NCBI GenBank assembly: GCA_964507055.1
Contig: CAZDOJ010000001.1
Span: 337,313 to 401,312 of the forward strand
DNA from: an uncultured Gammaproteobacteria bacterium
GTDB lineage: Bacteria; Patescibacteriota; Microgenomatia; Levybacterales; UBA12049
Reading direction: 5' to 3'
DNA: 64,000 nt
This document shows, one piece after another, positions 1 through 64,000 of this stretch. How positions within the stretch are numbered: the first letter of the stretch is position 1; each line of letters opens with the position of its first letter. The notes under the pieces are model-generated. The model saw only the letters and a list, made by a program, of their open reading frames with translations. It made no database searches and was not told where the DNA came from. The position numbers were made by a program, and so were the translations under genes.

Positions 1-66
1 GAAAGGAGATGTAAGGAGTGTCGGATCAAACTTTAGTTTTTTAAGATAAGTAGTTAATTCTGCCAT
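1..66 (-). CDS. 5' end of an unknown gene immediately downstream of the HlyD-like gene; it continues beyond the window edge
   Basis: ATG at 66 on the minus strand, 11 bp after the HlyD stop. The N-terminus reads MAELTTYLKKLKFDPTLLTSPF. Only 22 codons are visible and there is no recognisable SD. Confidence 0.3.
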   Translation of the reverse strand, partial: MAELTTYLKKLKFDPTLLTSPF

Positions 67-77
67 AGGAAAAGCGG

Positions 78-1544
78 TTATTGTATTTTGACAGTATCGT
101 CAGCGATCACATTACGATTGAGGATAACCTGATCACCACGTTTTAATCCGCTTTCAACTTCTACGTAATCACCAAATACTTCACCAACCTGAATGTCTTT
201 TGATATTGCTTTATTCTTTTCTGCAACAAGCACAAATGATTTATCTTGTGTTTGATAGACAGCATCGATTGGAATCAGTGGTACTGCTGATGATGTATCA
301 GATGCTTTCAGTGGAACTTGGATACTTACATATTCACCATTAGAAAAAAGATCTTGATACTCACTAGGAATATCATATTTCACTGCATACAACTGTCCAC
401 TTGTTGCTTCTGTTGCAACATAAAGAGGTGTTATAGAAATCTTTTTGTTCTTTTTTTGAATGATACTTGGTTCTCCTGTTGAAAGCATTGCTGCAACTGC
501 CTGAGGAACTTGTAAAAATGCAGTTGATTCTATGTCGTCAGCAGCAATCGTTGCAAGTTCCGTCCCTGCATTTACCATTTGACCTTTTCTTACAGCGATA
601 CTTTGTACAGTTCCTGTAAATGGACTTGCTGGATAAAATGCCGCCTCATTCACATATGCTAATTGGACTTGAAGGTGGGATACATCTCTATTCAACTCCA
701 AAGTTTTTTGTTGTATATCTAATTGTTTTAAAGCTGCTTCCTTTTGTGCATTGGCAATAATTGCTGGTGGATTTTCATTAGAAGCTTGGTACTCAGATGT
801 TCTTTGTGCTGCACGCAATTGATTTAGTCCACTTTGCAGTTGATTTGCACTTCCTTCCAGTTCACCAATTTGTTGATCACTTGATCCGTTTGTATTACTT
901 TGTTTTAGAAGTTTCAACGTATCATTAATACTATTTAGTTGATCTTGATTTGCATTGACTAAGTCTGATGTCTCGCCGAGTGATTGTCTTGTAATGTCTC
1001 GTGTCCTTTGTTCATTTTCAGCGGATGCAGTTGCTACATCTTTTTGTGATTGGATTAAAGAATTTTGTGTTCCGAATGTGTCAAGAACATTTTGATATTG
1101 TGTTTGTGCAATTTGTCTTTGAACAGATGCTGCATTTCCACCTTGATAATTTGAAGATAAAGAAATGATTTGTTGACCTTTATTTATTTTATCCCCTTCT
1201 TTTACTGAAATGTTTTGTACAATTCCAGGTGATTGTGCAATGATTGTGATAACTCCTGTTTTATCGATTCTTGCTTGGTATGTTGCTTTTGGACCATCAC
1301 CAATGCTGTACACTTCAACTGCTCTTGTAACTCTTTCAGGTGCTTTCTCTGGTGGTGTTTGTTGAATAAATTTACTAACGATAAGTAAAACAAGCAGAAG
1401 ACCAAGAATAAGAAAAAAGCTTCCTACGGGTCTCTGTTTAATGAAAGTAACACTACGGTGATATGTATTCTTTGAAGAAGATGTAAATCTATTTCTAAAA
1501 GTATCGTGTTGTGAAGTTTGATTTTCAAAAGTTTTGTCTGCCAT
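78..1544 (-). CDS. HlyD-family membrane-fusion / secretion adaptor protein
   Basis: One N-terminal TM helix, a long Q/N-rich coiled-coil middle, and a C-terminal beta-barrel-like region. This is the typical periplasmic-adaptor architecture, and the downstream partner gene is cut off at the window edge. Confidence 0.75.
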   Translation of the reverse strand: MADKTFENQTSQHDTFRNRFTSSSKNTYHRSVTFIKQRPVGSFFLILGLLLVLLIVSKFIQQTPPEKAPERVTRAVEVYSIGDGPKATYQARIDKTGVITIIAQSPGIVQNISVKEGDKINKGQQIISLSSNYQGGNAASVQRQIAQTQYQNVLDTFGTQNSLIQSQKDVATASAENEQRTRDITRQSLGETSDLVNANQDQLNSINDTLKLLKQSNTNGSSDQQIGELEGSANQLQSGLNQLRAAQRTSEYQASNENPPAIIANAQKEAALKQLDIQQKTLELNRDVSHLQVQLAYVNEAAFYPASPFTGTVQSIAVRKGQMVNAGTELATIAADDIESTAFLQVPQAVAAMLSTGEPSIIQKKNKKISITPLYVATEATSGQLYAVKYDIPSEYQDLFSNGEYVSIQVPLKASDTSSAVPLIPIDAVYQTQDKSFVLVAEKNKAISKDIQVGEVFGDYVEVESGLKRGDQVILNRNVIADDTVKIQ

Positions 1545-1606
1545 AATCTATAAAAATTAAATAGTGGCAGTACTATAAAAATCTAAGTACTATTATATGA
1601 AAAACT

Positions 1607-2443
1607 GTGCCTTTTGTCTACAGAGAAAAGTTATTGGACTTGCTAAATGATGTAATGATTTATATAATGAGTTTTCAAATAATGAAGAATTTTACCTCTA
1701 CTAAATTTAAAATATTCCGAGAAACATTAATTCTTGTATTACTTATTCTTGTTGTCAAAACTATCCTTAGCCATTTTGGCTGGGAGTTTATTTCGACGTC
1801 TGCTTTGATGACAAGTATTATCTCAGGAAGTATTTTTGTCTTAGGTTTTATTCTTTCGGCAACATATCGAGATTACAAAGAAAGTGAATATGTACCAGTC
1901 AGTGTCGTTACAGCAATTGAAAGTATTCATAGTGATGGATTACTTTTCAAAAAACAATACAAAAAATTTGATTTTGATGAATTGAATAAAATCTTATTGA
2001 GCATATTAGATCATTTTAAAAAAGATTTAATTGCACATACAAAAAAAGCGTACTTCAAGACAAATGAACTTACATTTGTCTTTGAAAAACTTGAGAAGCT
2101 TGGCGTTCCAGCAAATTATATTGTAAAGCTCAAGCAAGATCAGAATATAATTCTTAGAGGTATCCTGCGTGTTAACTACATTCAAAAAATTCAACCGATT
2201 CCATCAGCGTTTATTCTTGTCCAATCGATTGTAAGTGGTTTAGTAATCATATTACTTTTTACCAAGATGGATTCTATTGGAAATGAGTTGATGGCAATCG
2301 GTTTCATAACATTTATATTTATTTACATGTTGAAATTAATTCGTGTTCTTGAGAAACCATTTCATGAAGAAGGAAGTACTATGGATGATGTTAGTCTTTT
2401 CCATCTTAAAGAACAACAGCTCCGTCTTTCAAAAGAGAAATAA
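1607..2443 (+). CDS. membrane protein with 2+2 TM topology and a central soluble domain (DUF4239/bestrophin-like)
   Basis: Two N-terminal and two C-terminal hydrophobic helices flank a roughly 110-aa soluble region. The family assignment is tentative. Confidence 0.4.
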   Translation: MPFVYREKLLDLLNDVMIYIMSFQIMKNFTSTKFKIFRETLILVLLILVVKTILSHFGWEFISTSALMTSIISGSIFVLGFILSATYRDYKESEYVPVSVVTAIESIHSDGLLFKKQYKKFDFDELNKILLSILDHFKKDLIAHTKKAYFKTNELTFVFEKLEKLGVPANYIVKLKQDQNIILRGILRVNYIQKIQPIPSAFILVQSIVSGLVIILLFTKMDSIGNELMAIGFITFIFIYMLKLIRVLEKPFHEEGSTMDDVSLFHLKEQQLRLSKEK

Positions 2444-2463
2444 TTTCCGCTATACTTACTGTA

Positions 2464-2961
2464 ATGAAGCTTTTTGCTTACGGTGCTCTTATGAGTCCAA
2501 CCCATTTGAAATATATTAATGTGAGCCCTCTTTCTAGGGAAACCGCAATGTTAGAAGGATATGAATTACGTTTTGAGAAAATTCAATCTCATAATCCATA
2601 TTATGGAGCAGCGAATATTCGTAAAACTCTTTCATTATCAAAAGTATTTGGTGTTGTCTATGATATCACGGATGAAGATTTGGCAATTATTGATGAACGT
2701 GAGGAATATCCAACTGGATATACACGAGAGAATATCACAGTACAATTGTTATCAGGAGAAACAATTGACGCTATAACATACATTGCACATCCAGAAATGA
2801 TTGCAGAAAATTTATTACCGACTAAAGAATATATTAGTTTGATTACAGAATCTGTAGATATCCTTCCTGAGGAATATATTCAGTTGCTTAATGAAATAGA
2901 AACTCTTCCAGAACATTTAAATATAAATAACTTAATTGAGGACAACAATAAAGAGGTTTAA
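2464..2961 (+). CDS. gamma-glutamylcyclotransferase (AIG2/GGCT-like)
   Basis: N-terminal FAYGALM matches the YGSxM signature of GGCT/AIG2-like proteins. The size fits, and there is an acidic C-terminal tail. Confidence 0.65.
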   Translation: MKLFAYGALMSPTHLKYINVSPLSRETAMLEGYELRFEKIQSHNPYYGAANIRKTLSLSKVFGVVYDITDEDLAIIDEREEYPTGYTRENITVQLLSGETIDAITYIAHPEMIAENLLPTKEYISLITESVDILPEEYIQLLNEIETLPEHLNINNLIEDNNKEV

Positions 2962-3399
2962 AACAGACGCGAAAGACACCCATGCAAGATACGGTACAAG
3001 TAAATATGCAGCATACTTTGAATACTTCTTAAATTGTACTATTGTATACAGTATAGTTAACCAGAGTGCAAGGATTACAAAGAATGCAAATAGAGGCTGT
3101 TCAAGTCCGAAGAACATAAACGACCAAAAGAAATTAAGGAATAATTGCAAGAAAAAAGCAAATATTGCATTCTTTTCTTTCTTCCAAGAGATCCCCTTAT
3201 TCCAGACAATATAAAAAGAGATTCCCATTAATAGATACAATGCACTCCAGACAGGCCCAAAAATCCAATTCGGGGGATTAAAGTTTGGCTTCACAAGTCC
3301 TGCATACCATCCTTCAATTGCTGGCATTGTTACCATACTTCCAGCAAATGCTACAAAAAAGCATAATGCAATTGAAGCAATTAATTTGTAGTAGTTCAT
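2932..3399 (-). CDS. tspO: TspO/MBR tryptophan-rich sensory protein
   Basis: WYAGLVKPNFNPPNWIFGPVWSALYLLMG is the classic TspO signature, with five TM helices. Confidence 0.85.
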   Translation of the reverse strand: MNYYKLIASIALCFFVAFAGSMVTMPAIEGWYAGLVKPNFNPPNWIFGPVWSALYLLMGISFYIVWNKGISWKKEKNAIFAFFLQLFLNFFWSFMFFGLEQPLFAFFVILALWLTILYTIVQFKKYSKYAAYLLVPYLAWVSFASVLNLFIVVLN

Positions 3400-3878
3400 T
3401 TTTTCTTCTTTTCTTGAGGAATAAATTTAATATAGCCAATTGTTATTGCCACGACAAATCCGATTGCAACGACAATAAATCTGAACATATTATCTTCGGT
3501 CGAAAATCCTCGAATAATGCTATATATCAAGGTCAAGAATCCACCAAGTAGTAATCCATCAGCAATTAAAAAAATTGTTTTTGCTAGAACGATACTTATT
3601 ACGAGGGCAACTATTGCAAAAACTAACGAAACAATTGAAACATTTCGACTATATTCTTGCTCTTTCTTTTGATACTGCTTAAATGATGCTTCATACTTTG
3701 CTTGATCTGCGTTTTGTTGTTTTATCTCCTGTGGAGATTGTACTTGATCTGGTGCTGCGATTGGACGAGATGTAGGATATTCAGGGGCTTGAGGCATTGG
3801 ATAGAATGCTGCAATACCTACTCCGACAAGTGTTGCAAAGAGAACGCCGATGAATACTGAGTAGATGAACTTCAACAT
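3396..3878 (-). CDS. hypothetical membrane protein
   Basis: N-terminal TM, a Pro/Gln-rich linker and three C-terminal TM helices. There is a 4-bp start/stop overlap with tspO. Confidence 0.5.
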   Translation of the reverse strand: MLKFIYSVFIGVLFATLVGVGIAAFYPMPQAPEYPTSRPIAAPDQVQSPQEIKQQNADQAKYEASFKQYQKKEQEYSRNVSIVSLVFAIVALVISIVLAKTIFLIADGLLLGGFLTLIYSIIRGFSTEDNMFRFIVVAIGFVVAITIGYIKFIPQEKKKK

Positions 3879-3976
3879 TATCTTAATTCAATCACAAATG
3901 TATTTCTAATGCAATCTTCTCAAGAAAAGTTTAAATTTTACCGCAAACATGCTAGTATAAGCTGATCTTCATTTTT

Positions 3977-5017
3977 ATGGATAAAGTTGTTACATCAACC
4001 ATAAATCGTATTTCATGGATAGATATATGCCGGGGCATAGCAATCCTATTTGTTATGTATGCACATGCTCTTCCGTCAGATAGTTACCGCTACATTTTTT
4101 ATGCATTTCATATGCCTTTATTCTTTTTCCTTTCTGGCATTGTATTCAAGGAAAGCTTCTCAAGCTATTGGATATTCGTTAAAAAGTCTTTCAAAGCAAT
4201 CTTTATCCCCTATTTTATTTTTGCAATACTGACTTATTTCTTTTGGTTCATCAAAGAACATACTACACATAATACGTTGCATGATTTCCTCGAACAAGTC
4301 TTTGGCATTCTCTACGGTAATGGTAATGCAGGATATTTATATTTTAATGTCGCTTTATGGTTCCTTCCTTGTCTTTTCCTTGCAAGAATTGGATTTGCTG
4401 CAATAACACGAATTTCTACACAAATGCGATTTATTATTCCAGTTTTAATTGGACTTTCTATTATCGGATATGTTTTATCTACGTATTATTCATTTCTCAA
4501 ATTACCTTTTGGCATGGAAACAGCATTTACAGCTATTGTGTTTTTCGGATTGGGATTTCTTTTTAAAAAGAAGGAAAAATTATTTGCAATGATGCAACGA
4601 TATGGAATTGCAGTATTCTTAATTGGACTAGGACTTCTTATTTATTTAGCAGTTCTTAATTATCAACAATATGGAGCACAAATTGATCTACGCGTAAATA
4701 GACTCAATGATTATTTCTTATTCTACTCGGCAGCGATTATCGGGATCATTTCTTGGATCTCTTTTAGCATGGTTTTGAAAAAGAATGTTGTACTTGAATA
4801 TATTGGTCAACGAACGATGATTCTTTTTGTTTGGCATTATTTATTATATTCATATTTTACAGACGCTATGAATTCATGGTTTTCCAAACAAACAATTCAG
4901 GATTATAAAATACTTAAACCGGCTATCTTTACTTTATTGGCATTTGGGATAATTTTAGGATTGAGAGAACTACTAAAGAAAATTTCATTTATGAGGAATC
5001 TTCTCAAGATTCGTTAA
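3977..5017 (+). CDS. acyltransferase family 3 (OafA-like) membrane acyltransferase
   Basis: The N-terminus [15 protein letters not shown]...[11 protein letters not shown] and about 10 TM helices are typical of acyltransferase family 3. Confidence 0.8.
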
Positions 5018-6699
5018 AGCAACTTTGGCTCATTTTTTGGATTGATATTTCCTTCTTCGACTGCCAATTCTTTTCCTGCTTCTTCAACTGGATCAGCGTG
5101 GTGTGTTTTTCTCAATGGAATTTCCTTGAGAAACAAACTGACAAAGAATGTTATAACAGTTAATACTGTGGCGATAAGAAATACTTCAGCAATCGAAGTT
5201 GCGAAAATAACTTTTGCTTTCTCTGCAAATTGATTGAATGCAGTCATTGCTTGTGCTTGCACTGGTCCTGGTAATGATTGTAATTGTGTTTCAATTGCTA
5301 CTCTTCCATCTCCCGTCAAAATGCCTTGTAATTTATTTGCATCAAGTTCTGAAAGATTAAGATTAGGATTCATCGTTGTCATTGTTTGCACAAATTTATC
5401 ATTTGCCAATTCACTTGACTGACGTGACAGACTACTATTCAGTACACCTCCAAGAACTGCTGTCCCGACAGTTGCTCCAATACTTCTGAACAATTGAATT
5501 GATGCTGTAGCAACTCCTAATTTCGAATGATCAAATGCATTTTGTACTGCGAGATTAAAGACAGGCATTGTGACACCAATCCCAAGTCCAGTCAAAATCA
5601 TACGAATAACGAGTTCAGTATTTGTCGTTGTAATAGACATTTGGGACAGAAGGAACATGCCAATTGCGGCGACACCGATACCACTGACTGCAATTATTTT
5701 GTATCGTCCCGTTCGGGAAACGAGTTGTCCTGTCGCAATACTCGCAAAAACGATTCCCAACATCAGTGGTGTAAGAATAGTTCCAGCATCTGTGGCATTG
5801 GTTCCGAGTACAAGTTGTGAGAACAATGGGATATAGAGGATTGTTCCAAACATGCCGATACCCATAAGAAAAATGATAATCATCGAAACAGAAAAGATAG
5901 AATTCTTAAAAAGACTCAGTGGAAGAATTGGCTCTTTGACACGTGCTTCAACAAAAAGGAATGAGTATAAGAAAATAATTGCGTTGGCAAAAAGTGTAAT
6001 TATTTGCCATGAGTCCCAAGCATATTGATTTCCACCCCAAACAAATCCAAGGAGTAAAGAAATTAATCCAATCGAAAGTAAGATGGATCCGACATAGTCG
6101 ATTGATCTATTTGCACGGTCAGATTTAATCTTTGGCATGAGATATGCAACGACAGCGAACGCGAGAATTCCAAGAGGAATATTGATAAAGAAATTCCATC
6201 TCCAAGATGCATTATCAGTCAACCATCCACCGAGGAGAGGTCCGATAACAGATGAGAGTCCAAAAACAGCTCCAAAGAGTCCCTGCCATTTTCCTCGTTC
6301 GGCAGGAGGGAATAAGTCACCAATCACAGTAAATGCATTCGCCATGATTGCTCCTCCTCCGATACCTTGGATTGCACGAAAGGCAATAAGCTGCCACATA
6401 TTCTGTGAAAATCCACTCAGGATTGATCCAATCAAAAAGATGACAATCGCACCGAGAACAAATCCTTTTCGGCCATAAATGTCTGAAAGCTTACCATAAA
6501 TAGGAACAACTACTGTCGATGCCAACATATAAGACGTCACAACCCAACTAAGATGTTCAAGTCCGTTCAGTTCCTTAACGATTTGCGGCAATGCAGTTGC
6601 GACAATGGTTTGGTCTAATGCAGATAAAAGCATCGCCAACATTGTTCCAAGCATTACTGCTATTTTTTGTCCTTTTGTAATATTTGCTAATGTACTCAT
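5014..6699 (-). CDS. MFS transporter, DHA2 (EmrB/QacA) 14-TMS drug:H+ antiporter
   Basis: [13 protein letters not shown]...SWVVTSYML...[10 protein letters not shown]...AIQGIGGG, with 14 predicted TM helices. It lies directly downstream of a MarR gene. Confidence 0.85.
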
Positions 6700-6701
6700 A
6701 G

Positions 6702-7127
6702 TTACTTATTTAAATTCTTTACTATTTTTTCCTGAATACTAATTAATTGATTTACTTCTTCTTTAGTCAAGCTAGAAAGTAGTTCTTTCATTCGTTCTCT
6801 TTTTGCTTCTTTCATATGTTTAAGTTTGTCTAATCCTTCTTTTGTTACAGAGAGTAAAATAACTCTTCGATCATTATCATCCCCTTTTCTTTCAATAAAT
6901 CCAGCTTTAAACATGCGATCAATTAATTGCGTTGTTGAAGATAAAGATGCTGTGAGGTGTTTGGCAACATCACTTAATTTTGCATTTGGATTCTCTTCCA
7001 AAAATGACAATGTATGATATTGCAGAATTGTTGCAGTTCTTTCTTCAAAAGTTTGGTTGCTTGAAGTTCCTACATATTTTGTAATATGAATTGTCTGAGA
7101 AATAATTTTATCAATATCAGTTTGCAT
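6702..7127 (-). CDS. MarR-family transcriptional regulator
   Basis: A winged HTH ([39 protein letters not shown]) and a position directly ahead of the MFS gene. Confidence 0.85.
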
Positions 7128-7140
7128 AATAGTTTACGTC

Positions 7141-7169
7141 ATAAATAGTTTATACCGTAAGTTATTTAT
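7141..7169. promoter_or_regulatory. inverted repeat ATAAATA-N15-TATTTAT in the marR/M48 divergent intergenic region; candidate MarR operator
   Basis: Perfect 7-bp inverted arms (7141..7147 and 7163..7169) immediately upstream of the MarR-MFS operon start. Confidence 0.3.
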
Positions 7170-7228
7170 TGTCAAGGTCTTGTTTATATTTACTTTTAGA
7201 ATACGTTGGTATAATATGAGTGTTCCCT

Positions 7229-7879
7229 ATGAAGAATATCACCTACGTGCGATCACGTAAAAGAAGCTCTATTGGTATACAAATTATGCCTGATGCTTCA
7301 GTTACTGTAACTATTCCCTATCTTTTGCCAAAGTTTTTTGCTGAGCGATTTTTAAGAGAAAAACAAGATTGGATTCGGGAGAAACAACAGTTAATGCTTG
7401 CTCGATTACCACAAAAAGAAAAAGGAACATATTTCTATTTGGGTAAAGAATATAGTTTGGGTATTCCTGCAAATCCTAAAGAACTTGTCGAAGTAAAAGA
7501 TAAAATATACGTTGCGAGTACCAATCCAAGTTTAATCAAAAAATATCTAGAAAGTTGGTACAAACAACAAGCACGGAAGATTATTGTTTCTCGAGTTGAA
7601 CATTACGCAAAAATTGCTGGACTTTCTTATCGATCCATTGCCTTAACAAGTGCAGAAACTCGTTGGGGTTCATGCAGTAGTCAAAAGACATTGAACTTTA
7701 ATTGGAAATTAGTTATGGCACCACTTGCTGTTATTGATTATGTCGTCGCTCATGAACTGGCTCATTTAACAGAGATGAATCATTCGCGATCTTTTTGGGA
7801 AACTGTTCGCAAGATGTATCCTTTATATAGAGAGTACAGAACGTGGCTCAAAAGAAATGGTCACAATTTGTCGGTTTAG
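7229..7879 (+). CDS. YgjP-like (DUF45 / M48-type) metal-dependent hydrolase
   Basis: HEXXH (VAHELAHLTEMNHS) near the C-terminus and TRWGSC upstream. The ORF-track start at 7220 is a GTG; the first ATG is at 7229. Confidence 0.7.
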   Translation: MKNITYVRSRKRSSIGIQIMPDASVTVTIPYLLPKFFAERFLREKQDWIREKQQLMLARLPQKEKGTYFYLGKEYSLGIPANPKELVEVKDKIYVASTNPSLIKKYLESWYKQQARKIIVSRVEHYAKIAGLSYRSIALTSAETRWGSCSSQKTLNFNWKLVMAPLAVIDYVVAHELAHLTEMNHSRSFWETVRKMYPLYREYRTWLKRNGHNLSV

Positions 7880-9393
7880 AATCCTGGGAAGTAATCTGTA
7901 ACGATTTGGTTTTGTCCTACTCCAAGTTTTCCCAACAATCTTTTATACGCTTCAACCATTGCAATTGGGCCGGATAAGTAGAATGTTCTCTCTTTAAAGT
8001 CTGGTACTTCTTCAGTTAACATTTTCTCATCAATTCTGCCAACTTTTCCAGTCCATCCAGCAGGGATATGTTCTTTATCACTGAGTACATAGACAGATTT
8101 CAAACCAATTTCCTGCTGTGCTTGATCAAAGACATCTCTGTAAGCAATTTCATTTTCAGTTTTATTAGCATAGAAAAGAACTATTGATCGCGGTTCTTTT
8201 GTATCAATTAGGTATTTAATCATACTTCTAAAAGGTGTAATGCCGATACCTCCTGCAATAAATACAAGTTTCTTCTGTTTATCCTGAGGCATAATGAAAT
8301 CACCAGTTAACTGCGATGCTACTATAATGTCTTTTTCTGTAAACTCCTTTAGTTTGTTTTTAAAACTACTTGCCTTCTCTTCAATTCTGATTCCAAGACG
8401 TAAATGTTTCTCAGTAGGAGCTGAAGCGATAGTAAAGTATCTTCTGTTTCCTCGAATATCAGCCTTTTTATGCGGAAGTGTCCACTCCAGGTACTGACCA
8501 GGTTTGTAATGAAGTGTTTGATTTGAGCGGAAGATATATTCAAAAGTATTCTCCGCAACCTTATTCTTTTCTTTAAATGTGAGGAACATTTTTGCTTTTG
8601 GACTAACAATATAAGAAAAGATGTTTCCGAGTATCAATGCTAATTCTGGTGTAGAGTAAATCGGGCCAAAACTAAATTGCGAACCAAAAAGAAATCCTAC
8701 GATCGCACCATAGATCATTTGCAATTTCTTTGTTGGTGGAGTTGTTAAAGGTTCAGTAAGCATGACAGTTCCAAAGAAGATAATTGGCCAAGATTGGAAT
8801 GCTTCAATAATTGCCTGCTGAATAGCAATACCGTTTATTGCCTGAAAAATACCGATTGTGACTAGACTGACTCCTAAAAATGTAAAGAATAAATGGAAGC
8901 GGCGTATTTTTCTAACTATAAGAAGTCCTATGATTAAAATAAATGGCAGGAGAATATCACTACCTACCCACCAAAGTGCACTCCCATTTCCCATCAATCC
9001 AAGAATTAATGCAGCCGATGCCGCAGGATTAAAAATATGTTTTTTATTAATAGCGAAAATATATTTCGTCGCCATAGCAATAGCACCTGCGGCTATCAGT
9101 GTCAGTGCATCATTTACTCCAGAAACAGGAAGATAAATGAAGAAAAGAATTAATGACGTTATTCCATATGATTCTTCGTTGGTTGGAGCGTTAACAAGTT
9201 TGGAAAAAACAATATTGCTTACATAACAAGTAGCAAGCAATATGAGCATTGATGAGATGAGCTGTGCCGGAGTATAAAAGAGTACTCCCGCAAAGCTCAA
9301 TACAATCGAGATGATTGCGAGGAGAAGTAATCCATAGAGGACGACTTTATACATTGTGTATTTATTGAGGAATTCGTCAATTATTCGAATCAT
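7876..9393 (-). CDS. fusion of a polytopic RnfD/NqrB-like membrane domain with a ferredoxin-NADP+-reductase-like FAD/NAD(P)-binding module
   Basis: The N-terminal ~270 aa carry 6-8 TM helices and an HIFNPA motif. The C-terminus has RRYFTIAS (the RxYS FAD motif) and GGIGITP (NAD(P) Rossmann), the FNR-like fold. The gene sits 6 bp downstream of apbE. Confidence 0.55.
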   Translation of the reverse strand: MIRIIDEFLNKYTMYKVVLYGLLLLAIISIVLSFAGVLFYTPAQLISSMLILLATCYVSNIVFSKLVNAPTNEESYGITSLILFFIYLPVSGVNDALTLIAAGAIAMATKYIFAINKKHIFNPAASAALILGLMGNGSALWWVGSDILLPFILIIGLLIVRKIRRFHLFFTFLGVSLVTIGIFQAINGIAIQQAIIEAFQSWPIIFFGTVMLTEPLTTPPTKKLQMIYGAIVGFLFGSQFSFGPIYSTPELALILGNIFSYIVSPKAKMFLTFKEKNKVAENTFEYIFRSNQTLHYKPGQYLEWTLPHKKADIRGNRRYFTIASAPTEKHLRLGIRIEEKASSFKNKLKEFTEKDIIVASQLTGDFIMPQDKQKKLVFIAGGIGITPFRSMIKYLIDTKEPRSIVLFYANKTENEIAYRDVFDQAQQEIGLKSVYVLSDKEHIPAGWTGKVGRIDEKMLTEEVPDFKERTFYLSGPIAMVEAYKRLLGKLGVGQNQIVTDYFPGF

Positions 9394-9398
9394 ACTTT

Positions 9399-10328
9399 TT
9401 ACGTGTTATAGAAAATTTCTCCAGGAAAAGTCTCAGATTTTTTCAGCGTAAGATCTTTATATAGCATAGCATAATCAAAAGTGAAGTGTTCGGAAAGTAC
9501 TTCAGGTGAGGTGAAATATAAAGCGGTTGCCAATGCATCGGCGAGAATTGCTTTCTTTGCAATAACCCATACTGAGACAATATGTTCTGGTGATGTATTC
9601 GTTTTTGGATCGACAATATGATGATACTTATCCCATTTTCTTCGGTTACCAGCAGAACCGCAGATACTTCCATTCGTGATATTAACCAATCCGATTACTT
9701 GCTTTGGATTTGCTGGATGTTCAAGTCCAATCCGTAATGGATTTTGTTCAGCAGATTTATACAATATGTCTCCCCCAGCATCAATGCAGTAGGAAGTTAC
9801 TCCTTCCAATTCTAATAAAACTCCAACTTGATCAACAATATGTCCTTTTCCACCTGCTCCAAAATCAAGCATGGCAGGTTGTTTTAATTCTAATTTTGGA
9901 TAATGAAATTCGATAATATCTTCCCATTTTGGAGCTTGTCTTATTGTTTCTTTCGGCTTTAATGAATAAGATGCATCATATCCTAAGTCTTCCATAACAT
10001 TACCGATAAGCGGAGTGAATGCTTTGTCAGTAATTTTATAAAGTTTGTGATAGAGCTTAAATAGTTCTCTTGAGTCATTTGGTAATATATCTTGTCCACC
10101 TTTTGCGGCAAGTTTTACAAGTGTAGAGTCTGGTCTAAATCGGGAATACACTTTGTCATATACTTCTATTCGTTCATGTACTTTGTTGATAAAATCTTGC
10201 TTCGTCAAACGAGAATTGTACGCAAAAATATCAATCGTCCATGATGTCCCAATTGCTTCAAATGAGAATTGTAGTGTTTGCATAAATGAGTACTTACCTT
10301 TTATAAATGTTTTGGTAAGTAATTTCAA
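9399..10328 (-). CDS. apbE: FAD:protein FMN transferase ApbE
   Basis: FEAIGTSW, LDFGAGGKGHIVD and SAGNRRKWDKYHHIVDPKT match ApbE-family signature blocks. There is no signal peptide or lipobox. Confidence 0.8.
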   Translation of the reverse strand: MKLLTKTFIKGKYSFMQTLQFSFEAIGTSWTIDIFAYNSRLTKQDFINKVHERIEVYDKVYSRFRPDSTLVKLAAKGGQDILPNDSRELFKLYHKLYKITDKAFTPLIGNVMEDLGYDASYSLKPKETIRQAPKWEDIIEFHYPKLELKQPAMLDFGAGGKGHIVDQVGVLLELEGVTSYCIDAGGDILYKSAEQNPLRIGLEHPANPKQVIGLVNITNGSICGSAGNRRKWDKYHHIVDPKTNTSPEHIVSVWVIAKKAILADALATALYFTSPEVLSEHFTFDYAMLYKDLTLKKSETFPGEIFYNT

Positions 10329-10690
10329 TATAATTTTTTATCTTCTATATCTTCGAGCTCTTCATCAGAAAGTCCAAAATGATGCCCTAACTCATGCAGT
10401 ATCGTCTCTCGAATCATAGGTTTTATAGTATCCTCAGAATGGGATGCAGCAAGGATTGGTTCTTTGAAGAGTGATATTTTGTCTGGAAGTGCAGAATAGT
10501 TTGCTCTTTCAGTTTTAGGGATGCCATGGTACAGTCCAAGTAAATCATATGGGCTTGTAAAGTTTCCTAATTGTTCTTTGGTTGGCCAATCCTCTATTAC
10601 GATTTCTACGTTATCAATTTGTGATTGCAGTTCTTTGGGGATTTCCGCGATTGCTTCTTTAACAATCTTTTCGAATTCTGCTGTGGTCAT
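10325..10690 (-). CDS. zincin-like metallopeptidase-fold protein (DUF1025 type)
   Basis: ILHELGHHFGLSDEELEDIE is an HEXXH-containing C-terminus typical of this small cytosolic family. There is a 4-bp overlap with the apbE start. Confidence 0.6.
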   Translation of the reverse strand: MTTAEFEKIVKEAIAEIPKELQSQIDNVEIVIEDWPTKEQLGNFTSPYDLLGLYHGIPKTERANYSALPDKISLFKEPILAASHSEDTIKPMIRETILHELGHHFGLSDEELEDIEDKKLY

Positions 10691-10697
10691 AATGATG

Positions 10698-10961
10698 CTA
10701 ATGAGATTTCCAGCGTCTTAATCTCGGAATATAGGTATTTGCTAATTCCTTGGCATGTTTTTCGGGCATACCCAAATCATTTACCATATTTTCAACTGAA
10801 TTTTCTATCATGTCATCCATTGTAATGAACGGATTGGTAAAAGAACCATTAAGAAAACAAAATTTGCAATATTTATGATTTTCTGTATGGTCTTCGTTAG
10901 TTCCGTAAAATCCTTCACCCAGTGGCATACCACAACTTTGACAACGAAATGTTAGATCCAT
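10698..10961 (-). CDS. putative zinc-ribbon domain protein
   Basis: CQSCG...CKFCF gives a four-Cys ribbon in an 87-aa protein at the head of the same operon. Confidence 0.5.
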   Translation of the reverse strand: MDLTFRCQSCGMPLGEGFYGTNEDHTENHKYCKFCFLNGSFTNPFITMDDMIENSVENMVNDLGMPEKHAKELANTYIPRLRRWKSH

Positions 10962-11063
10962 TTTGGTATTATATACCCAACTAGCTGTATTTTGAAAGGG
11001 TATAACTTCTTTTCCGAACTAATTTTTAGAAAAGATCACTTTGGGCAATGGGGTTAAAAAAAT

Positions 11064-11354
11064 TTAGTATTGTGCTTCTTGCATAGCTCGTTGTGCTTCT
11101 TGTTCTGCCATCACAGCTTGCTGTTGGTAATATTCAAGATCACTTTGTGCACGTTGTTCTTCATCTTGGTATGTTTGAGCTTGGGAGCGTGAGGTTTCTG
11201 CTTGTTTTCGGTATTGCTCACCTTGATCATAATAAGACTGTGCTTGTCTATCGTTTTGTTCCGCATCCTGTATATAGGTAGCTTTACTCTGAGCAGCTTG
11301 CTCTCTTCTATACAATGCGTCTTCTATATAAGATCGTAAAGTAGTTAAGTCCAT
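11064..11354 (-). CDS. low-complexity Q/E/R/Y-rich coiled-coil protein
   Basis: 96 aa dominated by Q, E, A, R and Y repeats (QAQSYYDQGEQYRKQAE...) with no TM segment. It resembles a hydrophilin. Confidence 0.4.
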   Translation of the reverse strand: MDLTTLRSYIEDALYRREQAAQSKATYIQDAEQNDRQAQSYYDQGEQYRKQAETSRSQAQTYQDEEQRAQSDLEYYQQQAVMAEQEAQRAMQEAQY

Positions 11355-11460
11355 TGTGTATCCTCGCCTGCATATATCATATATGGTGTGGTGTCAAAAA
11401 TACATCAAATATCTGTAAGATAACAGTATGAAGAGATGGTTAAAAAAATGTAAGGAAGAG

Positions 11461-12066
11461 TTAAGAGGTGATGAGGTTTGTAACATCAATAAATTTTTTC
11501 CATTGTTTCTTCTCTGTTTTATATCTTTGATAATCGTTTTTCTCTACTAGATGTGCTTTCTTTGGATTCTCAAGTCGATCTATAAATAATTTTCCATTGA
11601 GATGATCAATTTCATGTTGTAATAAAATTGCTGACCAACCAGTAATAGTTAATACCAGTTCGTTACCTGAGCGATCTAAAGCCTTAACCTTTATTTTTCT
11701 TGCTCTTTGGACATATCCCCATATTGTCGGTAAGTTAACACATCCTTCACAATTCTCAGTGGTAGATTTTGATTTCCAAATTATTTCAGGATTGATGAGA
11801 ACGTATAAGTCGCTATATGATTTTCTTCCAATTGCCATATCTACAATAGAAATCCTTTTTTTAATTCCGACTTGATTTGCGGATAGTCCTACTGTCATTG
11901 TTGATGTTCTATCTCGAGTTGTCCCTTTATTATTGTTGCCATAAACATAATCAATCATGGCTTCAATTTCTTCTTGAATTGATGTTTTACGGAGATCCCT
12001 TTTGGGAATAGGAAGACATACTTTCCGCAACAATTTATCTTGTGGTTGTAGAACTTTTAATTGCAT
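11461..12066 (-). CDS. def: peptide deformylase
   Basis: GLSANQVG (motif 1), EGCVNLP (the EGCLS motif) and QHEIDHLNG (HEXXH) are all present. Confidence 0.9.
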   Translation of the reverse strand: MQLKVLQPQDKLLRKVCLPIPKRDLRKTSIQEEIEAMIDYVYGNNNKGTTRDRTSTMTVGLSANQVGIKKRISIVDMAIGRKSYSDLYVLINPEIIWKSKSTTENCEGCVNLPTIWGYVQRARKIKVKALDRSGNELVLTITGWSAILLQHEIDHLNGKLFIDRLENPKKAHLVEKNDYQRYKTEKKQWKKFIDVTNLITS

Positions 12067-12081
12067 GAATAGATTATATCA

Positions 12082-12540
12082 TTATGGTCCATGATGACTC
12101 ATCGTTCTATCAACATTATGCGTATTAATCGGTCTTCCCTTCTCCACAGACTCTTGTGCTTGCTTACTTGTACGAAGCATTGATGTAACAATTTGGATAA
12201 CACACATTATGAGAATTATTAAGATGTTATAACAAAATCCTGCAGTCATCGCCGAAAGATCGACGGCCATTTCTCCGGGTATTATTTCATCTCTAAATCT
12301 TGGGAATATTCCTACAAAAGGAAAGAGAAAGATATTGCTTACTCCAAAAATAAAACTTGCAAATGCATTATTTGGGTCCGCACCAAAGAGTCGGAGAAAA
12401 AAGCGAAGAAAAAGAAACACGTTAGAAATAAGCAGAAAAATAAATAAACCACGTATGACCTCTTTACGTAGTGTTTCCAATACCAGCAATTCTTTTTGTG
12501 ACGCGTTGAATGCTGGCATATGCGGTGTGAGAATCCTCAT
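12082..12540 (-). CDS. YggT-like small integral membrane protein
   Basis: FLRLFGADPNNAFASFIFGVSNIFLFPF is a paralog of the 30977..31378 protein. Confidence 0.45.
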   Translation of the reverse strand: MRILTPHMPAFNASQKELLVLETLRKEVIRGLFIFLLISNVFLFLRFFLRLFGADPNNAFASFIFGVSNIFLFPFVGIFPRFRDEIIPGEMAVDLSAMTAGFCYNILIILIMCVIQIVTSMLRTSKQAQESVEKGRPINTHNVDRTMSHHGP

Positions 12541-12662
12541 TGTCTCCCCCCTTCTTCTCTACAGTAGAGCATTTATGTGTGAAATATATCAGATATGCTG
12601 GTGAGAAGTGTAAGAATAGTCGTTGCTTTACATTATCTCTAGCAATTGCTATACCTTATATA

Positions 12663-13460
12663 ATGCGTTTTTTCGACAATTATATTAATGTCTTTTTCAG
12701 TACTTTTTTTGTCGGAATGGTTCTTTGGTCAGGGATCTTATTCTTTACTGGTCAAAGAAGCACTGAATGGAATTATCTTTACAATGCGGGCTATTCTCTC
12801 CTCTTTTTTTCTGTCGGAATTATATCCCTCTTTGGCGTAAAATTGCATGGACTTAGTAGTGCTGTAGGCAAAGAATTATTAAGTATCGCATTGGCTATGT
12901 TTGGATTTTCGCTTGGTTTATTTGTGTGGTGCTACTACAATGTCATAGTTAAGATAGGAACGCCGTATCCTTCAATTGCTGACTTCTTTTTTGTGCTTTA
13001 TATTCCTTTTCTTGGTTACGGCATTTTAAATTTATTGCGAGTCTTTGGTATGTTGTATTCTACGAGGATCCTTATGGAAACAATAATAATTTTTGGAGTA
13101 AGTAGTATTCTTATTTTCTTTGTCGGCAACCCTCCCGATTTGTCAAATGAATTGCCTTTGTTAGAAAAATCACTTAATATCTTTTATCTTCTCGGTGATG
13201 CCTTCTTAATATCATTAGGATACATGTTAATTCGGTTAACTCGAGGAAGGATTCATGGAAGCTTTTTCTTTTTAGTTGGAGCCTTATTTGCAATGGCTGC
13301 AGCAGATTTAACTTTTGCATATAGAACAGGAACTGAAGTCTATTGGAATGGAGATATCTCCGATCTTCTTTTCGTTCTTTCAGGGTTTTTATTTGGACTT
13401 GGAGTGACAAAGATTGTTTCAAGTCAACTTAAGATTGCTTCTACACTACCAGATAAGTAA
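12663..13460 (+). CDS. hypothetical polytopic membrane protein (about 8 TM)
   Basis: Long hydrophobic ORF. The ORF-track start at 12540 overlaps the divergent gene, so the first in-frame Met after it (12663) was chosen. Confidence 0.45.
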   Translation: MRFFDNYINVFFSTFFVGMVLWSGILFFTGQRSTEWNYLYNAGYSLLFFSVGIISLFGVKLHGLSSAVGKELLSIALAMFGFSLGLFVWCYYNVIVKIGTPYPSIADFFFVLYIPFLGYGILNLLRVFGMLYSTRILMETIIIFGVSSILIFFVGNPPDLSNELPLLEKSLNIFYLLGDAFLISLGYMLIRLTRGRIHGSFFFLVGALFAMAAADLTFAYRTGTEVYWNGDISDLLFVLSGFLFGLGVTKIVSSQLKIASTLPDK

Positions 13461-13916
13461 TTAACTTCGTTTCGCCTGTGATGCAATAATTTTTACGAGA
13501 ATTGCCTGTAGTTGTTTCTGTTCAGTTGCTGTTAACACCTTTAATAGTTCTGGTTCATATTCATTAAATGCTTTTGCAATTTCCTCACAAAGTTTCGCAC
13601 CTTTCGTTGTCAGTGTGATCATTTTCTCTCTACGGTCCTTAGGATTCTCTTCACGCTTTATATATTCATGGTGCAATAGTCTGTCTACAATACCTGTAAC
13701 ATTTGAAGCATCGCAACGTAATGTCGCCGAAAGTGAATTCATAGGAATTGAATTATCTGCGTCCAAGAGGCAGAGTGTGTACAACTGCATTACAGTTAAA
13801 CCATGCTGCTCTGCAAGATTCATCAAGTTATGTTTTGCTGCAATTGCCACTCGAAATAGTTGCCAATACAGATTTTCTTTAAAATTTGAGCTCGCCATAG
13901 TATTTATTATACGCAA
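13461..13916 (-). CDS. MarR-family transcriptional regulator
   Basis: GLTVMQLYTLCLL...LRCDASNVTGIVDRLLHHEYIKREENPKDRREK is a MarR winged HTH. The gene is divergent from an MFS gene. Confidence 0.85.
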   Translation of the reverse strand: MRIINTMASSNFKENLYWQLFRVAIAAKHNLMNLAEQHGLTVMQLYTLCLLDADNSIPMNSLSATLRCDASNVTGIVDRLLHHEYIKREENPKDRREKMITLTTKGAKLCEEIAKAFNEYEPELLKVLTATEQKQLQAILVKIIASQAKRS

Positions 13917-13937
13917 ATTCTCTTACATAATCAATAG

Positions 13938-13967
13938 TTGACAATATAAACTATCTAGTTCTATAAT
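13938..13967 (+). promoter_or_regulatory. sigma70-like promoter (TTGACA-18-TATAAT) with an embedded palindrome AACTATCTAGTT; candidate MarR operator for the MFS gene
   Basis: TTGACA at 13938..13943 and TATAAT at 13962..13967. The 5-2-5 palindrome at 13949..13960 lies in the spacer, 24 bp upstream of the MFS ATG. Confidence 0.45.
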
Positions 13968-13990
13968 AGTTGAATACTTAAAGTAATTTT

Positions 13991-15397
13991 ATGAAACAAA
14001 AATCTCCTTGGCTTATATTTTTTATAGTAGCAGTTGCCCAATTTATGGTAGTCCTTGATACTTCTATAACAAATGTCGCATTACCTGCAATTGAAAAATC
14101 ACTTGATTTTTCACCAAGCTCACTGCAATGGGTTGTTACAGCATATGCTTTAACATTTGGCGGATTCTTATTACTTGGTGGAAGAGCTGCAGATCTATTA
14201 GGCCGTCGTCGAATGCTTCTTATTGGTATGATAAGCTTCACATTTTTTTCATTACTCATTGGTATTTCTCATTCCGCAACTATGCTTATCGTACTTCGTG
14301 CTCTTCAGGGGGCTGCTGCCGCATTGATGTCTCCTTCAGCTTTATCTATTGTCCTTACTACATTTAAAGAAGGTAAAGAAAGGAATAAAGCTCTCGGACT
14401 TTGGACAACTGTCGCAACTGGTGGTGCAGCTGTAGGGCTATTGCTTGGTGGTGTATTAACAGAATATTTAGGTTGGCAATGGAACTTCTTTATTAATGTT
14501 CCTGTGGGGATTCTACTTTCAATTGCTATTCTAAAATTTGTACCAAAGCAAGAACGAAACACCACACATAGGCATATGGATTTACCGGGTGCAGCATTAG
14601 TTACAAGCGGTTTAATTCTCTTTGTTTATGCAGTGAGTGAATCACCTGCATGGGGAATTTTCAGTGCTCAAACACTTAGTGCCTTTACATTAGCGATAGG
14701 ATTACTTGCAGCATTTATTTACAATGAATCTAAAAGTAAACATCCCTTGATGCCTTTATCGATCTTCAAAATTCGAAATGTTGTAGGAGCTAATTTAATG
14801 ATGGCACCCGTTGCTGCAAGTTTGTTTGGTATGTTTTATATGACATCTCTCTATGCACAAAGTATTCTGCATTACTCTTCCTTGACTGCTGGATTAAGTT
14901 TTTTGCCATTCCCTCTTATTCTTGGATTTATGTCGACACGCGTTCCAGGATTGGTTTCCAAATATGGATATAAAAGATTTCTTGTGATTGGTCCAATTAT
15001 TATTGCGATAAGTTTGGCATGGTTGAGTAGACTTCCTGTGGGTGGGACTTATGTTATTGATATTCTCCCTACCATTCTTTTGATGCCAGTTGGTGTTGGA
15101 ATGACCTTTATGCCGTTATTTGCTGCTGCCACATCAGGAGTTTCACCAGATAAATCAGGTTTGGCATCGGGACTTATTACTACATCTCAACAGATGGGTG
15201 GAGCTTTAGGCTTAGCAATTCTTTCGGGTGTTGCAGCAGCGGCTACTGGAGCTTCTACATCTCATGGACAGCTTGTGCTTGGTTATGATAGAGCATTCTT
15301 TGTTGCCATATTCTTTGTATTAGCTGCGTCATTTGTAGGATTTACTGTCGTCAAACAAACACAAAAACCTGTATCTCCAGTTGTTGTTACTGAATAA
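13991..15397 (+). CDS. MFS transporter, DHA2 family
   Basis: LDTSITNVALPAI...LQWVVTAYALTFGG...GRAADLLGRRR...ALQGAAAAL, with 14 TM helices. Confidence 0.85.
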   Translation: MKQKSPWLIFFIVAVAQFMVVLDTSITNVALPAIEKSLDFSPSSLQWVVTAYALTFGGFLLLGGRAADLLGRRRMLLIGMISFTFFSLLIGISHSATMLIVLRALQGAAAALMSPSALSIVLTTFKEGKERNKALGLWTTVATGGAAVGLLLGGVLTEYLGWQWNFFINVPVGILLSIAILKFVPKQERNTTHRHMDLPGAALVTSGLILFVYAVSESPAWGIFSAQTLSAFTLAIGLLAAFIYNESKSKHPLMPLSIFKIRNVVGANLMMAPVAASLFGMFYMTSLYAQSILHYSSLTAGLSFLPFPLILGFMSTRVPGLVSKYGYKRFLVIGPIIIAISLAWLSRLPVGGTYVIDILPTILLMPVGVGMTFMPLFAAATSGVSPDKSGLASGLITTSQQMGGALGLAILSGVAAAATGASTSHGQLVLGYDRAFFVAIFFVLAASFVGFTVVKQTQKPVSPVVVTE

Positions 15398-15442
15398 TGT
15401 CGATGCGTTTTGTTACGTTACCTGTTTCAATAGAAGGTTCCA

Positions 15443-15784
15443 TTATTTTATTTCCTCCAATCGAAGTGTAATAAGTTCTTTAAGGATATTCTCCGGAATT
15501 GGTTTATCGAGTGGAACTTTAATTGATCCCTTTGCAGTTTCATACATTGTGAGTTTATCCTTCATTTGCTCAACGATTGATCCACTCATAGGATAGACAC
15601 CGATATGTGTGCTGTGTGCATCAAAACCTAAGAATGCTTTTCCTTTTGTTTTCAGTGCGGGCATTCCATATGCAATTGCATCTTCGGCATCAGGAACCAT
15701 TTCCATTCCAATTTTTCTAATCCTCGCAAGTGCTTTGCTTTTATCTGAATCAACTTTTGATAAATAATCATCTATGACTGACAT
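15443..15784 (-). CDS. DUF1801 (YdhG-like) domain protein
   Basis: The size and the YGMPALKTKGKAFLGF block are typical of DUF1801. Confidence 0.6.
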   Translation of the reverse strand: MSVIDDYLSKVDSDKSKALARIRKIGMEMVPDAEDAIAYGMPALKTKGKAFLGFDAHSTHIGVYPMSGSIVEQMKDKLTMYETAKGSIKVPLDKPIPENILKELITLRLEEIK

Positions 15785-15809
15785 GTTACAAATATAGCAT
15801 AATCCACAG

Positions 15810-15929
15810 TTATTTTAGAAGACCTGCTTGCTGCTCAACTCCTGTTATCAATTGGCCGTATAAAAGGATCGCCCCACCAACGACAATAATTATTATTGTG
15901 GCTGTAATAAAAAGCTTTTTGTTACTCAT
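15810..15929 (-). CDS. possible 39-aa single-TM peptide
   Basis: MSNKKLFITATIIIIVVGGAILLYGQLITGVEQQAGLLK is not in the ORF track because it is under 60 aa. It fills the gap between two genes. Confidence 0.2.
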   Translation of the reverse strand: MSNKKLFITATIIIIVVGGAILLYGQLITGVEQQAGLLK

Positions 15930-15932
15930 ATT

Positions 15933-16403
15933 TTAAATCCAACGACGAACTTTCTTTGCATAGCTCGTCCATTCTTTTCCAAACTTTTTTTCTAATTGTC
16001 CCTCTTCCCTTTTAATCATATGATCTGTTAGAAATATTCCCAGTGTGGTTATAACTAATGCAAATGGAGATCCTAAAACGAAAGAAGCTCCATAAAAAAT
16101 AAAGATATTTCCACCAAGGTATAATGGATTTCTTGAGAAACTATATGGTCCTTTTGTCAAAAGCTTTTTTTGCGGTTTAAGAGAAATAACTTTCATTTGG
16201 CTTTTATAAAAATAATACGTAGCCCAGACTCGTATCGCAAAACCAATTGTCAAAAGAAGTAAGCCGATCGAAAATGTAGTTGGATTAAGAAAATTAGCAG
16301 CCCCTAATAATGAATCAATAAAAAGTCCAACGAAGGCTACAATAAAGCCTACAAATAAAACTCCGATATTATGAAGAAGACTTTTGATAAAATTACTGAG
16401 CAT
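15933..16403 (-). CDS. isoprenylcysteine carboxyl methyltransferase / phospholipid methyltransferase family protein
   Basis: RNPLYLGG and the C-terminal EEGQLEKKFGKEWTSYAKKVRRWI match the ICMT/PEMT signature, on a polytopic protein. Confidence 0.7.
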   Translation of the reverse strand: MLSNFIKSLLHNIGVLFVGFIVAFVGLFIDSLLGAANFLNPTTFSIGLLLLTIGFAIRVWATYYFYKSQMKVISLKPQKKLLTKGPYSFSRNPLYLGGNIFIFYGASFVLGSPFALVITTLGIFLTDHMIKREEGQLEKKFGKEWTSYAKKVRRWI

Positions 16404-16465
16404 TACATCAAGTATAAACCTCCTTTATTCTTTATTCAATTTATAATCCGTGTTACACTATTTCC

Positions 16466-17008
16466 ATGAAGTATGTAGCACTCCTTCGTGGGATAAATGT
16501 TGGCGGTAATAATGCAGTGAAGATGTCTGAATTAAAAATAGCTTTCGAGCAACTCGGCCATACAAATGTGCTTACGTATATTAATAGTGGTAATGTCATT
16601 TTTGAATCAGATGAATCTGATAGTAAAAAACTTACACAGGAGTTAGAAAAAGTTTTGACGAAGACGTTCAACTTTAGTGCCCGTCTGCTGGTACTATCGC
16701 ATTCTCAAATGAAGCGAATTCTCTCAGAAGTCCCTATTGAATGGAATACGGATAAAGACATTCGATGTTACGTCACTTTTGTAATGGCAGATCTTACGAC
16801 CACCAAAGCTGCTCAAGAAGTTGAAGTCCGTGAGGGAATCGATATGCTCAAAGTAGGAACACATGTACTTTATATGACGACAAAGATGAGTGGTTTGACG
16901 AAGAGTAAGTTTACCAAAATTATCGGTAAGAAGATTTTTCAAGATATGACTATGAGAAATTATAATACTACGCAAAAGCTATTTGCTCTTATGGAAAAGG
17001 ATCAGTAA
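16466..17008 (+). CDS. DUF1697 domain protein
   Basis: The N-terminus MKYVALLRGINVGGNN is a DUF1697 hallmark. Confidence 0.75.
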   Translation: MKYVALLRGINVGGNNAVKMSELKIAFEQLGHTNVLTYINSGNVIFESDESDSKKLTQELEKVLTKTFNFSARLLVLSHSQMKRILSEVPIEWNTDKDIRCYVTFVMADLTTTKAAQEVEVREGIDMLKVGTHVLYMTTKMSGLTKSKFTKIIGKKIFQDMTMRNYNTTQKLFALMEKDQ

Positions 17009-17013
17009 TTGAA

Positions 17014-17301
17014 TTATTTCTTTTTCGCTGAAGATCCGTCAAGAATGAGTGTATCGGAGGGGTCGCTATGTACTCCCGTTGAACCAACGTGTTTTTCACT
17101 TATTTTTGCTCCACTTTTAATAACATGAACCAGTGCCATGGCATGTCCATGTCCCAATCCAAAATCCTCTTTTAGCCATGCTACAATTTCTCCCGATTTA
17201 GTTGCTTCGCCAAATCCTTTTTCTTTTGCCAATGCGATAAAATCGTTTGGTGTCTTACCTGTTTTTAATTGTATATTATCTAAATAAGCTTGAAATGACA
17301 T
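17014..17301 (-). CDS. DUF4287 domain protein
   Basis: The MSFQAYLDNIQLKTGKTPNDF N-terminus is characteristic of DUF4287. Confidence 0.7.
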   Translation of the reverse strand: MSFQAYLDNIQLKTGKTPNDFIALAKEKGFGEATKSGEIVAWLKEDFGLGHGHAMALVHVIKSGAKISEKHVGSTGVHSDPSDTLILDGSSAKKK

Positions 17302-17305
17302 GATA

Positions 17306-18109
17306 TTATTTATCTTCTGCGAAGAAATCTTCTATGACTGGTACCAGTACCTCAGGTTTAACGCTATGAGTCTGACCTTCCAAAACTTTAAAGGTAGATT
17401 GAGGTACTGTATCAGCGAGCATCTTTGCACCATCTAACATAATTTCAGGGCTTGCTCCACCTGCAAGTACAAGTGTTGGGACATGAATAGATGTAGCCTC
17501 TTGTGGAAGAGCTGAAGTTCTTCCCATAACAGCATTATCGTATGCCATTGTTGGTGCGAGAGCTACCATTCCGCTCCACATTGGAGATTGACGCATTCCC
17601 TCAAACATTCCTTCAGGAAATTGTAGTGCTTTCGCGATCCTGCCCATAAAGAGTGTTGCAGCAGCATCCTTATCACCTTTTGCTAACGCTTCATCAACGG
17701 CATCGCTCACTGTACGTGCTTCATCTTGATCCTTTTGATCGGTCATGAGTGGAGGTTCGTATAGTACAATTGCTTTTACTTTGTTTCCAAGTGCATGTGC
17801 AGCTTTTAACGTGAGTATCGCACCGGATGAAAAACCAACTAAGTAAGCATGTCCACCCGCTGTTTCAATAAGTGCTTCAATATCTTCAATTTCTTTTTCA
17901 ACTGTATATGGTTGTGTATCTCCGCTTTCTCCACGTCCGCGACGATCATATGCATACACAGTAAAATGATCTTTGAGTAGTTCTGCAAATTTAAGAGATA
18001 CTTCTGAAGCTCTATAAACCATTGCTCCATCAACAATTATAAGTGCAGGTCCTTCTCCTCGTATTTCGTACCCAATTTTTGTAGTATCTTTTGAAGTAAC
18101 AAATGCCAT
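17306..18109 (-). CDS. alpha/beta-fold hydrolase
   Basis: GFSSG nucleophile elbow (GxSxG), an HGxxG-like oxyanion region and a C-terminal His. Confidence 0.8.
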   Translation of the reverse strand: MAFVTSKDTTKIGYEIRGEGPALIIVDGAMVYRASEVSLKFAELLKDHFTVYAYDRRGRGESGDTQPYTVEKEIEDIEALIETAGGHAYLVGFSSGAILTLKAAHALGNKVKAIVLYEPPLMTDQKDQDEARTVSDAVDEALAKGDKDAAATLFMGRIAKALQFPEGMFEGMRQSPMWSGMVALAPTMAYDNAVMGRTSALPQEATSIHVPTLVLAGGASPEIMLDGAKMLADTVPQSTFKVLEGQTHSVKPEVLVPVIEDFFAEDK

Positions 18110-18165
18110 AATAAAATATAATTGTAGAGTAAATTTTTGAGAATAATGTAAGAAGTAAGGATCTC

Positions 18166-18798
18166 TTAATTTGTTTGTTTTACTATTGCTAATAGTTCTT
18201 CTGGTTTACTGATAAGAAAATCAGGATGATGTTTTTCAAGACCTTCTTTTATGTTAAATCCCCACGTTACAGAAGCAATTTTTACTCCAATTTTTTGACA
18301 AGCTTGAATATCACGGATCTCATCCCCAACATACAGGATATCCTCTGTTGTCAGTTTGTGTTGTTTAAGAAAATTACGAATCACTTTATCTTTACCAAAT
18401 ATACCTGCATCACTATAGATATAACTGAAAACATCGATCTTATTCTTTTTAATAAAAACTTCTACGTTTGACTTCCCGTTTGAAGTGATAATCCCAAGCG
18501 TATACCCATCAGCTTTTAATTGATGCAGTACTTCTGGCAGACTTGCAAATGATTGCAAATTTGCTATCTCTTGCTGTTGGAGTCGTTTCATGTCACGGGC
18601 AATAAATGGAATTTTATAGAAAGGTATTTTCAAATGTTTGATGAGTGTTCTTGCGTCTTCTGAACGCATTTTCTCAAGTTCTTCACGTGGAAGGTTTTTG
18701 AAATGATGGATCATTGCAAGTTTACCTATTATCCCAAGAAAGCTTTCGTAAGAATCTGCGAGTGTTCCATCAAAGTCAAAAAGAAGTACCGTACGCAT
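18166..18798 (-). CDS. HAD-superfamily hydrolase (phosphoglycolate-phosphatase-like)
   Basis: LLFDFDGTLADS (motif I), ITSNG (motif II) and GDEIRD (motif IV). Confidence 0.8.
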   Translation of the reverse strand: MRTVLLFDFDGTLADSYESFLGIIGKLAMIHHFKNLPREELEKMRSEDARTLIKHLKIPFYKIPFIARDMKRLQQQEIANLQSFASLPEVLHQLKADGYTLGIITSNGKSNVEVFIKKNKIDVFSYIYSDAGIFGKDKVIRNFLKQHKLTTEDILYVGDEIRDIQACQKIGVKIASVTWGFNIKEGLEKHHPDFLISKPEELLAIVKQTN

Positions 18799-18846
18799 GA
18801 AAGAAGTATAGCAAGTTTCCGAGGAATATGCTTGAAAATGTCTTAT

Positions 18847-19281
18847 TTAATCAAGGCTATTTACGAAATCATCAATTGTGTCATGGAATTCATTAAAGAT
18901 ACGATAGAGGCTTTCGGCTTCTTTTTGTTGACCAATTAATATGCATCTTTTCCCCATACCATATGCTGCACCTGCTTCAATATGTGCGGACTTTCCTGCT
19001 GGAAGTAAAAGGATTAACGATTCAGAATCTTTCAATGCGTTCATGTCGACATCAAAAATCTCTTTAACTTCAGAAGATGTAGTCCAATCTGGAATGCTTT
19101 CAAACTTTTGCATGAACTCTTCTGGAGTATGCTTTTCTTCCGCGTCTTTTAACTCGTAGTCTGTTCCATCCCCTTCTATAAAACAATAAACAGTTTTTCC
19201 TCTGGCTCGAATCTTATTGGTCAATTCCAGAACTGTTTCCTTATTTCTCCAGCGTGAAGCGATGAAATATTGGTATTTCAT
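18847..19281 (-). CDS. nucleoside 2-deoxyribosyltransferase-like / DNPH1-like Rossmannoid protein
   Basis: YFIASRWRN, then the acidic catalytic region EGDGTDYE, and LLLPAGKSAHIEAGAAYGMGKRCILI. The start was taken at the internal Met (the ORF-track start overlaps the upstream gene). Confidence 0.45.
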   Translation of the reverse strand: MKYQYFIASRWRNKETVLELTNKIRARGKTVYCFIEGDGTDYELKDAEEKHTPEEFMQKFESIPDWTTSSEVKEIFDVDMNALKDSESLILLLPAGKSAHIEAGAAYGMGKRCILIGQQKEAESLYRIFNEFHDTIDDFVNSLD

Positions 19282-19312
19282 GTGTAGAGTATAGCAAAAG
19301 ATGTTCTTTCTT

Positions 19313-19702
19313 TTACTGAGGAATATATTTTCTTGCAAAGATATCTGCTTCGTTTTCTTGATGATCAATTTCTGATTGGGTTTGCTCTACACCGATTGAA
19401 TTTCGGTGATCTAAGACGACATGTCCAATTTCATGAAGGATTGTGTAGGTAATTTGCGAAACATCTTGACGAAATAATTCTTCGGAAAGAAAAACCAAAT
19501 GTCTATCTTTTATATCGGCACCTCTAAATGTAAAAGCCCATGCGTCCTCTGGAGAAGAAATGAACCAGACCTTTTTACAAACTTGCTCGATTTGTTCGGC
19601 AGGAAGATTGAGAATAGTTTTGCAAACCATTTCTCTCATAGATAAACTTCCAATCAGTTTTCCACCAAGTGCTTTTCTAACACTAGTAACAGTCCATGTC
19701 AT
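19313..19702 (-). CDS. ImmA/IrrE-type (peptidase M78 / DUF955) zinc metallopeptidase domain protein
   Basis: ILHEIGHVVLDH (HEXXH) followed about 20 aa later by ENEADIFARKYI (the E-x-x-A-N/D-x-F-A motif). There is a 4-bp overlap with the upstream gene. Confidence 0.55.
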   Translation of the reverse strand: MTWTVTSVRKALGGKLIGSLSMREMVCKTILNLPAEQIEQVCKKVWFISSPEDAWAFTFRGADIKDRHLVFLSEELFRQDVSQITYTILHEIGHVVLDHRNSIGVEQTQSEIDHQENEADIFARKYIPQ

Positions 19703-20397
19703 AATTTTGCTTTCATTGTCATATATGTTTTGCGTTGCTCTGGATTCAATTTCTCAATCGCATACCTGAGCATAATTCGTGGCATGGTTGCCGCATACTT
19801 CTGTAGGAAATCTAGGAGAGCATTGTCACCTGCAACTCGTAACATCCAACCTACAGCTTTTTGAATTAACGGGTCAGTATCATGAACAAGTATCTCAGCA
19901 ATCTTCAATGTATCTGTTGTATCTTTACTCTTCATAAAATATGCTGTTGCAATAATTGCTGTTCTTCGTTCATACATTTTTTTTGATTTTGCGAGTGTAT
20001 ATAAAATGTCTCGTGGTTTATCATTGAGATATCCTCCAATAACATATATGGCACTTCTATCAACGAGATCCCAGGTGTTTATCTGGTCGTGTCGCTTGAT
20101 GTAGAGATTAAATAATTCTTTCTTCCGTTCTTCAGAAGTCTTTTCGTCTCGAGCTTGGTAATCCATGATGCTTACTGCACCAACTCTGACTTCTCTGATA
20201 GGACTCATGAGTAGCTTCTCAATTTCAGGAAGGTCCATTGCCATGTTAGTTTTTGCTAGAGCAAATATCTGTCCCATTTTTATGCCAACAAAAGAATTAT
20301 CTCCGGGAAAGTATCTTTTGTATTTTTCTTTTTCTTCTGGTGAGGAATATGTGAGGAGTTGTTTTGTAAAAGCAGCAGCAGTAGGAGGATTTGCCAT
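19699..20397 (-). CDS. DNA alkylation repair protein (AlkC/AlkD-type HEAT-like repeat glycosylase)
   Basis: A HEAT-like repeat protein about 230 aa long. It has the WDLVD block and the C-terminal KAVGWMLR block typical of the DNA_alkylation family. Confidence 0.65.
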   Translation of the reverse strand: MANPPTAAAFTKQLLTYSSPEEKEKYKRYFPGDNSFVGIKMGQIFALAKTNMAMDLPEIEKLLMSPIREVRVGAVSIMDYQARDEKTSEERKKELFNLYIKRHDQINTWDLVDRSAIYVIGGYLNDKPRDILYTLAKSKKMYERRTAIIATAYFMKSKDTTDTLKIAEILVHDTDPLIQKAVGWMLRVAGDNALLDFLQKYAATMPRIMLRYAIEKLNPEQRKTYMTMKAKL

Positions 20398-20430
20398 TAT
20401 TCTATTTTATACCATAAAATGAACAATTTA

Positions 20431-20736
20431 CTAACTTCCTATATTCGTGAATATACCAACTGCAAGTTCTGCCCAAATGTAAACAAGTGTGAGAAAGAAT
20501 GCTATGCCTACTATGATTCGATTTAAATTTTTGCGGATATTTCTTGCTGTTACTACAAACAAGCTTCCGATACCAAACAAAAGAATTCCCATGATAATAA
20601 AATCTGATCCGCTCCAATTCCATTCGCTGGAAATCTGCATCATGATGTAAGGTATGAGCATAATAAATCCAGTCGAGAGTGCAATCCAAAAGAAGACTTT
20701 GTTTTGCATTAAAATATCATTTCGTTTTGTTTTCAT
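20431..20736 (-). CDS. small 3-TM membrane protein (paralog of the adjacent gene)
   Basis: Shares W.GSDF, ARNIRKNLNRII and IWAELAV blocks with the 20745..21020 product. Confidence 0.5.
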   Translation of the reverse strand: MKTKRNDILMQNKVFFWIALSTGFIMLIPYIMMQISSEWNWSGSDFIIMGILLFGIGSLFVVTARNIRKNLNRIIVGIAFFLTLVYIWAELAVGIFTNIGS

Positions 20737-20744
20737 AACTTATA

Positions 20745-21020
20745 TTATTCTCCAGAAACAGCAAGTCCCCAGATAAAGATTACTATCATCAAGACAGCTA
20801 AACCGGTGATTATACGATGATTTCGATCCTTCATATGTACCGTTGCTAATTCATACAGAGTTGCACTTCCATACAATACGATGGCTCCGAAAACAAAATC
20901 ACTTCCTGTCCAAGGTGCTTTCGCCAATAGCGGTATCATTAAAATCGCTGCAACAATCCCTGCCCATATTGTCAAACGCTTTTTAATATTTCTTGTACTG
21001 GTAGTCGTTACTTTAGTCAT
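20745..21020 (-). CDS. small 3-TM membrane protein (paralog)
   Basis: The start was taken at MTKVTTT (ATG at 21020), which overlaps the YozG-like stop as ATGACTAA. That indicates translational coupling. Confidence 0.5.
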   Translation of the reverse strand: MTKVTTTSTRNIKKRLTIWAGIVAAILMIPLLAKAPWTGSDFVFGAIVLYGSATLYELATVHMKDRNHRIITGLAVLMIVIFIWGLAVSGE

Positions 21021-21219
21021 GCTTATACTCCAAAATATCTCCTGGTTGGCAATCCAACGCTTTACAAATTGCTTCCAGAGTTGAAAATCTGATAGCCTTT
21101 GCTTTACCATTTTTCAAAATAGAAAGATTGGCCATAGTTATGCCAACTTTTTCTGTAAGTTCGGTTACGCTCATTTTTCTTTTTGCCAGCATGACATCAA
21201 TGTTAATTACAATTGCCAT
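21013..21219 (-). CDS. YozG-like Cro/C1 (XRE) HTH transcriptional regulator
   Basis: MAIVINIDVMLAKRKMSVTELTEKVGITMANLSILKNGKAKAIRFSTLEAICKALDCQPGDILEY is a near-canonical YozG sequence. Confidence 0.8.
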   Translation of the reverse strand: MAIVINIDVMLAKRKMSVTELTEKVGITMANLSILKNGKAKAIRFSTLEAICKALDCQPGDILEYKHD

Positions 21220-21233
21220 AATATTTACCCTCC

Positions 21234-21722
21234 TTAGACCGTTAAATCATTTTCAGATTTTATGTCTACGGCATTTTGAAGAAGTTTTTGAAAAACTGCT
21301 GCTGCGGTGGCGATGACAATGGATGCAAATATAACTACAAATCCCATCATGACGGCACCTGCTGCATCATCATTGCCATGATTCAAAATGATAAAAGCCT
21401 CTGACCCTACAACAAAAAGACTGAGAGCTATTGCACAGTTTTTTATATTCCGTAATGCATTCACAGAATTTTGTGTGAATGCTTTATTTTTTTCGATGAA
21501 ACCCAATAATCTAAACGCTTGATAGAGTGCACCGAAAAATGGAAGTGAAGCTATATAACCATAGATAATAAAAGGATCTGTATAGATACTTATCAAATCT
21601 AAGTATTTTGCTCTTCCTTCAGTCTGAGGGAACCAAACCAAAGCAGTAAGCACGCCGATGGCGATAAGCAAAATAACTATTTTTAAAAATAATGTTGATC
21701 CTTGATTCATAATATGTTTCAT
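21234..21722 (-). CDS. DUF2975 membrane protein
   Basis: A 4-TM protein immediately upstream of the YozG-like HTH, which is the conserved DUF2975-YozG gene pair. Confidence 0.7.
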   Translation of the reverse strand: MKHIMNQGSTLFLKIVILLIAIGVLTALVWFPQTEGRAKYLDLISIYTDPFIIYGYIASLPFFGALYQAFRLLGFIEKNKAFTQNSVNALRNIKNCAIALSLFVVGSEAFIILNHGNDDAAGAVMMGFVVIFASIVIATAAAVFQKLLQNAVDIKSENDLTV

Positions 21723-22016
21723 AAATAGTCTTTGAGAGATCTATTGATAAGCTTATTTTAATATATTATTTATCGTTTGTCAATATATTAATATTGTTAT
21801 TCGAAATCTTATCTTTTACTGTTGCTTTACCTTTAGCATAGAAGCTAAAAATTCTTCATCAACAATAGTAGTGCTGCATATATTGTTCTTCTTACTCTAT
21901 TTTAGATTCTTTTTATATCTTTTATGATATCAAAGCGAGAAAGAAAAGATATTGATAGGCATGCCTCCTTTTATTTATCTTAAGCTTACATAAAACATTT
22001 ATAAAAAGCTTATAAT

Positions 22017-22688
22017 ATGAATATGAACCCTGTAAAAATGATTACCATTTATTCCAGGATTGCTTCTATTAAAAAAGTTAGCCTCAGTGAAGATAATAAA
22101 CTTAGTTATTGGCTTAAAAAGCTTCTTATTCAAGGTGAACGGATAAGAAATGATAATAATCGCCGTGAACAACAAATCATAGATGATGCTACGAAAAAAA
22201 GTATAACTGATAATGAGCAAGACCTTGCACAATCAGGTATTAATCAGCATACGAAAGACGTAGCTGCAAAAAAGGAAGTTGATACCTTCAAAGTAAATGA
22301 TTTAGTAAAAATGTCTAATAGACGAATTATCAGTATTTCATCTACATTCCCTTGGGAGTTATTTCCAAGCACAATTGAAGTTGAAGAAAGTAGAGTAACA
22401 TTTAAATTTAATCAGTTTCTTTCATCGCAGTCACATAGTGTAGATATTCAAGATATTTCTAATGTCTTTATAGAATCCTCATTATTCTTTTCAACATTAC
22501 AAGTAGTTTCTCGTACATTTATACAGAACGATATAAAGATCGGTAATTTAAATAAAGGAGACGCAAAAAAAGTACAACGTATTATTGAGGGATTGAGGAC
22601 ATTTAAAGAAAATAAGATTAATACCTCAAGTTATGAAATTAAAGAATTAATATCAAAGATTGAAGAGTTTCATACAAGTCATAGATAG
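22017..22688 (+). CDS. hypothetical protein with a bacterial-PH-like C-terminal half
   Basis: Soluble and charged; the 300-bp AT-rich upstream region has TATAAT just before the ATG. The PH-like call is weak. Confidence 0.4.
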   Translation: MNMNPVKMITIYSRIASIKKVSLSEDNKLSYWLKKLLIQGERIRNDNNRREQQIIDDATKKSITDNEQDLAQSGINQHTKDVAAKKEVDTFKVNDLVKMSNRRIISISSTFPWELFPSTIEVEESRVTFKFNQFLSSQSHSVDIQDISNVFIESSLFFSTLQVVSRTFIQNDIKIGNLNKGDAKKVQRIIEGLRTFKENKINTSSYEIKELISKIEEFHTSHR

Positions 22689-22787
22689 ATAGTTCACTAC
22701 GGAGTCCTTATAAGGATTTCCTGTCATTTTATTCATAAATACAACTTAGTATATTCATGTTAAAATAAATGAAACTACTAAAGTATT

Positions 22788-23141
22788 ATGACAAACGAAC
22801 GCATTTACAAAATGCCTTTTGCAAGAGTTTATCCCGAATATGTCAATAAGGCGACAAGAAAAGGACGTACCAAAGCTGAAGTTGACGAAGTGATTCGTTG
22901 GTTAACAGGCTATAGCCAGAAAGAATTGGACACGCAGATTAAAAAAGAAACAGACTTTGAGACGTTTCTCGGAGAAGCTCCCCATTTAAATCCCGCACGA
23001 TCTTTAATTACGGGTGTCGTTTGCGGAATTCGCGTGGAAGAGATTAAAGAGCCAATGATGAAGGAAATTCGCTATATAGATAAATTAATTGATGAGCTGG
23101 CAAAAGGTAAAGCGATGGAAAAGATTTTGCGATCAATGTAA
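22788..23141 (+). CDS. DUF2200 domain protein
   Basis: [37 protein letters not shown] matches the DUF2200 N-terminal signature. Confidence 0.75.
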
Positions 23142-23143
23142 GT

Positions 23144-23626
23144 ATGCAATCGAAAAATAATAAGCAACTTTGGATGGGATTCTTACCTTTTATTGGGGTT
23201 TTCCTTTTTCTAATTGATCTCTTTTTTACTCCTTTTGATCCTACAAATGCTGAGTGGAAAAAGCACATCGTATTGTCTGGGGTTACGTATATGATTGGCT
23301 GGGCTGGAGTTGGAGCCGGTATAACGCATCTTTTCTTTTCAGAAAAGGTAGCAAAGTCTATTGGATTCAAAAGCGATGCTTTTCAAAAAGAAGTGGGCTT
23401 TTGTGACTTAAGTCTCGGGATTGTAGGGCTCTTAGCTGCCTCGTATTCACAGGAATTCTGGCTTGCAATTATTTTTGCGAGCTCTTTTTATAGAATTGGT
23501 TGTGGTATAGGGCATATACAGGACATTATAAAAAATAAGAATTATGCAATTAATAATACAGCCATCTTATTTATTGATTTTGTCGTCCCTGGCTTTTTAA
23601 TCGGTATTTATTATATGTTATTATAG
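23144..23626 (+). CDS. hypothetical 4-TM membrane protein
   Basis: Begins 3 bp after the DUF2200 stop, so it is probably cotranscribed. Confidence 0.45.
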   Translation: MQSKNNKQLWMGFLPFIGVFLFLIDLFFTPFDPTNAEWKKHIVLSGVTYMIGWAGVGAGITHLFFSEKVAKSIGFKSDAFQKEVGFCDLSLGIVGLLAASYSQEFWLAIIFASSFYRIGCGIGHIQDIIKNKNYAINNTAILFIDFVVPGFLIGIYYMLL

Positions 23627-23629
23627 CTA

Positions 23630-24274
23630 CTAGCTATAAGTAATGTGGAATTTAAGATGTGTGACATCTGGCGAATCGATAACGCGTATCTTTTCAAACT
23701 TAGCATCACCCAAATTTTCTAGCAATCGTCTTCCCCCGCCTAAAATGATATGAGCTATATGAATTTGGAGTTCATCTACAAAACCTGCGGCAATAAATTG
23801 TTGGATAACATCTGCTCCACCTGATACCTGAATATCCTTATCCCCTGCAGCTTCTTTAGCTTGCTTAAACGCACTTTCTATACCATCGGTAACAAAAGTA
23901 AATGTGGTACCGCCTTCTTTATTTACTGTTTCTCTTGCATGTTTTGTAAGGATAAAAACTGGTGCATGAAATGGTGGTGTATCTCCCCACCAACCATCTG
24001 CATTTCCATCATTTTCCCAAGAACCGCTTCCACCGCTAAACATCTTTCGTCCCATGATATATGCTCCTATGTTTGCAGTTGATTCCTGCACCACATCATT
24101 ATCTTGTCCTATCTCACCACCTGTCATCCCGTGATGTTTACGCCAAGATTCTAGTTTCACCACCCAATCATGGAGGTGTTCTCCCCCATGTCCTAAAGGT
24201 TCTTCGGAAGTTGGACTTGGACCAGCAATGTAACCGTCCAATGACATTGAAATATCTGCAATCACTTTTCCCAT
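23630..24274 (-). CDS. dihydrofolate-reductase-family (RibD C-terminal domain) protein
   Basis: MGKVIADISMSLDGYIAGP N-terminus, GG..E pairs and the length fit the RibD_C fold. Confidence 0.8.
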   Translation of the reverse strand: MGKVIADISMSLDGYIAGPSPTSEEPLGHGGEHLHDWVVKLESWRKHHGMTGGEIGQDNDVVQESTANIGAYIMGRKMFSGGSGSWENDGNADGWWGDTPPFHAPVFILTKHARETVNKEGGTTFTFVTDGIESAFKQAKEAAGDKDIQVSGGADVIQQFIAAGFVDELQIHIAHIILGGGRRLLENLGDAKFEKIRVIDSPDVTHLKFHITYS

Positions 24275-24283
24275 GTTTTATTA

Positions 24284-24892
24284 CTAAGATTCAGGTTCTA
24301 AAGCATTTGAGGGTTCGTATGTTGCGAAGACGACACCTGTTGTGGTGATCGTTCCTTCTACTTGTTTAAATCGTTGAGGGAGAGTACCTTCTGCAAATAA
24401 TTTTTTTCCTATGCCAATGGTGATTGGGTATGTCCAGATAATCATTTGATCGATTAAGTTATGTTTCAAAAGAGTTTGGATTAGATTGCTGCTTCCCCAA
24501 ACATGGAGATCAGGACCATCTGTCTGTTTCAATTTTTCAATATCTTCCACAACATCTCCAGTGATTAGTTCTGAATTATCCCAGGAAAGATCAATTTGCT
24601 GGTGTGCGACAACATATTTAGTTGCTCTATCAAATGGCTGACCTACTTGTGGGTCATCTTTGTGCTTTGGCCAGAAATCTTTCCATATGTCGTATGTCTT
24701 TCTTCCAAGCAAAAGATCAAACCTACTCGACATGATTTTATTCATATGCTCCTCAGCTACTGGGTCTTTTTCGTTCCAATCCATCTGCCAGCCACCATAC
24801 TTAAATCCCTCTGCTCGATCTTCGTCCGATCCACCAGGAGCTTGCATGACCCCATCAAGTGTGACGAATGTAATAGTAATTATTTTTCTCAT
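24284..24892 (-). CDS. dihydrofolate-reductase-family (RibD C-terminal domain) protein, tandem paralog
   Basis: MRKIITITFVTLDGVMQAPGG shows the same fold. It lies 10 bp from its paralog. Confidence 0.8.
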   Translation of the reverse strand: MRKIITITFVTLDGVMQAPGGSDEDRAEGFKYGGWQMDWNEKDPVAEEHMNKIMSSRFDLLLGRKTYDIWKDFWPKHKDDPQVGQPFDRATKYVVAHQQIDLSWDNSELITGDVVEDIEKLKQTDGPDLHVWGSSNLIQTLLKHNLIDQMIIWTYPITIGIGKKLFAEGTLPQRFKQVEGTITTTGVVFATYEPSNALEPES

Positions 24893-24951
24893 AACTTAGT
24901 CAATTTAGCAAATAATTTTTAGAAGATGTGTAAGAATTTATACTGATTTTT

Positions 24952-25593
24952 TTGATAAACTATGAGCGGAGAGAAAACGTAATGTATTTTGATTTATTGA
25001 CGATGCTTCTTTTTGGCTTGATAGGGATCGGTATTGTGGCATTTCTTCGGTTAAAGAAAAAGAAAAGCTTCGTATATTTGCTGTTCTTCACCATATTCTA
25101 TATCTACATTTTTAAGGTTTTAGATTACACGCTCTTTCAGTTTCAGTCGTTGCTCCTCCTCAAATATTTTATGCCACATCTCGTCTTGAATGGACAAAGT
25201 GCTAGGGAGAGTTTAAATCTTATTCCACTCGTTACCCTTACTCTTCAAGATCTGAAAACCTCACTTCTGAATATTTTACTTTTAGTTCCTTTTGGCTTTG
25301 GATTGCCATTTATTACAAACCTTCGTATGAAAGCGATCATTATTATTGGAGCGTTATTTAGTATGGCTATTGAGATTTTTCAGTTTGTAACAGGTTATTT
25401 TGCACAAATAACTTTCCGGATTGCTGACATTAATGATGTTATATTCAATACCGTTGGAGTCGCAATTGGTTATATTTTATTTGTGGGATGCATGTATATC
25501 ATTCGTCGTATATCTCTCAGTCGGAAGGTAGTATCAAATCCAATCTCACGATATATTGCTGATCGACCGCAGATAAAGAAGCATATTTCTTGA
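24952..25593 (+). CDS. VanZ-family membrane protein
   Basis: LNLIPL near the N-terminus, LNILLLVPFGFGLP, and the acidic/aromatic EIFQF...D.ND...N..G tail. Confidence 0.6.
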   Translation: MINYERRENVMYFDLLTMLLFGLIGIGIVAFLRLKKKKSFVYLLFFTIFYIYIFKVLDYTLFQFQSLLLLKYFMPHLVLNGQSARESLNLIPLVTLTLQDLKTSLLNILLLVPFGFGLPFITNLRMKAIIIIGALFSMAIEIFQFVTGYFAQITFRIADINDVIFNTVGVAIGYILFVGCMYIIRRISLSRKVVSNPISRYIADRPQIKKHIS

Positions 25594-25625
25594 CAGACCT
25601 TTGAGAGGAGTGGTACATTGCATAT

Positions 25626-26063
25626 ATGAAAATTCGGCATATCAATCACATAGGTATCAATGTGACAGACCTTGAAGCAGCAAAAACATTTTTTACTGAT
25701 CTTGGTTTTACTGTGATGGGAGAATCCAAGATGCAAGGAGAGCTGCTAGACGAAGTGACTGGTCTTAAAGACGCTCGAACTGAATTGATTATGCTTGAAG
25801 CTCCAGATGGTCAACTGAACTTAGAGGTAGTTAAATATCATAATCCTGTCGATACGGAAGGCACGCCTCCAAGTCGTCCAAACGCACTCGGATTGGCACA
25901 TATTGCTTTTGAGGTTGATGATCTTGATGGTATCGTCAAAATGTTATACCAAAAGGGATATGGTCTGGTAGGTAGTGTTCAGAATTTTGAGAACATCTGG
26001 AAATTGTGTTATGTGCATGGACCTGAAGGCATAAACGTAGAGTTAGCTGAACGGCTCAAATAG
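25626..26063 (+). CDS. VOC (glyoxalase/bleomycin-resistance/dioxygenase) family protein
   Basis: INHIGINVTDLEAAKTFFTDLGF shows the paired beta-alpha-beta-beta-beta modules. Confidence 0.8.
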   Translation: MKIRHINHIGINVTDLEAAKTFFTDLGFTVMGESKMQGELLDEVTGLKDARTELIMLEAPDGQLNLEVVKYHNPVDTEGTPPSRPNALGLAHIAFEVDDLDGIVKMLYQKGYGLVGSVQNFENIWKLCYVHGPEGINVELAERLK

Positions 26064-27228
26064 ACGTAGATTTTAAGTTAATTATAGCTTTACGAAGTTG
26101 AGAAATTGTATATGCGTCTTCCAATGGAATATCAAATTGTCTCGCTGTATGCTTTTGCATTGCCAAAAGATTTTGATAAAGAACAATCTTATCTCCGACT
26201 TTTTTAGGATAATCTCTATACTTTCTTTTAAAGAAAAATTCTTCATTTTTTAACAGCACTAATTCATCCCGGGAAACGATGGAAGGTTTTTCATTGGAAA
26301 GTTCCTTAACTTGGAGAGCATTTTCTAGACGGAAAGATTTTCTTGTTTGAATAAAGAGAACAATGATAAAAATGATGTTATACACGTAGTGAAGATATCT
26401 CATTGCATCGAGCAAAATCCCTGGTTGTGTGGTGCCACTTTTTATATCAATATTGTTTAAAGCATCCATGCCATATTTTGTGACAGCTAAAATGAATGCA
26501 GTCGCCAATAATGCCAATCCAAGAGCTCCAGAATCAAAAGCACTGTGGGCAAGAGCAATGACTAAGTATACGAATAGAACAATTCTCCACTTGCTCCAGC
26601 CTGTTTTCATTGATTCGGCAGCCAAACCTACAGCCATGCCTGTAAAGGCAGCCCAAATAATATGACTGCCAAAGCCCCAGACACCAAGTCGTGTTGAATG
26701 CGTGATAACTGCTTCGACCCATGTATGGTCTTTTAATGCATTTGCTATATAGAGTCCAATTTCAATAATATTAAAACCCATTCCAGCTAATGCTCCGTAA
26801 ACTATCCCATCTTTTCTGGTTCTTATAAGATTTGGGATAAATATGGCAAGTAATAGAACCGGAATAAGTTTCATGCCTTCTTCGACGAATCCTACAGTTT
26901 GCAAAGGATGTTGGGAAATAGTATTAAAAAATCCTGCTGCAGGAGCTGTTACCAACATTACGAAGAGAATAATTAAAAAGTGAAAAGAACGGATTCTTCG
27001 TTCTCGATCAAGAAAGGCAATGATGATATACCCTATTATTGAAAATGTAATCGAAAAAGGCACCCAATCCAGTACTTCAAAGATGGATCGAGCACCTAAA
27101 ATAGAATGCCAGCCTAAATATCCTAAAAATAGAAGAATTGCGATTATAACACCGAGAGTTATGCTTCCCCGCATGGAATTAAGTGGAGATCGAAAAGACA
27201 GATATGATTGTACAACCGGATCAAGCAC
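26056..27228 (-). CDS. PrsW-family intramembrane metalloprotease
   Basis: VEEGMKLIP (the EExxK motif) and HSAFD (the HxxxD motif) on a polytopic membrane core. There is also a soluble C-terminal extension. Confidence 0.6.
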   Translation of the reverse strand: MLDPVVQSYLSFRSPLNSMRGSITLGVIIAILLFLGYLGWHSILGARSIFEVLDWVPFSITFSIIGYIIIAFLDRERRIRSFHFLIILFVMLVTAPAAGFFNTISQHPLQTVGFVEEGMKLIPVLLLAIFIPNLIRTRKDGIVYGALAGMGFNIIEIGLYIANALKDHTWVEAVITHSTRLGVWGFGSHIIWAAFTGMAVGLAAESMKTGWSKWRIVLFVYLVIALAHSAFDSGALGLALLATAFILAVTKYGMDALNNIDIKSGTTQPGILLDAMRYLHYVYNIIFIIVLFIQTRKSFRLENALQVKELSNEKPSIVSRDELVLLKNEEFFFKRKYRDYPKKVGDKIVLYQNLLAMQKHTARQFDIPLEDAYTISQLRKAIINLKSTSI

Positions 27229-27324
27229 AATTATTTGTTAAGGAAATTATAATGGAAAAAGAGTTATTTTGGTAGAATGTAAATAAGTATAAAAATCCTG
27301 GATGAGTTGGAACCTTTTACTACT

Positions 27325-28095
27325 TTATGATTGGATCTGATCAATTATAAAATACACAAACTTTTTTGTTTCGGGATAAGTATCTTCTGGGTTTTCTACT
27401 TTCTCTCTGAAGTTTTTACGCCATACAAAAGAATTATTTATGAGAGTTTCCCATTGAGGAAATTTAGACTTTACCCAATCAGCAGCTTTTCTTTTAGAGA
27501 CTTGTTCTCCATAAGTGGATGTATACATTGCACGACATAAAGTCATTATTGCAAATCCTTGATATGGTCGAGAATGCTTTGTATTTTCTATATGGGTTTT
27601 CCAACTCTGAACGTCTTTTTTAATTTGTTGTATAAACTCTTTATTTGTAACTGGCTGTATCAATATCTTTGGATCAGGACCAAACAAGACCTCTCCCTGC
27701 TCTTGCACAAAATAAAAATTCATTAAATATTTTTCTACATAATCAACTATGTGCAATGGCTCACCAGGACTGATAGTTGCCATGACGTTATTCCCTGATT
27801 TAAATGAGCTTAATGCCTTAGTCGACACATATTGAACTTCAATTCGATCCTCCCATTCTTTGAAAGTTTCGATCAATGCATGGTGCATTGTATCTAGTGA
27901 TGTAATCTCTTTTTCTGTTACATCAGAAGACAATACTGCTAAAAGATCAATGTCACTAGTATCGAGATCAAAATCTCCCCAGACAAGCGATCCATATAAG
28001 TACAATCCAACAAGTTTCTCACCAAGCACTTCATGCATTTGTGTAAGGAGCTGATCAAGTAGCTCTTTAGTCTGCGGAAATTGTGTTTGATTCAT
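27325..28095 (-). CDS. aminoglycoside nucleotidyltransferase ANT(3'')/ANT(9)-like protein (nucleotidyltransferase domain + DUF4111)
   Basis: LYLYGSLVWGDFDLDTSDIDLLAV is the GS...D.D nucleotidyltransferase motif. The C-terminal AADWVKSKFPQWETLINNSFVWRKN aligns with the AadA C-terminal domain. Confidence 0.6.
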   Translation of the reverse strand: MNQTQFPQTKELLDQLLTQMHEVLGEKLVGLYLYGSLVWGDFDLDTSDIDLLAVLSSDVTEKEITSLDTMHHALIETFKEWEDRIEVQYVSTKALSSFKSGNNVMATISPGEPLHIVDYVEKYLMNFYFVQEQGEVLFGPDPKILIQPVTNKEFIQQIKKDVQSWKTHIENTKHSRPYQGFAIMTLCRAMYTSTYGEQVSKRKAADWVKSKFPQWETLINNSFVWRKNFREKVENPEDTYPETKKFVYFIIDQIQS

Positions 28096-28161
28096 GAAGA
28101 AATTATAACAGATTGAAGCTGAAAACCATTTGCTAGAGAGCCTGGACGAAGTTGGAACTTT

Positions 28162-28878
28162 TTATGCCTCAATTCGAGTATTAATGACATCGTAAGATGC
28201 GTGGATATATGAGTCTTTCAAAATATCACATTTTACAAGTTTTAGAATTTTCATCTTAGATAGATCTTCTACCGAATGAATAGATTCTCCTCCAATGAGT
28301 GACTGGGTATTGTTCCCTCCAATCAAACATGGAGCAATAACAATAGATATATGATCAATTAATCCTTGTCTTACCCAATGTGAATTAAGTGTTCCTCCTG
28401 ACTGAATTGTTATTTTCTCAATACCAAATTGGGTTTTCATTTTGTCCAATAAATTATCTAATGCAATTTCCTTCCCATAAGTAATTATTTCTATATTGGG
28501 ATATTTCTCTTGTAGTTTAAAAGCAGGATGATCTTTATTCGTTGTAACTAGATAAAGCGTTTTAACCCATTTGGCCAAATACTCGACACCACTTTCAGTT
28601 AAATGAGGTTTTGAATCAATGATGACGAAGCTTACTTCCATTTTCTTCGGATCTTCTTGCTTATCATTTATCCCAATCTTTGCCATGACTCTCCCTGTAT
28701 TAAGAGAAACAAGATCTGTTTTCTGTTCTAGCTCGTAATATTGCGGTAGACCTTCTTTAAGTCCAGCAATTGATTTAAAGTTTTTGTCGACATCTAATGC
28801 ATCATTATCTCCAAGAGTTATTTTGCCATCTAAAGACTCAAGCATAAATAATGTAGTCTCAGGTCGATTTTTGTTCAT
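28162..28878 (-). CDS. RibD_C-type (diaminohydroxyphosphoribosylaminopyrimidine-reductase-like) reductase family protein
   Basis: LESLDGKI N-terminus and the IQSGGTLNSHW...IAPCLIGG block are typical of the RibD reductase domain. Confidence 0.55.
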   Translation of the reverse strand: MNKNRPETTLFMLESLDGKITLGDNDALDVDKNFKSIAGLKEGLPQYYELEQKTDLVSLNTGRVMAKIGINDKQEDPKKMEVSFVIIDSKPHLTESGVEYLAKWVKTLYLVTTNKDHPAFKLQEKYPNIEIITYGKEIALDNLLDKMKTQFGIEKITIQSGGTLNSHWVRQGLIDHISIVIAPCLIGGNNTQSLIGGESIHSVEDLSKMKILKLVKCDILKDSYIHASYDVINTRIEA

Positions 28879-28912
28879 GAGGTAAGTATAGCAGATATGA
28901 GGAATCCCTTTG

Positions 28913-28983
28913 CTACCGAGCCTGGATTCGAACCAGAATAAACAGCTCCAAAGGCTGTTGTCCTACCGTTAGACGACTCGGTA
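28913..28983 (-). tRNA. tRNA-Gln (anticodon UUG)
   Basis: Manually folded cloverleaf: a 7-bp acceptor stem starting U1:A72, U8, a D arm, an anticodon stem ACAGC/GCTGT with loop CUUUGGA, and T-loop TTCGAAT. The anticodon is TTG and CCA is not encoded. Confidence 0.8.
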
Positions 28984-29081
28984 AATTATCCACGCATTGC
29001 TTGGACAAGCTACATTTTACTAAAAATATAACAGAAAAGCCACATCAAGCAGGACTTTAACTACTTTGTTATAATTTCGTC

Positions 29082-29654
29082 ATGAAGACTATAGATAAAC
29101 GAAGATGTGCTTGGGCTGAAGGTGACCCACTAAATGCTTTCTACCATGATCTTGAATGGGGAGTTCCTGTCCATGATGATCGATTACTTTTTGAAATGCT
29201 CATTCTTGAAGGGGCACAAGCTGGACTTTCATGGACTACTATCTTAAAGAAGAGAGAAACATATCGAAAAGCATTTGATTCATTTGATGCAAAGAAAATT
29301 GCAACGTATGATGATCAGAAAGTTGCTTCTTTATTATTGGATAGCGGCATAATCCGCAATAGATTAAAAATCGCAGCTACTATTAAAATTGCACAAGGTT
29401 TTCTGAAGGTTAAGGAAGAATTTGGAAGTTTTGATACATATCTATGGCAATTTGTTGATGGCAAACCGATTAAGAATTCTCTCAATAGTATGAGTGAATA
29501 TCAGGTGAAGACGAAAGAATCTGAAGCGATGAGTAAAGATTTGCTTAAGCGTGGATTTAAGTTCGTCGGACCGACAATATGTTATGCATTTATGCAAGCA
29601 GTCGGTATGGTTAATGATCACCAAGTCACGTGTTTTCGCTACAACGAAGTCTAA
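29082..29654 (+). CDS. tag: DNA-3-methyladenine glycosylase I
   Basis: RCAWAEGDPLNAFYHDLEWGVP...EGAQAGLSW...GPTICYAFMQAVGMVNDH is a full-length Tag signature. Confidence 0.9.
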   Translation: MKTIDKRRCAWAEGDPLNAFYHDLEWGVPVHDDRLLFEMLILEGAQAGLSWTTILKKRETYRKAFDSFDAKKIATYDDQKVASLLLDSGIIRNRLKIAATIKIAQGFLKVKEEFGSFDTYLWQFVDGKPIKNSLNSMSEYQVKTKESEAMSKDLLKRGFKFVGPTICYAFMQAVGMVNDHQVTCFRYNEV

Positions 29655-29720
29655 AATTGACCGAGCAATTTAAGGCTAATTTTTCCTAAAGACGAGCTAT
29701 TTCTGCTGAGAAATGATACA

Positions 29721-30419
29721 ATGCCTCACATGGCAAGTTTTAATAGAGATAATCAATCAGGCGGAAATAGAAATTTTGGCAAACCACGATTCAATAATAA
29801 TCGCTCAGAACGTCCAGAACTTTTCAAAACTACATGTGCAAGTTGCGGTAATACGTGTGAAGTTCCATTTAGACCAACAGGAAGCAAGCCTGTCTATTGT
29901 CGTGATTGTTTCAAGAATCAACCAGCTGATGCTTCACGTCGATCCGATTCACGAAGTTTTGATAGACCACAGCAAGGAGATCGCCAGATGTTTGATGCAG
30001 TATGCTCAAACTGTGGTAATGCATGTCAGATCCCATTCCGTCCATCACAAGGTCGAGATGTTTTCTGTTCACGATGCTTTGATATGAACAATGGTGAAAC
30101 ACACAGACCAAGCCGTTCAAATGATCGTCCATCTTTTAAACGTGATGAAAACCAAGGCAGATCAAACGATGCCCCAAACTACAAAGCACAATTTGAAGCC
30201 TTAAATGCAAAAATGGATAAAATTCTAGAATTACTTACTCCAGCACAAGTTGCGACAGAACCATTAGAATCTATCCTCGAAGAAGAAGTAATTGAGGAAG
30301 CAGTTGCTGAAGCTTTGGCAAAACCAGAAGAAAAGAAGCCAAAGAAAAAAACAGCATCAAAGACTCCAGCAAAAGAAAAACCAGATACAAAGAAAAAATC
30401 TACTTCAAAAAAGAAATAA
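29721..30419 (+). CDS. basic protein with two tandem zinc-ribbon motifs and low-complexity R/G/N-rich and K/E-rich tails; putative nucleic-acid-binding protein
   Basis: Two copies of C-x2-C-x14-C-x2-C-F, each containing VPFRP/IPFRP: CASCGNTCEVPFRPTGSKPVYCRDCF and CSNCGNACQIPFRPSQGRDVFCSRCF. The protein ends in a K-rich tail. Confidence 0.5.
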   Translation: MPHMASFNRDNQSGGNRNFGKPRFNNNRSERPELFKTTCASCGNTCEVPFRPTGSKPVYCRDCFKNQPADASRRSDSRSFDRPQQGDRQMFDAVCSNCGNACQIPFRPSQGRDVFCSRCFDMNNGETHRPSRSNDRPSFKRDENQGRSNDAPNYKAQFEALNAKMDKILELLTPAQVATEPLESILEEEVIEEAVAEALAKPEEKKPKKKTASKTPAKEKPDTKKKSTSKKK

Positions 30420-30443
30420 GCTTTACGTAAATATATTGCACCC

Positions 30444-30974
30444 ATGGGATTTAAGAAAACAATTGGTAAATATCTTGCAAAGAAAAATCGTTTGGGAAAA
30501 GCTGATGCAATAGTTGTAGTCAGTGGAGGTTCAAAGCGTATCCATCACGCGATCAATCTTTATCAAAAAGAATACGCTCCTTTTCTTATTCTTTCTGGAG
30601 CTTCGGCAAAGAGTCCTGTTTCCGATGCGATGCGTATGAAACAACTTGCAAATGTTAAAGGAATCCCAAACAAAAAAATATTGCTTGAAGAAAAAGCTAC
30701 TAATACTTTAGAAAATGCTTTATTTGTTAAAAAAATTGTTACCAAACATAAGTTTAAAAATATTATTTTGGTAACATCTCCCTATCATCAACGAAGAGTA
30801 TATAAAACATTCAAAAAAGTCTTTGAGGGAAAGACCATCATATTACAGAATGCACCATCCATATTTTCACCATGGCAATATTACAATTGGTGGAAACTTG
30901 ACCGCGGCATTTCCCTCATGATAAGTGAATTATCCAAACTACTGATGATAAAAGTATTTAAACGCTACAAATAA
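30444..30974 (+). CDS. DUF218 (YdcF/ElyC/SanA-like) domain protein
   Basis: AIVVVSGG, ILSGAS and ILVTSPYHQRR are the DUF218 signature blocks. Confidence 0.75.
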   Translation: MGFKKTIGKYLAKKNRLGKADAIVVVSGGSKRIHHAINLYQKEYAPFLILSGASAKSPVSDAMRMKQLANVKGIPNKKILLEEKATNTLENALFVKKIVTKHKFKNIILVTSPYHQRRVYKTFKKVFEGKTIILQNAPSIFSPWQYYNWWKLDRGISLMISELSKLLMIKVFKRYK

Positions 30975-30976
30975 TA

Positions 30977-31378
30977 CTATTGATTATCAACGCTTTGAGA
31001 AACTTCTACTTTATCAGTAGGTTTACCAATAAGTAATAATTTTACGATCCCATAAGCAACAATCGCATACACAGCCATTGCTACAAAAGTTGACCATTCG
31101 ATCACACTGCCTTGTGTAGCTGTAATGCCAAAAATTCCTGCAAATGGTTGTGCAAATGGTTCGCTTAAACCGTAAACAAAACTCACAAAGTCACTTGATG
31201 GATTTGCTCCGAGTAACTTAAATACGATCCTGAAGGCTAAAAGCACTTCAATCACACCAAGGATATACCAAACTACTTGATGAACACGAAAAATTGCTTT
31301 TTTCTGTTGGTATGCTTTTTGTGATGGGTCTGTACTGCCTGTTTGCACTATTTTTTCTCTTACTTCAACTTGCTCCAT
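30977..31378 (-). CDS. YggT-like small integral membrane protein (paralog of 12082..12540)
   Basis: LLGANPSSDFVSFVYGLSEPFAQPF is paralogous to the 12082 product. The start at 31378 is preceded by a strong SD (GGGAGGTGA), which is rare in this window. Confidence 0.5.
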   Translation of the reverse strand: MEQVEVREKIVQTGSTDPSQKAYQQKKAIFRVHQVVWYILGVIEVLLAFRIVFKLLGANPSSDFVSFVYGLSEPFAQPFAGIFGITATQGSVIEWSTFVAMAVYAIVAYGIVKLLLIGKPTDKVEVSQSVDNQ

Positions 31379-31527
31379 ATAATCACCTCCCTTCTCTATG
31401 GTTGAGTATAGTCGTTGATAATAATAACTTAGTAATAAATATGGTATTAAGCAGATCAATTATTTTATTAACTAGACGAAGATCATTCATTTTTTGTATA
31501 CTAATTATATGTGCTAAGCACGCTACT

Positions 31528-34083
31528 ATGAAATCTGTCCAACTTTCTCTCCTCTTTAAAAGTATTGTTTTTACGCTCATTGCATTAGTATGGTTAACAC
31601 AAATGAATCCTGTCTACGCGGCCGATCCTGAGCTTGTGGGTGGAAGTTCTGTAAGTGGCTCAAGCGGGGTTGCGACACCTATAACCGACCTTCAAGTGTC
31701 AGGAACTGGAAATCCTACTGTTCCAGTGAAGCTTCGAGTGAGCAGCGGAACTCTTTCTATGTCGATAACAACAGGTTTGACATTTACAGGTGGATCTACG
31801 GGTTCAACATTACAATTTAGCGGTTCCAAAGATAACGTAAATGCTGCTCTGGCGACATTAACCTACACACGATCTGGTGCTGGGAGTGATACATTGGAAG
31901 CATCATTGGTGAATGCGGGAGAAGTATTTTTCTCAGACAATGGACATCTTTATGAATATGTTTCTTTTACTGCGACTTGGACCAATGCTAATACCAACGC
32001 ACAGGGCAGAACAAAATATGGAGCAACTGGGTATTTAACGACAATTACTTCACAAGCTGAGAATGATTTCGTCGCAGCCCGTCTTTTGAATGCAGGTTGG
32101 ATGGGAGCAAGTGATTCATCTCTCGAGGGTGATTGGAAATGGGTAACCGGCCCTGAATCTGGAATATCGTTCTGGTCAGGATTATCGGGTGGATCTGCAG
32201 TTTCTGGTAGATACGCAAATTGGGGCACGGGTGAACCAAATAATGCGGGTGATGAAGATTGTGCCCAATTTCTTACCGGTGGTACTGGAAAATGGAATGA
32301 TCTTCCATGTAGCACAACAACTTTGCCAGGATATGTCGTCGAATATGGTAGTAGTACGCCATTGGATGTCTCCTCGAAAAATGTTTCCATCACAACTGTC
32401 GTTAATCCAACAGCAAGTAGTTTTACTCCAGCTGATAATGCAACCAATGTCACAGCAAATGCAAATTTAGTAATTGTCTTTAGTACATCCATCACAAAAG
32501 GTACTGGAAGTATACTTTTGAAAAAAACATCAGATGATTCGACTGTTGAAACGATTGATGTCACAAGTAGTCAAGTTACTGGTGGAGGAACTGCGACAAT
32601 AACAATTAATCCCAATATGACATTTGATGAAAACACTGGATATTACGTCACAATTCCTGGCACAACTTTTCGAGATGGTTCAAGTAATTACTATGCTGGA
32701 ATTTCCACCAAAACGACGTGGAATTTTACAACCGGTGATTTCACATCTCCATCATTAAGTTCTGTCACAGCATCTTCAATTGGTGATACAACAACAACTA
32801 TTACCTGGACTACCAATGAGAATGCTTCGACAAGAATTTCCTATGGTTTGACTGACGCATATGGTACGACTACATCCGAGACTGATACATCACCTCGTGT
32901 AACCGCACATACAGTTGTACGAACTGGCTTACTTGCTTGTACAACCTATCATTACTCTGTCTATTCACGCGACGCCTCTTCAAATACCTCGACCTCAGAA
33001 GACAAAACATTTACAACAACTGGTTGCCAATCCAATACTCCTCCTGTGAATGCAACTTCAAGTGCTGTTACTGTAAGCTCTGGAGGGACGACTACTTTGA
33101 CTGAAGGCACAAATCAAATCAGTGTTGAAACTCCAAGTAACTTTACTAATACAGCATCAACAGTTGTCATTCAGGTAAAGGCTTTAGAAGATACGCCAAT
33201 ACTAAATACACTTGGTCGACCAGCAGATGTGCCAAATGAAGTGGGCAATATTGTCTTTGATGTCAAAGCAATTATTAATGGGACAACAGTTCTAGATAAT
33301 TTTAATGCCCCTGTCACAATTACCTACCAATATACTGACGCAGATGTTGCGGGACTCGATGAATCTACTTTTTGGCTTTATCACTATCACAATGGTGCTT
33401 GGACACCGCTTAACTCATGCAACATAACCACAGCCACTAATACGATTTCGTGTACAACGCAAAGCTTCTCTATTTTCGGATTGTTTGGAAGGCAAAAAGC
33501 ATATGCCTCAGAAGTAAAAAATCCATCATGCACTATTACCAAACCCGATCATGCACCTGATCTTTTCCAAATTGATACTTCAAAGAATAAAGCGACATTG
33601 CACTTTACACCACTGATGGATAATGTTACCAATTATTTTGTGGCGTATGGATATTCTGCTGGAGACGAACGATTTGGAGTTCTTACCCAACAAGGACCTT
33701 CGACAGGTGTACTGTCATATACAATTAATGATCTCTCTCCCAATACGACATACTATTTCAAAGTGCGAGCACAAAACGATTGCATGCCAGGAGATTGGGG
33801 AAATACGATGTCTGTCAAAACGACCAATGGATCAACAGTTAAAAATTATAAAAATTTCGTGGCTCGTGTAATGAGTTATACACCACGACAAACAACAACA
33901 GTTACCAATGCTAAAACAACTTCAAATAAAACGTGTGAATATACAGTGAAGAGTGGTGATTCTCTTTGGAATATTTCACAATCCAAATTAGGATCTGGTG
34001 CAAAATATACAGAAATTATGAAATCAAATAACCTTTCTTCTCCATCACTCAATGTTGGACAAAAATTAAAAGTCGGTTGCTAA
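31528..34083 (+). CDS. secreted multidomain surface protein: signal peptide, C-type lectin-like domain, Ig-like (Big_5/SbsA-type) domain, two FN3-like domains, C-terminal LysM
   Basis: Signal peptide MKSVQLSLLFKSIVFTLIALVWLTQMNPVYA. The CTLD at about 31942..32346 has WMGASD...GDWKWVTG...YANWGTGEPNN...EDCAQ...KWNDLPC...GYVVEY. The LysM at about 33940..34077 (YTVKSGDSLWNISQ...GQKLKV) is flanked by Cys residues. Confidence 0.7.
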   Translation: MKSVQLSLLFKSIVFTLIALVWLTQMNPVYAADPELVGGSSVSGSSGVATPITDLQVSGTGNPTVPVKLRVSSGTLSMSITTGLTFTGGSTGSTLQFSGSKDNVNAALATLTYTRSGAGSDTLEASLVNAGEVFFSDNGHLYEYVSFTATWTNANTNAQGRTKYGATGYLTTITSQAENDFVAARLLNAGWMGASDSSLEGDWKWVTGPESGISFWSGLSGGSAVSGRYANWGTGEPNNAGDEDCAQFLTGGTGKWNDLPCSTTTLPGYVVEYGSSTPLDVSSKNVSITTVVNPTASSFTPADNATNVTANANLVIVFSTSITKGTGSILLKKTSDDSTVETIDVTSSQVTGGGTATITINPNMTFDENTGYYVTIPGTTFRDGSSNYYAGISTKTTWNFTTGDFTSPSLSSVTASSIGDTTTTITWTTNENASTRISYGLTDAYGTTTSETDTSPRVTAHTVVRTGLLACTTYHYSVYSRDASSNTSTSEDKTFTTTGCQSNTPPVNATSSAVTVSSGGTTTLTEGTNQISVETPSNFTNTASTVVIQVKALEDTPILNTLGRPADVPNEVGNIVFDVKAIINGTTVLDNFNAPVTITYQYTDADVAGLDESTFWLYHYHNGAWTPLNSCNITTATNTISCTTQSFSIFGLFGRQKAYASEVKNPSCTITKPDHAPDLFQIDTSKNKATLHFTPLMDNVTNYFVAYGYSAGDERFGVLTQQGPSTGVLSYTINDLSPNTTYYFKVRAQNDCMPGDWGNTMSVKTTNGSTVKNYKNFVARVMSYTPRQTTTVTNAKTTSNKTCEYTVKSGDSLWNISQSKLGSGAKYTEIMKSNNLSSPSLNVGQKLKVGC

Positions 34084-34116
34084 TTTTCAGTTAGTTTTCT
34101 TGATATAATAGGTTTC

Positions 34117-34845
34117 ATGGAAGATCATACAATTCGACTCAATAAATATCTTGCCAATCTCGGTATCTGTGCAAGACGTGAAGTCAAACAACTGCTTAAA
34201 GAAAAAATAATTACCGTTAATGATGAGCGAGCTAAAGAACCAGGTATTCGCATTGATCCGCAGAAAGATGCTATACGAATTGATGGTAATAAAGTTAAAT
34301 CTCCTACATTAGTCTATTATGTACTTAACAAGCCAAAAGGAATTGTTTCGACAACAGCTGATGAATTTGGACGCAAAAATGTAACGACATTGGTTCCGAA
34401 AGATCAACGCGTCTATCCCGTAGGACGATTAGATAAAGACACCACAGGATTAATTATCCTTACCAATGATGGTGAATTAACTAATCTGCTTACCCATCCT
34501 CGGTATCATGTCGATAAAGTGTATAGGTTGGATATCGCAGGGCGATTGGATAAATTCCAACTCAAGGCATTGCGAGATGGAGTCCTTCTTGACGATGGTA
34601 TCACCTATCCAGCAGAGGTTAAAATAATAAGTGAATCAAATGGAAAATCGATTGTAGAAATGAAGATTCATGAAGGACGAAATCGGCAAATTAGAAGAAT
34701 GTGTGAGACTGTCGGAGCGACTTTAACTGCATTGCAGCGAGTTCGGTTTGGGCCAATTGCCTTGAGTGGACTCAAAGAAGGTACCTATCGAGATCTTACC
34801 AAAAAGGAAATTGATTCACTTAAAAGTGTTGCACAAAAGGTATAA
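34117..34845 (+). CDS. rRNA pseudouridine synthase (RsuA/RluB/RluF family)
   Basis: The N-terminal S4 domain (RLNKYLANLGICARREVKQLLKE) and the catalytic VGRLDKDTTGLIILTNDGE block. Confidence 0.85.
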   Translation: MEDHTIRLNKYLANLGICARREVKQLLKEKIITVNDERAKEPGIRIDPQKDAIRIDGNKVKSPTLVYYVLNKPKGIVSTTADEFGRKNVTTLVPKDQRVYPVGRLDKDTTGLIILTNDGELTNLLTHPRYHVDKVYRLDIAGRLDKFQLKALRDGVLLDDGITYPAEVKIISESNGKSIVEMKIHEGRNRQIRRMCETVGATLTALQRVRFGPIALSGLKEGTYRDLTKKEIDSLKSVAQKV

Positions 34846-34894
34846 ATTACCGCTTGCACCAATATTTCCTATAGGCTATAATTTATTTATTCCT

Positions 34895-37237
34895 ATGCAA
34901 ATATTTAAGAAACTATTTTTACTATTCATTTTTTCATTTTTGCTTATCGCACAAACAAATGTCGCTCAGGCACAAGTCGCTTCAACACGCCTTGGGGGCA
35001 TGAATCTCGAAGGATATTGCCGCAGTCTGAATCAAGGTGGATCAACTTTAAACGGTAATACATGGCAATGTGAATCAGGTTCAACAATTAATTTGGATGC
35101 TGCATGTCGATGGCAATATAATAACGCTACATCAGTTGCACGACAAGAAGTTACAAATAATCCGTATACGTGGGCATGTTATACAGCAGGATCGACACCA
35201 ACTCCTACAATTTCTCCAACTCAAGCACCTACGCCAACACAAATTGTCTCGACACCAACTCGAGCAGCAAGTCCTACTCCGACGAGAATGGTTACTCCGA
35301 CTCCGTTGCCCACAACGGGAACACTTGTTATCTTTGATGATGCTCTGGCATCAGGATGGACAGATGCTTCTTATCGAGCAACTAATACTATCGTGACAAC
35401 TCCAGTTGGCAATGGCACTCGATCTATTTCATCTGTATTGCAATCCGATGGCGGATTTAATCTGCAATCAATCAGTGGCATCCAAACAACAAATAATACG
35501 GTTTTACATTTTATGCTTCGAGCATCTGCAGCAAATCAGCGTTATGAAGTCTATGTAGATACTGTATATGGACAACCTTTGCGTGCACCAGTTTCTCTCG
35601 CAAATTATGGGGGCCAACCAACAACAACAGCATGGCGAACCTATGATATCCCTTTAAGTGATTTAGGCGGTGGAAATGTTTCGCTGCGTGACATCGCAAT
35701 CCATGATGAATCAGGTACTAACCAGCAGGCAGTTTTTATCGACCAAGTAGAACTTCGATTGATTAATGTTTCCGTCACTCCGACGTTATCACCAACTGTA
35801 ATTCCAACTATCTCAGTTACCCCGACTCCAACAAGAACAATTACGCCTACACCCACTGCGACTCCAGCTGCAGGAGCAACTGTAACAGTATTTGCAGATG
35901 CACTCGCAAATGGATGGACAGATGCGTCATATGCAACAACAAATACAATTGTTACAAATCCAGTTGGAAGCGGAACAAATGCTATTGCTTCAACAATTAA
36001 TCGAGATGGTGGCTTTGATCTGCAATCTGTGAATGGTGTACTAACTTCGAGTAATACAGTGTTGCACTTTATGCTCCGTGCATCAACAGCAAATCAACAA
36101 TATGAAGTGTATGCTGATACACAATACGGTCAGCCACTTCGTGCACCAGTTTCTCTCGCAAATTACGGTGGTCAACCTATAACAACTGCATGGCGAACCT
36201 ATGATATTCCATTGAGTGATTTAGGTGCGACCAATGTCTCTCTTCGTGACATCGTTATTCACGATGCTGTTGGTGCAAATCAAGGAGTCGTTTATATTGA
36301 TCAAATTGAGTTACGCTCAGTCAGTGGATCTGTAACACCAACCGCTATGCCAACAGTTGCAATAACCTCGACCCCATCTCCAACGCCGATTGCTAATACA
36401 GGAGTGAGAAAAAGTATTTATGCAATGACTCCGCAAGAAGTTACGCGACTAACAAATGCATTCAATACTATTCGTGCAAATGGTGTCTATCAGGATTTTA
36501 TGAATCGTCATATGCAATCGATGATGACATTGACCCAACCTAACGATCCTACGACACTTAGAAATGTTGCACATCGTGGACCATCATTCTTACCTTGGCA
36601 CCGTTCAATTACAAGAGAGTTTGAATTAGCTTTACAATCTGCAGATCCTTCGGTGACATTACCATATTGGCCATTTGAACAGGAGACTCCTGGGCAATTA
36701 CCACGGGTTTTCTCCGCAGCCTATTTTGGTGGTGATGGAAATCCTTCATTTGGAAATAGAGTTATCGATGGACCATTTGCGTCTTGGCAAATTACTCGTA
36801 TGGTTGGACGCGATCCCGAAGGGCAACCAACCGCTCCAACGCAAGCTAATGTAAATGCTCTGATGCAATATACAAACTACGATTCTGCTCCATATAATGA
36901 AACTTCAAGTGGTTTTAGAAATGGTATTGAAGGATGGATTGGAGCAAATGGACAGTGGAGTATGCATAATCGTATCCATGCATATGTCGGCGGGGATATG
37001 CTTCCTCGAGATGATATGAGTACTAATGTCGTTAATGATCCAATCTTTTGGCTCGTTCATGCAAATATTGATCGCATCTGGTGGCAATGGCAACAAACTC
37101 GTGGCATCAATAATTATCAACCAGTCAGTGGTGGGCCGACTGGACATAATTTAAATGATCGAATGCAGTTCCTCAATAGCAATACAACTCCTGCAAGTAA
37201 TTTGGATATCCGAACGATGGGATATTCCTATCAGTAA
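34895..37237 (+). CDS. secreted tyrosinase (type-3 copper polyphenol oxidase) with an N-terminal Cys-rich module, PT-rich linkers and two tandem copies of an unassigned ~148-aa domain
   Basis: Signal peptide MQIFKKLFLLFIFSFLLIAQTNVAQA. The CuA site HRGPSFLPWHRSITREFE fits the tyrosinase CuA pattern H-x4-F-L-x-W-H-R-x2-T-x3-E. The CuB site DPIFWLVHANID fits D-P-x-F-[W]-x2-H-x3-D, together with HNRIHAYVGG. Confidence 0.85.
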   Translation: MQIFKKLFLLFIFSFLLIAQTNVAQAQVASTRLGGMNLEGYCRSLNQGGSTLNGNTWQCESGSTINLDAACRWQYNNATSVARQEVTNNPYTWACYTAGSTPTPTISPTQAPTPTQIVSTPTRAASPTPTRMVTPTPLPTTGTLVIFDDALASGWTDASYRATNTIVTTPVGNGTRSISSVLQSDGGFNLQSISGIQTTNNTVLHFMLRASAANQRYEVYVDTVYGQPLRAPVSLANYGGQPTTTAWRTYDIPLSDLGGGNVSLRDIAIHDESGTNQQAVFIDQVELRLINVSVTPTLSPTVIPTISVTPTPTRTITPTPTATPAAGATVTVFADALANGWTDASYATTNTIVTNPVGSGTNAIASTINRDGGFDLQSVNGVLTSSNTVLHFMLRASTANQQYEVYADTQYGQPLRAPVSLANYGGQPITTAWRTYDIPLSDLGATNVSLRDIVIHDAVGANQGVVYIDQIELRSVSGSVTPTAMPTVAITSTPSPTPIANTGVRKSIYAMTPQEVTRLTNAFNTIRANGVYQDFMNRHMQSMMTLTQPNDPTTLRNVAHRGPSFLPWHRSITREFELALQSADPSVTLPYWPFEQETPGQLPRVFSAAYFGGDGNPSFGNRVIDGPFASWQITRMVGRDPEGQPTAPTQANVNALMQYTNYDSAPYNETSSGFRNGIEGWIGANGQWSMHNRIHAYVGGDMLPRDDMSTNVVNDPIFWLVHANIDRIWWQWQQTRGINNYQPVSGGPTGHNLNDRMQFLNSNTTPASNLDIRTMGYSYQ
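35324..36320 (+). repeat. intragenic tandem duplication (two ~440-bp units separated by a PT linker) inside the tyrosinase gene
   Basis: Unit 1 (35324..35765) and unit 2 (35878..36320) are about 80% identical at the DNA level. They share identical stretches such as cgtgcaccagtttctctcgcaaatta and gcatggcgaacctatgatat. Confidence 0.8.
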
Positions 37238-37257
37238 AAATACTTTATACTAATTGT

Positions 37258-37821
37258 ATGAATCGATATATTTTATTCGCCGTTGCTCTCATTGGATTAC
37301 TTATTCTTTCTCCACAACAAAGCTTTGCGGCATATTCTGCGTCAGATGGTGAGGTCAAGGGAACACTTGAAATTACACCAAAAGACCCACCGTATGCCGG
37401 GTTACCACTCAATTTAAAATTTCAATTTTCTGATACACCTCAAGGGTTTACGTTGCGAAATTGTAATTGCCAATTAAGCGTTGAAGAGCCAGGGCGACTT
37501 CCTTCAAATATCCCCTTAACATTGCAAAACGAATCAGGCCCTGATGTAAACTTTGTTTCTGTACCCTACCTTTTTCCAAGTAATGCCAACTATAAACTCG
37601 TCATGAATGCACAACCAAAGGAAACAAATGCATTCGTTCCATTTACTCTTTCTTGGGATGTCACAGTACAAGAGAATAAACATCTTGTTCCCTATACAAG
37701 TCATGAAGACAAGAATGATTTTCGTTATCTCGGTATAGCAATTCCAGTTGGTATCGCAGTACTTTTTATCCTTTTCTTAGCCTTCAGATACTTCAGAAAG
37801 CATCGGATTAAAAATAAATAA
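37258..37821 (+). CDS. secreted, C-terminally membrane-anchored protein of unknown function, cotranscribed downstream of the tyrosinase
   Basis: Signal peptide (MNRYILFAVALIGLLILSPQQSFA) and a C-terminal TM with a basic tail (RYFRKHRIKNK). The start is 20 bp after the tyrosinase stop. Confidence 0.45.
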   Translation: MNRYILFAVALIGLLILSPQQSFAAYSASDGEVKGTLEITPKDPPYAGLPLNLKFQFSDTPQGFTLRNCNCQLSVEEPGRLPSNIPLTLQNESGPDVNFVSVPYLFPSNANYKLVMNAQPKETNAFVPFTLSWDVTVQENKHLVPYTSHEDKNDFRYLGIAIPVGIAVLFILFLAFRYFRKHRIKNK

Positions 37822-37906
37822 TAGTTGTACGTCAGCTTACATCAATTGTTGTCGTTTGTATGTACATTTGTTATATTTGGTTCAAATGCGTAACATTATA
37901 CACACA

Positions 37907-39520
37907 ATGTCAAAGAAAACTTTTCATCCTATTGTCGGAGGTGGTGAAATGGGCGAACGAATCAGAACCTTCAACTGGGCAAAAACTGAATTAGGTCCTA
38001 TCAATACATGGTCACAGAGTTTACTTACTGCAACTAATATTGTCCTCCAATCCCCTGTCCCACTTGTCATGCTTTGGGGCAAAGATGGCATCATGATTTA
38101 TAACGATGCATATTCACAATTTGCTGGTGCAAGACATCCTTTTCTTCTTGGATCAAAAGTGCTTGAGGGATGGCCTGAAGTTGCGGATTTTAATAGCAAT
38201 GTTATGAAGAAGGGATTGCGGGGGAAAACACTCTCTTATAAGAATCAACGATTGGTACTCTATAGAAATAATGTTCGTGAAGAAGTCTGGTGTGACCTCA
38301 ATTATAGTCCGGTTATTGATGAACACGGTAAGTCTGCTGGCGTCCTTGCTATTGTTGTTGAGACAACACAACGAGTACTTGCACAAGAGAAACAACAGAA
38401 AGCTGAAGAAGAACTACAAGCTTCAAAAGATCGTCTCCAAGATCTTTTTATGCAAGCTCCAGCAGTTATTACTGTGCTTTGGGGAAAGAATCACGTCTTT
38501 GAATTAGCAAATCCACTCTACATGGAGTTAATTGGCCCTGAGAGAAAGATTATTGGCAAACCGATACGAGAAGCACTTCCTGAATTAAAAGGTCAAGGTT
38601 TTTTTGAACTTTTGGATAATGTTTATAAAACAGGTAAAACATTTCTTGGGAATGAGATATTGGTTAAACTTGCTCGAAGTAGAAAGAATAAAGACCTTGA
38701 TCAAGTCTATTTAAACTTTGTATATCAACCTATTATCGGTTCAAAGAAAAAAGTAGAAGGGATTTTTGTTCATGCTGTGGATGTTACCGATCAAGTACTT
38801 AACAAGAAAAAAATTGAAGAACTGTCTCGACAGAAAGACGACTTTTTAGGCATTGCATCGCATGAATTGAAAACGCCGGTAACGAGTATTAAAGCATATG
38901 GACAAGTACTACAACGAATGTTTAAAAGCGAAGGTAATGATAAAGGCGTTGCACATCTTGCTAAAATGGATGCACAAGTAAATCGATTAAGTAATCTTAT
39001 CGGAGATTTGCTTGATGTCACCAAAATTCAATCAGGTCGATTACAATTCCATGAAGAACACTTTGATTTTAATCATGTTGTAAATGAAGTTATAGAAGAA
39101 ATACAGCGAACGACTGATAAACACAGGATTATTAAAAAGCTTGATAAAACCAAGAAATTATATGGAGATCCTGAAAGAATTGGCCAGGTTCTAATTAACT
39201 TGATGACAAATGCTATTAAGTACTCGCCAAAAACTGATAAAATTGTTGTATCAACCAATGTTGATGCGAAATCAGTCACACTTTGTGTCCAAGATTTTGG
39301 AGTTGGTATCCCGAAAGATAAAAAGGAAAAAGTATTTGAACAATTTTTTCGAGTAAGTGGACCAAAACAAGATACATTTCCAGGGCTAGGATTAGGGTTG
39401 TATATATCAAGCGAGATTATTAAGCGTGAAGGTGGTAGAATCTGGGTTGAGAGTAGAGAGGGCAAGGGATCGACATTTTGTTTTACCTTGCCAATAAAAA
39501 GAACACCCAAAAAGAAGTAA
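37907..39520 (+). CDS. cytoplasmic PAS/PAC sensor histidine kinase
   Basis: Two PAS-like regions, HisKA (ASHELKTPVTSIKAYGQVL) and HATPase_c (GLGLGLYISSEIIKREGGRIWVESREGKGSTFCFTLP), with no TM segment. The start is ambiguous between 37856, 37886 and 37907. Confidence 0.8.
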   Translation: MSKKTFHPIVGGGEMGERIRTFNWAKTELGPINTWSQSLLTATNIVLQSPVPLVMLWGKDGIMIYNDAYSQFAGARHPFLLGSKVLEGWPEVADFNSNVMKKGLRGKTLSYKNQRLVLYRNNVREEVWCDLNYSPVIDEHGKSAGVLAIVVETTQRVLAQEKQQKAEEELQASKDRLQDLFMQAPAVITVLWGKNHVFELANPLYMELIGPERKIIGKPIREALPELKGQGFFELLDNVYKTGKTFLGNEILVKLARSRKNKDLDQVYLNFVYQPIIGSKKKVEGIFVHAVDVTDQVLNKKKIEELSRQKDDFLGIASHELKTPVTSIKAYGQVLQRMFKSEGNDKGVAHLAKMDAQVNRLSNLIGDLLDVTKIQSGRLQFHEEHFDFNHVVNEVIEEIQRTTDKHRIIKKLDKTKKLYGDPERIGQVLINLMTNAIKYSPKTDKIVVSTNVDAKSVTLCVQDFGVGIPKDKKEKVFEQFFRVSGPKQDTFPGLGLGLYISSEIIKREGGRIWVESREGKGSTFCFTLPIKRTPKKK

Positions 39521-39521
39521 T

Positions 39522-39881
39522 ATGAAAAAAAGAACAATAATGGTTGCCGATGATGATCCTGCAATTGTCGATGCATTGAAATTGATGCTCGAATTTGCAG
39601 AATACAATGTCATTACAACTGAAGATGGAAGCGATGTTCGAAACCTTAAAGGTAAACTGCCAGACCTATTACTTCTGGATATTTGGATGTCCGGAGAGAA
39701 TGGTCGAGAAATTTGTAAAACCCTCAAAGCACAGCAATCAACAAAAAATCTTCCTATAATTCTTATTTCAGCCAGTCGTGAAGTGGAAAAGTCTGCAAAG
39801 GAAGCTGGGGCTGAAGATTTTATTGCAAAACCGTTTGAAATGGATGATCTTTTAGAAATGGTAGAAAAGTATATAAACTAA
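39522..39881 (+). CDS. stand-alone response-regulator receiver (CheY-like) protein
   Basis: DDD acidic pocket (MVADDDPAIV), phospho-acceptor LLLLDIWM and KPF. There is no output domain, and the gene starts 2 bp after the kinase stop. Confidence 0.85.
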   Translation: MKKRTIMVADDDPAIVDALKLMLEFAEYNVITTEDGSDVRNLKGKLPDLLLLDIWMSGENGREICKTLKAQQSTKNLPIILISASREVEKSAKEAGAEDFIAKPFEMDDLLEMVEKYIN

Positions 39882-40543
39882 CTCCAGTCGATAGGAGTCA
39901 TAGCATGCTCCTCTAAATATGTATTACACTGACTGAAGTGATGTTTGTTATAAAACATATTGACTGAATATGGTGATGGATGACCTGATGTCAAAACTAA
40001 ATTATCATCTCTATTAATGACCAATCCTTTATTCTGAGCATATTTCCCCCACAACATATATACCACATGTTTTCGGTCTGCGTTGAGTGCATGGATAACA
40101 CTATCAGTAAATTGCTCCCAACCTTTTCCAGCATGCGATGCTGGATTGCCTGCTCGAACTGTGAGCACACTGTTTAACATGAGTACACCTTGTTTGGCCC
40201 AACGGGTAAGATCTCCCGACATGGATGGATTAATACTAAGATCATTTCGAATTTCCTGATAAATGTTTTTAAGCGATGGAGGAAGTGCAATTCCATCATT
40301 TACGGAAAAAGATAAGCCGTTTGCTTGCTTTACTCCATGATAAGGATCCTGCCCAACTATAACGACTTTGACTTGATCAAACGGGCAAAGATCAAAAGCT
40401 CTAAATATATTTGGTCCGGCTGGATAAACTGTACTTGCCTTATATTCTTCTCGGACGAAGTCAGTTAAAGTTTTCCAATATTCCTGATCAAATTGTGAAG
40501 ACAATTCTTTCTTCCATGTGGGATCCATTTTTACTTCACTCAT
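39878..40543 (-). CDS. ung: uracil-DNA glycosylase (family 1)
   Basis: GQDPYHG (water-activating loop), GVLMLNSVLTVR and GHPSPYS are the UNG family-1 motifs. Confidence 0.9.
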   Translation of the reverse strand: MSEVKMDPTWKKELSSQFDQEYWKTLTDFVREEYKASTVYPAGPNIFRAFDLCPFDQVKVVIVGQDPYHGVKQANGLSFSVNDGIALPPSLKNIYQEIRNDLSINPSMSGDLTRWAKQGVLMLNSVLTVRAGNPASHAGKGWEQFTDSVIHALNADRKHVVYMLWGKYAQNKGLVINRDDNLVLTSGHPSPYSVNMFYNKHHFSQCNTYLEEHAMTPIDWS

Positions 40544-40588
40544 GTCATTAATAATATAGTTGATAGCTTACTTTCGCAAGATCCTATA

Positions 40589-40999
40589 TTGCATGTACGG
40601 TCAGAAAAACGTAGGATAGACAGAATGGCTGAATATATCCCTGGAGTTTGTAATATTGGACCTGTTGAGATTGCGAATCGACGCAAGATTGGCATCACAT
40701 GGACTCTTATAAGTATTATTCTTGCTACTGCATTATTTTATTTCAATTTCCCTACTTGGTTGAGATTCATTATAATTCTTCCTGCAACTATCGCTTTTAG
40801 TGGTTGGTATCAAGCAAAATTTCATTTTTGTGCAGGTTATGGTATGAGTGGTTTGTACAATGTCGCAAATAGTCTTGGTAAATCTGATACTGTGCAGCAA
40901 GCAGAATTTCGCAAAAAAGATAAAGCAAAAGCTCAACAGATCTTTGGATTATCAATAGTGAGTGCTGCAATAATTGCAACTATTTTATACTTTGTATAG
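40589..40999 (+). CDS. hypothetical 4-TM membrane protein
   Basis: Hydrophobic ORF divergent from ung. The internal Met at 40625 (MAEYIPGV) is an alternative start. Confidence 0.4.
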   Translation: MHVRSEKRRIDRMAEYIPGVCNIGPVEIANRRKIGITWTLISIILATALFYFNFPTWLRFIIILPATIAFSGWYQAKFHFCAGYGMSGLYNVANSLGKSDTVQQAEFRKKDKAKAQQIFGLSIVSAAIIATILYFV

Positions 41000-41057
41000 C
41001 TATTTCTTACGCAATTCTTCATTGACGTGAGCTCTTCGATTTAGTATCTTAGAAATT

Positions 41058-41456
41058 ATGAAAATGAAATTAGAACTCATCCCCGTGCCGGTTACAGATG
41101 TTGATCGAGCGAAAGCTTTTTATGTTGAAAAACTAGGATTTAATGCTGATCATGATCAACGAGTTAATGAAAATCTTCGATTTGTACAACTTACGCCAGA
41201 AGGATCTGCATGTTCGATTTGTATCGGAGAAGGGTTAACAGATATGGCTCCTGGCTCAATGAAAGGTCTACAAATTGTTATCGATGACGCACAAGCTGCA
41301 CATGATGAATTAAAAGCAAAAGGTGTTGAAGTCAGTGACGTCGATAAGCAAGTGTGGGGTACGTTCGTTTACTTCAGTGATCCCGATGGCAATACTTGGT
41401 CACTACAAGAATTACCTGATTACAGCAAAAATAAAGATCTTACCCAAACCGCTTGA
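41058..41456 (+). CDS. VOC (glyoxalase/bleomycin-resistance) family protein
   Basis: LELIPVPVTDVDRAKAFYVEKLGF...WGTFVYFSDPDGN. Confidence 0.8.
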   Translation: MKMKLELIPVPVTDVDRAKAFYVEKLGFNADHDQRVNENLRFVQLTPEGSACSICIGEGLTDMAPGSMKGLQIVIDDAQAAHDELKAKGVEVSDVDKQVWGTFVYFSDPDGNTWSLQELPDYSKNKDLTQTA

Positions 41457-41489
41457 CACCCCTCATAATCTGCTATAATTAACTCAACA

Positions 41490-41876
41490 ATGGAGATTAA
41501 TTTTCTTGCTGCATTTGTCGCTTCCCTTACAGGCTTAATACTTGGCTATCTTTGGTATTCTGTTATTTTTGCAAAAACGTGGCAAAAACTTTCAGGTGTT
41601 ACTGATGCTCAACAGAATAAAGGTGTCGCAAAAAGAATTATCGGATCCTACCTCATAACACTTGTCATGTCTTTTAATCTCGCTGCATTCATCGGTGGTG
41701 ATGCTGATCCTATATTCGGTCTCTTTGCAGGATTTGCAGCTGGTTTTGGGTGGGTTGCATTAGCTTTCGGACAGAACTATATGTTTGAACACAAACCATT
41801 CAAACTCTTTCTTATTAATGGTGGTTACAATGCTGTTTTGTTAAGTATCATCGGTCTTATTATCGGTGCATTCTAG
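41490..41876 (+). CDS. DUF1761 membrane protein
   Basis: FLAAFVASLTGLILGYLWYSVIFAKTW is the DUF1761 N-terminal signature. Confidence 0.65.
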   Translation: MEINFLAAFVASLTGLILGYLWYSVIFAKTWQKLSGVTDAQQNKGVAKRIIGSYLITLVMSFNLAAFIGGDADPIFGLFAGFAAGFGWVALAFGQNYMFEHKPFKLFLINGGYNAVLLSIIGLIIGAF

Positions 41877-42513
41877 TATGTCAAAGAAAACACTTCTCGC
41901 TCTTGGTCTTTTTGCTGGTCCTGTTTATATTGGATTAGCAATTCTCCAAATCATCCTTCGTCCAGAATTTGATATGACCCATCATTCGTTGAGCTTAATG
42001 AGTAATGGTTCTCTTGGTTGGATTCAGGTAACGAATTTCATTCTAACAGGATTATTTGTTATTGTCGGTGGAATTGGTATCCGTAAAACTTTAAAGAAAA
42101 ATCCAGGTGGTACTTGGGGACCATTAATGTTGGGTCTGTATGGCCTTGGGCTTATCGCAGCTGGATTTTTTAAAGCAGATCCAATGGGAGGATTTCCTCC
42201 GGATAGTCCGACAATGAATGTCGTAACCACCAACGGATTACTCCACCTTGTCTCCGGTAGTATTGGCTTTATTGGATTGATTGCTGCATGTTTTGTTTTT
42301 GCACGAAAGTTTTATAAAGATAAGAATAAAGGCTGGGGACATTATTCTCTTGCAACTGGTATCATTTTCTTTCTGGCATTCGCTGGTATAGCATCCGGTT
42401 CACAACCAAATAGTCCGATTATTACCCCAGTTACACTCGGGTTTTACTTTGCCGTAACATGGAGTTTCATATGGCTTACATTACTGCTTAAGAAATTTAC
42501 ATCTTCAAAATAA
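41866..42513 (+). CDS. DUF998 membrane protein
   Basis: GLFAGPVYIG...HSLSLMSNGSLGW on a polytopic protein. It overlaps the previous gene by 11 bp. Confidence 0.6.
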   Translation: MHSSMSKKTLLALGLFAGPVYIGLAILQIILRPEFDMTHHSLSLMSNGSLGWIQVTNFILTGLFVIVGGIGIRKTLKKNPGGTWGPLMLGLYGLGLIAAGFFKADPMGGFPPDSPTMNVVTTNGLLHLVSGSIGFIGLIAACFVFARKFYKDKNKGWGHYSLATGIIFFLAFAGIASGSQPNSPIITPVTLGFYFAVTWSFIWLTLLLKKFTSSK

Positions 42514-42555
42514 TTTTATTACGCAAATGTAGTACTAGTATTGTATACTAGAGCT

Positions 42556-43098
42556 ATGCGAAAAATTGTTGTTACAGAATTTGTTTCACTTGATGGAGTT
42601 ATCGAAGAACCACAGAATTGGTCATTTCCCTATTGGGATGATGATATTGCCAAGGTAAAACATGATGAACTATTCGAAAGTGATGCTCAACTTTTGGGAC
42701 GCATTACATATGAAGGATTTGCAGCTTCATGGCCTGAACGAAAAGATGAAGGAGGTTACGCCCATCGAATTAATGATTTACCAAAATACGTTGTTAGTGA
42801 ATCATTAAAGAAAGCAGAATGGAATAACTCGCACATTATTAATAAGAATATCCTTCAGGAAATTGCTAAGCTAAAAGAAGAAGAAGGGAAAGTGATTTTA
42901 ATTCATGGAAGTGCAACACTGGTTAATAAATTACTGCAAGCAGGTTTAATTGATGAAATCCGATTATTAGTGTATCCAATCGTTTTAGGGAAAGGGAAGC
43001 GTTTGTTCTGGGAAGAGACTGAAGCCAAGCTAGAACTTGTCAAATCAAAATCATTCTCCAAAGGAGTTGTACTCCTCACGTACACACCGAAAATTTAA
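42556..43098 (+). CDS. dihydrofolate-reductase-family (RibD C-terminal domain) protein
   Basis: MRKIVVTEFVSLDGVIEEP and RITYEGFAASWP; this is the fourth paralog in the window. Confidence 0.8.
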   Translation: MRKIVVTEFVSLDGVIEEPQNWSFPYWDDDIAKVKHDELFESDAQLLGRITYEGFAASWPERKDEGGYAHRINDLPKYVVSESLKKAEWNNSHIINKNILQEIAKLKEEEGKVILIHGSATLVNKLLQAGLIDEIRLLVYPIVLGKGKRLFWEETEAKLELVKSKSFSKGVVLLTYTPKI

Positions 43099-43104
43099 TT
43101 ACTT

Positions 43105-44514
43105 ATGGCCACTTTACGAGAGCACCTACATAAGAATATGATTTTATTGTTGTTGTCTTTGACAATGTTTCTTGTCGTACTTGATAGTGCGATTGTGAAT
43201 GTCGCATTGCCAGCAATAAAAACACATCTTAATTTTGATCAAGCTTCACTTCAATGGGTTTTGACAGCATATATTATCGCTTTTGGAGGGTTTCTCATGT
43301 TGGGCGGTCGTGCGGCTGATTTGTTTGGCAGACGAAAAGTATTACTTTGGGGAATTGGAGGATTTACATTATTTTCTCTTTTGATCGGCTTGTCTCATAC
43401 AAGTTTAATGCTCATCATACTGCGGGCATTTCAAGGTCTCGCTGCTGCTTTTATGGCACCGACTGCACTATCTATTCTTTTAACAACTTTTGAAGAAGGT
43501 CCTGAAAGAAATAAAGCATTGAGTATCTGGGGGTTGGTTGCTTCCGGTGGAGCTGCTGCCGGAGTTTTTCTGGGTGGAGTTTTGACTCAGTTTCTTGGTT
43601 GGCAATGGTGTTTTTTCGTAAATGTTCCCGTCGGATTGTTAGCAATTTATGGCGTTTTGAAATATATTCCGACACAGCCCAGAGATGCCTCAAATAAAAA
43701 TCTTGATATCCCGGGTGCAATACTTGTTACTCTTGGACTGATATCAGTGGTCTATGCGTTGACTTTGGCACCTGAAGCCGGTTGGACAGCTGTGTCGACA
43801 TTGACTTGGATGGCTGCCGGAATAGTTCTCTTGACATTCTTTATTGTCAACGAAACGAAAGCCAAACATCCGTTAGTTCCTTTATCTATTTTTAGAAGCC
43901 GCAACCTTAGTGGTGGTAATTTAATTATGCTTCCTGTTGTTGCTGGTGCTTTAGGTCAGGGATTTTTCTTGACACTCTATATTCAAAATATTCTTCATTA
44001 CTCCCCTGTTCAGACTGGTTTGAGTTTTCTTCCGGTACCGATTATTATCGGATTTATATCTTTCAATGCACCAAAACTGCTTGATAAATTTGGATTTAAA
44101 CCACTACTTGTCGCTGGAACAATTCTTGTGACAGTGGGAGTTTTTATGTTTAGCTTCCTTAATGAAAATTCATCTTACGTGATTCACTTACTACCTGCCT
44201 ATGTCATTATGGCGATTGGATTTGGTCTGTCATTTATTTCTGTTACTATCGCTGCGACGGCTGGCGTTTCTCATGACAAAGCGGGATTGGCATCAGGATT
44301 ATTAAATACGTCACAACAAGTAGGTGGAGCATTGGGGCTTGCTATCCTTACAGTTATTGCAAATACAGCTACAGAAAGTGCAAAAGCATCGGGTTTATCA
44401 CAAGGTCTTTCAAATCTCTATGGATACCAACAGGTCTTCTTCTGGGCATCGATCATGATGCTTGTCTCAGTTTTCATCGCATACTTTGTTATCAAAGTTC
44501 CGAAATCACATTAG
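43105..44514 (+). CDS. MFS transporter, DHA2 family
   Basis: LDSAIVNVALPAI...LQWVLTAYIIAFGG...GRAADLFGRRK...AFQGLAAAF, with 14 TM helices. Confidence 0.85.
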   Translation: MATLREHLHKNMILLLLSLTMFLVVLDSAIVNVALPAIKTHLNFDQASLQWVLTAYIIAFGGFLMLGGRAADLFGRRKVLLWGIGGFTLFSLLIGLSHTSLMLIILRAFQGLAAAFMAPTALSILLTTFEEGPERNKALSIWGLVASGGAAAGVFLGGVLTQFLGWQWCFFVNVPVGLLAIYGVLKYIPTQPRDASNKNLDIPGAILVTLGLISVVYALTLAPEAGWTAVSTLTWMAAGIVLLTFFIVNETKAKHPLVPLSIFRSRNLSGGNLIMLPVVAGALGQGFFLTLYIQNILHYSPVQTGLSFLPVPIIIGFISFNAPKLLDKFGFKPLLVAGTILVTVGVFMFSFLNENSSYVIHLLPAYVIMAIGFGLSFISVTIAATAGVSHDKAGLASGLLNTSQQVGGALGLAILTVIANTATESAKASGLSQGLSNLYGYQQVFFWASIMMLVSVFIAYFVIKVPKSH

Positions 44515-44528
44515 GACAGTTTTAACAA

Positions 44529-45146
44529 TTACTCCTCTTCAATTATTTTAGTCCCGTGTGCTTTTTCGACGTCATAATTTGCAATATATTCTGAATACTT
44601 ATTTATTTCTTCTACCCATGTGAGCAATCTTGCTATTGGAATTTTTGTATCAGCCAAAATAAATTCATTTTTATTATTTAAACCCACTACGATCGAACCC
44701 ATTTTTTTTGGATCTTTAAATTTATCCCCAATTAATACTCCATCAATGTGCTGAATTGTATTTCTTACTTTATAAGTAACGTCTTTCATCATATTAATTC
44801 TTTCTTGTGACTTTTTAGGCAATAGCCACTGATACTCTGGATAGTCTTTCAATAATTTATCTAATACAACTAATGAACGGTGGAAGTAATCGATAAAACA
44901 TTCTAGATTAGAGGAGAAATTTATAAGACTCGAAAGTCCTAAACTTGATTGAGACTCTAGAAAACTCTTTTGATTATTTATAGCGGCGTTATATCTGTCT
45001 ATTGAGAATGAAAGAAGCCTCGAAAATGTAAAAATTAGTGCATATTCATGTTTGCTTACGTTAGCTGAAACTATTCGTGTTAACGCGATAGACTTTACTG
45101 AATGATTTGAAAGTTTCAGTTCAGGTAGCATTATATCTATGCTCAT
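44529..45146 (-). CDS. hypothetical soluble protein, cotranscribed downstream of an MFS gene
   Basis: 205 aa with no recognisable motif, 10 bp after the MFS stop. Confidence 0.4.
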   Translation of the reverse strand: MSIDIMLPELKLSNHSVKSIALTRIVSANVSKHEYALIFTFSRLLSFSIDRYNAAINNQKSFLESQSSLGLSSLINFSSNLECFIDYFHRSLVVLDKLLKDYPEYQWLLPKKSQERINMMKDVTYKVRNTIQHIDGVLIGDKFKDPKKMGSIVVGLNNKNEFILADTKIPIARLLTWVEEINKYSEYIANYDVEKAHGTKIIEEE

Positions 45147-45155
45147 AGCTGTGAG

Positions 45156-46472
45156 TTATTTCTTCTTTTTTTCAGGAGTTTGATATCTTGCACCAAGCAA
45201 TTTATATGCTGGGAGTCTCATACAGATAAGAGTCATTATCAAACCAATAATACCTGTCATGATGAATACCAATGCAATTCCCCGTCCCTGACCGACTCCG
45301 AACCAATCTCCTATAAGATCAACTCCTGCACCTGTCGTCATGTATGGGATGAAGATGAATTGAGCAATTGGACCGATCATAAACGCAGTCAGTGGACTTG
45401 CTGCTTGCTCGACACTTTGTGCAAAACCAAACACTCTTCCTTGCCTTTCATATGGTACTACTTTTTGAATGATTGTTTGTTCGGCTGCTTCAACGAAAGG
45501 TATGAGGACCATGTAAAGAAGGATTCCTCCTGCAAAAAGCCAAATTGAAGGCTGGATTGTGAAGAAGATGCAGATGATCCACATAATTATGTTCACTCTG
45601 AAAACTGTTGTTAATGGATTTTTGCCAAGTCCATTTTTTGCTATCAAAGCACCACCAACCATAAAACCCAAACTTGTCACTGCCAATAAAATTCCCCATT
45701 GTTGTACATTCACAAGTGACAATCCGTATGCATCCATCAAAGACATGAAAACACCTCCAAGAAAATTGTTAAATGTCGTAAAGAAAATAAGTGCAAACAT
45801 ACCAGGAATAGTTCCGATAACTTTTATCGTTCCTTTAATGTCAATCTTCTTTGGTCGCTCTTCAGTATGGACAATTGCTTTTTCTGGAATATTGATAAGT
45901 GCTAAATGAATAATAGTTAGAGCGATAAGTACAATGGCGGAAAAAAGTACCCAAAACATTCCTGCAAAGCCGAGTAATATTCCACTTATAATGGAACAAA
46001 TTGAGAAAGAAACTCCAAAAATAGCACCAGACAAACCATTTGCTTTGTCACGCTTATCTTCAGGAACGAGGATTGTCGTAACCGTCGATAAAGCAATATT
46101 TCTTATGTTTCCCGCAATTGCACCAGCAAGGATGACAACGACGAAAAGCCAATACTGCCAATTAGCTACTGATCGAAATGCCTCCTCTGGAGTGAAATGA
46201 TAAATACCTAATGCAAGCACAAAAAATACGAGTGTAAATATATTGGACACCTGCATTGCTATTTTTTTCTTGTGATGATCCACCAATGAACCAAACCACA
46301 AGCTCGAAAGAGCGGTGAGGACGAGATAAACACCACCAATAATCGAAGTTGCTAGAACAGATTTGGTTTCAAGATATGCCCAGAATGTCAATGCAAACCA
46401 GACATATCCATTGGCAATATTAACTATTAAGGTATTTCCAAGAATTTGATAAAAAGCTTTCATAAGTACCAT
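45156..46472 (-). CDS. MFS transporter (12 TMS)
   Basis: Twelve hydrophobic helices. The start was taken at MVLMKAFYQ; the ORF-track 5' extension is hydrophilic and is probably not translated. Confidence 0.7.
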   Translation of the reverse strand: MVLMKAFYQILGNTLIVNIANGYVWFALTFWAYLETKSVLATSIIGGVYLVLTALSSLWFGSLVDHHKKKIAMQVSNIFTLVFFVLALGIYHFTPEEAFRSVANWQYWLFVVVILAGAIAGNIRNIALSTVTTILVPEDKRDKANGLSGAIFGVSFSICSIISGILLGFAGMFWVLFSAIVLIALTIIHLALINIPEKAIVHTEERPKKIDIKGTIKVIGTIPGMFALIFFTTFNNFLGGVFMSLMDAYGLSLVNVQQWGILLAVTSLGFMVGGALIAKNGLGKNPLTTVFRVNIIMWIICIFFTIQPSIWLFAGGILLYMVLIPFVEAAEQTIIQKVVPYERQGRVFGFAQSVEQAASPLTAFMIGPIAQFIFIPYMTTGAGVDLIGDWFGVGQGRGIALVFIMTGIIGLIMTLICMRLPAYKLLGARYQTPEKKKK

Positions 46473-46531
46473 TATAACAAATACTGTCTCAGATAGTTGA
46501 CAATTCATTGCAGAGATGAGAGGCTTTTTAT

Positions 46532-47476
46532 ATGGATCCAACAATCCCACCACAGAATCAACAACCATCATCACAAATTCCTCAGGAACCAAAACCTGAT
46601 GGGCCACATGAACCAGAAGAACAACACACTGAACATCCGCACCATGTTTCTAATAAGCCAATTGTCGTTGCTTTACTTTTGCTTGCAGTCGTTTTCCTTG
46701 CTGGAATTTATTATTTTACAGTTCATCCGAGACCACCTGTTAAAGATACAATTCAGGATCAAGCTATGTTATCTGTTGCTCCAACAAAGCCAATTGAAGT
46801 TGACTGGGAGTTTGATGGTGAACAATGGAAATCATCTTCTACGCCACCAGCTTGTCAGGATCCAATTGTATTTGATCCTTTAGTCGATTTGAGTCTTGTC
46901 TCTGCTGTCTTGTATCCAGGTCAAGTTCGAGGTGAAGATTATAAACCACATGGTGGATTTATTTTCGGTGGACGATCCAATGAAGAAATTCTTGTTCGAG
47001 CACCAATGGATGCACGTCTCATTGCCGGAAGTCGATATGTGGAACAAGGCGAAGTACAATATCTCTTATCATTTGTAAACTCTTGTGGCATTGCATACCG
47101 ATTTGATCATCTTTTGACACTCGCACCAGAAATCCAAAAGATTGCAGATACTCTGCCTCAACCAGTTGAGAACGATTCTCGATTAACCAAATTTGCATCT
47201 GCATCAGCGGTCAAAAAAGGTGATCCTATTGCAACATCAGTAGGATTTAAAAATACACGTAATGTCACTGTAGACTTCGGTGTCTATGATTTACGCAAAC
47301 AAAACCCTTCAGCGTCAGATGCTGCATTTGCTCAATTCCATGCAGATGAAAAAGATCAAGCTTATTATGCTCTTTGCTGGCTTGAGCTTTTCCCAGCGGA
47401 TCAAGTTGCTACTATTAAAGCATTTCCTGGTGGTGACCCTATCGTTGGTAAAGCAAGTGACTTCTGTAAACAATAA
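46532..47476 (+). CDS. type-II membrane-anchored protein with a His/Pro/Glu-rich cytoplasmic N-terminus and a ~250-aa extracytoplasmic domain of unknown function
   Basis: The N-terminus PHEPEEQHTEHPHHVSNKP is followed by a single TM helix (IVVALLLLAVVFLAGIYYF). The gene lies immediately upstream of the galactose-oxidase-like gene. Confidence 0.45.
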   Translation: MDPTIPPQNQQPSSQIPQEPKPDGPHEPEEQHTEHPHHVSNKPIVVALLLLAVVFLAGIYYFTVHPRPPVKDTIQDQAMLSVAPTKPIEVDWEFDGEQWKSSSTPPACQDPIVFDPLVDLSLVSAVLYPGQVRGEDYKPHGGFIFGGRSNEEILVRAPMDARLIAGSRYVEQGEVQYLLSFVNSCGIAYRFDHLLTLAPEIQKIADTLPQPVENDSRLTKFASASAVKKGDPIATSVGFKNTRNVTVDFGVYDLRKQNPSASDAAFAQFHADEKDQAYYALCWLELFPADQVATIKAFPGGDPIVGKASDFCKQ

Positions 47477-47517
47477 ATTCTCTTGACTCTTCATTAGCTT
47501 CCCTATACCATAGAATT

Positions 47518-50358
47518 ATGCACCTAAATCATTTGTCTCAATCTCAAAAAAAGATGATTTCCTATGGTGTTCTTCTCCTCTTTTTATTTATAATCCCTCT
47601 CAATATTATGTTGCTCGATCAGCAGAATGATGTCCGAAGCCGTGCGTCACAAGATCAATCCTTTGCAATTACTGCTCCAGCAGAAAATGGTACCGTGAAA
47701 TCAACAGTGACAATTTCTGCAAATGTTTCAATCCCGATTGGACATCATGGTGTGAAGTTCTTAGTTGATGGTGTTTCTGTCGGATCTGATGACACAGCTC
47801 CATATTTTGTGCAATGGGATTCAACAACTGCACCTGATGGAGAACATACAATTGTTGTAAAAGAAATTAATGAAGAAAAGCCTGATTCCGAACGATCATC
47901 CTCACCAATTAAAGTAAAAGTCATAAATGATCCCAATGATAGGACTGCGGCAGCAGTGAGTGCGATTCAAGAGGATGTCGTTCAGGACAACTTTGCCACA
48001 ATTGCATGGGATACTAACGATAAAGCTTCTTCACAGGTTATTTACAAAAAAGCTGGTGGAACTGATAAATATACTTCGGTAAACACAGTTTTGACTGATG
48101 ATCATTCAGTAGCACTCTCAAATTTGGAACCAAGTACAGAATATGTGTATCAGGTAAAAAGCACTGATGCTGCGGGAAATACGACGTTATCTGATGAGCA
48201 ATCATTTGTGACAGCAGCTGAATCAAACGAAACAATTGGCCAATGGCAAAAAGTAAGTGGATGGAACTTCCCTACTGTTCATGCGTCATTACTTTACACT
48301 GGTGAACTGATGCTCTGGAGCTGGAATCCATCCAATGCTGTGGACGGTACGCAACTATGGAACTACACAAATAACCAATTTACCAAAGTAGGAATTTCAA
48401 ATAACATCTTTTGTGCTGGACAAGCTATGCTTCCAGACGGACGACTTGTTGTTGCTGGTGGTCATATAAATAATAATGTTGGTACAAAAAATATCAATAT
48501 TTATGATCCTGGGACAAAGAAGTGGTCTGCTGGACCCATGATGAAAGATGGTCGTTGGTATCCGACTGTAAATGTCCTTGCAGATGGAAGAACCGTTATC
48601 CTAACTGGTGACATTAATACAAGTACACTTGCAGTTAATCCTGAAATTTACGATGAGAAAACAAATACTGTAACATCAATCCCAAACATCCAAACAAATA
48701 CACTCGCTGCTTATTCTGCAACATTTCCATTTGGTATGAATAAGCTATTTACTATCTCATATGGTAATGCGGATATGTATGTCTTGGACGCTGATGCAAA
48801 GACATGGACATATAAAGGAAAAGCACTCAATACAGGAGGAGCAACTGCACAATACAGACCAGGAAAAATTCTTATGTCAGGTGGACGAGCAGGTAGTGGT
48901 GCTGATAAAAAAGCTGCGATTATAGATATTACTGGAGGGAACTTTACATGGAAATCAGTGGCACCGATGCAATATGGACGATATTTCCACAATCTTGTAA
49001 ATCTTCCTGATGGAAAAGTACTGGCTGTCGGAGGAGGTTCCCCTGATACAAGTGGTACTACTGGACCTTTAGCAAATGAAATTTGGGATCCCGCTACAGA
49101 ACAATGGACAACAGTTGCTCCATTGAGTGTGAAGAGAATGTATCATTCAACTGCGATTCTTCTTCCTGATGGACGTGTCGTAGCATCTGGTGGAAGAAAT
49201 GGTAATGGAGAGAATTATGATGCAGAGATTTATTCTCCTCCATATCTTTTTAAAGGAAATAGACCAACAGTCTCTCAAGCACCGTCATCAATCAATAGAG
49301 GTTCTACAATAACGATAACCACATCAAATGCTTCAACGATCTCACAAGTTAATATGCTTTCTCTCGCTGCACAAACCCATACACACGATATGAGTCAGAG
49401 ATTTGTTCCGCTGCAATTTACGAAAATTGCAAATGGATTACAGGCACAAATCCCAAATGACGAAGCAGTTCTACCTGATGGATATTTTATGTTATTTATT
49501 GTAAATAGTGATGGTGTCCCTTCTGTTGCAAAAATGGTAAAGGTTACAGATCAAGTTGTACCGACCGCTACTCCAACTGTCGTACAACCAACTGCTACCA
49601 AAATACCAACCCCTACTCCTACAAAAACAGCCACGCCAACACCTACAAAGAAAGTAACTCCTACCCCAACACGTTCTGCATATCCGACATTTACTCCTAC
49701 ACCAGTGCCAACAAAGAAACCAACAGCAACAATTGTTCCTACATACACTCCTGCACCAACTCCTACACGAGTTCCTATTGTACGCCCAACTTTGCAGCCA
49801 ACGCCGACGATAAATCCTTCTACAACCAATTTGGCACTTTCTGTTGGATTGCATGGAATTGGTAAAGGTGGAGATAAAATTAGTAAAACATCCATTGGAA
49901 ATATGGATCCATTCCGCAAACAGCGTGTCTTTGAAGTGACTGTAAAGAATTTAGATAATGAGCGAGTGGCATCTGTTTCAGCGTTACTTACCTACAATGA
50001 TCAATTGGGAGTATATCTTGGCTATGCATCTGTTCCATCGCTTACTTCAGGGCAATACCAATTTGTTATCCGTACAGCAAATTATCTAGGACAATCTATT
50101 CCTGCTATACAAAACATTACACAGCAACAATCGAATACCCTTCCTGCGTTGTCACTCGTTGGCGGTGATACCAATAATGATAATAAAGTGAGTGTCTTAG
50201 ACTACAATCTAATTTTTGATTGCTTCAGTGACCTTACAGCCCCAAAGAACTGTACATTGGAGAAGCGTAATGCAACTGATTTGAACGATGATGGATATGT
50301 AAATCAGATTGATTACAATTTCTTCCTGCGAGAACTCTCAGTATTTGAAGGTAATTAA
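47518..50358 (+). CDS. secreted galactose-oxidase/glyoxal-oxidase-like copper-radical oxidase (kelch beta-propeller + DUF1929) with N-terminal Ig/FN3-like domains, a PT-rich linker and a C-terminal dockerin-like module
   Basis: NIFCAGQAMLPDGRLVVAGG corresponds to the galactose-oxidase Cys228 region (SMFCPG...IVVTGG). YHSTAILLPDGRVVASGG matches the Tyr495-His496 region. LPDGYFMLFIVNSDGVPSVAKMVKV matches the galactose-oxidase C-terminal domain. The dockerin-like repeats are GDTNNDNKVSVLDYNLI and DLNDDGYVNQIDYNFFL. Confidence 0.8.
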   Translation: MHLNHLSQSQKKMISYGVLLLFLFIIPLNIMLLDQQNDVRSRASQDQSFAITAPAENGTVKSTVTISANVSIPIGHHGVKFLVDGVSVGSDDTAPYFVQWDSTTAPDGEHTIVVKEINEEKPDSERSSSPIKVKVINDPNDRTAAAVSAIQEDVVQDNFATIAWDTNDKASSQVIYKKAGGTDKYTSVNTVLTDDHSVALSNLEPSTEYVYQVKSTDAAGNTTLSDEQSFVTAAESNETIGQWQKVSGWNFPTVHASLLYTGELMLWSWNPSNAVDGTQLWNYTNNQFTKVGISNNIFCAGQAMLPDGRLVVAGGHINNNVGTKNINIYDPGTKKWSAGPMMKDGRWYPTVNVLADGRTVILTGDINTSTLAVNPEIYDEKTNTVTSIPNIQTNTLAAYSATFPFGMNKLFTISYGNADMYVLDADAKTWTYKGKALNTGGATAQYRPGKILMSGGRAGSGADKKAAIIDITGGNFTWKSVAPMQYGRYFHNLVNLPDGKVLAVGGGSPDTSGTTGPLANEIWDPATEQWTTVAPLSVKRMYHSTAILLPDGRVVASGGRNGNGENYDAEIYSPPYLFKGNRPTVSQAPSSINRGSTITITTSNASTISQVNMLSLAAQTHTHDMSQRFVPLQFTKIANGLQAQIPNDEAVLPDGYFMLFIVNSDGVPSVAKMVKVTDQVVPTATPTVVQPTATKIPTPTPTKTATPTPTKKVTPTPTRSAYPTFTPTPVPTKKPTATIVPTYTPAPTPTRVPIVRPTLQPTPTINPSTTNLALSVGLHGIGKGGDKISKTSIGNMDPFRKQRVFEVTVKNLDNERVASVSALLTYNDQLGVYLGYASVPSLTSGQYQFVIRTANYLGQSIPAIQNITQQQSNTLPALSLVGGDTNNDNKVSVLDYNLIFDCFSDLTAPKNCTLEKRNATDLNDDGYVNQIDYNFFLRELSVFEGN
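49560..49800 (+). repeat. low-complexity Pro/Thr-rich linker-coding repeat inside the oxidase gene
   Basis: It encodes PTATPTVVQPTATKIPTPTPTKTATPTPTKKVTPTPT... This region is the source of the spurious Cys/Arg-rich and Gly/Val-rich antisense ORFs. Confidence 0.8.
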
Positions 50359-50395
50359 TACATAAAATTTACAAATCTCAAGTATAGTTGAAATT

Positions 50396-50785
50396 ATGTT
50401 TAAAGACACCAAAGCTTTTTCAGGATTCTCGGTAAACGATATGGACAAAGCGAAAGCGTTTTACGCTGAAGTACTTGGTTTAGAAATAAAAGATGAAGGA
50501 ATGGGAATTATTTCACTTCAAATTGCTGGGAGTAATCCTATCATTATTTATCCAAAATCCGATCATGCTCCGGCAACATTTACTATTCTCAATTTCCCAG
50601 TCGAAGATATTGACGAAGCAGTTGATGAACTTACACAAAAAGGTGTAAAGTTTGAACATTATAGTGGTGATCTTGCTCCAGATGAAAAAGGAGTTTTACG
50701 AGGTCTTTCTAACAACATGGGTCCCGATATTGCTTGGTTTAAAGATCCTGCTGGAAATATACTCTCTATTCTTCAAAATAAATAA
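50396..50785 (+). CDS. VOC (glyoxalase) family protein
   Basis: FSVNDMDKAKAFYAEVLGLEI...WFKDPAGN. Confidence 0.75.
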   Translation: MFKDTKAFSGFSVNDMDKAKAFYAEVLGLEIKDEGMGIISLQIAGSNPIIIYPKSDHAPATFTILNFPVEDIDEAVDELTQKGVKFEHYSGDLAPDEKGVLRGLSNNMGPDIAWFKDPAGNILSILQNK

Positions 50786-50787
50786 TT

Positions 50788-51375
50788 ATGAATCAGCCTG
50801 AGATTTTCTTAGCTTCAGAGAAAGTTTTGTCTCATATCGTTTCTCAAATACGTGAAGATCAATGGGATCTTAAAGCACCCAAAGAAATGGTTTTTGATGG
50901 AACAGATACATGGACTGTTCGTACTCTTATTAATTACCATGCATATGATGATGCCTGGGTTCCTGATGTTTTGGATGGTAAAACCAAAGAAGAAGTTGGT
51001 ACAAAATATGATAAAGATTTGTTAGGCAAAAATCCTCTTATAAGCTGGAATGCTCTTGTAGAAAAAGCATCAAATGCGGCACAGAATACTGATTTAAAAA
51101 AGAATGTTCATTTATCGTATGGAGATTATTCAGCAGAAGAATATCTGTATCACATTTCCCTTTTTCGTACGCTTAGAACCGTTGATTTTGCAAGATTTTT
51201 AGGTTTTGATGATAGCTTGCCTGAAGACTTAGCTCAAGGTATGTACGAGTATGTCGAAAAGAATGCAGATTATTTGCGAAGTATTGGCGTTATTGGTCAA
51301 GAAATACAAGTTCCTTCAGATGCACTTTATTACGATCGCCTCATGGGAATTACAGGAAGACTACTGCACAGATAA
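50788..51375 (+). CDS. DinB_2/TIGR03086-like (maleylpyruvate-isomerase-N-terminal-like) protein
   Basis: Soluble, 195 aa, starting 3 bp after the VOC stop. The family call is tentative. Confidence 0.35.
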   Translation: MNQPEIFLASEKVLSHIVSQIREDQWDLKAPKEMVFDGTDTWTVRTLINYHAYDDAWVPDVLDGKTKEEVGTKYDKDLLGKNPLISWNALVEKASNAAQNTDLKKNVHLSYGDYSAEEYLYHISLFRTLRTVDFARFLGFDDSLPEDLAQGMYEYVEKNADYLRSIGVIGQEIQVPSDALYYDRLMGITGRLLHR

Positions 51376-51419
51376 TACTACTTGACATATACTTGATTAA
51401 TCAAGTATTATATATTCAT

Positions 51420-51848
51420 ATGAAAGATATTAGTACATCATTATCATTTTTGTTGTCGATGGCAAAGGTCCAAACACTTCTTACAAGAAGATTCGATACA
51501 GGTTTGGGTGGACTTAGCTATACAGAATTTATGATTCTTTATTATTTAAGTGTCTCTCCAGACCAGAAACTAAAAAGAATTGATCTTGCCAACAAAGTGG
51601 GCCTCACTGCTTCGGGCATAACGAGACTTCTTCTTCCTATGGAAAAGATAGGTTTGGTCAGCAAAGAGGTCAATGAACGAGATGCACGGGTAAGTTTTGT
51701 TATTATTGCTCCTGGTGGTAAAGCAAAATTAGATGATGCATCACAAAGAGCAGAACTTATCGCAGAAGAAACTATTCCAGAATCTCGAAAAAAAGATATC
51801 GAAACATTCGCTGCTCTTCTGCAAGAAGTAAAAGGCACGATTAATTAA
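51420..51848 (+). CDS. MarR-family transcriptional regulator
   Basis: LSYTEFMILYYLS...RIDLANKVGLTASGITRLLLPMEKIGLVSKEVNERDARV is a MarR winged HTH. Confidence 0.75.
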   Translation: MKDISTSLSFLLSMAKVQTLLTRRFDTGLGGLSYTEFMILYYLSVSPDQKLKRIDLANKVGLTASGITRLLLPMEKIGLVSKEVNERDARVSFVIIAPGGKAKLDDASQRAELIAEETIPESRKKDIETFAALLQEVKGTIN

Positions 51849-52183
51849 TCTTTACTTGGAGTGTTAGCAAGCTCAAGCATTTTTAATTCCTCTCTGGCCT
51901 TCATCGTTTTTCCGTATTGTTGCGAGATTTGATTATTTCTTTCAAGGATACTTGGTGCACCTTCCGTTTGTAGATGTGGGTCTATGAGAATCTCTTCAGA
52001 AACTTTCTTCGTTTTATCAGCTTGAATAAAAGCAAAGGTTGCTGCAGCAAAAAGTACGAGAGAAAGACCGAAGTAAAGGAAATTACCTCCATCATTGAGG
52101 GTGTTAAGGAAGAGGTAAAAGAGATACACGCCTGCACTTATAGATATCACCCCACCCATAGATTTAAAGAATTTCTTTTTCAT
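51845..52183 (-). CDS. small 2-TM membrane protein
   Basis: Two hydrophobic helices and a charged C-terminus. Confidence 0.4.
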   Translation of the reverse strand: MKKKFFKSMGGVISISAGVYLFYLFLNTLNDGGNFLYFGLSLVLFAAATFAFIQADKTKKVSEEILIDPHLQTEGAPSILERNNQISQQYGKTMKAREELKMLELANTPSKD

Positions 52184-52244
52184 TGCTTATATTAGGTTAT
52201 AAAAATATTGAGAATTTTGCAATGTTATTTGCTATATTAAAGAA

Positions 52245-52769
52245 GTGATAAACGCAGAGGAATTACTATTTGTTGTGGATGAAGACAATAATCCCTTATC
52301 TCCTCTTCCACGAGCTCAAGTACATGCAGCAGGTCATTGGCATAGAACTTCGCATATATGGATAGCAAATAAAAAGCTAGAAATACTTTGTCAACGACGT
52401 TCTCAGTTAAAAGATACGAATCCAGGCTATTGGGAGCCATTCTTTGGCGGACATATGGGACCAGAAGAAACATACGAATTAAATGCTATAACCGAGTTAC
52501 AAGAAGAACTAGGAATTTCTATTTCAACTGAGGGTCTAATTCCTTATCTTGTCTATAAAAGAACTAAGGCGAAAGAGTTTCAGGGAATATTTTATATAAT
52601 TTGGAATGGAAAAATTAGTGAACTAACTTTAGAAAAAGATGAGGTCGATGAGGTCAAATTTATTCCAACAAGCTATATTAAGATGCATATTCAAAACAAA
52701 ACTCATTTGTGGTCTTTTCAGGGATATGAATTAGATTTGTTAAGAAAACTGGAAGAACTTAAATATTAG
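52245..52769 (+). CDS. Nudix hydrolase
   Basis: The Nudix box GGHMGPEETYELNAITELQEELGI matches G-x5-E-x7-R/A-E-x2-E-E-x-G-I. Confidence 0.8.
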   Translation: MINAEELLFVVDEDNNPLSPLPRAQVHAAGHWHRTSHIWIANKKLEILCQRRSQLKDTNPGYWEPFFGGHMGPEETYELNAITELQEELGISISTEGLIPYLVYKRTKAKEFQGIFYIIWNGKISELTLEKDEVDEVKFIPTSYIKMHIQNKTHLWSFQGYELDLLRKLEELKY

Positions 52770-53586
52770 CCTTAGGATCCTTCTCTCGGATTTGAAACTT
52801 TAGTGCATTGAGGACGTCATATTTGGCTACAATATCATCTAAAAGCATTCGTTCAGTTTCAGCAAAGATATTTTCAGTTCGTTTTTTTGCTCGTTCAATT
52901 TTTTCCATCCAACCATACCATTCAGAGTCTTTTAATGCTCTAAATTCTTCTTTTTGTAGTTCAATATCGTTCATTATTGTTAAAAGAATTTCCTCGAGAT
53001 TATCAATACTTGTCTCTTCTTGAACTATATTCTCTTTATCAATTTTTTCTAACTGATCATAATCACCTTCCTGATAAGAACGGTTAATTTGTTTCATGAT
53101 AGTGTCTCTTTTCTTCTTCTCTTCAGAATCTTGTACGAGATCTGGATGAAAGCGAGCAATAAGTTTCTTCCAAAGTTTTTTTAAATCAAGCTTATTCTCA
53201 TCATCTGTATTTTCTTCCCGTTTCTTCATAATTTGCTCATCTTCGTTAATCCTTTTTTGCTCGCGTTCGAATTCCACTTGTTGTGCGTAAAATGTTTGGG
53301 CTAACTCTTCAGCAGCCTGATCGAAGGACATTCCATCTTCCATGAGTTTCAGAATATTCTTATATCGAATTATTTCAAGGTCAAGATGATTATCTTTAAG
53401 GAAAAGACTTCCCACTTTTACCATATATTCTTGTTTGGCCATTTCCAGACTGACACGAAGTGTTTCTGTTTTAATAACAAGTTGTTCGAGGACAAATCTT
53501 CTTTTTTGGATAGCTGTTAACAGTTTTTTTCTCTTTGCTGTTTCTTTTTGTTCAGAAGCGATTGTTTCAATAGCGAGTTGCGTCAT
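52759..53586 (-). CDS. J-domain-like (DnaJ-type HPD motif) charged coiled-coil protein
   Basis: LKKLWKKLIARFHPDLVQDSEEKKKRDTIMKQINRSYQ resembles a J-domain helix II-HPD-helix III. The rest of the protein is E/K-rich coiled coil. Confidence 0.45.
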   Translation of the reverse strand: MTQLAIETIASEQKETAKRKKLLTAIQKRRFVLEQLVIKTETLRVSLEMAKQEYMVKVGSLFLKDNHLDLEIIRYKNILKLMEDGMSFDQAAEELAQTFYAQQVEFEREQKRINEDEQIMKKREENTDDENKLDLKKLWKKLIARFHPDLVQDSEEKKKRDTIMKQINRSYQEGDYDQLEKIDKENIVQEETSIDNLEEILLTIMNDIELQKEEFRALKDSEWYGWMEKIERAKKRTENIFAETERMLLDDIVAKYDVLNALKFQIREKDPKANI

Positions 53587-53633
53587 AATCGAGTTTGTAT
53601 CATACCATACCTCGTTAAGAAACAGGTAACAAG

Positions 53634-54404
53634 CTATTGTGAGGAAAACTTTAAGAGCTCAGAAACCGTAACAAATGTATAGCCTTTCTTTTTTAGTTCT
53701 TTAATAATTGGCTCAATCGCTTCACGATCACTCACGCAAGATTTACAAAATGGATGGAGTAGAATAATAGAACCTGGTTTTGTATTCTCTACAGTATAAT
53801 TTACAATAAAATCCGCTTTTTTCTCGGAGCTGAGACTTTGATTTATATAGGTATCTGGTTCAATATCCCAGGTTATCGTTTTAATATTGTGCTTATTAAG
53901 GTAATAAGGCAGTCCCAAAAGTTTTTTACCGTTTGGAGGACGAAATGTTATTTCCTTTTTATATCCTGTTTTGCGAATTAGTTCGTTGGTTTTTTGAATT
54001 TCCTGATCAATATAAGATTGCGATTTAAAATAGAATCTTTCATGCGAAAATGAATGATTGCCCAGTTCCATACCCGCATTCGTGATTGCCTGAGCTTCTT
54101 TTTGATGTAATGCTATCTCAGAACCGATCATATAAAAAGTTGCTTTGGTATTATTCTTTTTTAGAGTAGTTAATACTTCGTTGCTATATTCGGTGGGTGC
54201 ATCATCAAATGTAAGTGCGACAATTTTCTGTTCCGTTTGTACTCGAGATGTTAAACCTCCGAAAAACTGAAATGTTCTTGATTTACTTATTTCAAAAAGT
54301 GTGTACGCAGTCCCAATAAGAAAAACTATTCCTAATGAGCTCGCGATTATATATTTTTTCCAATGCATACAATATATTATAGTAAAGAACGCTGCTATTG
54401 ACAT
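53634..54404 (-). CDS. polysaccharide deacetylase (NodB-homology, CE4) family protein
   Basis: VALTFDDAP (the TFDD motif 1), the HSFSH motif, an N-terminal TM anchor and a C-terminal LHPF. Confidence 0.8.
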   Translation of the reverse strand: MSIAAFFTIIYCMHWKKYIIASSLGIVFLIGTAYTLFEISKSRTFQFFGGLTSRVQTEQKIVALTFDDAPTEYSNEVLTTLKKNNTKATFYMIGSEIALHQKEAQAITNAGMELGNHSFSHERFYFKSQSYIDQEIQKTNELIRKTGYKKEITFRPPNGKKLLGLPYYLNKHNIKTITWDIEPDTYINQSLSSEKKADFIVNYTVENTKPGSIILLHPFCKSCVSDREAIEPIIKELKKKGYTFVTVSELLKFSSQ

Positions 54405-54432
54405 GACCTTATAAGTTTGTGATGCTAGAGAT

Positions 54433-54600
54433 ATGGAAAACGAATCATCTACACAATCTGTTCAGCAACAAACGAACGTAACTGAAGAAAAGAAAGAGCG
54501 TGTTGATGAATTGGATATTGTTGGAGGAGCTTTAGTCAAAGTTGTTATGGAAGGATTTGCAAAAATAAAGAATCTTTTTTCGCCCAAACATACAGAGTAG
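54433..54600 (+). CDS. possible 55-aa acidic small protein
   Basis: MENESSTQSVQQQTNVTEEKKERVDELDIVGGALVKVVMEGFAKIKNLFSPKHTE. It sits in an otherwise unexplained 480-bp intergenic region. Confidence 0.2.
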   Translation: MENESSTQSVQQQTNVTEEKKERVDELDIVGGALVKVVMEGFAKIKNLFSPKHTE

Positions 54601-54691
54601 CCTCGGAATGTAATAATTTTCACAAATTATACATACTTGATTTTGATTGCTAATTCAATCTAAATAAGAATTTTTAGCCTTATATATTTAC

Positions 54692-54722
54692 TTGACATCG
54701 GTGTGAAAACATATGCTAATAT
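54692..54722 (+). promoter_or_regulatory. candidate promoter TTGACA-N19-TAATAT upstream of the HAD hydrolase gene
   Basis: TTGACA at 54692..54697 and TAATAT at 54717..54722. The spacer is long, so the call is weak. Confidence 0.3.
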
Positions 54723-54770
54723 ATTATTATATTCAGTTTTTCATGCCTGAATGATTGAATATTTACCCTA

Positions 54771-54833
54771 AGAGCATTGCTTGTCGTACCTGAACTTATC
54801 ATTTTGAGTAACGAAAGTGATGCTCTTTTTTTT
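54771..54833 (+). terminator. long imperfect hairpin (AGAGCAT...ATGCTCT) followed by an 8-T run, inside the 5' leader of the HAD gene; candidate attenuator or intrinsic terminator
   Basis: The 7-bp arms at 54771..54777 and 54820..54826 enclose about 42 nt. T8 follows at 54826..54833, 54 nt before the ATG at 54887. Confidence 0.3.
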
Positions 54834-54886
54834 ATCTAAAATTTCTCCATCTACAAATTCTTTGGACTCTGCTATACTTTTACTAC

Positions 54887-55549
54887 ATGAACAAAGCCTT
54901 TATTTTTGATATGGATGGTGTTCTCGTCGCAAGTGAGCATCTTTGGCATCAATATCTTGAAGAGGTTTGGCCTGAACTTGTGGGTCAAGAAGTAGCTGCA
55001 GTATTTAGAGTCCCTGTAGGACAAACTCCTTTAAGTATCCACGCGGAAGCTGTTAAACATGGCTCCACAGTATCTCAAGAAGTATTTCTTAAAAAGTTTG
55101 ATGAGATAGCGGCTCGTGTTTATAAGGAGTCTTTATATACTCATGGAGTTGAGGAGCTTGGAGAGTTTCTTCTCAAGAAGAATTATAAAATGGGTGTTGT
55201 ATCATCGTCCCCGAGAGCATGGATGGATGTCGTATTAAAAGGATTATCATTTGGAGATAAAATTGAAGCGGTCATCTCAATTAATGACAATCCCGAATTA
55301 AAGCCAAAACCACATCCAGGTAGCTACATTGAAGCAATAGACCAACTAAAAGCAGCTTCAGAGACGACAATTGTTCTTGAAGACTCGAACTCTGGTATTC
55401 AAGCAGCAAAAGCTGCAGGTGTTTATACAATAGGCTTAACGACGAACTTACTTCCAGAGTATACACAACATGGTGCAGATATCTATGCAAATACAATTAA
55501 TGACATTATGCGGATTGTTGAAGAGTTTGATAGAAATCTTTCGAGCTAA
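54887..55549 (+). CDS. HAD-superfamily hydrolase (beta-phosphoglucomutase-like subfamily IA)
   Basis: FIFDMDGVLVASE (motif I), VVSSS (motif II) and EDSNSGIQAAKAAG (motif IV). Confidence 0.8.
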   Translation: MNKAFIFDMDGVLVASEHLWHQYLEEVWPELVGQEVAAVFRVPVGQTPLSIHAEAVKHGSTVSQEVFLKKFDEIAARVYKESLYTHGVEELGEFLLKKNYKMGVVSSSPRAWMDVVLKGLSFGDKIEAVISINDNPELKPKPHPGSYIEAIDQLKAASETTIVLEDSNSGIQAAKAAGVYTIGLTTNLLPEYTQHGADIYANTINDIMRIVEEFDRNLSS

Positions 55550-56319
55550 TCAGCTACTTTCATCGATTCCGATACGTTATATTTTCCCACTGAAGTTCTA
55601 AAAATATCCAATGCTATAGCCCCACATCCCAATTCATTTCCTAAATCATTGATGAGTCCTCGAATATATGTACCACTAGAACAACTTACTTTACATTTTA
55701 TAATTTGATATTTTGTCTGATAGGTTGTTTCGAAAAAAATTCTCCAATGATTCTTTATATCATCCTGACGGAAATCTCCGTGAACGCTATCAATATTATC
55801 AAAAATCCTATCTTTCAAAGCTTCCTTACCTATAAATTTCGTATCAATTAATGCAAATTGCGTTATAGAAATATCCCTTTTGGGTATTTCTATTTCTTCC
55901 AACCTATTTTCCTTTGCCCATTGAAATAATGGTTTTCCTTGGACAGCTTTTGATGAAAATGGTGGATAAGTCTGTGAGCTCATATTTAAAGCCTTATTTA
56001 CATATTCATTTACAATAGAGTTTACATTAATCTCTCTACTAATATTTTCTTGTGGCTGCAAGAGTCCTAAGATGTCATAAGTATCAGTAGATACACCTAA
56101 TAAAGCTTGAAACTCATAAACTTTTGGCAAATTGAGATACCGTTCTTTCTCCTTAATTGCTTCATCAACGACAATGAGTAAAACACCGTGTGCCAAAGGG
56201 TCCAACCTCCCTGCATAGGTCATAGAGAGGTTCGCATATTCTTTTTGTTTTTTAAGAAGATGTATCATCTCAAGTGGAGTTTTAGCGAGGGGTTTATAAA
56301 TGTTAAGAACAGTTTTCAT
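55546..56319 (-). CDS. truB: tRNA pseudouridine(55) synthase
   Basis: AGRLDPLAHGVLLIVVDEA matches the GTLDPxAxGVL catalytic-Asp motif. A C-terminal PUA-like tail is present. Confidence 0.75.
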   Translation of the reverse strand: MKTVLNIYKPLAKTPLEMIHLLKKQKEYANLSMTYAGRLDPLAHGVLLIVVDEAIKEKERYLNLPKVYEFQALLGVSTDTYDILGLLQPQENISREINVNSIVNEYVNKALNMSSQTYPPFSSKAVQGKPLFQWAKENRLEEIEIPKRDISITQFALIDTKFIGKEALKDRIFDNIDSVHGDFRQDDIKNHWRIFFETTYQTKYQIIKCKVSCSSGTYIRGLINDLGNELGCGAIALDIFRTSVGKYNVSESMKVAD

Positions 56320-56903
56320 TAGTTATCTTCAATATAATATCGTATTTCTCCCTTGGATGGATCTAAGAGGTTATATAGGTATGTTATATCTTCATCGGAA
56401 TGTCTAATACATCCAGAGCTGCCAGGATCCGCATCCGTAAGCCTTTCTGGGACACCAGCTACTCCATGCAGTCCGAAATCTCCAGGCCTGATCCAATCAC
56501 ACTGTCCATCGCATTCTAGATACGGCGAAGGGCCATATGGCGGCTCACTTGGTGCTGGAACATCGAGTGTTATAAAGTATGGAGCAGTTTCTGGATTATC
56601 CAGCTCAGGCTGCTTTTTGGTAATGACCCAATATTCTTTTCCAAGTAATTGTGGCAAAGGTGTCGGACGTTCTCCTGGCCTTCCAGTTTTGACAGTAAAG
56701 GTTTTTACAATTGTGCTTTTATTTTTTTCTCCAGGGATACCTAAAAATAACTCTTCCTTTTGTGATTGCCTATGGAGAATGAACCAATATGCTTTTTCTG
56801 GTTGTTTTGTATCGCTCTGAAAAAATGTTGGGATATGGAAGATCAGTAAGCCCAAACATGCCACAATAACTGTGAGTACAATAATAGAAAATAAGCGTTT
56901 CAT
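56319..56903 (-). CDS. L,D-transpeptidase (YkuD) domain protein
   Basis: A signal/TM N-terminus and HGVAGVPERLTDADPGSSGCIRHSDEDITYL, which is the catalytic His...SxGC[IV]R motif. Confidence 0.75.
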   Translation of the reverse strand: MKRLFSIIVLTVIVACLGLLIFHIPTFFQSDTKQPEKAYWFILHRQSQKEELFLGIPGEKNKSTIVKTFTVKTGRPGERPTPLPQLLGKEYWVITKKQPELDNPETAPYFITLDVPAPSEPPYGPSPYLECDGQCDWIRPGDFGLHGVAGVPERLTDADPGSSGCIRHSDEDITYLYNLLDPSKGEIRYYIEDN

Positions 56904-56907
56904 GTGA

Positions 56908-58005
56908 CTAGAGCGTTTCTAAAGCTTTCTTTGCAGGTTCAAAGTTGGAGTTATAATAAAGTGCTTGCTCAAATTCGTTTCGAGCAGCTTCTTTATCTCC
57001 TTGATCTAGATAAATTTCTCCACGAAGCTGGTAAAGTTCAGAATATGCTTTATTTCCATGGCTTAGTATTCCTTCTGCGATAGTCAAGATTCGATCATAT
57101 TGTTTTTCTTTTTGATATGCATAGAGAGGTTCATAAACGTACCATAAAATTCTATCTGGTAATTGATCTTTAATTTTATCGTATGAAGCAACTGATTTTT
57201 TTGTATCCCCAAGATGATAATATGCTGTGGATTTATTAAACTCCGCATAAAAATCATTTGGATCATTCTTTAGGTCTTCATCAGCACGTTTAAGTGCATT
57301 CTGATATGCAACTTTTTCATCCATATTTTCGCCGAGTATTGCACTTACTGTAGCTTCTTTCTCTTTTGGATAAACAAGGATATAACTATAATTAAATGGT
57401 TTCCACATATCCTCTACTTGATCGTATGAGTATGTCAAACCTTGACCCTGATACGAATCATCTTGAATGAAGGTTTGAGAAACATCATCATATCCCTTAA
57501 TAATTCGATAATGTCCTACATCCTCACCTGGATTCAACCAAGTTCTTACGACAACTGGAATATCGTTTGCAATTAATTTCTTAACCGTTTCTAGGTCTCC
57601 ATTGGGACGATATAATGATTCAAACCCATATTCTTCCGCTGTTGCTACAAATTCTGTCGGGAAAACCGATTTGTCGTCATCTCCGCCATAAGGAAAGTTA
57701 TAAGGACGCATTTTACTCGCCAGCTCTTCTTGAGAAATATCCAAATTATATGAGGAAAACACCATAGACATTGCAGCAGGTCCGCAATTATTAAAAGATT
57801 GTGAAACAAACTTTGTAGCTGGAAGCGTATATGCTTCAGGTGGTTGTACAATTTCTACAGGCTCTTCTTCTATTTGTTCTTCATGTGTCACCTGCTGAAG
57901 GGTTGTCAGTAAGACTGGTTTTGATTGTTGCTCGTGAGGAGTTGGCAAAACACCAACTTGCATCGAAACAAGCATAGAAAATAAAAGTACAGGCACGCCA
58001 TTCAT
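56908..58005 (-). CDS. secreted papain-like (peptidase C39-like) cysteine-peptidase domain fused to TPR repeats
   Basis: N-terminal hydrophobic signal. The Cys in SFNNCGPAAMSMV and the His in VGHYRIIKGYDD are typical of the C39_2 fold. The C-terminal ~150 aa are TPR-like (AYQNALKRA..., ARNEFEQALYYN). Confidence 0.55.
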   Translation of the reverse strand: MNGVPVLLFSMLVSMQVGVLPTPHEQQSKPVLLTTLQQVTHEEQIEEEPVEIVQPPEAYTLPATKFVSQSFNNCGPAAMSMVFSSYNLDISQEELASKMRPYNFPYGGDDDKSVFPTEFVATAEEYGFESLYRPNGDLETVKKLIANDIPVVVRTWLNPGEDVGHYRIIKGYDDVSQTFIQDDSYQGQGLTYSYDQVEDMWKPFNYSYILVYPKEKEATVSAILGENMDEKVAYQNALKRADEDLKNDPNDFYAEFNKSTAYYHLGDTKKSVASYDKIKDQLPDRILWYVYEPLYAYQKEKQYDRILTIAEGILSHGNKAYSELYQLRGEIYLDQGDKEAARNEFEQALYYNSNFEPAKKALETL

Positions 58006-58046
58006 AAGATGTATATTGTAATACAGAAATGAAAAAAATACAAAAA

Positions 58047-59180
58047 CTATTTTTGCTTTAAAGGAAGCTCAATAATGAAGCTCGCTCCATTATTTGGTTT
58101 ACTATCAACATGGATTTGTCCATTATGAGCTTGTACAATTTGATTGGTTATATATAAGCCAACTCCTAATCCTTGATAATCTTTGGATGAGACGGCCCTT
58201 TCAAATCTCTCAAATATTTTACGTTGTTGATCTTGAGAGATTCCAATGCCTTGATCTGTGACAGTAAGTCTGGCTTTATCATGTAAACGAGTTACTTTTA
58301 CAATTATTGGTTTATTATCTCCATACTTTATAGCATTTGAAATAAGATTAGTTACAGCCTGAGTAATGCGTACTTTATCCCAAAGTCCCATAACCGGTTT
58401 TTCTGCCTCAACCGTAACTGTATTATTCTCTTTTTGCAATTTTTCAGCAAAATTTTCTGCAACATCCTTTGCAACGACGCTTAAATCCATCTCTTCAGGT
58501 TCTAGATCCATTCGTCCAGTTGTAATAAGTGAAAGATTTAAAAGATCATTGACCATTTTGGATAGACGCTGACTTTGTTGCTCTGTTCCTTCAAGCATTT
58601 TCAGTAGATTGGCAACAGAAAAATTCGCCAATGAAACATTTCGGATATTATGAATAGCAGATTGTACTTGCAAAAGCATGGATGTCACTGGCGTTTTGAG
58701 TTCATGAGAAGCTATTGCAAGGAATTGATCTCGTGCTTTTATTTCAGTTTGTGCTGTATCATAGTTTTTTTCAAGAGTTTCAATAAGATGTGCATTTTGT
58801 CGTAGTTTTTTTTGATACTCTGTTATGATTTCCTGATTCTTTGCTTTATCTATTAAAAAACTTCCAAATATGCCAGTAATCAGTAACAAAGCAAGTTCAA
58901 TGAGTAAATCGATATCTGGAACTAGTAATGGTTTTGCCAAAGGAAGAAAGATAATAACCACAATACTAATTACGCTGAGAACCGTGGTTAATATTCCCGC
59001 AGTAACTCCTGCAAACCATGTCACAAATAATATTGTAGGAACAAACAAAAGAAGCGGAGAGGTTGTTGGAAAGAAGGTCAGCAAGAGAACGACAAGCATT
59101 ATCGTGGCTAAATTAATCCCAAGATAGCTTATGGTTATTATAAAAGCAGATGGAGGGGAAGTCTTAAATAATCCTCTCAT
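58047..59180 (-). CDS. membrane sensor histidine kinase (orphan, no adjacent response regulator)
   Basis: Four N-terminal TM helices, HisKA ASHELKTPVTSMLLQVQ, and HATPase_c GLGVGLYITNQIVQAHNGQIHVDSKPNNGASFIIELP. Confidence 0.8.
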   Translation of the reverse strand: MRGLFKTSPPSAFIITISYLGINLATIMLVVLLLTFFPTTSPLLLFVPTILFVTWFAGVTAGILTTVLSVISIVVIIFLPLAKPLLVPDIDLLIELALLLITGIFGSFLIDKAKNQEIITEYQKKLRQNAHLIETLEKNYDTAQTEIKARDQFLAIASHELKTPVTSMLLQVQSAIHNIRNVSLANFSVANLLKMLEGTEQQSQRLSKMVNDLLNLSLITTGRMDLEPEEMDLSVVAKDVAENFAEKLQKENNTVTVEAEKPVMGLWDKVRITQAVTNLISNAIKYGDNKPIIVKVTRLHDKARLTVTDQGIGISQDQQRKIFERFERAVSSKDYQGLGVGLYITNQIVQAHNGQIHVDSKPNNGASFIIELPLKQK

Positions 59181-59203
59181 AAGTCGGGTTCATTATAAAT
59201 GAT

Positions 59204-60106
59204 TCATGAGCTAAAAGATACTGGTCTGCCTCGTTTTTTAAGCTCTCTGAAAAAAGAAAAGAACTTTCCTCGTCGTGAATTATTATATTGCCATGCTTTA
59301 ATAGCCTGTTTTATTTGAGGCATGGCTTCTTCTGCAACTCTCTCCCCTTCTTCAATAATTTTTTTTGATTTCGTACTATCAAAAAAGAAATTCCATCCAA
59401 GAAATCCAACTTTATAAATATCTGTTGGTGAGATGATGACATCAGCGTTTTTTACTGCATGTTTTGCGAGATTATGCCGCAATATATTAATTGAATGAAT
59501 TGGTACTTTTGAAAGTGCAGGCATTTCCTCAAGCAATTTTTCTAGATAAAACGTATCCAGATTTACTGCGACTGTTACATCGGCCCCCATTGTTGTAACT
59601 ACATCAACAGGAATGGGATTAGATAACCCACCATCCGCAAGTATTCTTCCTTTGTAAAGTAATGGTTGATAGAAAGCAGGCACAGATGCACTTGCACGTA
59701 CAGCTTTTACTAAATTACCTTCATGAAGAATAAGAGACTCGGCAGTATTAATATCTGTAGCAATAGCTGCAAAGGGGATCTTAAGCGTTTCAAACTTTGC
59801 ATCTTCTAGCACTTCAGCAAGAAACTTCTCAGCTTTGACACCTTTAAAAAGACCACCTTTCACGGTAAAATCAATTAAGGAAAACCCACTTCTTTTACTA
59901 AAGTTAAGAATTATATCTTCAAGCACTTTCGTATCTTTCTTTGCGGCATAAATAGAACCGATAATAGCACCTATGCTTGTTCCAGCGATATAATCGATAG
60001 GGATATTGTGCTTTTCAAGCGTTTTGAGTACCCCGATATGAGCTAATCCTCTAGCTCCACCACTTCCAAGTGCAACTCCAATTTTAGGATATCGTATGCT
60101 TGCCAT
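59204..60106 (-). CDS. patatin-like phospholipase
   Basis: GVALGSGGARGLAHIGV (the Gly-rich oxyanion loop), GTSIGA (the GxSxG nucleophile) and the DGG catalytic Asp. The start was taken at MASIRYPK. Confidence 0.8.
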   Translation of the reverse strand: MASIRYPKIGVALGSGGARGLAHIGVLKTLEKHNIPIDYIAGTSIGAIIGSIYAAKKDTKVLEDIILNFSKRSGFSLIDFTVKGGLFKGVKAEKFLAEVLEDAKFETLKIPFAAIATDINTAESLILHEGNLVKAVRASASVPAFYQPLLYKGRILADGGLSNPIPVDVVTTMGADVTVAVNLDTFYLEKLLEEMPALSKVPIHSINILRHNLAKHAVKNADVIISPTDIYKVGFLGWNFFFDSTKSKKIIEEGERVAEEAMPQIKQAIKAWQYNNSRRGKFFSFFRELKKRGRPVSFSS

Positions 60107-60208
60107 AGATTTATTATACTCCCAAAATTCATAAGAATGCGAATACGCCTTGTACTCGCAATAAACTCCAAGTTTGACTATAGGATCATTTTTGAGTATA
60201 ATGTAAAT

Positions 60209-61426
60209 ATGTTCAAAAAAAGAAAGCATACAGGATCAGCAAGTAACGGTAGAAATAGTACTGGATTCCGTGGTGCTCAGAATAATGGACAGCCTCGAAA
60301 ATTTGGACCACGACATAAGAAAGTAATTAAGAAGCTTGATGAAAAACTCTTCATTAAGACAGCCCTTCCACCAGTTGCAGAAGAAAATTTATCTACAGCA
60401 CGATTCACAGATTTTGAACTAACAGAGAAATTGCAAAGAAACATCGCAGAAAATGGCTATGAAACTCCTACTCCGATTCAAGAACGAGCTATTCCTTTTA
60501 TCCTTCAAGGCCGAGATGTCATCGGTATTGCGAACACTGGTACTGGAAAAACTGCAGCCTTTTTAGTTCCGTTAGTTAACAAAGCAAATCTTGATCGAAA
60601 TGAGCGTATTATTATCGTTACACCAACACGTGAATTAGCAAAACAGATTGCAGATGAACTCCAAAAGTTTATAAAAGGTATGGATCTTGGTGTTGTACTC
60701 TGTATCGGAGGTTCAGATCTTGATAGACAAGCTAAGAAATTAAAACATAATCCTCATTTTGTTATTGGTACACCAGGAAGATTAAAAGATCTTATTGAAC
60801 GCAATAAGTTGCAACTTTTTATGTTCAGAAATATTGTACTTGATGAAGTAGATAAGATGGTTGATATAGGATTTATTAATGACATTAATTACTTTATCTC
60901 ACTTTTGCCTGAGAAACGACATTCATTATTCTTCTCAGCAACAATTACTGACAAAGTAAAGAGTATTTTAAAGAATTTCGTCACAAATCCAGAAACCATT
61001 TCAATCAAAAAGCAAGAAACTTCAGAAAATATTGATCAAGATATTATACGAGTAAATAATGGTAATAAAGTAGAAAAACTTCATGATCTTCTCGTATCAG
61101 AAGGTTTTGATAAAGTACTTATTTTTGGTCGAACAAAATGGGGTATCGATAAACTTATGAAATCATTGGAAGAACGTGGATTTAAAGCTGCAACAATTCA
61201 TGGGAACAAAACTCAGGGACAAAGACAGCGAGCATTAGATCAATTCAAACAAGATCATGTACGAATTCTTCTCGCAACTGATGTAGCCTCAAGAGGATTA
61301 GATATAGAAAATGTAACACACGTTATTAATTATGACGCACCTGAGACATATGACGATTACGTCCATCGTATCGGACGAACTGGTAGAGCTGGTAAAAAAG
61401 GTACAGCTTTAACCTTTGTAGAATAA
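60209..61426 (+). CDS. DEAD-box ATP-dependent RNA helicase
   Basis: Q motif (FTDFEL...TPIQ), motif I ANTGTGKT, Ia PTRELA, II DEVD, III SAT, and motif VI HRIGRTGRAG. A basic N-terminal tail is present. TATAAT lies 8 nt before the ATG. Confidence 0.9.
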   Translation: MFKKRKHTGSASNGRNSTGFRGAQNNGQPRKFGPRHKKVIKKLDEKLFIKTALPPVAEENLSTARFTDFELTEKLQRNIAENGYETPTPIQERAIPFILQGRDVIGIANTGTGKTAAFLVPLVNKANLDRNERIIIVTPTRELAKQIADELQKFIKGMDLGVVLCIGGSDLDRQAKKLKHNPHFVIGTPGRLKDLIERNKLQLFMFRNIVLDEVDKMVDIGFINDINYFISLLPEKRHSLFFSATITDKVKSILKNFVTNPETISIKKQETSENIDQDIIRVNNGNKVEKLHDLLVSEGFDKVLIFGRTKWGIDKLMKSLEERGFKAATIHGNKTQGQRQRALDQFKQDHVRILLATDVASRGLDIENVTHVINYDAPETYDDYVHRIGRTGRAGKKGTALTFVE

Positions 61427-61427
61427 T

Positions 61428-61700
61428 ATGAATACAACAAAACGAATTATAAATCCATGCACCCGCTGTGGAAAAGAACGAATACTTTTTAAGACTTGGG
61501 ATGATGAGGTCACAACTTTTGGTAACCGAACAATGAAAATCACCAGATCTTTAAATGTTTGCCCAGATCCTGAATGTCAAAAAATAGTAGCGGCTGGACT
61601 TGATGCAGAAAAGAAAAAGAGAGATAAGCTCAAAGCAGATCGCGAAGAAAAGTTAAAAGAACGAATGGATAGTAAGAATGCAAAAAAAGAAATTAATTAA
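61428..61700 (+). CDS. zinc-ribbon protein with a K/E/R-rich C-terminal tail, translationally coupled to the helicase
   Basis: CTRCG...CPDPEC gives a four-Cys ribbon followed by EKKKRDKLKADREEKLKERMDSKNAKKE. The ATG is 2 bp after the helicase stop. Confidence 0.5.
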   Translation: MNTTKRIINPCTRCGKERILFKTWDDEVTTFGNRTMKITRSLNVCPDPECQKIVAAGLDAEKKKRDKLKADREEKLKERMDSKNAKKEIN

Positions 61701-61704
61701 TCTT

Positions 61705-62751
61705 CTATTTCTTCCCTGCTAATTTATAATAGCTTTGTTTAGTTTTTCCGTATTTCTCAAGTAATCCTTTTGTAACGAGTGATGAAAGCAAAGAATGTGC
61801 TTGTTGTCTCGTAACTTCAAAAGCTTTTTCGATATCAGAGGTTTTAATCGCTTTTTTATCGATAACAATCTGCAATACTTCTTCTTCTCTTGGAGTAACT
61901 AATACTCGCTTTTCACCCTCAATAGCATCAAGATTGGTGCGTTTTAAATCATCTATACGTGCAATTGCTCCTTGGAGTGAACTAGCAATGCCTTCGAGAA
62001 AATACTCAATCCATTGTGTTTTATCACCCTTATCGGCACTATGAAGACAATCTGAGTACAATGTCCTATCAACATCATAATAATCATCAATAATAAAATA
62101 CTTAGAAACCTCGTAATGTTCTTGTAGTAAGTAATATGTTGTTAAAATTCTCGCCAATCGTCCATTGCCATCAAAGAATGGATGAATATATGCAAATTGA
62201 TGATGCATAATAGCCGCCTTAATTAATGGCGGAAGTTCTCCCTCTTCTTTCAACCATGTAAAAAGTTCTTCAAGTGCCTTTCGAATTTCTTTAGATGTGT
62301 GAAATGGAGGATTATGTTTAATAACTATTTCTTGTTTGGTTTGATGTCCTACAAAAACTCCACCATTTCTGATATGTCCAATATCTTTCTTTTCCTCAAT
62401 CCCATCTAAGAGCATTCCTTGGAGAGTTTCTGTTATTTCAACAGTAATAGGTTTGCGATCTCTGACATATGATGGAAGCAGCGTAAGGATATTAAAATAA
62501 TTAGAAACTTCTTTTTCCGATTTCGTTGTCGGTATCTGATCTCCGAGAATAACATTTGTTACATCTTGAGGAGAGAGAGGGTTGCCCTCGATACTTGTTG
62601 AATAGTGTGTCGCGAGGATTTGATTTTCTTGCGACAGCCGCATCGAAAGTGAAGGAATTAATTTTTCACCTTGAATCTTTCCATACAACCGTTCGATATT
62701 TCCAAGTATATTTAAAATTCTGAAGTTAAGTGTGAATTGTGGTTTGAACAT
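61705..62751 (-). CDS. Fic-family protein (class II, N-terminal inhibitory helix) with a C-terminal winged-helix domain
   Basis: HPFFDGNGRLAR (Fic motif HPFx[DE]GNGR), N-terminal STSIEGN ([ST]xxxE[GN] alpha-inh), and a C-terminal wHTH. Confidence 0.85.
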   Translation of the reverse strand: MFKPQFTLNFRILNILGNIERLYGKIQGEKLIPSLSMRLSQENQILATHYSTSIEGNPLSPQDVTNVILGDQIPTTKSEKEVSNYFNILTLLPSYVRDRKPITVEITETLQGMLLDGIEEKKDIGHIRNGGVFVGHQTKQEIVIKHNPPFHTSKEIRKALEELFTWLKEEGELPPLIKAAIMHHQFAYIHPFFDGNGRLARILTTYYLLQEHYEVSKYFIIDDYYDVDRTLYSDCLHSADKGDKTQWIEYFLEGIASSLQGAIARIDDLKRTNLDAIEGEKRVLVTPREEEVLQIVIDKKAIKTSDIEKAFEVTRQQAHSLLSSLVTKGLLEKYGKTKQSYYKLAGKK

Positions 62752-62810
62752 AGTTATATTGTAAAGAAAGCAGTATTAATTGTCAATATATATGTAAATC
62801 TTATTGTAAA

Positions 62811-63362
62811 CTAGAATTTATCAGGATAAAGCTCTTTTAATGTAGGATTTTTCATGTCTTTTTCTGACAATGTTGGCTCCCCCTCTAATTCCCATTTCAC
62901 ATTTAAAGTTGGATCATTCCATGCCAAATTTGATTCAAGTCCTGGAGCCCATTCTTGATCAGTGAGATACGTATAATCCGCTTCATCGTTCAGTACCAAA
63001 TAAGAATTTCCGCATCCTGCAGGAACAAAGACACTTTGTTTTGTTTCATCTCCCAATATGAATGATTCATACTTACCAAATGTTGGTGATCCTTCCTTAA
63101 GATCTACAAGAACTGCTTGAATTTTTCCGCGGGTCGCGTAAATCAATTTGTTCCAAGGTGCGATATGGATACCACGAAGCGTTCCTTTACTTGATCTCGC
63201 ATGGTTTGCTTGGACAACTCTAAATGGTTTACCTATTTCCTCTTCAAGGTGTGGGATACGGATCGACTCTCGGAAAAAACCTCGATCATCTGAGAAAGTA
63301 GGACGAATTATCGTAAATACGCCATCAAGCGTTGTTTTATTAATAAAGTTGGTATCACTCAT
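62811..63362 (-). CDS. rmlC: dTDP-4-dehydrorhamnose 3,5-epimerase-like cupin
   Basis: DDRGFFRE, ANHARSSKGTLRGIHIAPWNKLIYATRGKIQAVLVDLKEGSPTFGK and the conserved Tyr/Lys region match the RmlC fold. Confidence 0.75.
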   Translation of the reverse strand: MSDTNFINKTTLDGVFTIIRPTFSDDRGFFRESIRIPHLEEEIGKPFRVVQANHARSSKGTLRGIHIAPWNKLIYATRGKIQAVLVDLKEGSPTFGKYESFILGDETKQSVFVPAGCGNSYLVLNDEADYTYLTDQEWAPGLESNLAWNDPTLNVKWELEGEPTLSEKDMKNPTLKELYPDKF

Positions 63363-63364
63363 TA

Positions 63365-63697
63365 CTATTTACCTTTCGGAGCTGTTTTGCGACGTTCAAT
63401 TTTTCGCAAAGTATACATAATACGTTGATCTAAATTAATATTTTTGATGCGTGCAAAACGGATGATTGCAACGAGAATATCTCCGAGCTCTTGCTCATAT
63501 GTTTCGTCTGCTTGGGCTGATAAATTAGTAGGCTTACGTCCGTGCTTTGCAAGGTATGCTCGAGCCATTTCGCCAAGTTCCTCAACCATGCTAAGGATAA
63601 GAATTGAGCCGAATTCATCATTGTTCTTTTTATCTGCATCAATCGTTTCGAGTTTCTTAAAATATTTTCCAAAAGGAGAGATTCTTTTCTGAGCCAT
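63365..63697 (-). CDS. MazG-like nucleotide pyrophosphohydrolase (small all-alpha NTP-PPase)
   Basis: SMVEELGEMARAY (the EExxE metal site) and EQELGDILVAI (the second E..D site), in a 110-aa protein. Confidence 0.6.
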   Translation of the reverse strand: MAQKRISPFGKYFKKLETIDADKKNNDEFGSILILSMVEELGEMARAYLAKHGRKPTNLSAQADETYEQELGDILVAIIRFARIKNINLDQRIMYTLRKIERRKTAPKGK

Positions 63698-63780
63698 AAT
63701 TACTTCTAACTCTACTCTTTCTCATTTATGTTGTCAATTCTGGCATTTATACAAAAAATGTCCTATACTTTATGTTGTTC

Positions 63781-64000
63781 ATGAAAACATCAGTGAGTTT
63801 ATTCCTTAGCGATCTGCTCCCCTCTCGCCGCAAATTATTCCATAAAGTAGTAAAGAACGATATTTTCGAAGATATGTCTCCGGATGAAGGTTTGGAAGCT
63901 CTCAAGAAGGGTGGAATAGATGGTATTGAAGTCTGTCTCTCTCAATATTATGAAACAACGACACAGGATATTGAAGAACTGAAAATCCTTTTAAAAAAAC
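63781..64000 (+). CDS. 5' part of a gene of unknown function (possibly a sugar-phosphate isomerase/epimerase TIM-barrel); it continues beyond the window
   Basis: The ORF runs to the window edge. The GIDGIEV block is weakly suggestive only. Confidence 0.3.
   Translation, partial: MKTSVSLFLSDLLPSRRKLFHKVVKNDIFEDMSPDEGLEALKKGGIDGIEVCLSQYYETTTQDIEELKILLKK

What the first reader, a model, noticed from the sequence alone, without database searches (positions are those of the whole stretch)
7876..10961. Operon coupling a cytoplasmic ApbE flavin transferase to an RnfD/NqrB-like membrane domain fused to an FNR-type reductase
Four genes are translationally coupled on the minus strand, with 4-6 bp gaps: a zinc-ribbon protein, a zincin-like protein, ApbE and a 505-aa membrane protein.

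ApbE shows three ApbE signature blocks. It has no signal peptide, so it is predicted to be cytoplasmic.

The 505-aa protein has a polytopic N-terminus (HIFNPA motif, reminiscent of RnfD/NqrB). Its C-terminus is a ferredoxin-NADP-reductase-like FAD/NAD(P) module (RRYFTIAS, GGIGITP).

This reads like a stripped-down, single-polypeptide Rnf/Nqr-like module. An NAD(P)H dehydrogenase domain is wired directly to a covalently flavinylated membrane subunit. That would be a minimal membrane redox unit, possibly transmembrane electron transfer or a quinone reductase.

I could not find a canonical [S/T]GA[S/T] flavinylation motif, so the acceptor site is unclear.
Basis: partly seen in the sequence, partly recalled or inferred. 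Interest (0 to 1): 0.65.

Follow-up and report, generated by a model that had tools for sequence, protein, structure and literature searches.

The report
NQR/RNF-like flavin electron-transfer module
Two adjacent genes in a small uncultured (Levybacteria-like, candidate phyla radiation) bacterium encode a flavin-attaching enzyme and a membrane protein that fuses an RnfD/NqrB-type domain to an NAD(P)H reductase; this minimal 'NQR/RNF-like' system was already described by comparative genomics, and its third part, a small exported flavin carrier, is encoded elsewhere in this genome.

Summary
On the minus strand lie Zn_ribbon_2, Zincin_1, ApbE and a 505-aa protein whose N-terminal 10-helix domain is RnfD/NqrB-like and whose C-terminal part is an FNR-type reductase.

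The architecture is not new. Méheust 2021 (eLife) and Huang 2024 (mSystems) call it the "NQR/RNF-like system".

- The membrane domain lacks the roughly 70-residue loop that carries the flavinylated Thr in RnfD, so it is not the ApbE acceptor.
- The acceptor is most likely a roughly 174-aa membrane-anchored, divergent FMN_bind protein with an invariant SGSS in place of SGAT. It precedes ApbE in 33 of 34 related loci. It is missing from this operon but is encoded elsewhere, apparently on the same 1.32-Mb contig (P0138).
- The Zn-ribbon and zincin genes are only local syntenic neighbours.

The family splits into two co-diverged clades: an SGSS partner with a long ApbE, and a canonical SGAT partner with a short ApbE.

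One puzzle remains. In both clades ApbE has no signal peptide, while the partner is exported; some homologues are lipoproteins.

Verdict: a new member of a known, experimentally uncharacterised kind. Interest is moderate.

The parts
7876..9393 (-). Gene for the 505-aa RnfD/NqrB-like-FNR fusion protein (stop codon 7876-7878)
   Evidence: ORF. Pfam PF03116 and PF00175. AF2 model with pLDDT 87.4 and pTM 0.82. More than 7,900 homologues, the best ones from CPR bacteria.
8599..9393 (-). N-terminal membrane domain (aa 1-265, about 10 helices), RnfD/NqrB fold
   Evidence: The 13 best Foldseek PDB hits of the domain model are all RnfD or NqrB chains (TMq 0.50-0.68, probability 1.00), followed by urea transporters. 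The MAFFT alignment with E. coli RsxD is collinear. The family profile hits RnfD 8ahx_D at E 0.015.
9019..9039 (-). HIFNPAA motif (aa 119-125), invariant H119, F121, N122, P123
   Evidence: Aligns with NPFNPAM of RsxD. Invariant in 36 homologues. Coordinates checked.
8950..8994 (-). Short outer loop MGNGSALWWVGSDIL (aa 134-148), at the place where RnfD has a roughly 70-residue loop carrying the flavinylated Thr
   Evidence: In the MAFFT alignment the RsxD segment containing SQAT(187)PLD faces gaps only. Huang 2024 reports the same absence.
8734..8757 (-). TEPLTTPP motif (aa 213-220), shared with RnfD (TDPVTAST)
   Evidence: It lies at the core of the Pfam PF03116 match.
7879..8592 (-). C-terminal FNR-type FAD/NAD(P)H reductase domain (aa 268-505), with RRYFTIAS at 8422-8445 and GGIGITP at 8233-8253
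   Evidence: PF00175, E 9e-20. PDB sequence hits to NqrF, cytochrome b5 reductase and flavohaemoglobin reductase domains. Foldseek TMt up to 0.85 on FAD/NAD modules. All NCBIfam hits are far below their family cut-offs, so it is not an orthologue of any named reductase.
9399..10283 (-). Leaderless ApbE-family FAD:protein FMN transferase gene (294 aa)
   Evidence: PF02424, E 2.4e-45. Aligns with E. coli, T. maritima and T. pallidum ApbE structures from the first beta-strand onward, keeping GAGGKG, DAGGD, HHIVDP and ADALAT. Start and absence of a signal peptide.
10284..10324 (-). 41-nt spacer between the zincin stop and the ApbE start; syntenic relatives carry the roughly 174-aa FMN_bind-like partner gene here
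   Evidence: L006 and L012 have Zn_ribbon_2, Zincin_1, partner, ApbE, RnfD/FNR in that order; L007 has the partner directly upstream of ApbE. tblastn with three partner proteins finds nothing in the window. Two other assemblies show the same partner-less order.

Best explanation
The window holds two of the three parts of an 'NQR/RNF-like' flavin-based transmembrane electron-transfer system, in a CPR (Levybacteria-like) genome.

Proposed electron path:
1. The FNR domain of the 505-aa protein oxidises NAD(P)H in the cytoplasm and reduces its FAD. The domain identity is shown; the activity is inferred.
2. Electrons pass into the fused RnfD/NqrB-type membrane domain, which presumably holds non-covalent flavin where RnfD/NqrB hold riboflavin and FMN (inferred from homology and from Huang 2024).
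3. They then reach an FMN covalently bound to the second Ser of an invariant SGSS motif (Ser155) in a small, N-terminally anchored FMN_bind-like protein on the outer face of the membrane. This protein is P0138. Its gene is not in this operon but at another locus, apparently on the same contig.
4. From there electrons go to an unknown extracytosolic acceptor.

The adjacent ApbE is the enzyme that attaches that FMN. It does not modify the RnfD-like domain, which has lost the acceptor loop.

The Zn-ribbon and zincin genes upstream are unrelated neighbours. They came to abut ApbE when the partner gene was lost from, or moved away from, this site.
For: Architecture and fold:
- PF03116 above the gathering cut-off, plus PF00175, in one protein.
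- RnfD and NqrB chains are the 13 best structural matches of the membrane domain.
- The alignment with E. coli RsxD is collinear.
- The same architecture was defined as 'NQR/RNF-like' in PMC8238504 and modelled in PMC11334425.

The membrane domain is not the acceptor:
- The loop with the acceptor Thr is absent.
- No flavinylation motif occurs in any real gene of the window.

A three-gene module:
- Among 85 loci, the only gene families that recur beside the fusion gene are ApbE (72 loci) and the two partner types (33 and 42 loci).
- 33 of 34 clade-1 loci carry a clade-1 partner gene within the locus, directly upstream of ApbE in most. The window is the single exception.

The partner is FMN_bind-like:
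- hhalign gives 90% probability (E 1.6e-6) against a Pfam-confirmed FMN_bind partner.
- In that alignment SGSS lies exactly on SGAT.
- S154, S155 and L156 are invariant in 40 sequences.

The partner is in this genome:
- P0138 and the window protein P0001 both list a longest contig of 1,318,932 bp and occur in the same SRR142713xx run series.

ApbE looks catalytically competent:
- The full domain and the conserved His and Asp/Thr motifs are present.

Flavin positions in RnfD/NqrB:
- FMN lies near the outer face and riboflavin near the cytoplasmic face, about 8 Å apart (PMC12174285).
Against: - Nothing here has been tested experimentally, and the held literature contains no biochemical study of any NQR/RNF-like system.
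- ApbE has no signal peptide, whereas the proposed acceptor is exported. Partners have an N-in signal anchor, and some homologues have lipoprotein signals. The enzyme and its substrate are therefore predicted to sit on opposite sides of the membrane unless modification precedes export.
- SGSS departs from the canonical D-x-x-[S/T]-G-A-[S/T] motif. Ser acceptors and substitutions at the Ala position lower efficiency with known ApbEs (PMC12052999).
- The partner itself has no Pfam FMN_bind hit.
- The terminal acceptor, the nature of the membrane-domain flavins and any ion coupling are unknown.
Confidence: 0.7

Rival explanations
1. A single-polypeptide unit in which the cytoplasmic ApbE flavinylates the RnfD-like-FNR protein itself at a non-canonical Ser or Thr, so that NAD(P)H dehydrogenase is wired directly to a covalently flavinylated membrane domain.
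For: ApbE and the fusion gene are 5 nt apart and almost always adjacent. ApbE is cytoplasmic, as are the FNR domain and the N-terminus of the fusion protein. No partner gene is in this operon. Invariant Ser/Thr residues exist, for example T13, T213, T217, T321 and S324.
Against: The acceptor loop of RnfD/NqrB is deleted. The invariant Ser/Thr residues sit in motifs shared with non-flavinylated relatives: TxP of RnfD, and RxY[ST]xxS of all FNRs. No D-x-x-[ST]-G-[AS]-[ST] motif is present. A partner with a conserved acceptor-type motif accompanies the pair in 33 of 34 clade-1 loci and exists in this genome. Huang 2024 reached the same conclusion.
Confidence: 0.07
2. The leaderless ApbE does not flavinylate the partner. 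It works from the cytoplasmic side as an FAD pyrophosphatase or flavin-delivery factor that supplies FMN or riboflavin to the non-covalent sites of the membrane domain. The exported partner is then modified by another enzyme, or binds flavin non-covalently.
For: This would resolve the sidedness problem: ApbE is cytoplasmic and the partner is exported. Some ApbE/Ftp family members have FAD pyrophosphatase activity (T. pallidum Ftp, PMC4436053, listed). The clade-1 motif SGSS is non-canonical.
Against: Clade-2 systems have an equally leaderless ApbE together with a perfectly canonical V[DN]xxSGA[TS] acceptor. Across the loci sampled, each ApbE type occurs only with its own partner motif type, although this amounts to one evolutionary split only. 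The transferase-type catalytic His and the Mg-binding motifs are kept. No second ApbE recurs near these loci.
Confidence: 0.15
3. A decaying remnant. Loss of the partner gene from the operon has left an ApbE and fusion-gene pair that no longer forms a working system.
For: The window is the only one of 34 clade-1 loci without a partner gene in the locus.
Against: Both ORFs are intact and keep every invariant family residue. The same gene order is seen in independent assemblies. An intact partner, 79% identical to that of a syntenic relative over the aligned 64% of the query (the conserved domain), is encoded elsewhere, apparently on the same contig.
Confidence: 0.03
4. The same three components, but working as an ion-coupled or reversible device: Na+/H+ translocation through the NqrB-like domain, or an ion gradient driving electron flow, rather than as a simple one-way electron exporter.
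For: RnfD/NqrB is related to ammonium/urea transporters and is proposed to carry the Na+ path in NQR (PMC12174285). The fold is retained and urea transporters are the next-best structural hits.
Against: RnfA/E (NqrD/E) and the 2Fe-2S switch that gates ion coupling in RNF/NQR do not recur near these loci.
Confidence: 0.1

Closest known systems
NQR/RNF-like flavinylation-associated system (Méheust et al. 2021, eLife, PMC8238504; Huang et al. 2024, mSystems, PMC11334425)
   Same: A single protein with an N-terminal NqrB/RnfD-like membrane domain (PF03116) and a C-terminal PF00175 NAD-binding domain, encoded next to apbE. The membrane domain lacks the flavinylated Thr. The system has a small membrane-anchored NqrC/RnfG-like partner. 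It was reported mainly from Actinobacteria and CPR.
   Different: This locus belongs to a sister clade. Its partner carries SGSS instead of SGAT and is not recognised by Pfam FMN_bind, and its ApbE is a longer, distinct type. Such clusters would fail the 2021 survey's filter, which needs PF04205 or ApbE with a predicted signal peptide. Here the partner gene is also unlinked from the operon. Neither paper's text comments on the leaderless ApbE.
RnfD / NqrB subunits of RNF and Na+-NQR
   Same: Same 10-helix fold (Foldseek TMq up to 0.68). Shared NPFNPA and TDPxT-type motifs and a collinear alignment. The two-flavin path across the membrane is probably shared as well.
   Different: No covalent-FMN loop. 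No RnfA/E/G/C/B or NqrA/C-F partners. Fused to its own NAD(P)H reductase. Electron flow is presumed to be one-way, from inside to outside, rather than a return path.
MsrQ-like and PepSY-like proteins fused to PF00175, and NOX/FRE-type reductases (e.g. S. pneumoniae NOX)
   Same: The same logic: a transmembrane redox domain fused to a cytoplasmic FNR-type NAD(P)H module that sends electrons outward. The SpNOX dehydrogenase domain is among the structural hits. Some of these systems are associated with flavinylation.
   Different: Those membrane domains carry haems on a different fold. Here the membrane domain is the flavin-binding RnfD/NqrB fold.
Cytoplasmic ApbE of Klebsiella pneumoniae (flavinylates a soluble fumarate reductase) and the ApbE domains of trypanosomatid fumarate reductases
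   Same: ApbE-family enzymes without a secretion signal that act inside the cell (PMC12052999).
   Different: Their acceptor is cytoplasmic too. Here the only plausible acceptor is an exported, membrane-anchored or lipidated protein.

Membership tests
NQR/RNF-like system (operational definition of Méheust 2021) | One protein with an N-terminal PF03116 (NqrB/RnfD) membrane domain and a C-terminal PF00175 domain | tested here: met
   PF03116 at 30.6 bits against a cut-off of 27.7; PF00175 at E 9e-20.
NQR/RNF-like system (operational definition of Méheust 2021) | Encoded within five genes of an ApbE or FMN_bind gene | tested here: met
   The ApbE gene ends 5 nt upstream of the fusion gene.
NQR/RNF-like system (operational definition of Méheust 2021) | [quoted passage not shown] | tested here: not met
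   ApbE is leaderless and no partner gene is in the cluster. The unlinked partner P0138 does have an N-terminal anchor. No dedicated signal-peptide predictor was available; the judgement rests on ORF limits and hydropathy.
NQR/RNF-like system (Huang 2024 description) | A second subunit: a membrane-anchored NqrC/RnfG-like FMN_bind protein with a flavinylation site | tested here: inconclusive
   Absent from the window. A homologue (P0138) is present elsewhere, apparently on the same contig. It is related to FMN_bind by hhalign (90%), but it has no Pfam hit and carries SGSS rather than SGAT.
NQR/RNF-like system (Huang 2024 description) | The transmembrane domain lacks the flavinylated Thr conserved in NqrB/RnfD | tested here: met
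   The RsxD loop with T187 faces gaps in the alignment, and the protein has no flavinylation motif.
RnfD/NqrB subunit of RNF or Na+-NQR complexes | RnfD/NqrB fold and sequence family | tested here: met
RnfD/NqrB subunit of RNF or Na+-NQR complexes | Covalent FMN on a Thr in the outer loop ([S/T]-x-A-T) | tested here: not met
   The loop is deleted.
RnfD/NqrB subunit of RNF or Na+-NQR complexes | Encoded with the RnfA/E/G/C/B or NqrA/C/D/E/F subunits | tested here: not met
   The neighbours are Zincin_1, Zn_ribbon_2, YgjP-like, MarR and MFS genes. No such family recurs in 85 loci. The rest of the genome was not searched.
ApbE FAD:protein FMN transferase (PF02424) | Full ApbE domain with the catalytic His and the Mg-binding Asp/Thr motifs | tested here: met
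   E 2.4e-45 over profile positions 2-249 of 266. HHIVDP and ADALAT align with the corresponding motifs of solved ApbEs.
ApbE FAD:protein FMN transferase (PF02424) | N-terminal lipoprotein or secretion signal (typical, but not universal) | tested here: not met
   The ORF begins at the first beta-strand. The same holds in all 72 related loci that have an ApbE.
ApbE FAD:protein FMN transferase (PF02424) | Transfers FMN from FAD to a Ser or Thr of an acceptor protein | not testable with these tools
   Needs biochemistry.
FNR-type (ferredoxin-NADP reductase-like) FAD/NAD(P)H module | Two-subdomain fold with an R-x-[YF]-[ST] FAD motif and a GGxGxxP nucleotide motif | tested here: met
   RRYFTIAS and GGIGITP are invariant. 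Foldseek TMt is 0.8-0.85 on FAD/NAD modules. PF00175 is hit. PF00970 itself did not reach E 0.01 for this sequence.

The most novel reading that the evidence does not exclude
In this whole family (CPR, Chloroflexota and actinobacterium-like lineages) a cytosolic, leaderless ApbE flavinylates the acceptor motif of a Sec-exported or lipidated FMN_bind protein before export. The cell would then send out a ready-made covalent flavoprotein and would not need to secrete FAD or ApbE.

In addition, the SGSS-partner clade to which this locus belongs is a subtype that is invisible to Pfam- and signal-peptide-based surveys. If so, flavin-based extracytosolic electron transfer would be far commoner in CPR bacteria than reported: at least 592 stretches among the GTDB species-representative genomes and about 1,300 clusters at 50% identity.
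Probability: 0.3. Interest if true: 0.7.

Novelty: new member of a known kind. Interest (0 to 1): 0.38.

Why it matters
CPR/Patescibacteria are usually described as fermenters without electron-transport chains. The 2021 survey found extracytosolic flavinylation "strikingly underrepresented" in them.

This family may be their main membrane redox device:
- The membrane domain alone matches about 1,300 clusters at 50% identity.
- Most of the 80 loci retrieved are titled as CPR or Chloroflexota genomes.

Such a device could let these bacteria reoxidise NAD(P)H on outside acceptors, or reduce iron. In this genome a VIT1 gene lies two genes from the partner.

The system is a minimal, roughly three-gene model for how the RnfD/NqrB fold moves electrons across a membrane.

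The mismatch between a cytoplasmic ApbE and an exported acceptor, if real, points to an undescribed maturation route.

For the finding as submitted, however, both the architecture and its interpretation are already in the literature.

Tried and rejected
- **Motif scan.** A six-frame scan of the window for D-x-x-[ST]-G-[AS]-[ST] gave one hit, in a non-coding frame.
- **Partner search in the window.** tblastn of three partner proteins against the window found nothing.
- **Partner against solved structures.** A profile of the partner family against PDB sequences gave no meaningful hit, so its link to FMN_bind rests on hhalign.
- **hhalign against E. coli RsxD.** The membrane-domain profile aligned locally only, over the C-terminal half, at 46.6% probability. 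The profile search of the PDB gave E 0.015 against RnfD. The N-terminal half was placed by MAFFT and by fold.
- **Fold search with the full-length model.** It was swamped by FNR domains, so the membrane domain was remodelled alone.
- **A misleading heuristic.** My first hydropathy measure suggested that clade-2 ApbEs carry signal peptides. Reading the sequences showed that the "hydrophobic stretch" is the first beta-strand (ILMGMPITVEI) and that the upstream in-frame sequence is non-coding or overlaps the partner gene. That idea was dropped.
- **Supplementary table.** The sheet of Méheust 2021 with the NQR/RNF-like clusters was truncated in the held copy.
- **Failed look-up.** The genomic context of P0004 was not on record.
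- **FTIASS as an acceptor site.** I considered whether FTIASS in the FNR domain, which superficially resembles RnfD's SQAT-P, could be an acceptor. I rejected it because it is the universal FNR FAD-binding motif.
- **Zn-ribbon and zincin as components.** I considered this and rejected it, because they neighbour the system only in the three closest relatives.

Full report
**1. What is in the sequence**

Four ORFs lie head to tail on the minus strand:
- 10698-10961: 87 aa, Zn_ribbon_2, E 3.6e-25.
- 10325-10690: 121 aa, Zincin_1, E 2.3e-28.
- An ApbE-family gene: PF02424, E 2.4e-45.
- 7876-9393: 505 aa.

The 505-aa protein matches PF03116 (NQR2_RnfD_RnfE) at 30.6 bits. This is above the 27.7-bit gathering score but covers residues 151-262 only. 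It also matches PF00175 (NAD_binding_1) at E 9e-20.

Its C-terminal 230 residues resemble many FNR-type reductases (NqrF, cytochrome b5 reductase, flavohaemoglobin). All NCBIfam scores are far below each family's cut-off, so it is not an orthologue of any named enzyme.

The spacings need correcting. They are 7 nt (Zn-ribbon to zincin), 41 nt (zincin to ApbE) and 5 nt (ApbE to the fusion gene). The true ApbE start is the ATG at 10283 (MQTLQFSFEAIGT...). Gene calls on two independent assemblies of the same organism and every homologue agree on this. Even the longest possible ORF adds only 15 non-hydrophobic residues, so a signal peptide is impossible.

A promoter-like site precedes the Zn-ribbon gene and no terminator-like site splits the four genes. 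Such matches are no commoner here than in shuffled sequence.

**2. The membrane domain is RnfD/NqrB-like but has lost the flavinylation loop**

An AlphaFold2 model of the whole protein is confident (pLDDT 87.4, pTM 0.82). A model of residues 1-268 alone has pLDDT 83.6.

The 13 best Foldseek matches of that domain in the PDB are all RnfD chains (A. woodii, A. vinelandii, C. tetanomorphum) or V. cholerae NqrB chains, with TMq 0.50-0.68 and probability 1.00. Urea transporters follow, as expected for this fold.

A profile of the domain hits A. vinelandii RnfD by sequence at E 0.015.

Adding E. coli RsxD to the family alignment gives a collinear match:
- TNEES aligns with LKDNS.
- KHIFNPAA aligns with QNPFNPAM.
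- VRKIRRFH aligns with WQKAIRWH.
- MLTEPLTTPPT aligns with ILTDPVTASTT.

The roughly 70 residues of RsxD between the NPA helix and the next helix include the flavinylated Thr187 (GISQATPLD). In the window protein this stretch faces only gaps; the corresponding loop is just MGNGSALWWVGSDIL.

In RnfD/NqrB the covalent FMN lies near the outer face and riboflavin near the cytoplasmic face, about 8 Å apart (PMC12174285).

**3. The architecture is already described**

Méheust et al. 2021 defined an "NQR/RNF-like system" as a PF03116 plus PF00175 fusion in a flavinylation-associated gene cluster. They found 127 clusters, mainly in Actinobacteria and the candidate phyla radiation. [quoted passage not shown]

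Huang et al. 2024 modelled the Ktedonobacter complex (PMC11334425). They stated three things:
- The system has two subunits: the fusion protein and a membrane-anchored NqrC/RnfG-like protein.
- The transmembrane domain lacks the flavinylation site conserved in NqrB/RnfD.
- The partner's flavinylation site docks near the vacant flavin site.

No other paper in the held library treats this system.

**4. The missing third component**

Relatives of the window protein are numerous, and the best hits are CPR bacteria:
- More than 7,900 hits to the whole protein.
- About 1,300 clusters at 50% identity for the membrane domain alone, nearly all about 500 aa long.

The closest named relative, at 74% identity, is a Levyibacteriota MAG.

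In relatives, a gene for a 160-185-aa protein lies immediately upstream of ApbE. This includes the syntenic ones. L006 and L012 read deformylase, Zn_ribbon_2, Zincin_1, small gene, ApbE, fusion gene, then YgjP-like on the opposite strand. L007 reads Zn_ribbon_2, HisKA, HxlR, small gene, ApbE, fusion gene.

The small protein has three parts:
- An N-terminal membrane anchor.
- A Q/T/S/P-rich linker.
- A roughly 100-residue domain, YKDGTYT...SPGG...VTLTL...VVGK...KVSGSSLTPKGFNDA, with S154, S155 and L156 invariant.

The small protein has no Pfam hit of its own. hhalign nevertheless matches it to a Pfam-confirmed FMN_bind partner from another locus at 90% probability (E 1.6e-6), with SGSS lying exactly on SGAT. 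It is therefore a divergent FMN_bind domain whose presumed acceptor is Ser155.

The window has no such gene; 41 nt occupy its place. However, a 174-aa member of the family (P0138) lists a longest contig of 1,318,932 bp. That is the same length as for the window's own protein P0001, and both occur in the same run series. P0138 is 79% identical to L006's partner over the aligned 64% of the query, which covers the conserved domain.

P0138 lies at another locus (L008-L011). The order there is HxlR (opposite strand), Zn-dependent alcohol dehydrogenase, partner, beta-CASP nuclease (opposite strand), VIT1 (opposite strand), with a Cu/Zn superoxide dismutase nearby.

In L007 an HxlR gene lies divergently next to the intact three-gene module. 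This suggests that a rearrangement split the module in the window's lineage.

The Zn-ribbon and zincin genes accompany the system only in these closest relatives. An all-against-all clustering of neighbours in 85 loci finds no recurrent family other than the fusion gene, ApbE and the partner.

**5. Two co-diverged subtypes**

A neighbour-joining tree of the fusion proteins from 86 sources (85 loci plus the window) splits them into two clades.
- **Clade 1** includes the window. It goes with a roughly 290-aa ApbE (345-540 bits on a clade-1 HMM, apart from two outliers at about 300) and the SGSS partner. 33 of its 34 ApbE-bearing loci carry the partner; the window is the exception. A few further clade-1 loci, on short contigs, show neither gene.
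- **Clade 2** goes with a roughly 250-aa ApbE, confirmed by Pfam (E about 1e-42). Its partner is a canonical FMN_bind protein carrying V[DN]xxSGA[TS].

Clade-1 clusters have a leaderless ApbE and a partner that escapes PF04205. They would not pass the 2021 survey's entry filter. That clade is probably under-reported.

**6. An unexplained point**

Reading the stop-to-stop ORFs shows that both ApbE types begin directly at the first beta-strand of the domain (FEAIGT... or MK.TR..MGMP...). No in-frame upstream sequence could encode a leader. My earlier hydropathy heuristic was misleading and was discarded.

The partners, by contrast, are built for export:
- Clade-2 partners start with MKK followed by a hydrophobic helix.
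- In 118 clade-1 partners the N-terminal flank carries more Lys/Arg than the C-terminal flank (1.72 against 1.04; N>C in 68, N<C in 14).
- Some homologues have lipoprotein signals: P0193 ...VAG|C, P0232 ...LSG|C, P0191 ...VG|C.
- The loci of P0193 and P0232 still have a leaderless ApbE followed by the fusion gene. The P0232 locus is a 65%-GC contig.

The enzyme and its most plausible substrate are therefore predicted to lie on opposite sides of the membrane. Cytoplasmic ApbEs are known, but only with cytoplasmic acceptors (PMC12052999). ApbE can modify seven-residue tags at protein termini, so flavinylation of the unfolded precursor before Sec export is conceivable. It is untested.

**7. Most likely mechanism**

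| Status | Point |
|---|---|
| Shown | The domain identities; the absence of the acceptor loop; the three-gene module in relatives |
| Inferred | NAD(P)H to FAD (FNR domain), to non-covalent flavin(s) in the RnfD-like domain, to FMN on Ser155 of the partner at the outer face, to an unknown acceptor; ApbE installs the partner's FMN |
| Not addressed | The terminal acceptor (iron reduction is hinted at only by the nearby VIT1 gene); any ion coupling; how the sidedness problem is solved |

**8. Verdict**

This is a new member of a known but experimentally untouched kind. It has subtype features (SGSS partner, split module) and a family-wide topological puzzle that are worth a specialist's attention.

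Noticed in passing
L008:10001-10525 (also L009-L011); neighbours L008:8539-13770: The unlinked partner gene (P0138) sits beside genes with a redox or metal theme: a divergent HxlR-type regulator, a Zn-dependent alcohol dehydrogenase/quinone-reductase-like gene 68 nt upstream, Cu/Zn superoxide dismutase, and a VIT1 iron transporter two genes downstream. In L007 an HxlR gene lies divergently next to the intact three-gene module. This hints at HxlR control and a stress- or iron-related role.
   Followed up: partly
Loci L031-L091 (clade 2) versus L003-L030 (clade 1): The fusion gene, ApbE and the partner have diverged together into two subtypes: an SGSS partner with a roughly 290-aa ApbE, and a canonical SGA[TS] partner with a roughly 250-aa ApbE that lacks a central segment. 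The SGSS partner is not detected by Pfam FMN_bind.
   Followed up: yes
L039, L047, L077, L090: Some clade-2 loci, from Levyibacteriota, Chloroflexia and a MAG titled Acidiferrales, carry two FMN_bind partner genes next to the fusion gene. In L077 the second partner appears frame-shifted relative to its own N-terminus, possibly a long-read assembly error.
   Followed up: no
window 7220-7879 (+): A YgjP-like (PF01863) metallopeptidase gene converges on the fusion gene and overlaps its 3' end by 4 nt. This neighbour is conserved in L006, L007 and L012, but on the opposite strand, so it is unlikely to be part of the system.
   Followed up: partly
window 5014-7127 (-) and 13461-15397: Two separate MarR-family regulator and MFS transporter pairs flank the region. 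One is MarR 6702-7127 with MFS 5014-6699. The other is an ORF at 13461-13916 that looks MarR-like from its sequence only (not run against Pfam), with a probable MFS transporter at 13991-15397.
   Followed up: no
window 11064-11354 (-): A 96-aa Gln/Glu-rich, probably coiled-coil ORF with no Pfam match lies between the deformylase and Zn-ribbon genes. It is absent at this position in L006 and L007.
   Followed up: no
window 8294-9136 (+) and equivalent positions in 50 loci: ORFs of about 120 aa on the strand opposite the fusion gene recur in up to 50 loci in the neighbour clustering. They overlap the conserved gene and are shadow ORFs, not genes.
   Followed up: yes
Record titles of L014, L019, L022-L026 and others: Many loci with typical CPR gene content come from MAGs titled 'uncultured Gammaproteobacteria' or 'Pseudomonadales'. 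These titles look like placeholder or wrong taxonomy and should not be used to infer the family's distribution.
   Followed up: no

Follow-up and report, generated by a model that had tools for sequence, protein, structure and literature searches.

A Patescibacteria surface lectin family with a conserved C-type sugar site, interchangeable wall-binding modules and a probable self-cleaving domain

Introduction

Only a handful of leads, type IV pili and some surface proteins that bind glycans, bear on how the ultra-small CPR/Patescibacteria recognize and hold their hosts. Cultivated Patescibacteria are attached to host cells and require glycan-binding surface proteins, and related Paceibacteria show high expression of secreted proteins that carry Ig-like and peptidoglycan-binding domains. 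The stretch of 64,000 nucleotides analyzed here (the window) contains a gene whose product was read, from sequence alone, as a C-type lectin carried on Ig-like spacers and a LysM domain. The locus raises the question of whether this product features a genuine C-type sugar-binding site, by which end it is held at the cell, and whether the hold is fixed or releasable.

The gene, its product and the order of the domains

The coding region and the domains of the encoded protein are arranged as follows.

31528..34083, + strand: surface lectin CDS, ATG at 31528, stop at 34081-34083, 851 aa (open reading frame and translation)
31528..31620, + strand: predicted Sec-type signal peptide, aa 1-31, MKSVQLSLLFK followed by a hydrophobic core and VYA/A, read from the sequence
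31645..31920, + strand: N-terminal beta-rich module, aa ~40-131, conserved, ~90 aa, modelled together with the lectin domain
31921..32352, + strand: C-type lectin-like domain, aa 132-275, a carbohydrate-recognition domain of the canonical long form, without the outer disulfide
32404..32733, + strand: Big_5 bacterial Ig-like domain, aa 293-402, part of the stalk (Pfam PF13205, 47.8 bits)
32740..33018, + strand: first FN3-like domain, aa ~405-497, second fn3 stretch, with Pur_ac_phosph_N and PhoD_N matches, conserved in the family
33025..33507, + strand: ZU5/GAIN_B-like, "MAIN"-type domain, aa 500-660, between the two FN3 domains, predicted to be autoproteolytic
33529..33822, + strand: second FN3 domain, aa ~668-765, best Pfam fn3 stretch at aa 677-760
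33934..34080, + strand: LysM domain (Pfam PF01476), predicted peptidoglycan anchor, flanked by C803 and C851

Gene callers choose an upstream ATG at 31441, which gives a protein of 880 aa, and the identical protein P0001 is called at this length; the start at 31528 is preferred because the N-termini of the homologues and the signal peptide favour it. The signal peptide region is present in homologues, and is poorly conserved in sequence. An antisense ORF (31950..32564, - strand) and an ORF in an alternative frame (32189..32470, + strand) were judged spurious given their position within the conserved CDS.

From the N-terminus, the 851-aa protein is made of signal peptide, beta module, Lectin_C, Big_5, FN3, MAIN-type domain, FN3 and LysM. 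The Pfam matches to Lectin_C, Big_5, fn3 (47 bits, two stretches) and LysM are all above the Pfam cut-offs, and the spacers and the Cys-flanked LysM that the sequence-only reading had set downstream of the lectin are thus confirmed. Both of the FN3 domains it had counted are present; it did not recognize the conserved 160-aa domain lying between them. Its placement of the lectin domain at the N-terminus has to be corrected, as the conserved beta module stands in front. Column identity in this module is 55-63% among 120 homologues, and aa 40-131 have no Pfam match at E<=1. The second FN3 domain, located on the cell-proximal side of the predicted cleavage site, features a probable C668-C752 disulfide, the Cys being conserved in homologues of the LysM clade. 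HMMs of the lectin domain, the N-terminal module and the MAIN domain revealed no further copy in the six-frame translation of the 64-kb window.

A C-type lectin domain with a complete predicted Ca2+ site

Hallmark residues of the C-type lectin domain had been reported at about 31942..32346. The translation of this interval runs exactly from GHLYEYVS to GYVVEY, and Pfam PF00059 (Lectin_C) matches aa 166-264 with 43.0 bits (cut-off 22.6, E 8e-11). The motifs WMGASD (aa 191-196), GDWKWVTG (201-208), GEPNN (235-239), DEDC (242-245), KWNDLPC (255-261) and GYVVEY (268-273) follow one another along the domain. Those contributing to the predicted Ca2+ and sugar site are:

32233..32241, + strand: EPN motif, E236-P237-N238, predicted Ca2+ site 2 and ligands of the sugar 3-/4-OH groups
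32251..32262, + strand: DEDC, D242-E243-D244-C245, with Glu243 predicted in Ca2+ site 2, Asp244 in site 1, and C245 as first Cys of the inner disulfide
32293..32310, + strand: WND plus Cys, W256-N257-D258 predicted in Ca2+ site 2, C261 the partner of C245

In a phmmer search of the PDB, 107 chains scored E<=0.01; the 60 of them that were listed are without exception C-type lectin domains of animals, with langerin, CD23, DC-SIGN, MBP and aggrecan matched at E about 1e-10. In the phmmer alignment to langerin EPN faces EPN, E243 the Glu of NEHC, WND faces WND, and both Cys face Cys. The region from WND to the Cys is also aligned to its counterparts in CD23 and aggrecan. The earlier assignment of EPN and WND to the canonical Ca2+ site is borne out by this alignment, as by conservation. 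EPN is kept in all 119 homologues that retain the lectin domain (invariant columns E205, P206 and N207 of alignment A1), and WND was found in 119 of 120. The E, D and C of DEDC are invariant in alignment A1, as are W, N, D and C of the second stretch. Invariance of the Ca2+-site residues refers to 57 aligned homologues, and in the family it extends to all five ligands of Ca2+ site 2 and to the three mappable ligands of site 1. As predicted from sequence, the Ca2+ site is complete, being made of E236, N238, E243, N257 and D258, plus the site-1 residues D196, E200 and D244. The EPN motif should direct binding to sugars with equatorial 3-/4-OH groups, such as mannose, GlcNAc, glucose and fucose.

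The paired cysteines noticed earlier correspond to a single disulfide, the invariant C245-C261 pair; no Cys are found at the outer alpha1-beta5 positions. The lack of the outer disulfide makes this domain a variant, still compatible with membership in the C-type lectin domain family. A further peculiarity is a family-specific insertion of 16 residues, PESGISFWSGLSGGSAV, located before the long loop of the domain. The lectin fold is supported by an AlphaFold2 model of aa 32-290, spanning the beta module and the lectin domain (pLDDT 93.8, pTM 0.83; above 90 in the N-terminal module). Foldseek matched the model with probability 1.00 to CD23, mincle, SRCL and MGL (TM relative to the target 0.76-0.83), and also to the lectin domains of Endo180 and CEL-I (TM about 0.8 relative to the target).

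Distribution of the family

Homologous proteins make up at least 840 clusters and were found in at least 63 species-level genomes of Patescibacteria. The lectin family is confined to Patescibacteria-type MAGs. The view that EPN-type lectin domains are uncommon in bacteria does not apply to this lineage, and at least one phylum of bacteria commonly carries canonical sugar sites of C-type lectins. A literature search on bacterial or CPR Lectin_C proteins retrieved only papers on DGR lectin folds and on animal lectins. These proteins form a family of Patescibacteria surface lectins that is large and conserved and had not been described before. The genes flanking four loci (the window-identical L001, P0009, P0017 and P0033) are unrelated housekeeping genes, and therefore no partner or target can be inferred from the neighbourhood, which is not conserved.

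The wall anchor and its replacements

The C-terminal LysM is matched by Pfam at aa 805-849 (46.7 bits, cut-off 20.9), as well as by partial NCBIfam LysM-type hits, and P0002, P0009 and P0013 share its two flanking Cys. Taken singly, LysM domains tend to anchor weakly. Among 120 homologues, the C-terminal module is PG_binding_1 in 90, LysM in 12 and CarboxypepD_reg in 4, and one homologue has a hydrophobic C-terminal tail instead. Because the C-terminus swaps among wall-binding modules, it is taken as the cell-proximal end. The substitution of PG_binding_1, CarboxypepD_reg or a hydrophobic tail for LysM strengthens the earlier proposal of a lectin tethered to peptidoglycan. Other heads, such as PA14 and ConA-like lectins, are also mounted on the MAIN-plus-anchor cassette; PA14/GLEYA and Laminin_G_3 are among its carbohydrate-binding heads, and in sister proteins the head is exchanged for other adhesion or lectin domains, or for enzymes.

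A probable MAIN-type domain and its predicted cleavage site

The domain overlooked between the two FN3 domains changes how the tether may work. Its predicted cleavage site is located close to its end.

33463..33471, + strand: S646-F647-S648, predicted self-cleavage between F647 and S648, in the turn that leads into the final beta-strand (IFGLFG)

In the AlphaFold2 model of the domain (pLDDT 94), the FS turn lies between strands 142-149 and 152-159. The top Foldseek matches in the PDB are ankyrin ZU5 and BAI3 GAIN, and 6 of the 11 best matches are ZU5 or GAIN structures; the likeness is borderline, with E about 1e-3 and TM 0.41-0.58. At the sequence level, aa 500-660 match nothing in Pfam at E<=1, have no direct HMM match to ZU5, GPS or FIIND, and hit only a sub-threshold PGF_pre_PGF in NCBIfam (14.5 bits). 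A profile of the same residues retrieved only weak S-layer Ig-like matches from the PDB, where the GPS-like C-terminal fragment found nothing relevant. A link to ZU5 is provided transitively by P0198, in which the family profile matches residues 1088-1156 and Pfam ZU5 residues 1035-1103 (29.9 bits, cut-off 21) of the same domain.

With the domain profile, 3758 cluster representatives were retrieved, in which the domain usually sits close to the C-terminus. In 149 instances drawn from representatives at 50% identity, a median of 176 aa separates the end of the domain from the C-terminus, with PG_binding_1 as the usual module downstream, and the xFS motif is present in 146. The F647-S648 pair is invariant among close homologues, where position -2 is S, H, N, G or E. 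This position, Ser here, is His in 18 of the 149 representatives and in about 20 of 120 close homologues, and the profile family also includes canonical HFS and HLS variants. The motif at this locus is SFS, and not the HX(S/T) stressed for GAIN and MAIN domains. HFS is cleaved between F and S in YfkN of B. subtilis (Brogan & Rudner 2026, 10.64898/2026.05.12.724683), and SF/S is cleaved in the FIIND of CARD8 and NLRP1, which features a buried Phe and a Ser nucleophile and lacks the His. Some giant relatives contain 4-7 copies of the FS-containing half-domain, and the FS motif could accordingly be structural in part. By analogy with the cleaved domains, the domain at aa 500-660 is probably autoproteolytic. 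The notion of a peptidoglycan-tethered lectin, which the prevalence of PG_binding_1 supports, had missed this domain and so needs amending, as the tether is probably releasable rather than fixed.

Alternative readings

The main competing possibility, which we consider plausible but doubtful, is a fixed adhesin, in which aa 500-660 form a rigid beta-sandwich spacer, xFSxF is structural (buried Phe, tight turn), and the lectin stays covalently on its LysM anchor. The Ser at position -2, replaced by His in only about 12-17% of relatives, speaks for it, as do the missing profile match to ZU5, GPS or FIIND, the modest Foldseek E value and the multi-copy half-domains of the giant proteins. Against it, the +1 Ser is kept in divergent domains far more strictly than a turn residue requires, CARD8 and NLRP1 are cleaved at SF/S with no His, HFS and HLS variants share the profile family, and the position of the domain and the architecture agree with those of MAIN proteins cleaved in experiments. 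Cleavage apart, the lectin could face inwards, binding the cell's own surface glycans (glycosylated S-layer, pili, wall polysaccharide or peptidoglycan glycan strands) and cross-linking or organizing the envelope. EPN-type lectin domains can bind GlcNAc, a component of peptidoglycan, and the spread over many Patescibacteria lineages would suit a housekeeping envelope protein. Such a role appears unlikely, since adhesins that reach outwards are typified by long Ig/FN3 stalks and breakaway domains, and the exchange of heads on one cassette in sister proteins is consistent with variable external targets.

The polarity could also be reversed, the LysM or PG_binding_1 end sitting on host peptidoglycan and the protein being otherwise free or held N-terminally. 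Peptidoglycan-binding domains have indeed been proposed to act in host attachment of archaea-parasitising Paceibacteria (Kuroda et al. 2024). This arrangement is improbable: the N-terminus is a cleavable-looking signal peptide with no anchor, some homologues terminate in a hydrophobic tail or CarboxypepD_reg, and MAIN proteins are anchored at the C-terminus. Moreover, reported Paceibacteria hosts include methanogens, and methanogenic archaea are not known to have bacterial-type peptidoglycan. Many members of the lectin-like superfamily bind no sugar, and a protein or other ligand, as for intimin, invasin and many animal lectin-like domains, might be contacted through the additional surface that the 16-residue insertion could offer; we give this little credence, as the mapped ligands of Ca2+ sites 2 and 1 are invariant and lectin-like domains that do not bind sugars normally lose them. 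The literature connects CPR, DGRs and the lectin fold, and DGR targets with a C-type-lectin fold are common in CPR genomes. A DGR variable protein is nonetheless a most improbable identity for this one, whose domain is a canonical Lectin_C rather than an Mtd/FGE-type fold, is not C-terminal, and has invariant, not hypervariable, binding residues. This candidate was rejected for the window, as no template/variable repeat pair involving 31528..34083 was detected across the 64 kb. The only direct repeats in the window are found inside a downstream tyrosinase gene.

Proposed mechanism

The reading we favour, at a probability of about 0.6, is that of a modular adhesin, tethered to peptidoglycan, whose lectin would bind mannose/GlcNAc-type glycans in a Ca2+-dependent way; after autocleavage the head would probably stay on through non-covalent contacts, and force could release it. 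The analysis shows its domains, conserved site residues, family membership and swapping of anchors. We infer the sugar specificity, the binding to the cell's own wall, the cleavage and the release, which would combine as follows. The protein would be exported through its Sec signal peptide, and the disulfide-clamped C-terminal LysM would hold non-covalently to the peptidoglycan of the producer. The stalk made of FN3, MAIN, FN3 and Big_5 would carry the N-terminal head (beta module and lectin domain) away from the wall, and the head would probably bind glycans displayed by other cells, for instance those of a bacterial or archaeal host, or else polysaccharide of the matrix. The MAIN-type domain would cleave itself between F647 and S648 through an N-O acyl shift. 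The lectin fragment would then be retained on the wall-bound stub only through the last beta-strand, and a pulling force would release it.

The family is a concrete candidate for glycan-based attachment to hosts and detachment from them; in it, a fully intact predicted Ca2+/EPN sugar site is combined with anchorage to the wall and with a joint that force can probably release. A broader proposal, to be taken as speculative and on balance rather unlikely, is that of a phylum-wide host-recognition adhesin of CPR/Patescibacteria, in which an animal-type Ca2+/EPN lectin, a self-cleaving GAIN-like breakaway joint and a peptidoglycan anchor would make the attachment to host-cell glycans mechanically gated, serving to grip, then shed under load.

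Comparison with known systems

The carbohydrate-recognition domains of animals (langerin/CD207, DC-SIGN, CD23, mannose-binding protein, mincle) share with the bacterial domain Lectin_C membership, the fold (TM about 0.8), a WIGL-like core, and EPN, Glu and WND residues and inner disulfide at aligned positions. Identity to them is only about 25%, and they have the outer alpha1-beta5 disulfide and lack the 16-residue insertion. The animal domains follow a neck or collagen region and sit on a membrane or collagen stalk, whereas the bacterial lectin has a beta module in front and a wall anchor. The inverse autotransporters intimin, invasin and YeeJ are likewise bacterial adhesins that join a peptidoglycan-binding LysM to Ig-like (Big) repeats and to a C-type lectin-like domain at the far tip. 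In these proteins LysM is N-terminal and an outer-membrane beta-barrel is needed, whereas here the order is reversed and Pfam reveals no beta-barrel domain; their tip is a protein binder devoid of the Ca2+/EPN site, and they are not known to carry a self-cleaving domain.

MAIN proteins such as YfkN (Brogan & Rudner, bioRxiv 2026) feature the order of signal peptide, adhesion or enzyme ectodomains, GAIN_B/ZU5-like sandwich and wall anchor that is predicted here, and the same conserved x-F-S in the turn preceding the last strand, cleaved between F and S in YfkN; there too, the products are expected to remain non-covalently associated. They are mainly from Bacillota, with sortase or SLH anchors and HXS motifs, in contrast to SFS and LysM/PG_binding_1 here. 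Patescibacteria are absent from the text of that study and from the supplements consulted, and Pfam Lectin_C is found in only 2 and LysM in 23 of its 15,000 proteins. The present family would extend MAIN domains to Patescibacteria, to LysM/PG_binding_1 anchors and to the non-His motif variants SFS, NFS and GFS. ZU5/FIIND domains (PIDD, UNC5CL, NLRP1, CARD8) are akin in that ankyrin ZU5 gives the best structural matches, and the SF/S motif is shared with CARD8 and NLRP1; processing of ZU5 has been predicted as a general trait of bacterial surface proteins (Zhang et al. 2012). Eukaryotic examples are cytosolic, while the MAIN-type domain is extracellular and has a disulfide hairpin, and its link to ZU5, in the lack of a direct Pfam match, passes through P0198.

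CwpV of Clostridioides difficile is likewise a wall-bound surface protein and undergoes enzyme-independent intramolecular cleavage via an N-O acyl shift. Its cleavage domain is unrelated, uses a Thr nucleophile, and is combined with an N-terminal CWB2 anchor and no lectin. The fragments of CwpV remain associated.

Polycystin-1 is made of a lectin, Ig-like repeats, a GAIN/GPS region and a membrane anchor. By analogy, polycystin-1 and adhesion GPCRs would share with the bacterial protein the logic of a lectin at the far end, a stalk of Ig/FN3 type, a GAIN-type domain that cleaves itself close to the anchor, and fragments held together non-covalently. They feature 7TM or 11TM anchors and GAIN_A, whereas the bacterial protein has a peptidoglycan-binding anchor, and neither an alpha-helical GAIN_A nor a known signalling module. 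Should the proposal hold, the polycystin-1/adhesion GPCR design of lectin, Ig stalk, GAIN and anchor would have a bacterial counterpart or precursor, and this counterpart would use a canonical C-type sugar site.

Structure of the lectin gene and its product

The lectin gene is a single long ORF, which starts at the ATG at 31528, ends at the stop codon at 34081-34083, and encodes 851 aa. Public gene calls begin 29 codons upstream, at 31441 (880 aa). The additional residues, encoded by window 31441..31527 (+), lie ahead of the signal peptide, and nothing in the homologue consensus corresponds to them; the N-termini of homologues agree with a start at 31528, which on these comparisons looks correct. 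The Pfam scan of the protein gave four independent domain matches, each above the curated threshold.

Features of the lectin protein, all on the + strand
N-terminus: signal peptide, typical by sequence (MKSVQLSLLFK, hydrophobic core, then VYA|A)
aa ~40-131: beta-rich N-module of ~90 aa, before the lectin domain
aa 166-264: Lectin_C (Pfam, 43.0 bits, cut-off 22.6)
aa 293-402: Big_5 (Pfam, 47.8 bits)
aa ~405-497 and ~672-765: fn3, two stretches (Pfam, 47 bits)
aa 805-849: LysM (Pfam, 46.7 bits), within window 33934..34080 (aa 803-851)

The sequence-only reading had called a lectin domain followed by an Ig domain (Big_5), two FN3 domains and a Cys-flanked LysM. Lectin_C, LysM and Big_5 all matched above the Pfam thresholds, the order of the domains is confirmed, and all the motifs it had quoted are present in 31942..32346, with exact translation GHLYEYVS...GYVVEY. 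Contrary to what had been stated, the lectin domain is not N-terminal, being preceded by the N-module. The latter matched no Pfam family, is conserved as much as the lectin domain in the homologue alignment, and is modelled confidently together with it (AlphaFold2, pTM 0.83). The FN3 domains are not adjacent but flank a domain of 160 aa (aa 500-660), whose conservation ranks with the highest in the protein. The conserved core spans aa ~45 to ~655, and the C-terminus varies among homologues.

The protein contains ten Cys, suggesting five disulfides, a number consistent with an extracellular location. The conserved residues C803 and C851 bracket the LysM and are probably joined in a disulfide that clamps it; Cys-bracketed LysMs are commoner in fungi and plants than in bacteria. 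A conserved Cys pair (C668 and C752) is found also in the second FN3.

The C-type lectin domain

With phmmer, at E<=0.01, the lectin protein matched 107 chains in the full set of PDB sequences. The 60 chains among the matches listed are without exception animal C-type lectin domains; the top ones are those of aggrecan, CD23, langerin, MBP and DC-SIGN (E about 1e-10). From 58 sequences, AlphaFold2 gave a model of aa 32-290 (mean pLDDT 93.8) that matches the lectin domains of CD23, mincle, Endo180, CEL-I and MGL with probability 1.00 and target-relative TM about 0.8. The lectin domain is real, far beyond chance, and both the fold and the motif placement proposed from the sequence are borne out. 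In the alignments EPN pairs with EPN, WND with WND, E243 with the Glu in the 'NEHC' of langerin, and both Cys with the Cys of the inner disulfide. Among the 120 best matches, EPN is found in all 119 proteins which keep the lectin domain, and WND in 119/120. Of the paired cysteines noted earlier only the inner pair (C245-C261) is present; canonical lectin domains also have an outer alpha1-beta5 pair, which is absent in alignments of the whole family and is the only sequence or fold feature of Lectin_C that is missing.

Residues invariant in the 58-sequence alignment are D196, E200, E236-P237-N238, E243-D244-C245, W256-N257-D258 and C261. In the numbering of A1, an alignment of lectin-protein homologues, the same columns are D165, E169, E205-N207, E212-C214, W225-D227 and C230. 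They fit the standard site map of MBP-A, which we take to be E185/N187/E193/N205/D206 for site 2 and D161/E165/D188/D194 for site 1, and by this correspondence both Ca2+ sites are predicted to be intact and strongly constrained.

The MAIN-like domain

Residues 500-660 have no Pfam match. For aa 498-665, AlphaFold2 predicts a beta-sandwich of 12 strands and a single helix (pLDDT 94). Foldseek hits in the PDB at ranks 1, 2 and 4 are the ZU5 domains of ankyrin-B and ankyrin-R (E 1.3e-3 to 3.5e-3, TMq 0.53-0.58), and the hit at rank 3 is the BAI3 GAIN domain (E 2.5e-3); two further ankyrin ZU5 entries are in the top 11. These scores are borderline but consistent. The hits agree with the structure-based annotation of Brogan & Rudner (bioRxiv May 2026, 10.64898/2026.05.12.724683), in which MAIN domains, the GAIN_B counterparts of bacteria and archaea, are labelled 'ZU5' or 'GPS'. 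In the model, the triplet S646-F647-S648, followed by IFGLFG, occupies the turn that joins the final two strands. F-S is invariant in the close family, in which position -2 is S, H, N, G or E, and the classical HFS occurs in about 20 members.

The MAIN-like profile, run against 1.84 billion cluster representatives, retrieved 3758 proteins at E<=1e-3 (1159 at E<=1e-10), ranging from 120 to 5400 aa. The xFS motif was found in 146 of the 149 strong instances analysed (SFS 63, NFS 27, HFS 18, GFS 15, AFS 9, others), in which the distance from the domain end to the C-terminus has a median of 176 aa. P0198, one of the proteins retrieved, has copies ending in HFS and HLS; the profile matches it at 1088-1156, and Pfam ZU5 (29.9 bits, cut-off 21) at 1035-1103 of the same domain, providing a transitive sequence link to ZU5. 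The lectin protein has the architecture of the MAIN superfamily, with Ser in place of the His of the HXS motif, and aa 500-660 is a probable rather than a proven member of the MAIN/ZU5 superfamily.

P0198 (3349 aa) and P0196 (5419 aa) carry 4-7 copies of the C-terminal GPS-like half of the domain only, one of which, in P0198, is called ZU5 by Pfam. Most copies end in xFS, HFS or HLS, at least one is degenerated to GFG, and a single polypeptide has multiple potential self-cleavage sites. Window 33145..33480 (aa 540-651) also gives a sub-threshold NCBIfam match to TIGR04213 PGF_pre_PGF (14.5 bits, E 0.026), an archaeal domain located just before PGF-CTERM anchors, which may be the archaeal counterpart of the MAIN-like pre-anchor domain.

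A cassette made by the MAIN-like domain and PG_binding_1 or CarboxypepD_reg recurs in related Patescibacteria-type proteins (P0121-P0175, P0141). Its heads include PA14/GLEYA with Big_9, Laminin_G_3 (a ConA-like lectin), Flg_new with Big_7, DUF11, He_PIG, GLUG and GDSL lipase. The recurrence of one cassette under many heads is what a modular display-and-release system would be expected to show, and suggests that the cassette may serve as a general one in these bacteria.

Distribution of the family and C-terminal anchors

At least 840 homologues of the lectin protein were found at E<=1e-5 (5.8 billion protein clusters, 8000 candidates scored), all from metagenomes or MAGs. Named sources are Paceibacterota, Pacebacteria, 'Patescibacteria group', or unclassified 'bacterium' or soil metagenome. 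Two peptide patterns specific to the family, scanned against the species representatives of GTDB, identified 63 loci, in Paceibacterota, Saccharibacteria/Saccharimonadales, Roizman-, Zambryskii-, Kaiser-, Magasanik- and Berkelbacteria, and Minisyncoccia; the closest match is 93% identical over the head region. Twelve MAGs with family loci bear other phylum labels (Gammaproteobacteria, Kapaibacterium, Limnocylindria), which we suspect to be mislabels. With a GC content of about 36%, the window can on these grounds be assigned to a Patescibacteria (CPR) genome. This large Patescibacteria family has not been reported before; its parts are ordinary, their combination unusual. EPN-type lectin domains, earlier regarded as uncommon in bacteria, are thus not rare in this lineage.

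In precomputed Pfam annotations of the 120 best homologues the C-terminus carries PG_binding_1 in 90, LysM in 12 and CarboxypepD_reg in 4. It has no annotation in 14, at least two of which show PG_binding_1-like sequence, and in one homologue it is a hydrophobic tail. That unrelated wall-binding modules replace one another at this end is good evidence that the C-terminus is the cell-proximal anchor, and favours the peptidoglycan tethering first proposed. No conserved gene neighbourhood was found in the loci compared, and the lectin protein therefore appears to act alone.

Other genes in the window

Four further genes of the window are of note.
34766..37237 (+): next-but-one gene downstream of the lectin gene; secreted protein, 823 aa, with Cys-rich N-terminus, two ~186-aa tandem repeats with Pro/Thr linkers between, and C-terminal tyrosinase domain (PF00264, 121 bits)
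47518..50358 (+): 946 aa; Big_7, FN3, Kelch/glyoxal-oxidase/galactose-oxidase-like propeller, GO-like E-set, C-terminal type I dockerin
29721..30419 (+): 232 aa; two treble-clef zinc-finger repeats (PF23477 zf_Tbcl_2, 110 bits), very Lys-rich C-terminal tail
28913..28983 (-): one tRNA gene (Rfam RF00005, 59 bits), the sole Rfam family match in the 64 kb

The repeats of the tyrosinase gene are 558-nt direct repeats, at 35333-35746 and 35891-36304, 72-74% identical; it seems surprising that a small CPR-type genome should encode a secreted copper oxidase. A dockerin-bearing surface protein has been reported as essential in a cultivated Saccharibacterium.

Proposed mechanism and alternatives

The signal peptide would direct export through Sec. 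The disulfide-clamped LysM would anchor the protein non-covalently to the peptidoglycan of the producing cell, as anchors swap at this position and proven MAIN proteins share the architecture. A stalk of roughly four domains would hold out the N-module and the lectin head. By established C-type lectin rules, the EPN/E/WND residues predict Ca2+-dependent binding of sugars with equatorial 3-/4-OH (Man, GlcNAc, Glc, Fuc). Surface glycans of partner cells are the likely targets; cultivated Patescibacteria are epibionts which need glycan-binding surface proteins. Self-cleavage would occur at F647|S648 via an N-O acyl shift, after which the 616-aa mature head fragment would be held on a 204-aa wall-bound stub by the last strand (SIFGLFG...), and load on a bound glycan could therefore release a head held only in this way. 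For the SFS variant, we put the probability of self-cleavage and of a load-releasable head at about 55-60%.

Alternatively, aa 500-660 may be an uncleaved spacer, as the lack of His at -2, the borderline fold scores of aa 498-665 and the multi-copy FS half-domains of giant proteins would allow; but Ser is near-absolute in the motif, and SF/S is cleaved in FIIND. The FIIND (ZU5-like) of CARD8 and NLRP1 self-cleaves at SF|S, the second Ser being essential; the backbone is strained by a buried Phe, and conserved His and Glu residues farther away help; PIDD and Nup98 use HFS (D'Osualdo et al. 2011). The lectin may instead bind the envelope of the producer itself. The protein may also have the opposite polarity, so that it is the host which the peptidoglycan-binding end grips. 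The ligand of the lectin domain may be something other than a sugar, against which invariance of the Ca2+ ligands argues. A DGR variable protein is excluded for this window: no template/variable repeat involving the gene occurs in the 64 kb, the residues that would bind are invariant, and neither the type of domain nor its position fits.

Comparison with known systems

ZU5, GPS and Nup98 domains have been united, and ZU5 autoprocessing predicted to occur generally in large surface proteins of bacteria (Zhang et al. 2012). MAIN domains cleave HFS between F and S in vitro and in vivo, and the fragments stay associated; the proteins feature, in order, a signal peptide, adhesion or enzyme domains, MAIN and a wall anchor, and shear-triggered release of the ectodomain has been proposed (Brogan & Rudner 2026). 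Among the 15,000 proteins of that set, Pfam Lectin_C is found in only 2, LysM in 23 and PG_binding_1 in 3, and neither its text nor the supplements examined mention Patescibacteria. The lectin protein has exactly the MAIN template, and differs in the uncovered phylum and the non-His motif. In methanogen-parasitising Paceibacteria, high expression is seen for secreted proteins that contain peptidoglycan-binding and Ig-like domains and whose predicted structures are similar (Kuroda et al. 2024).

In intimin/invasin the order (LysM, barrel, Ig repeats, lectin-like tip) is the inverse of that of the lectin protein. Polycystin-1 and adhesion GPCRs, made by lectin, Ig-like stalk, GAIN and anchor, follow the same design logic. 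As a working principle, the lectin protein combines an animal-type carbohydrate-recognition domain, a putative breakaway joint of the MAIN/GAIN type, and a Gram-positive-style wall anchor.

Follow-up and report, generated by a model that had tools for sequence, protein, structure and literature searches.

How does an exported tyrosinase obtain its copper in a bacterium with a small genome, and could the protein encoded beside it be the supplier? The question arises from a 64-kb stretch of DNA (hereafter the window, meaning the whole stretch analysed) of a small-genome, Levyibacteria-like CPR bacterium, in which a tyrosinase gene is followed by the gene of a 187-residue protein, here called the partner. 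To our knowledge only two solutions to copper acquisition by bacterial tyrosinases have been described, the caddie protein MelC1 and PpoB2. CPR bacteria are usually viewed as having no outer membrane, and a third, unrelated accessory protein would, if real, show how a Sec-exported, unfolded enzyme can receive its metal on the outside of cells lacking a periplasm. Small-genome, largely fermentative bacteria are also not where one would usually look for a copper oxidase that depends on O2. The reading that we favour, with a probability of about 0.5, is that the two genes form a unit specifying a polysaccharide-targeted extracellular phenol oxidase and a membrane-anchored accessory protein that would donate copper to it.

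Layout of the locus

The features on which the analysis is based are these, all on the forward strand:

34854..34882, +, candidate promoter TTGCAC-17 nt-TATAAT, read from the sequence and ending 12 nt before the ATG
34895..37237, +, tyrosinase gene, 780 amino acids plus stop; PF00264; 100% identical to P0001 at 780 amino acids
34895..34972, +, Sec-type signal peptide MQIFKKLFLLFIFSFLLIAQTNVAQA, residues 1-26; no twin-arginine motif
34973..35194, +, four-Cys module, residues 27-100
35195..35311, +, Pro/Thr linker 1, residues 101-139; 67% P/T/S
35312..35770, +, CBM-like β-jelly-roll, copy 1, residues 140-292, from AF2 and Foldseek
35771..35869, +, Pro/Thr linker 2, residues 293-325; 70% P/T/S
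35870..36328, +, CBM-like β-jelly-roll, copy 2, residues 326-478
36329..36400, +, Pro/Thr linker 3, residues 479-502; 62% P/T/S
36401..37237, +, tyrosinase catalytic domain, residues 503-780, without a C-terminal lid domain
36509-11, 36572-4 and 36599-601, +, CuA ligands H539, H560 and H569, from alignment with the Streptomyces enzyme
36965-7, 36977-9 and 37058-60, +, CuB ligands H691, H695 and H722, from the same alignment
37238..37257, +, intergenic spacer of 20 bp, without a terminator-like hairpin
37258..37821, +, partner gene, 187 amino acids, 20 bp past the tyrosinase stop

The maximal open reading frame of the tyrosinase (34766..37237) opens with GTG and would encode 823 residues. We take the ATG at 34895, the start adopted in the preliminary description, as the predicted biological start because the resulting 780-residue form opens with a typical Sec signal peptide, and because the identical 780-residue product is public (P0001) and homologues begin at the equivalent position. 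The candidate promoter, which sits in the 49-bp gap 3' of a pseudouridine synthase gene (34117..34845), is at best faintly suggestive of a promoter; its -35 hexamer, TTGCAC, matches at 3 of 6 positions and was therefore not listed by the promoter scan.

The secreted protein with a C-terminal anchor that had been described 20 bp downstream was recovered computationally, with an N-terminal signal peptide and, near its C-terminus, a single hydrophobic helix. Scans of the region between the two genes found no terminator, and the only promoter-like match there was at chance level. The pair thus displays the usual features of an operon (same strand, short gap, absence of a terminator and conserved adjacency), which points to co-transcription.

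The tyrosinase and its accessory modules

The catalytic domain matches the Pfam Tyrosinase family PF00264 with an E-value of 8.5e-35; the score is 121.5 bits, for a family cutoff of 22.6, and the match extends from residue 531 to 734 and over profile positions 3-213 of 214. Comparison with PDB sequences using phmmer gave the Streptomyces avermitilis tyrosinase (6j2u_B, E 8e-49), followed by the enzymes of S. castaneoglobisporus (1wx2, E 2e-47) and Bacillus megaterium (4p6r, E 2e-45). All the CuA and CuB motifs quoted in the preliminary description were found in the protein, and the six copper-binding His residues align with the ligand His of the S. avermitilis enzyme, which is caddie-dependent. 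In addition, FRNGIEGW (containing E679) is aligned to FRNHLEGW of the Streptomyces enzyme, and HN (N692) to its HN, thereby placing in the new protein the Glu and the Asn (HisB1+1) that are tied to monophenolase activity in bacterial tyrosinases; in a table of such enzymes Asn191 is given as the activity controller (PMC10526336). The profile match, the six His, E679 and N692 together bear out the earlier assignment of the predicted product as a genuine type-3 copper phenol oxidase. The NCBIfam equivalog for MelC2 (NF047834) scores 191.3 bits, below its cutoff of 450, so that the domain is to be classed by sequence as a relative of MelC2 and not as an equivalog; there is also a weaker NCBIfam match to BagH/FevF o-aminophenol oxidase.

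Considered by itself, the catalytic domain is ordinary, being closely related to the enzymes of Streptomyces and Bacillus. The closest solved relatives, Streptomyces MelC2 (1wx2 and 6j2u, E 8e-49 to 2e-47), share with it an identical ligand spacing, the Asn at HisB1+1 and the lack of a C-terminal lid. MelC2 is, however, a single domain of about 280 residues that lacks its own signal peptide and is exported together with MelC1, whereas the present enzyme has a Sec signal, a four-Cys module and two CBM-like modules. The B. megaterium tyrosinase (4p6r, 3nm8), whose match covers query residues 2-277 of the 278-residue domain and whose source is a monoderm bacterium, also differs in being a single domain with no CBM. 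That enzyme, nearly as similar as those of Streptomyces, is caddie-free (PMC10526336), an observation that counts against the copper-donor reading favoured here.

The N-terminal modules confirm that the architecture is unlike that of the single-domain Streptomyces and Bacillus tyrosinases. The order of signal peptide, four-Cys module, three linkers and two repeats in the preliminary description stands, but its treatment of the repeat as unassigned does not. The two repeats, of about 150 residues, are about 71% identical to one another, and an AF2 model (pLDDT 96.2) has as its top Foldseek match the CBM8 of Dictyostelium discoideum (7t7y, E 1.3e-9), with a TM score of 0.82 and an rmsd of 2.2 Å over 151 columns. 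At 21% the sequence identity in this comparison is too low for assignment of the repeats to a CAZy family. CBM11, CBM30, CBM29 and CBM4 structures follow CBM8, and there are 130 PDB matches at E<=1e-3, the best 50 of which are nearly all CBMs or CBM-bearing glycan enzymes. The copies in the window have no significant Pfam match, but distant homologues match CBM_4_9 (3e-9), CBM30 and CBM_11. On this modelling the repeat is a CBM-type β-jelly-roll of the galactose-binding-like superfamily, CBM8-like, and we infer that it would bind glycan. Like CBM8 and CBM11/30/29/4, the module is used modularly on Pro/Thr linkers in secreted hydrolases; it occurs in other enzymes of related bacteria, namely GDSL esterases/lipases, GH5, GH44, polysaccharide deacetylase and PQQ dehydrogenases.

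The four-Cys module yielded neither a Pfam nor a PDB match, whether searched singly or as a profile. Four Cys (C16, C33, C45 and C69, counted within the module) are invariant in its alignment, as are Trp, Gln and Tyr residues. In one to three copies it also forms part of related tyrosinases, of GDSL lipases and of PQQ/β-propeller proteins; it is probably a small disulfide-bonded binding module. The signal peptide is the sole hydrophobic segment of the tyrosinase protein. In the literature searched, which was not exhaustive, no report was found either of natural CBM-tyrosinase fusions or of CPR tyrosinases. A natural tyrosinase with cellulose-binding-type modules is relevant to how phenolics are turned over in soil and plant litter, and a CBM-bearing tyrosinase is a ready-made immobilisable biocatalyst.

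The partner protein and its family

The partner comprises a signal peptide (residues 1-24, cleaved at ...SFA|A), a sandwich domain at about 24-138, a spacer, a transmembrane helix at about 156-180 and a basic tail. Its AF2 model (pLDDT 79) is an eight-strand Ig-like β-sandwich. The top structural neighbours are periplasmic copper proteins, CrdA (which we take to be CopC-like) and FetP/P19; the best of these weak matches has an E-value of 1.5e-3, and the predicted fold is a generic one.

As had been proposed, there is no sign of a MelC1-like caddie: Pfam finds none in the partner even at E<=10. The ectodomain gave no Pfam match of any kind at that threshold and the full protein none at E<=0.01. 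Homology to MelC1 was rejected on the lack of Pfam or NCBIfam matches, the downstream position of the gene and the C-terminal transmembrane anchor, and homology to PpoB2 (COG5486) on the single transmembrane helix, the β-sandwich ectodomain and, again, the missing Pfam match. CopC, YcnI and PCuAC were set aside as homologues since neither the partner nor 40 members of its family had the corresponding Pfam or NCBIfam matches at permissive thresholds; PF04234 (CopC) and PF07987 (YcnI) were absent both for the partner and among the 25 families listed of the 35 matched by the 40 members at E<=10.

Sequence searches with the partner expose a family of about 1400 representative clusters (1393 in the family search) that is missing from Pfam and NCBIfam. 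A profile of 141 family sequences recovers the window's protein in hmmsearch with an E-value of 2.3e-48, and found no relative among PDB sequences. CxC is conserved in 141/141 of these sequences, a His at the mature N-terminus in 124/141 and a second His in 131/141. In all nine CPR genome loci retrieved (9/9), canonical members have a Ferric_reduct membrane protein on one side and DUF1775/YcnI on the other. Because of the N-terminal His, the second His, the CxC and this fixed place beside YcnI and the ferric-reductase-like protein, the family is a strong candidate for a missing component of CPR copper uptake. YcnI, which carries a C-terminal membrane anchor, and CopC/PcoC resemble the partner in being small extracytoplasmic β-sandwich proteins, and the two His of the wider family recall histidine-brace-type sites. 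The CxC, however, is not a feature of CopC or YcnI, to which the partner has no sequence relationship, and the window's copy lacks both His. YcnI binds Cu(II), and the construct crystallised was a C-terminal deletion, YcnIΔC (PMC8424229).

The tyrosinase-linked proteins constitute a clade of their own with an altered ligand set. His25 is absent from the whole clade, and the window's partner, with A25 and E38 in place of His25 and His38, has lost the second His as well. It retains the family residues C69 (37462-4) and C71 (37468-70), which make up the CxC, together with D30, D43, D59, F106, P107 and Y112. The family's best copper signature is thus missing from the window's copy and its subclade, a reading of the sequences that counts against a copper role; moreover, the CxC could be structural or redox-active instead of copper-binding. 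Going by predicted strand order only, our guess is that the ancestral His site and the group of D30, D59 and the CxC would lie at opposite ends of the sandwich. Met-rich inserts, for example GGSMGSMNMAP, are present in three tyrosinase-linked orthologues in a loop beside the ancestral His site, and MxM and MxxM motifs, the type to which such inserts belong, are Cu(I) motifs.

Roles considered for the partner

A partner homologue of the His-less subclade lies 3-20 bp downstream of this type of tyrosinase in six or more different sequence contexts (window/L001, L002/L003, L004/L005, L007, L017 and L020), and probably also on the JGI contig of P0005; several of these neighbourhoods otherwise have no genes in common. 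The association is not obligatory. The tyrosinases P0010 and P0011 have no partner downstream; in L021 and L022 its slot holds an unrelated, N-terminally anchored protein of 178 residues with a Met/His-rich stretch; and a member of the partner clade (P0058, L018) has no adjoining tyrosinase, as is the case for P0053, whose locus L019 is syntenic with tyrosinase-containing loci. Metagenome contigs scanned with the partner alignment yielded nothing.

The earlier suggestion that the downstream protein might substitute for a caddie, in copper delivery or in anchoring, appears strengthened by these comparisons, since the pair is conserved in several unrelated neighbourhoods and since the wider partner family shares operons with the copper-binding YcnI/DUF1775. 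Same-operon copper chaperones specific to a tyrosinase have precedents in MelC1 and PpoB2 (PMC2855505, PMC10526336). As with MelC1, there is a small accessory gene in what would be the same operon; the MelC1 gene, however, encodes a soluble protein and lies upstream, whereas the partner gene is downstream and its product is membrane-anchored, Ig-like and without detectable similarity to MelC1. The nearest match to the mechanism proposed here is the PpoB1 operon of Marinomonas mediterranea, in which the gene of the tyrosinase likewise precedes that of a membrane protein. COG5486 proteins such as PpoB2 are polytopic, while the partner has one C-terminal anchor, a β-sandwich ectodomain and no Pfam match. 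PpoB2, a member of COG5486 (putative transmembrane metal-binding proteins), provides copper specifically for the tyrosinase (PMC2855505).

The partner is probably a copper donor, which would bind the metal and pass it to the tyrosinase. The apo-enzyme would leave the cell unfolded through Sec and could therefore not take copper out along with it. The partner descends from a family that occurs across the CPR and is predicted to handle copper outside the cytoplasm. Its C-terminal anchor would display it on the outside of the cytoplasmic membrane, where it would load copper into newly exported apo-tyrosinase, holding the metal by the invariant CxC with Met-rich loops assisting in some orthologues. 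It would thus be a functional analogue, not a homologue, of MelC1 or PpoB2. The two CBM8-like modules and the four-Cys module would hold the enzyme on surface glycans, for instance those of plant or host cell walls, and the tethered type-3 copper domain would turn mono- and o-diphenols into quinones. Cys-dependent copper insertion at a type-3 site has a precedent in the pro-tyrosinase MelB of Aspergillus oryzae, which has a C-terminal CxxC; there the motif is in a covalently attached fungal lid domain, here the CxC is on a separate membrane protein. A fuller version is put forward tentatively: that the partner is a third, independent tyrosinase metallochaperone from an undescribed CPR-wide family of extracytoplasmic, membrane-anchored cuproproteins, and that in the tyrosinase-linked clade the His site has been lost and Cu(I) hand-over by the CxC kept. 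This version includes the proposition that the family has N-terminal-His and CxC sites and acquires copper jointly with YcnI and the ferric-reductase-like protein.

The partner might instead be a surface dock that keeps or organises the soluble tyrosinase at the membrane and has no copper role. Its single C-terminal anchor would suit such a task, and so would its ectodomain, whose Ig-like fold is common in protein-protein interaction, as well as the loss of the family's His ligands from the tyrosinase-linked clade and the conservation of the gene pair. We nonetheless consider it unlikely: the tyrosinase already has its own three targeting modules, borne on long Pro/Thr linkers, which suggests action away from the membrane, the CxC is invariant, Met-rich inserts arise within the tyrosinase-linked clade, and the replacement gene of L021 and L022 is Met/His-rich too.

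Recurrence of the 3-20 bp adjacency across neighbourhoods with no other genes in common makes it rather doubtful that the partner is engaged, like its paralogues, in general handling of copper or another metal and is linked to the tyrosinase only loosely or historically. The wider family does have no tyrosinase linkage, clade members do occur without an adjoining tyrosinase (L018, L019), and the synteny of L019 with tyrosinase loci suggests that the partner may have occupied the locus first. Against this, the tyrosinase-linked proteins are a separate clade with a changed ligand set, and the chromosome of a close relative (OZ246394.1) has a distinct canonical copy in a YcnI operon (L009). Within the 64-kb window, a search for a YcnI/ferric-reductase operon or a second family member found none.

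Decidedly improbable is a third role, as a caddie-like regulator blocking the active site until release or, through its thiols or ectodomain, as a protectant of the producer's membrane against quinones. The partner has neither sequence nor fold similarity to MelC1, its two Cys would be a merely stoichiometric quinone trap, and an inhibitor of a secreted enzyme needs no membrane anchor; such a role would nevertheless fit the absence of a C-terminal lid and the aromatic Tyr or Phe that occupies position 26, beside the predicted signal-peptidase site, in 12/13 His-less members. It also has a precedent in the Streptomyces caddie, which provides copper plus a Tyr that blocks the active site (PMC10526336).

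Lastly, the sub-cutoff MelC2 score (191 against 450 bits) and the weaker BagH/FevF match might indicate that the enzyme is not a working tyrosinase, being a haemocyanin-like O2 binder, of the o-aminophenol oxidase type or a decayed copy, but this is very hard to reconcile with a full-length domain bearing the six His, E679 and N692, with top single-domain PDB matches that are bona fide tyrosinases, and with the maintenance of the protein at 57-87% identity, its architecture unchanged, in several genomes.

Architecture of the tyrosinase

The genes central to the analysis are the following (window positions).

34117..34845: pseudouridine synthase gene, with S4 and PseudoU_synth_2 domains
34766..37237, + strand: longest open reading frame, GTG start
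34895..37237, + strand: tyrosinase gene, ATG start
37258..37821, + strand: partner gene, 187 aa

The first 43 codons of the longest open reading frame overlap the end of the pseudouridine synthase gene. Translation from the ATG at 34895 gives a 780-residue product opening with a classical Sec signal peptide. This start, already chosen in the preliminary description, is right, since an identical 780-residue protein (P0001) is on record and homologues begin at the equivalent position.

The same description had called the enzyme a genuine type-3 copper phenol oxidase, a claim with which the sequence comparisons agree. Pfam family PF00264 (Tyrosinase) covers residues 531-734 with an E-value of 8.5e-35, well above the curated cutoff. 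The best single-domain sequence match in the PDB is the S. avermitilis tyrosinase (6j2u_B, E 8e-49), with further matches to the S. castaneoglobisporus (1wx2, E 2e-47) and B. megaterium (4p6r, E 2e-45) enzymes. The profile check proposed at that stage came out positively, and all six copper histidines (H539, H560 and H569 at CuA; H691, H695 and H722 at CuB) align with their counterparts among the copper ligands of the Streptomyces tyrosinase. Also present are E679, the Glu of the FRNxxEGW motif, and N692, the Asn directly after HisB1, a residue described as controlling activity (PMC10526336). The C-terminal lid domain is absent, the protein ending some 58 residues after the last copper ligand. 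Against the NCBIfam model for MelC2 equivalogs the score is 191 bits, with the cutoff set at 450. Among bacterial tyrosinases of the MelC2/TyrBm-like kind the catalytic domain is unremarkable; by sequence it is clearly related to MelC2 without being an equivalog, and at that level the identification as a tyrosinase is secure.

All the N-terminal elements noted previously, i.e. signal peptide, four-Cys module, Pro/Thr linkers and two repeats, were found. The three spacers are 62-70% Pro, Thr and Ser, and the repeats (residues 140-292 and 326-478) share about 71% identity. The two copies of a domain of about 148 residues therefore stand as described, but the label 'unassigned' does not. More distant copies of the repeat, scanned singly, match Pfam CBM_4_9 (3e-9), CBM30, CBM_11, MAM and CIA30, which we take to be galactose-binding-like jelly-roll folds. 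AlphaFold2, given 31 copies, yielded a model with a pLDDT of 96.2, whose nearest PDB structure is a Dictyostelium family-8 CBM (7t7y, E 1.3e-9, TM 0.82, rmsd 2.2 Å), followed by CBM11, CBM30, CBM29 and CBM4. These matches, taken with the confident model, indicate that the repeat is a predicted carbohydrate-binding-type module, its CBM fold being secure. By profile search, related tyrosinases contain between one and three copies of the repeat, which also occurs in GDSL esterases, glycosidases of families GH5 and GH44, a polysaccharide deacetylase, phosphoesterases and PQQ-type dehydrogenases.

The four-Cys module (residues 27-100) also proved real: it is mobile, related tyrosinases, GDSL esterases and beta-propeller proteins having between one and three copies each. 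Its four Cys and several of its aromatic residues are invariant, and it has no match in Pfam or the PDB. Module content varies among the related tyrosinases: P0010 combines three four-Cys modules with a single CBM-like one, P0005 carries three CBM-like modules but lacks the four-Cys module, the L021 enzyme is without a CBM, and P0011 and P0012 carry an added subtilase. In the latter two, encoded outside the window, precomputed Pfam matches and the repeat profile place Peptidase_S8, a CBM-like module and the tyrosinase domain in a single chain of 1208-1231 residues, an unusual combination of protease and phenol oxidase. The multi-module secreted architecture is built on the usual plan of secreted enzymes that carry CBMs; a non-exhaustive search of the literature found no description of it in a tyrosinase.

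The partner protein and its family

The partner gene begins 20 bp past the tyrosinase stop codon, and no terminator-like hairpin was seen between the two. As expected from the preliminary description of a secreted, C-terminally anchored protein, its product comprises a signal peptide, an ectodomain and a single C-terminal hydrophobic helix. Copper chaperones dedicated to a tyrosinase and encoded in its operon have been described, namely MelC1 (PMC10526336) and the membrane protein PpoB2 (PMC2855505). The partner is related to neither, nor to any curated copper-protein family, so these assignments were rejected and the reported lack of a MelC1-like caddie holds.

A word-indexed search with the partner returned only a handful of relatives, whose alignment was then used in an exhaustive HMMER search yielding 1393 representative clusters, 1001 of them at E<=1e-10. 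Nearly all members have 165-200 residues and the same layout. None of those tested had a significant Pfam or NCBIfam assignment, and the family profile found no relative among PDB sequences. In the AlphaFold2 model of the partner (pLDDT 79, core about 90) eight strands form a sandwich, with the anchor helix behind it. Structural matches from Foldseek were weak, the best at E 1.5e-3, and headed by the periplasmic copper proteins CrdA, FetP/P19/FtrA and HftA, model-based neighbours that are only suggestive because the sandwich fold is generic.

Conservation was read from an alignment of 141 sequences. The CxC is invariant (141/141), Asp is conserved at positions 30, 43 and 59, a His directly behind the predicted signal-peptidase Ala, i.e. 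the mature N-terminal His, occurs in 124/141, and a second His lies within an LHIDPxDxP motif in 131/141. An N-terminal His plus a second His is the signature of histidine-brace-type copper sites such as those of CopC and LPMOs (PMC8424229; PMC10952591), the site of the DUF1775 copper binder YcnI being a monohistidine variant (PMC8424229).

Canonical members, carrying both His, lie in a conserved gene context. A scan of species-representative genomes gave nine loci (L008-L016), all assignable to CPR lineages from their titles or their content; Saccharimonadales, Microgenomates and Woykebacteria appear among the titles, alongside several 'uncultured Gammaproteobacteria' records. At every locus the family member directly follows a membrane protein, of about 520 residues in eight cases and 374 by greedy ORF call in L014. 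This protein contained a Ferric_reduct domain in both of two loci scanned, and that of L009 a weak YtkA-like match. Downstream, again in 9/9, lies a protein of about 210-245 residues with an AHV(V/T/A)VxP N-terminus, separated by a small membrane protein in four loci and matching DUF1775/YcnI (E about 1e-24) in two loci scanned. A secreted PKD-domain protein is present at most of the nine. The cluster, exemplified by L012:3400-7571 and L009:3426-7590, looks like an undescribed copper-acquisition operon; the large unannotated family at its centre, apparently part of copper acquisition in CPR bacteria, is an independent by-product of the work.

L009 lies on OZ246394.1, a chromosome that also bears an 87%-identical tyrosinase/partner pair. 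The tyrosinase-linked gene has therefore not replaced the canonical copy but is its paralogue. Neither a second family member nor canonical operon genes were found within the 64-kb window. Five of the loci (L008, L009, L011, L013 and L014, including the 1.61-Mb OZ246394.1) are titled 'uncultured Gammaproteobacteria bacterium', yet have CPR-type gene content. The closest named relatives of proteins from these MAG records are Candidatus Levyibacteriota, and the titles look like mislabels.

Conservation of the gene pair

A partner homologue directly follows the tyrosinase at the following loci.

Tyrosinase/partner pairs and intergenic gaps
window and L001: 20 bp
L002/L003: 20 bp
L004/L005: 5-20 bp
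L007: 9 bp
L017: 3 bp
L020: 20 bp
JGI contig of P0005: probable homologue (190 aa, no Pfam match), 7 bp downstream

Since the flanking genes are wholly different among the window/L002, L004/L020 and L007 groups, the adjacency has been selected rather than inherited as synteny. Functional coupling of the two genes is likely. Neighbour joining places the tyrosinase-linked proteins within one clade of 17 among the 141. The N-terminal His is absent from 13/17 clade members; the window partner has Glu in place of the second His and keeps the CxC, D30, D43 and D59. Three clade members have Met-rich inserts (GGSMGSMNMAP, AAMANMNMP and PMMRSMKM) in a loop behind the ancestral second-His position. Motifs of this kind are typical Cu(I) binders.

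The link between the genes is not absolute. The clade member P0053 (L019:6001-6606) has as neighbours a 111-residue membrane protein, TruB, patatin, a DEAD helicase and Fic; its locus is syntenic with L004/L005/L020 yet lacks a tyrosinase, implying either tyrosinase loss or later insertion of a tyrosinase beside a resident partner gene. P0058 likewise has other neighbours, and genes other than the partner follow tyrosinases P0010 and P0011. At the P0010 locus (L006), the sole CBM-tyrosinase locus without a partner, the genes downstream (L006:8906-10000) encode a metal exporter of the MntP family and a superoxide dismutase of the Cu/Zn type (Sod_Cu). At L021:2007-2543 and L022:604-1140 the tyrosinase is directly followed by mutually homologous 178-residue proteins (39% identity, E 1e-32), N-terminally anchored, with a Met/His-rich stretch HEGMQMDGMSEGKMHEEM, and negative against the partner profile. 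They are possibly an analogous replacement of the accessory gene, which would support a need of exported tyrosinases for a membrane-tethered, metal-binding helper. A conserved, N-terminally anchored 111-residue protein directly follows the partner gene at L005:8800-9135, L019:6609-6944 and L020:3545-3880, and is absent from the window.

Proposed copper delivery and neighbouring genes

The distinction between Sec and Tat export is the textbook basis for unfolded, metal-free passage across the membrane. The tyrosinase signal peptide has no twin-arginine motif, which suggests that the enzyme would cross unfolded and copper-free; copper would then be inserted outside the cell, after export. CPR bacteria are usually taken to have no outer membrane, so that the obvious way to hold a copper donor beside the export site would be to tether such a chaperone to the cytoplasmic membrane. 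C69/C71 would be the partner's copper site, joined in some orthologues by the Met-rich loop, and the partner would hand the metal to the apo-tyrosinase. Held to glycan by its CBM-like modules, the loaded enzyme might act at a distance, oxidising phenols to quinones. Judging by the esterases, GH5, GH44 and deacetylase among the module's hosts in the same bacteria, that surface may be made of plant or other cell-wall polysaccharides.

We regard the copper-donor role as a reasoned hypothesis with about even odds. Its main weakness is that the window partner lacks both family histidines, the strongest copper signature, so that the claim for this protein relies on the CxC, ancestry and context. Overall, the observation in the preliminary description was confirmed and its interpretation gained support.

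Other neighbours in the window are as follows.

29721..30419, + strand: 232-residue protein with two copies of a CxxC...CxxC zinc-ribbon-like repeat (CASCGNTCEVPFRP...CRDCF)
31294..34083, + strand: large secreted surface protein with C-type lectin, Big_5, fn3/purple-acid-phosphatase-N and C-terminal LysM domains
37856..39520, + strand: PAS-domain histidine kinase, directly 3' of the partner gene
39522..39881, + strand: stand-alone response-regulator receiver domain, after the kinase

Among the other tyrosinase loci the kinase and receiver genes are syntenic only in L002/L003, so they probably lie outside the conserved unit. The surface protein gene is syntenic in a close relative (L002), and its translation probably begins further downstream than the listed TTG. 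The 232-residue protein has a very Lys-rich C-terminal tail.
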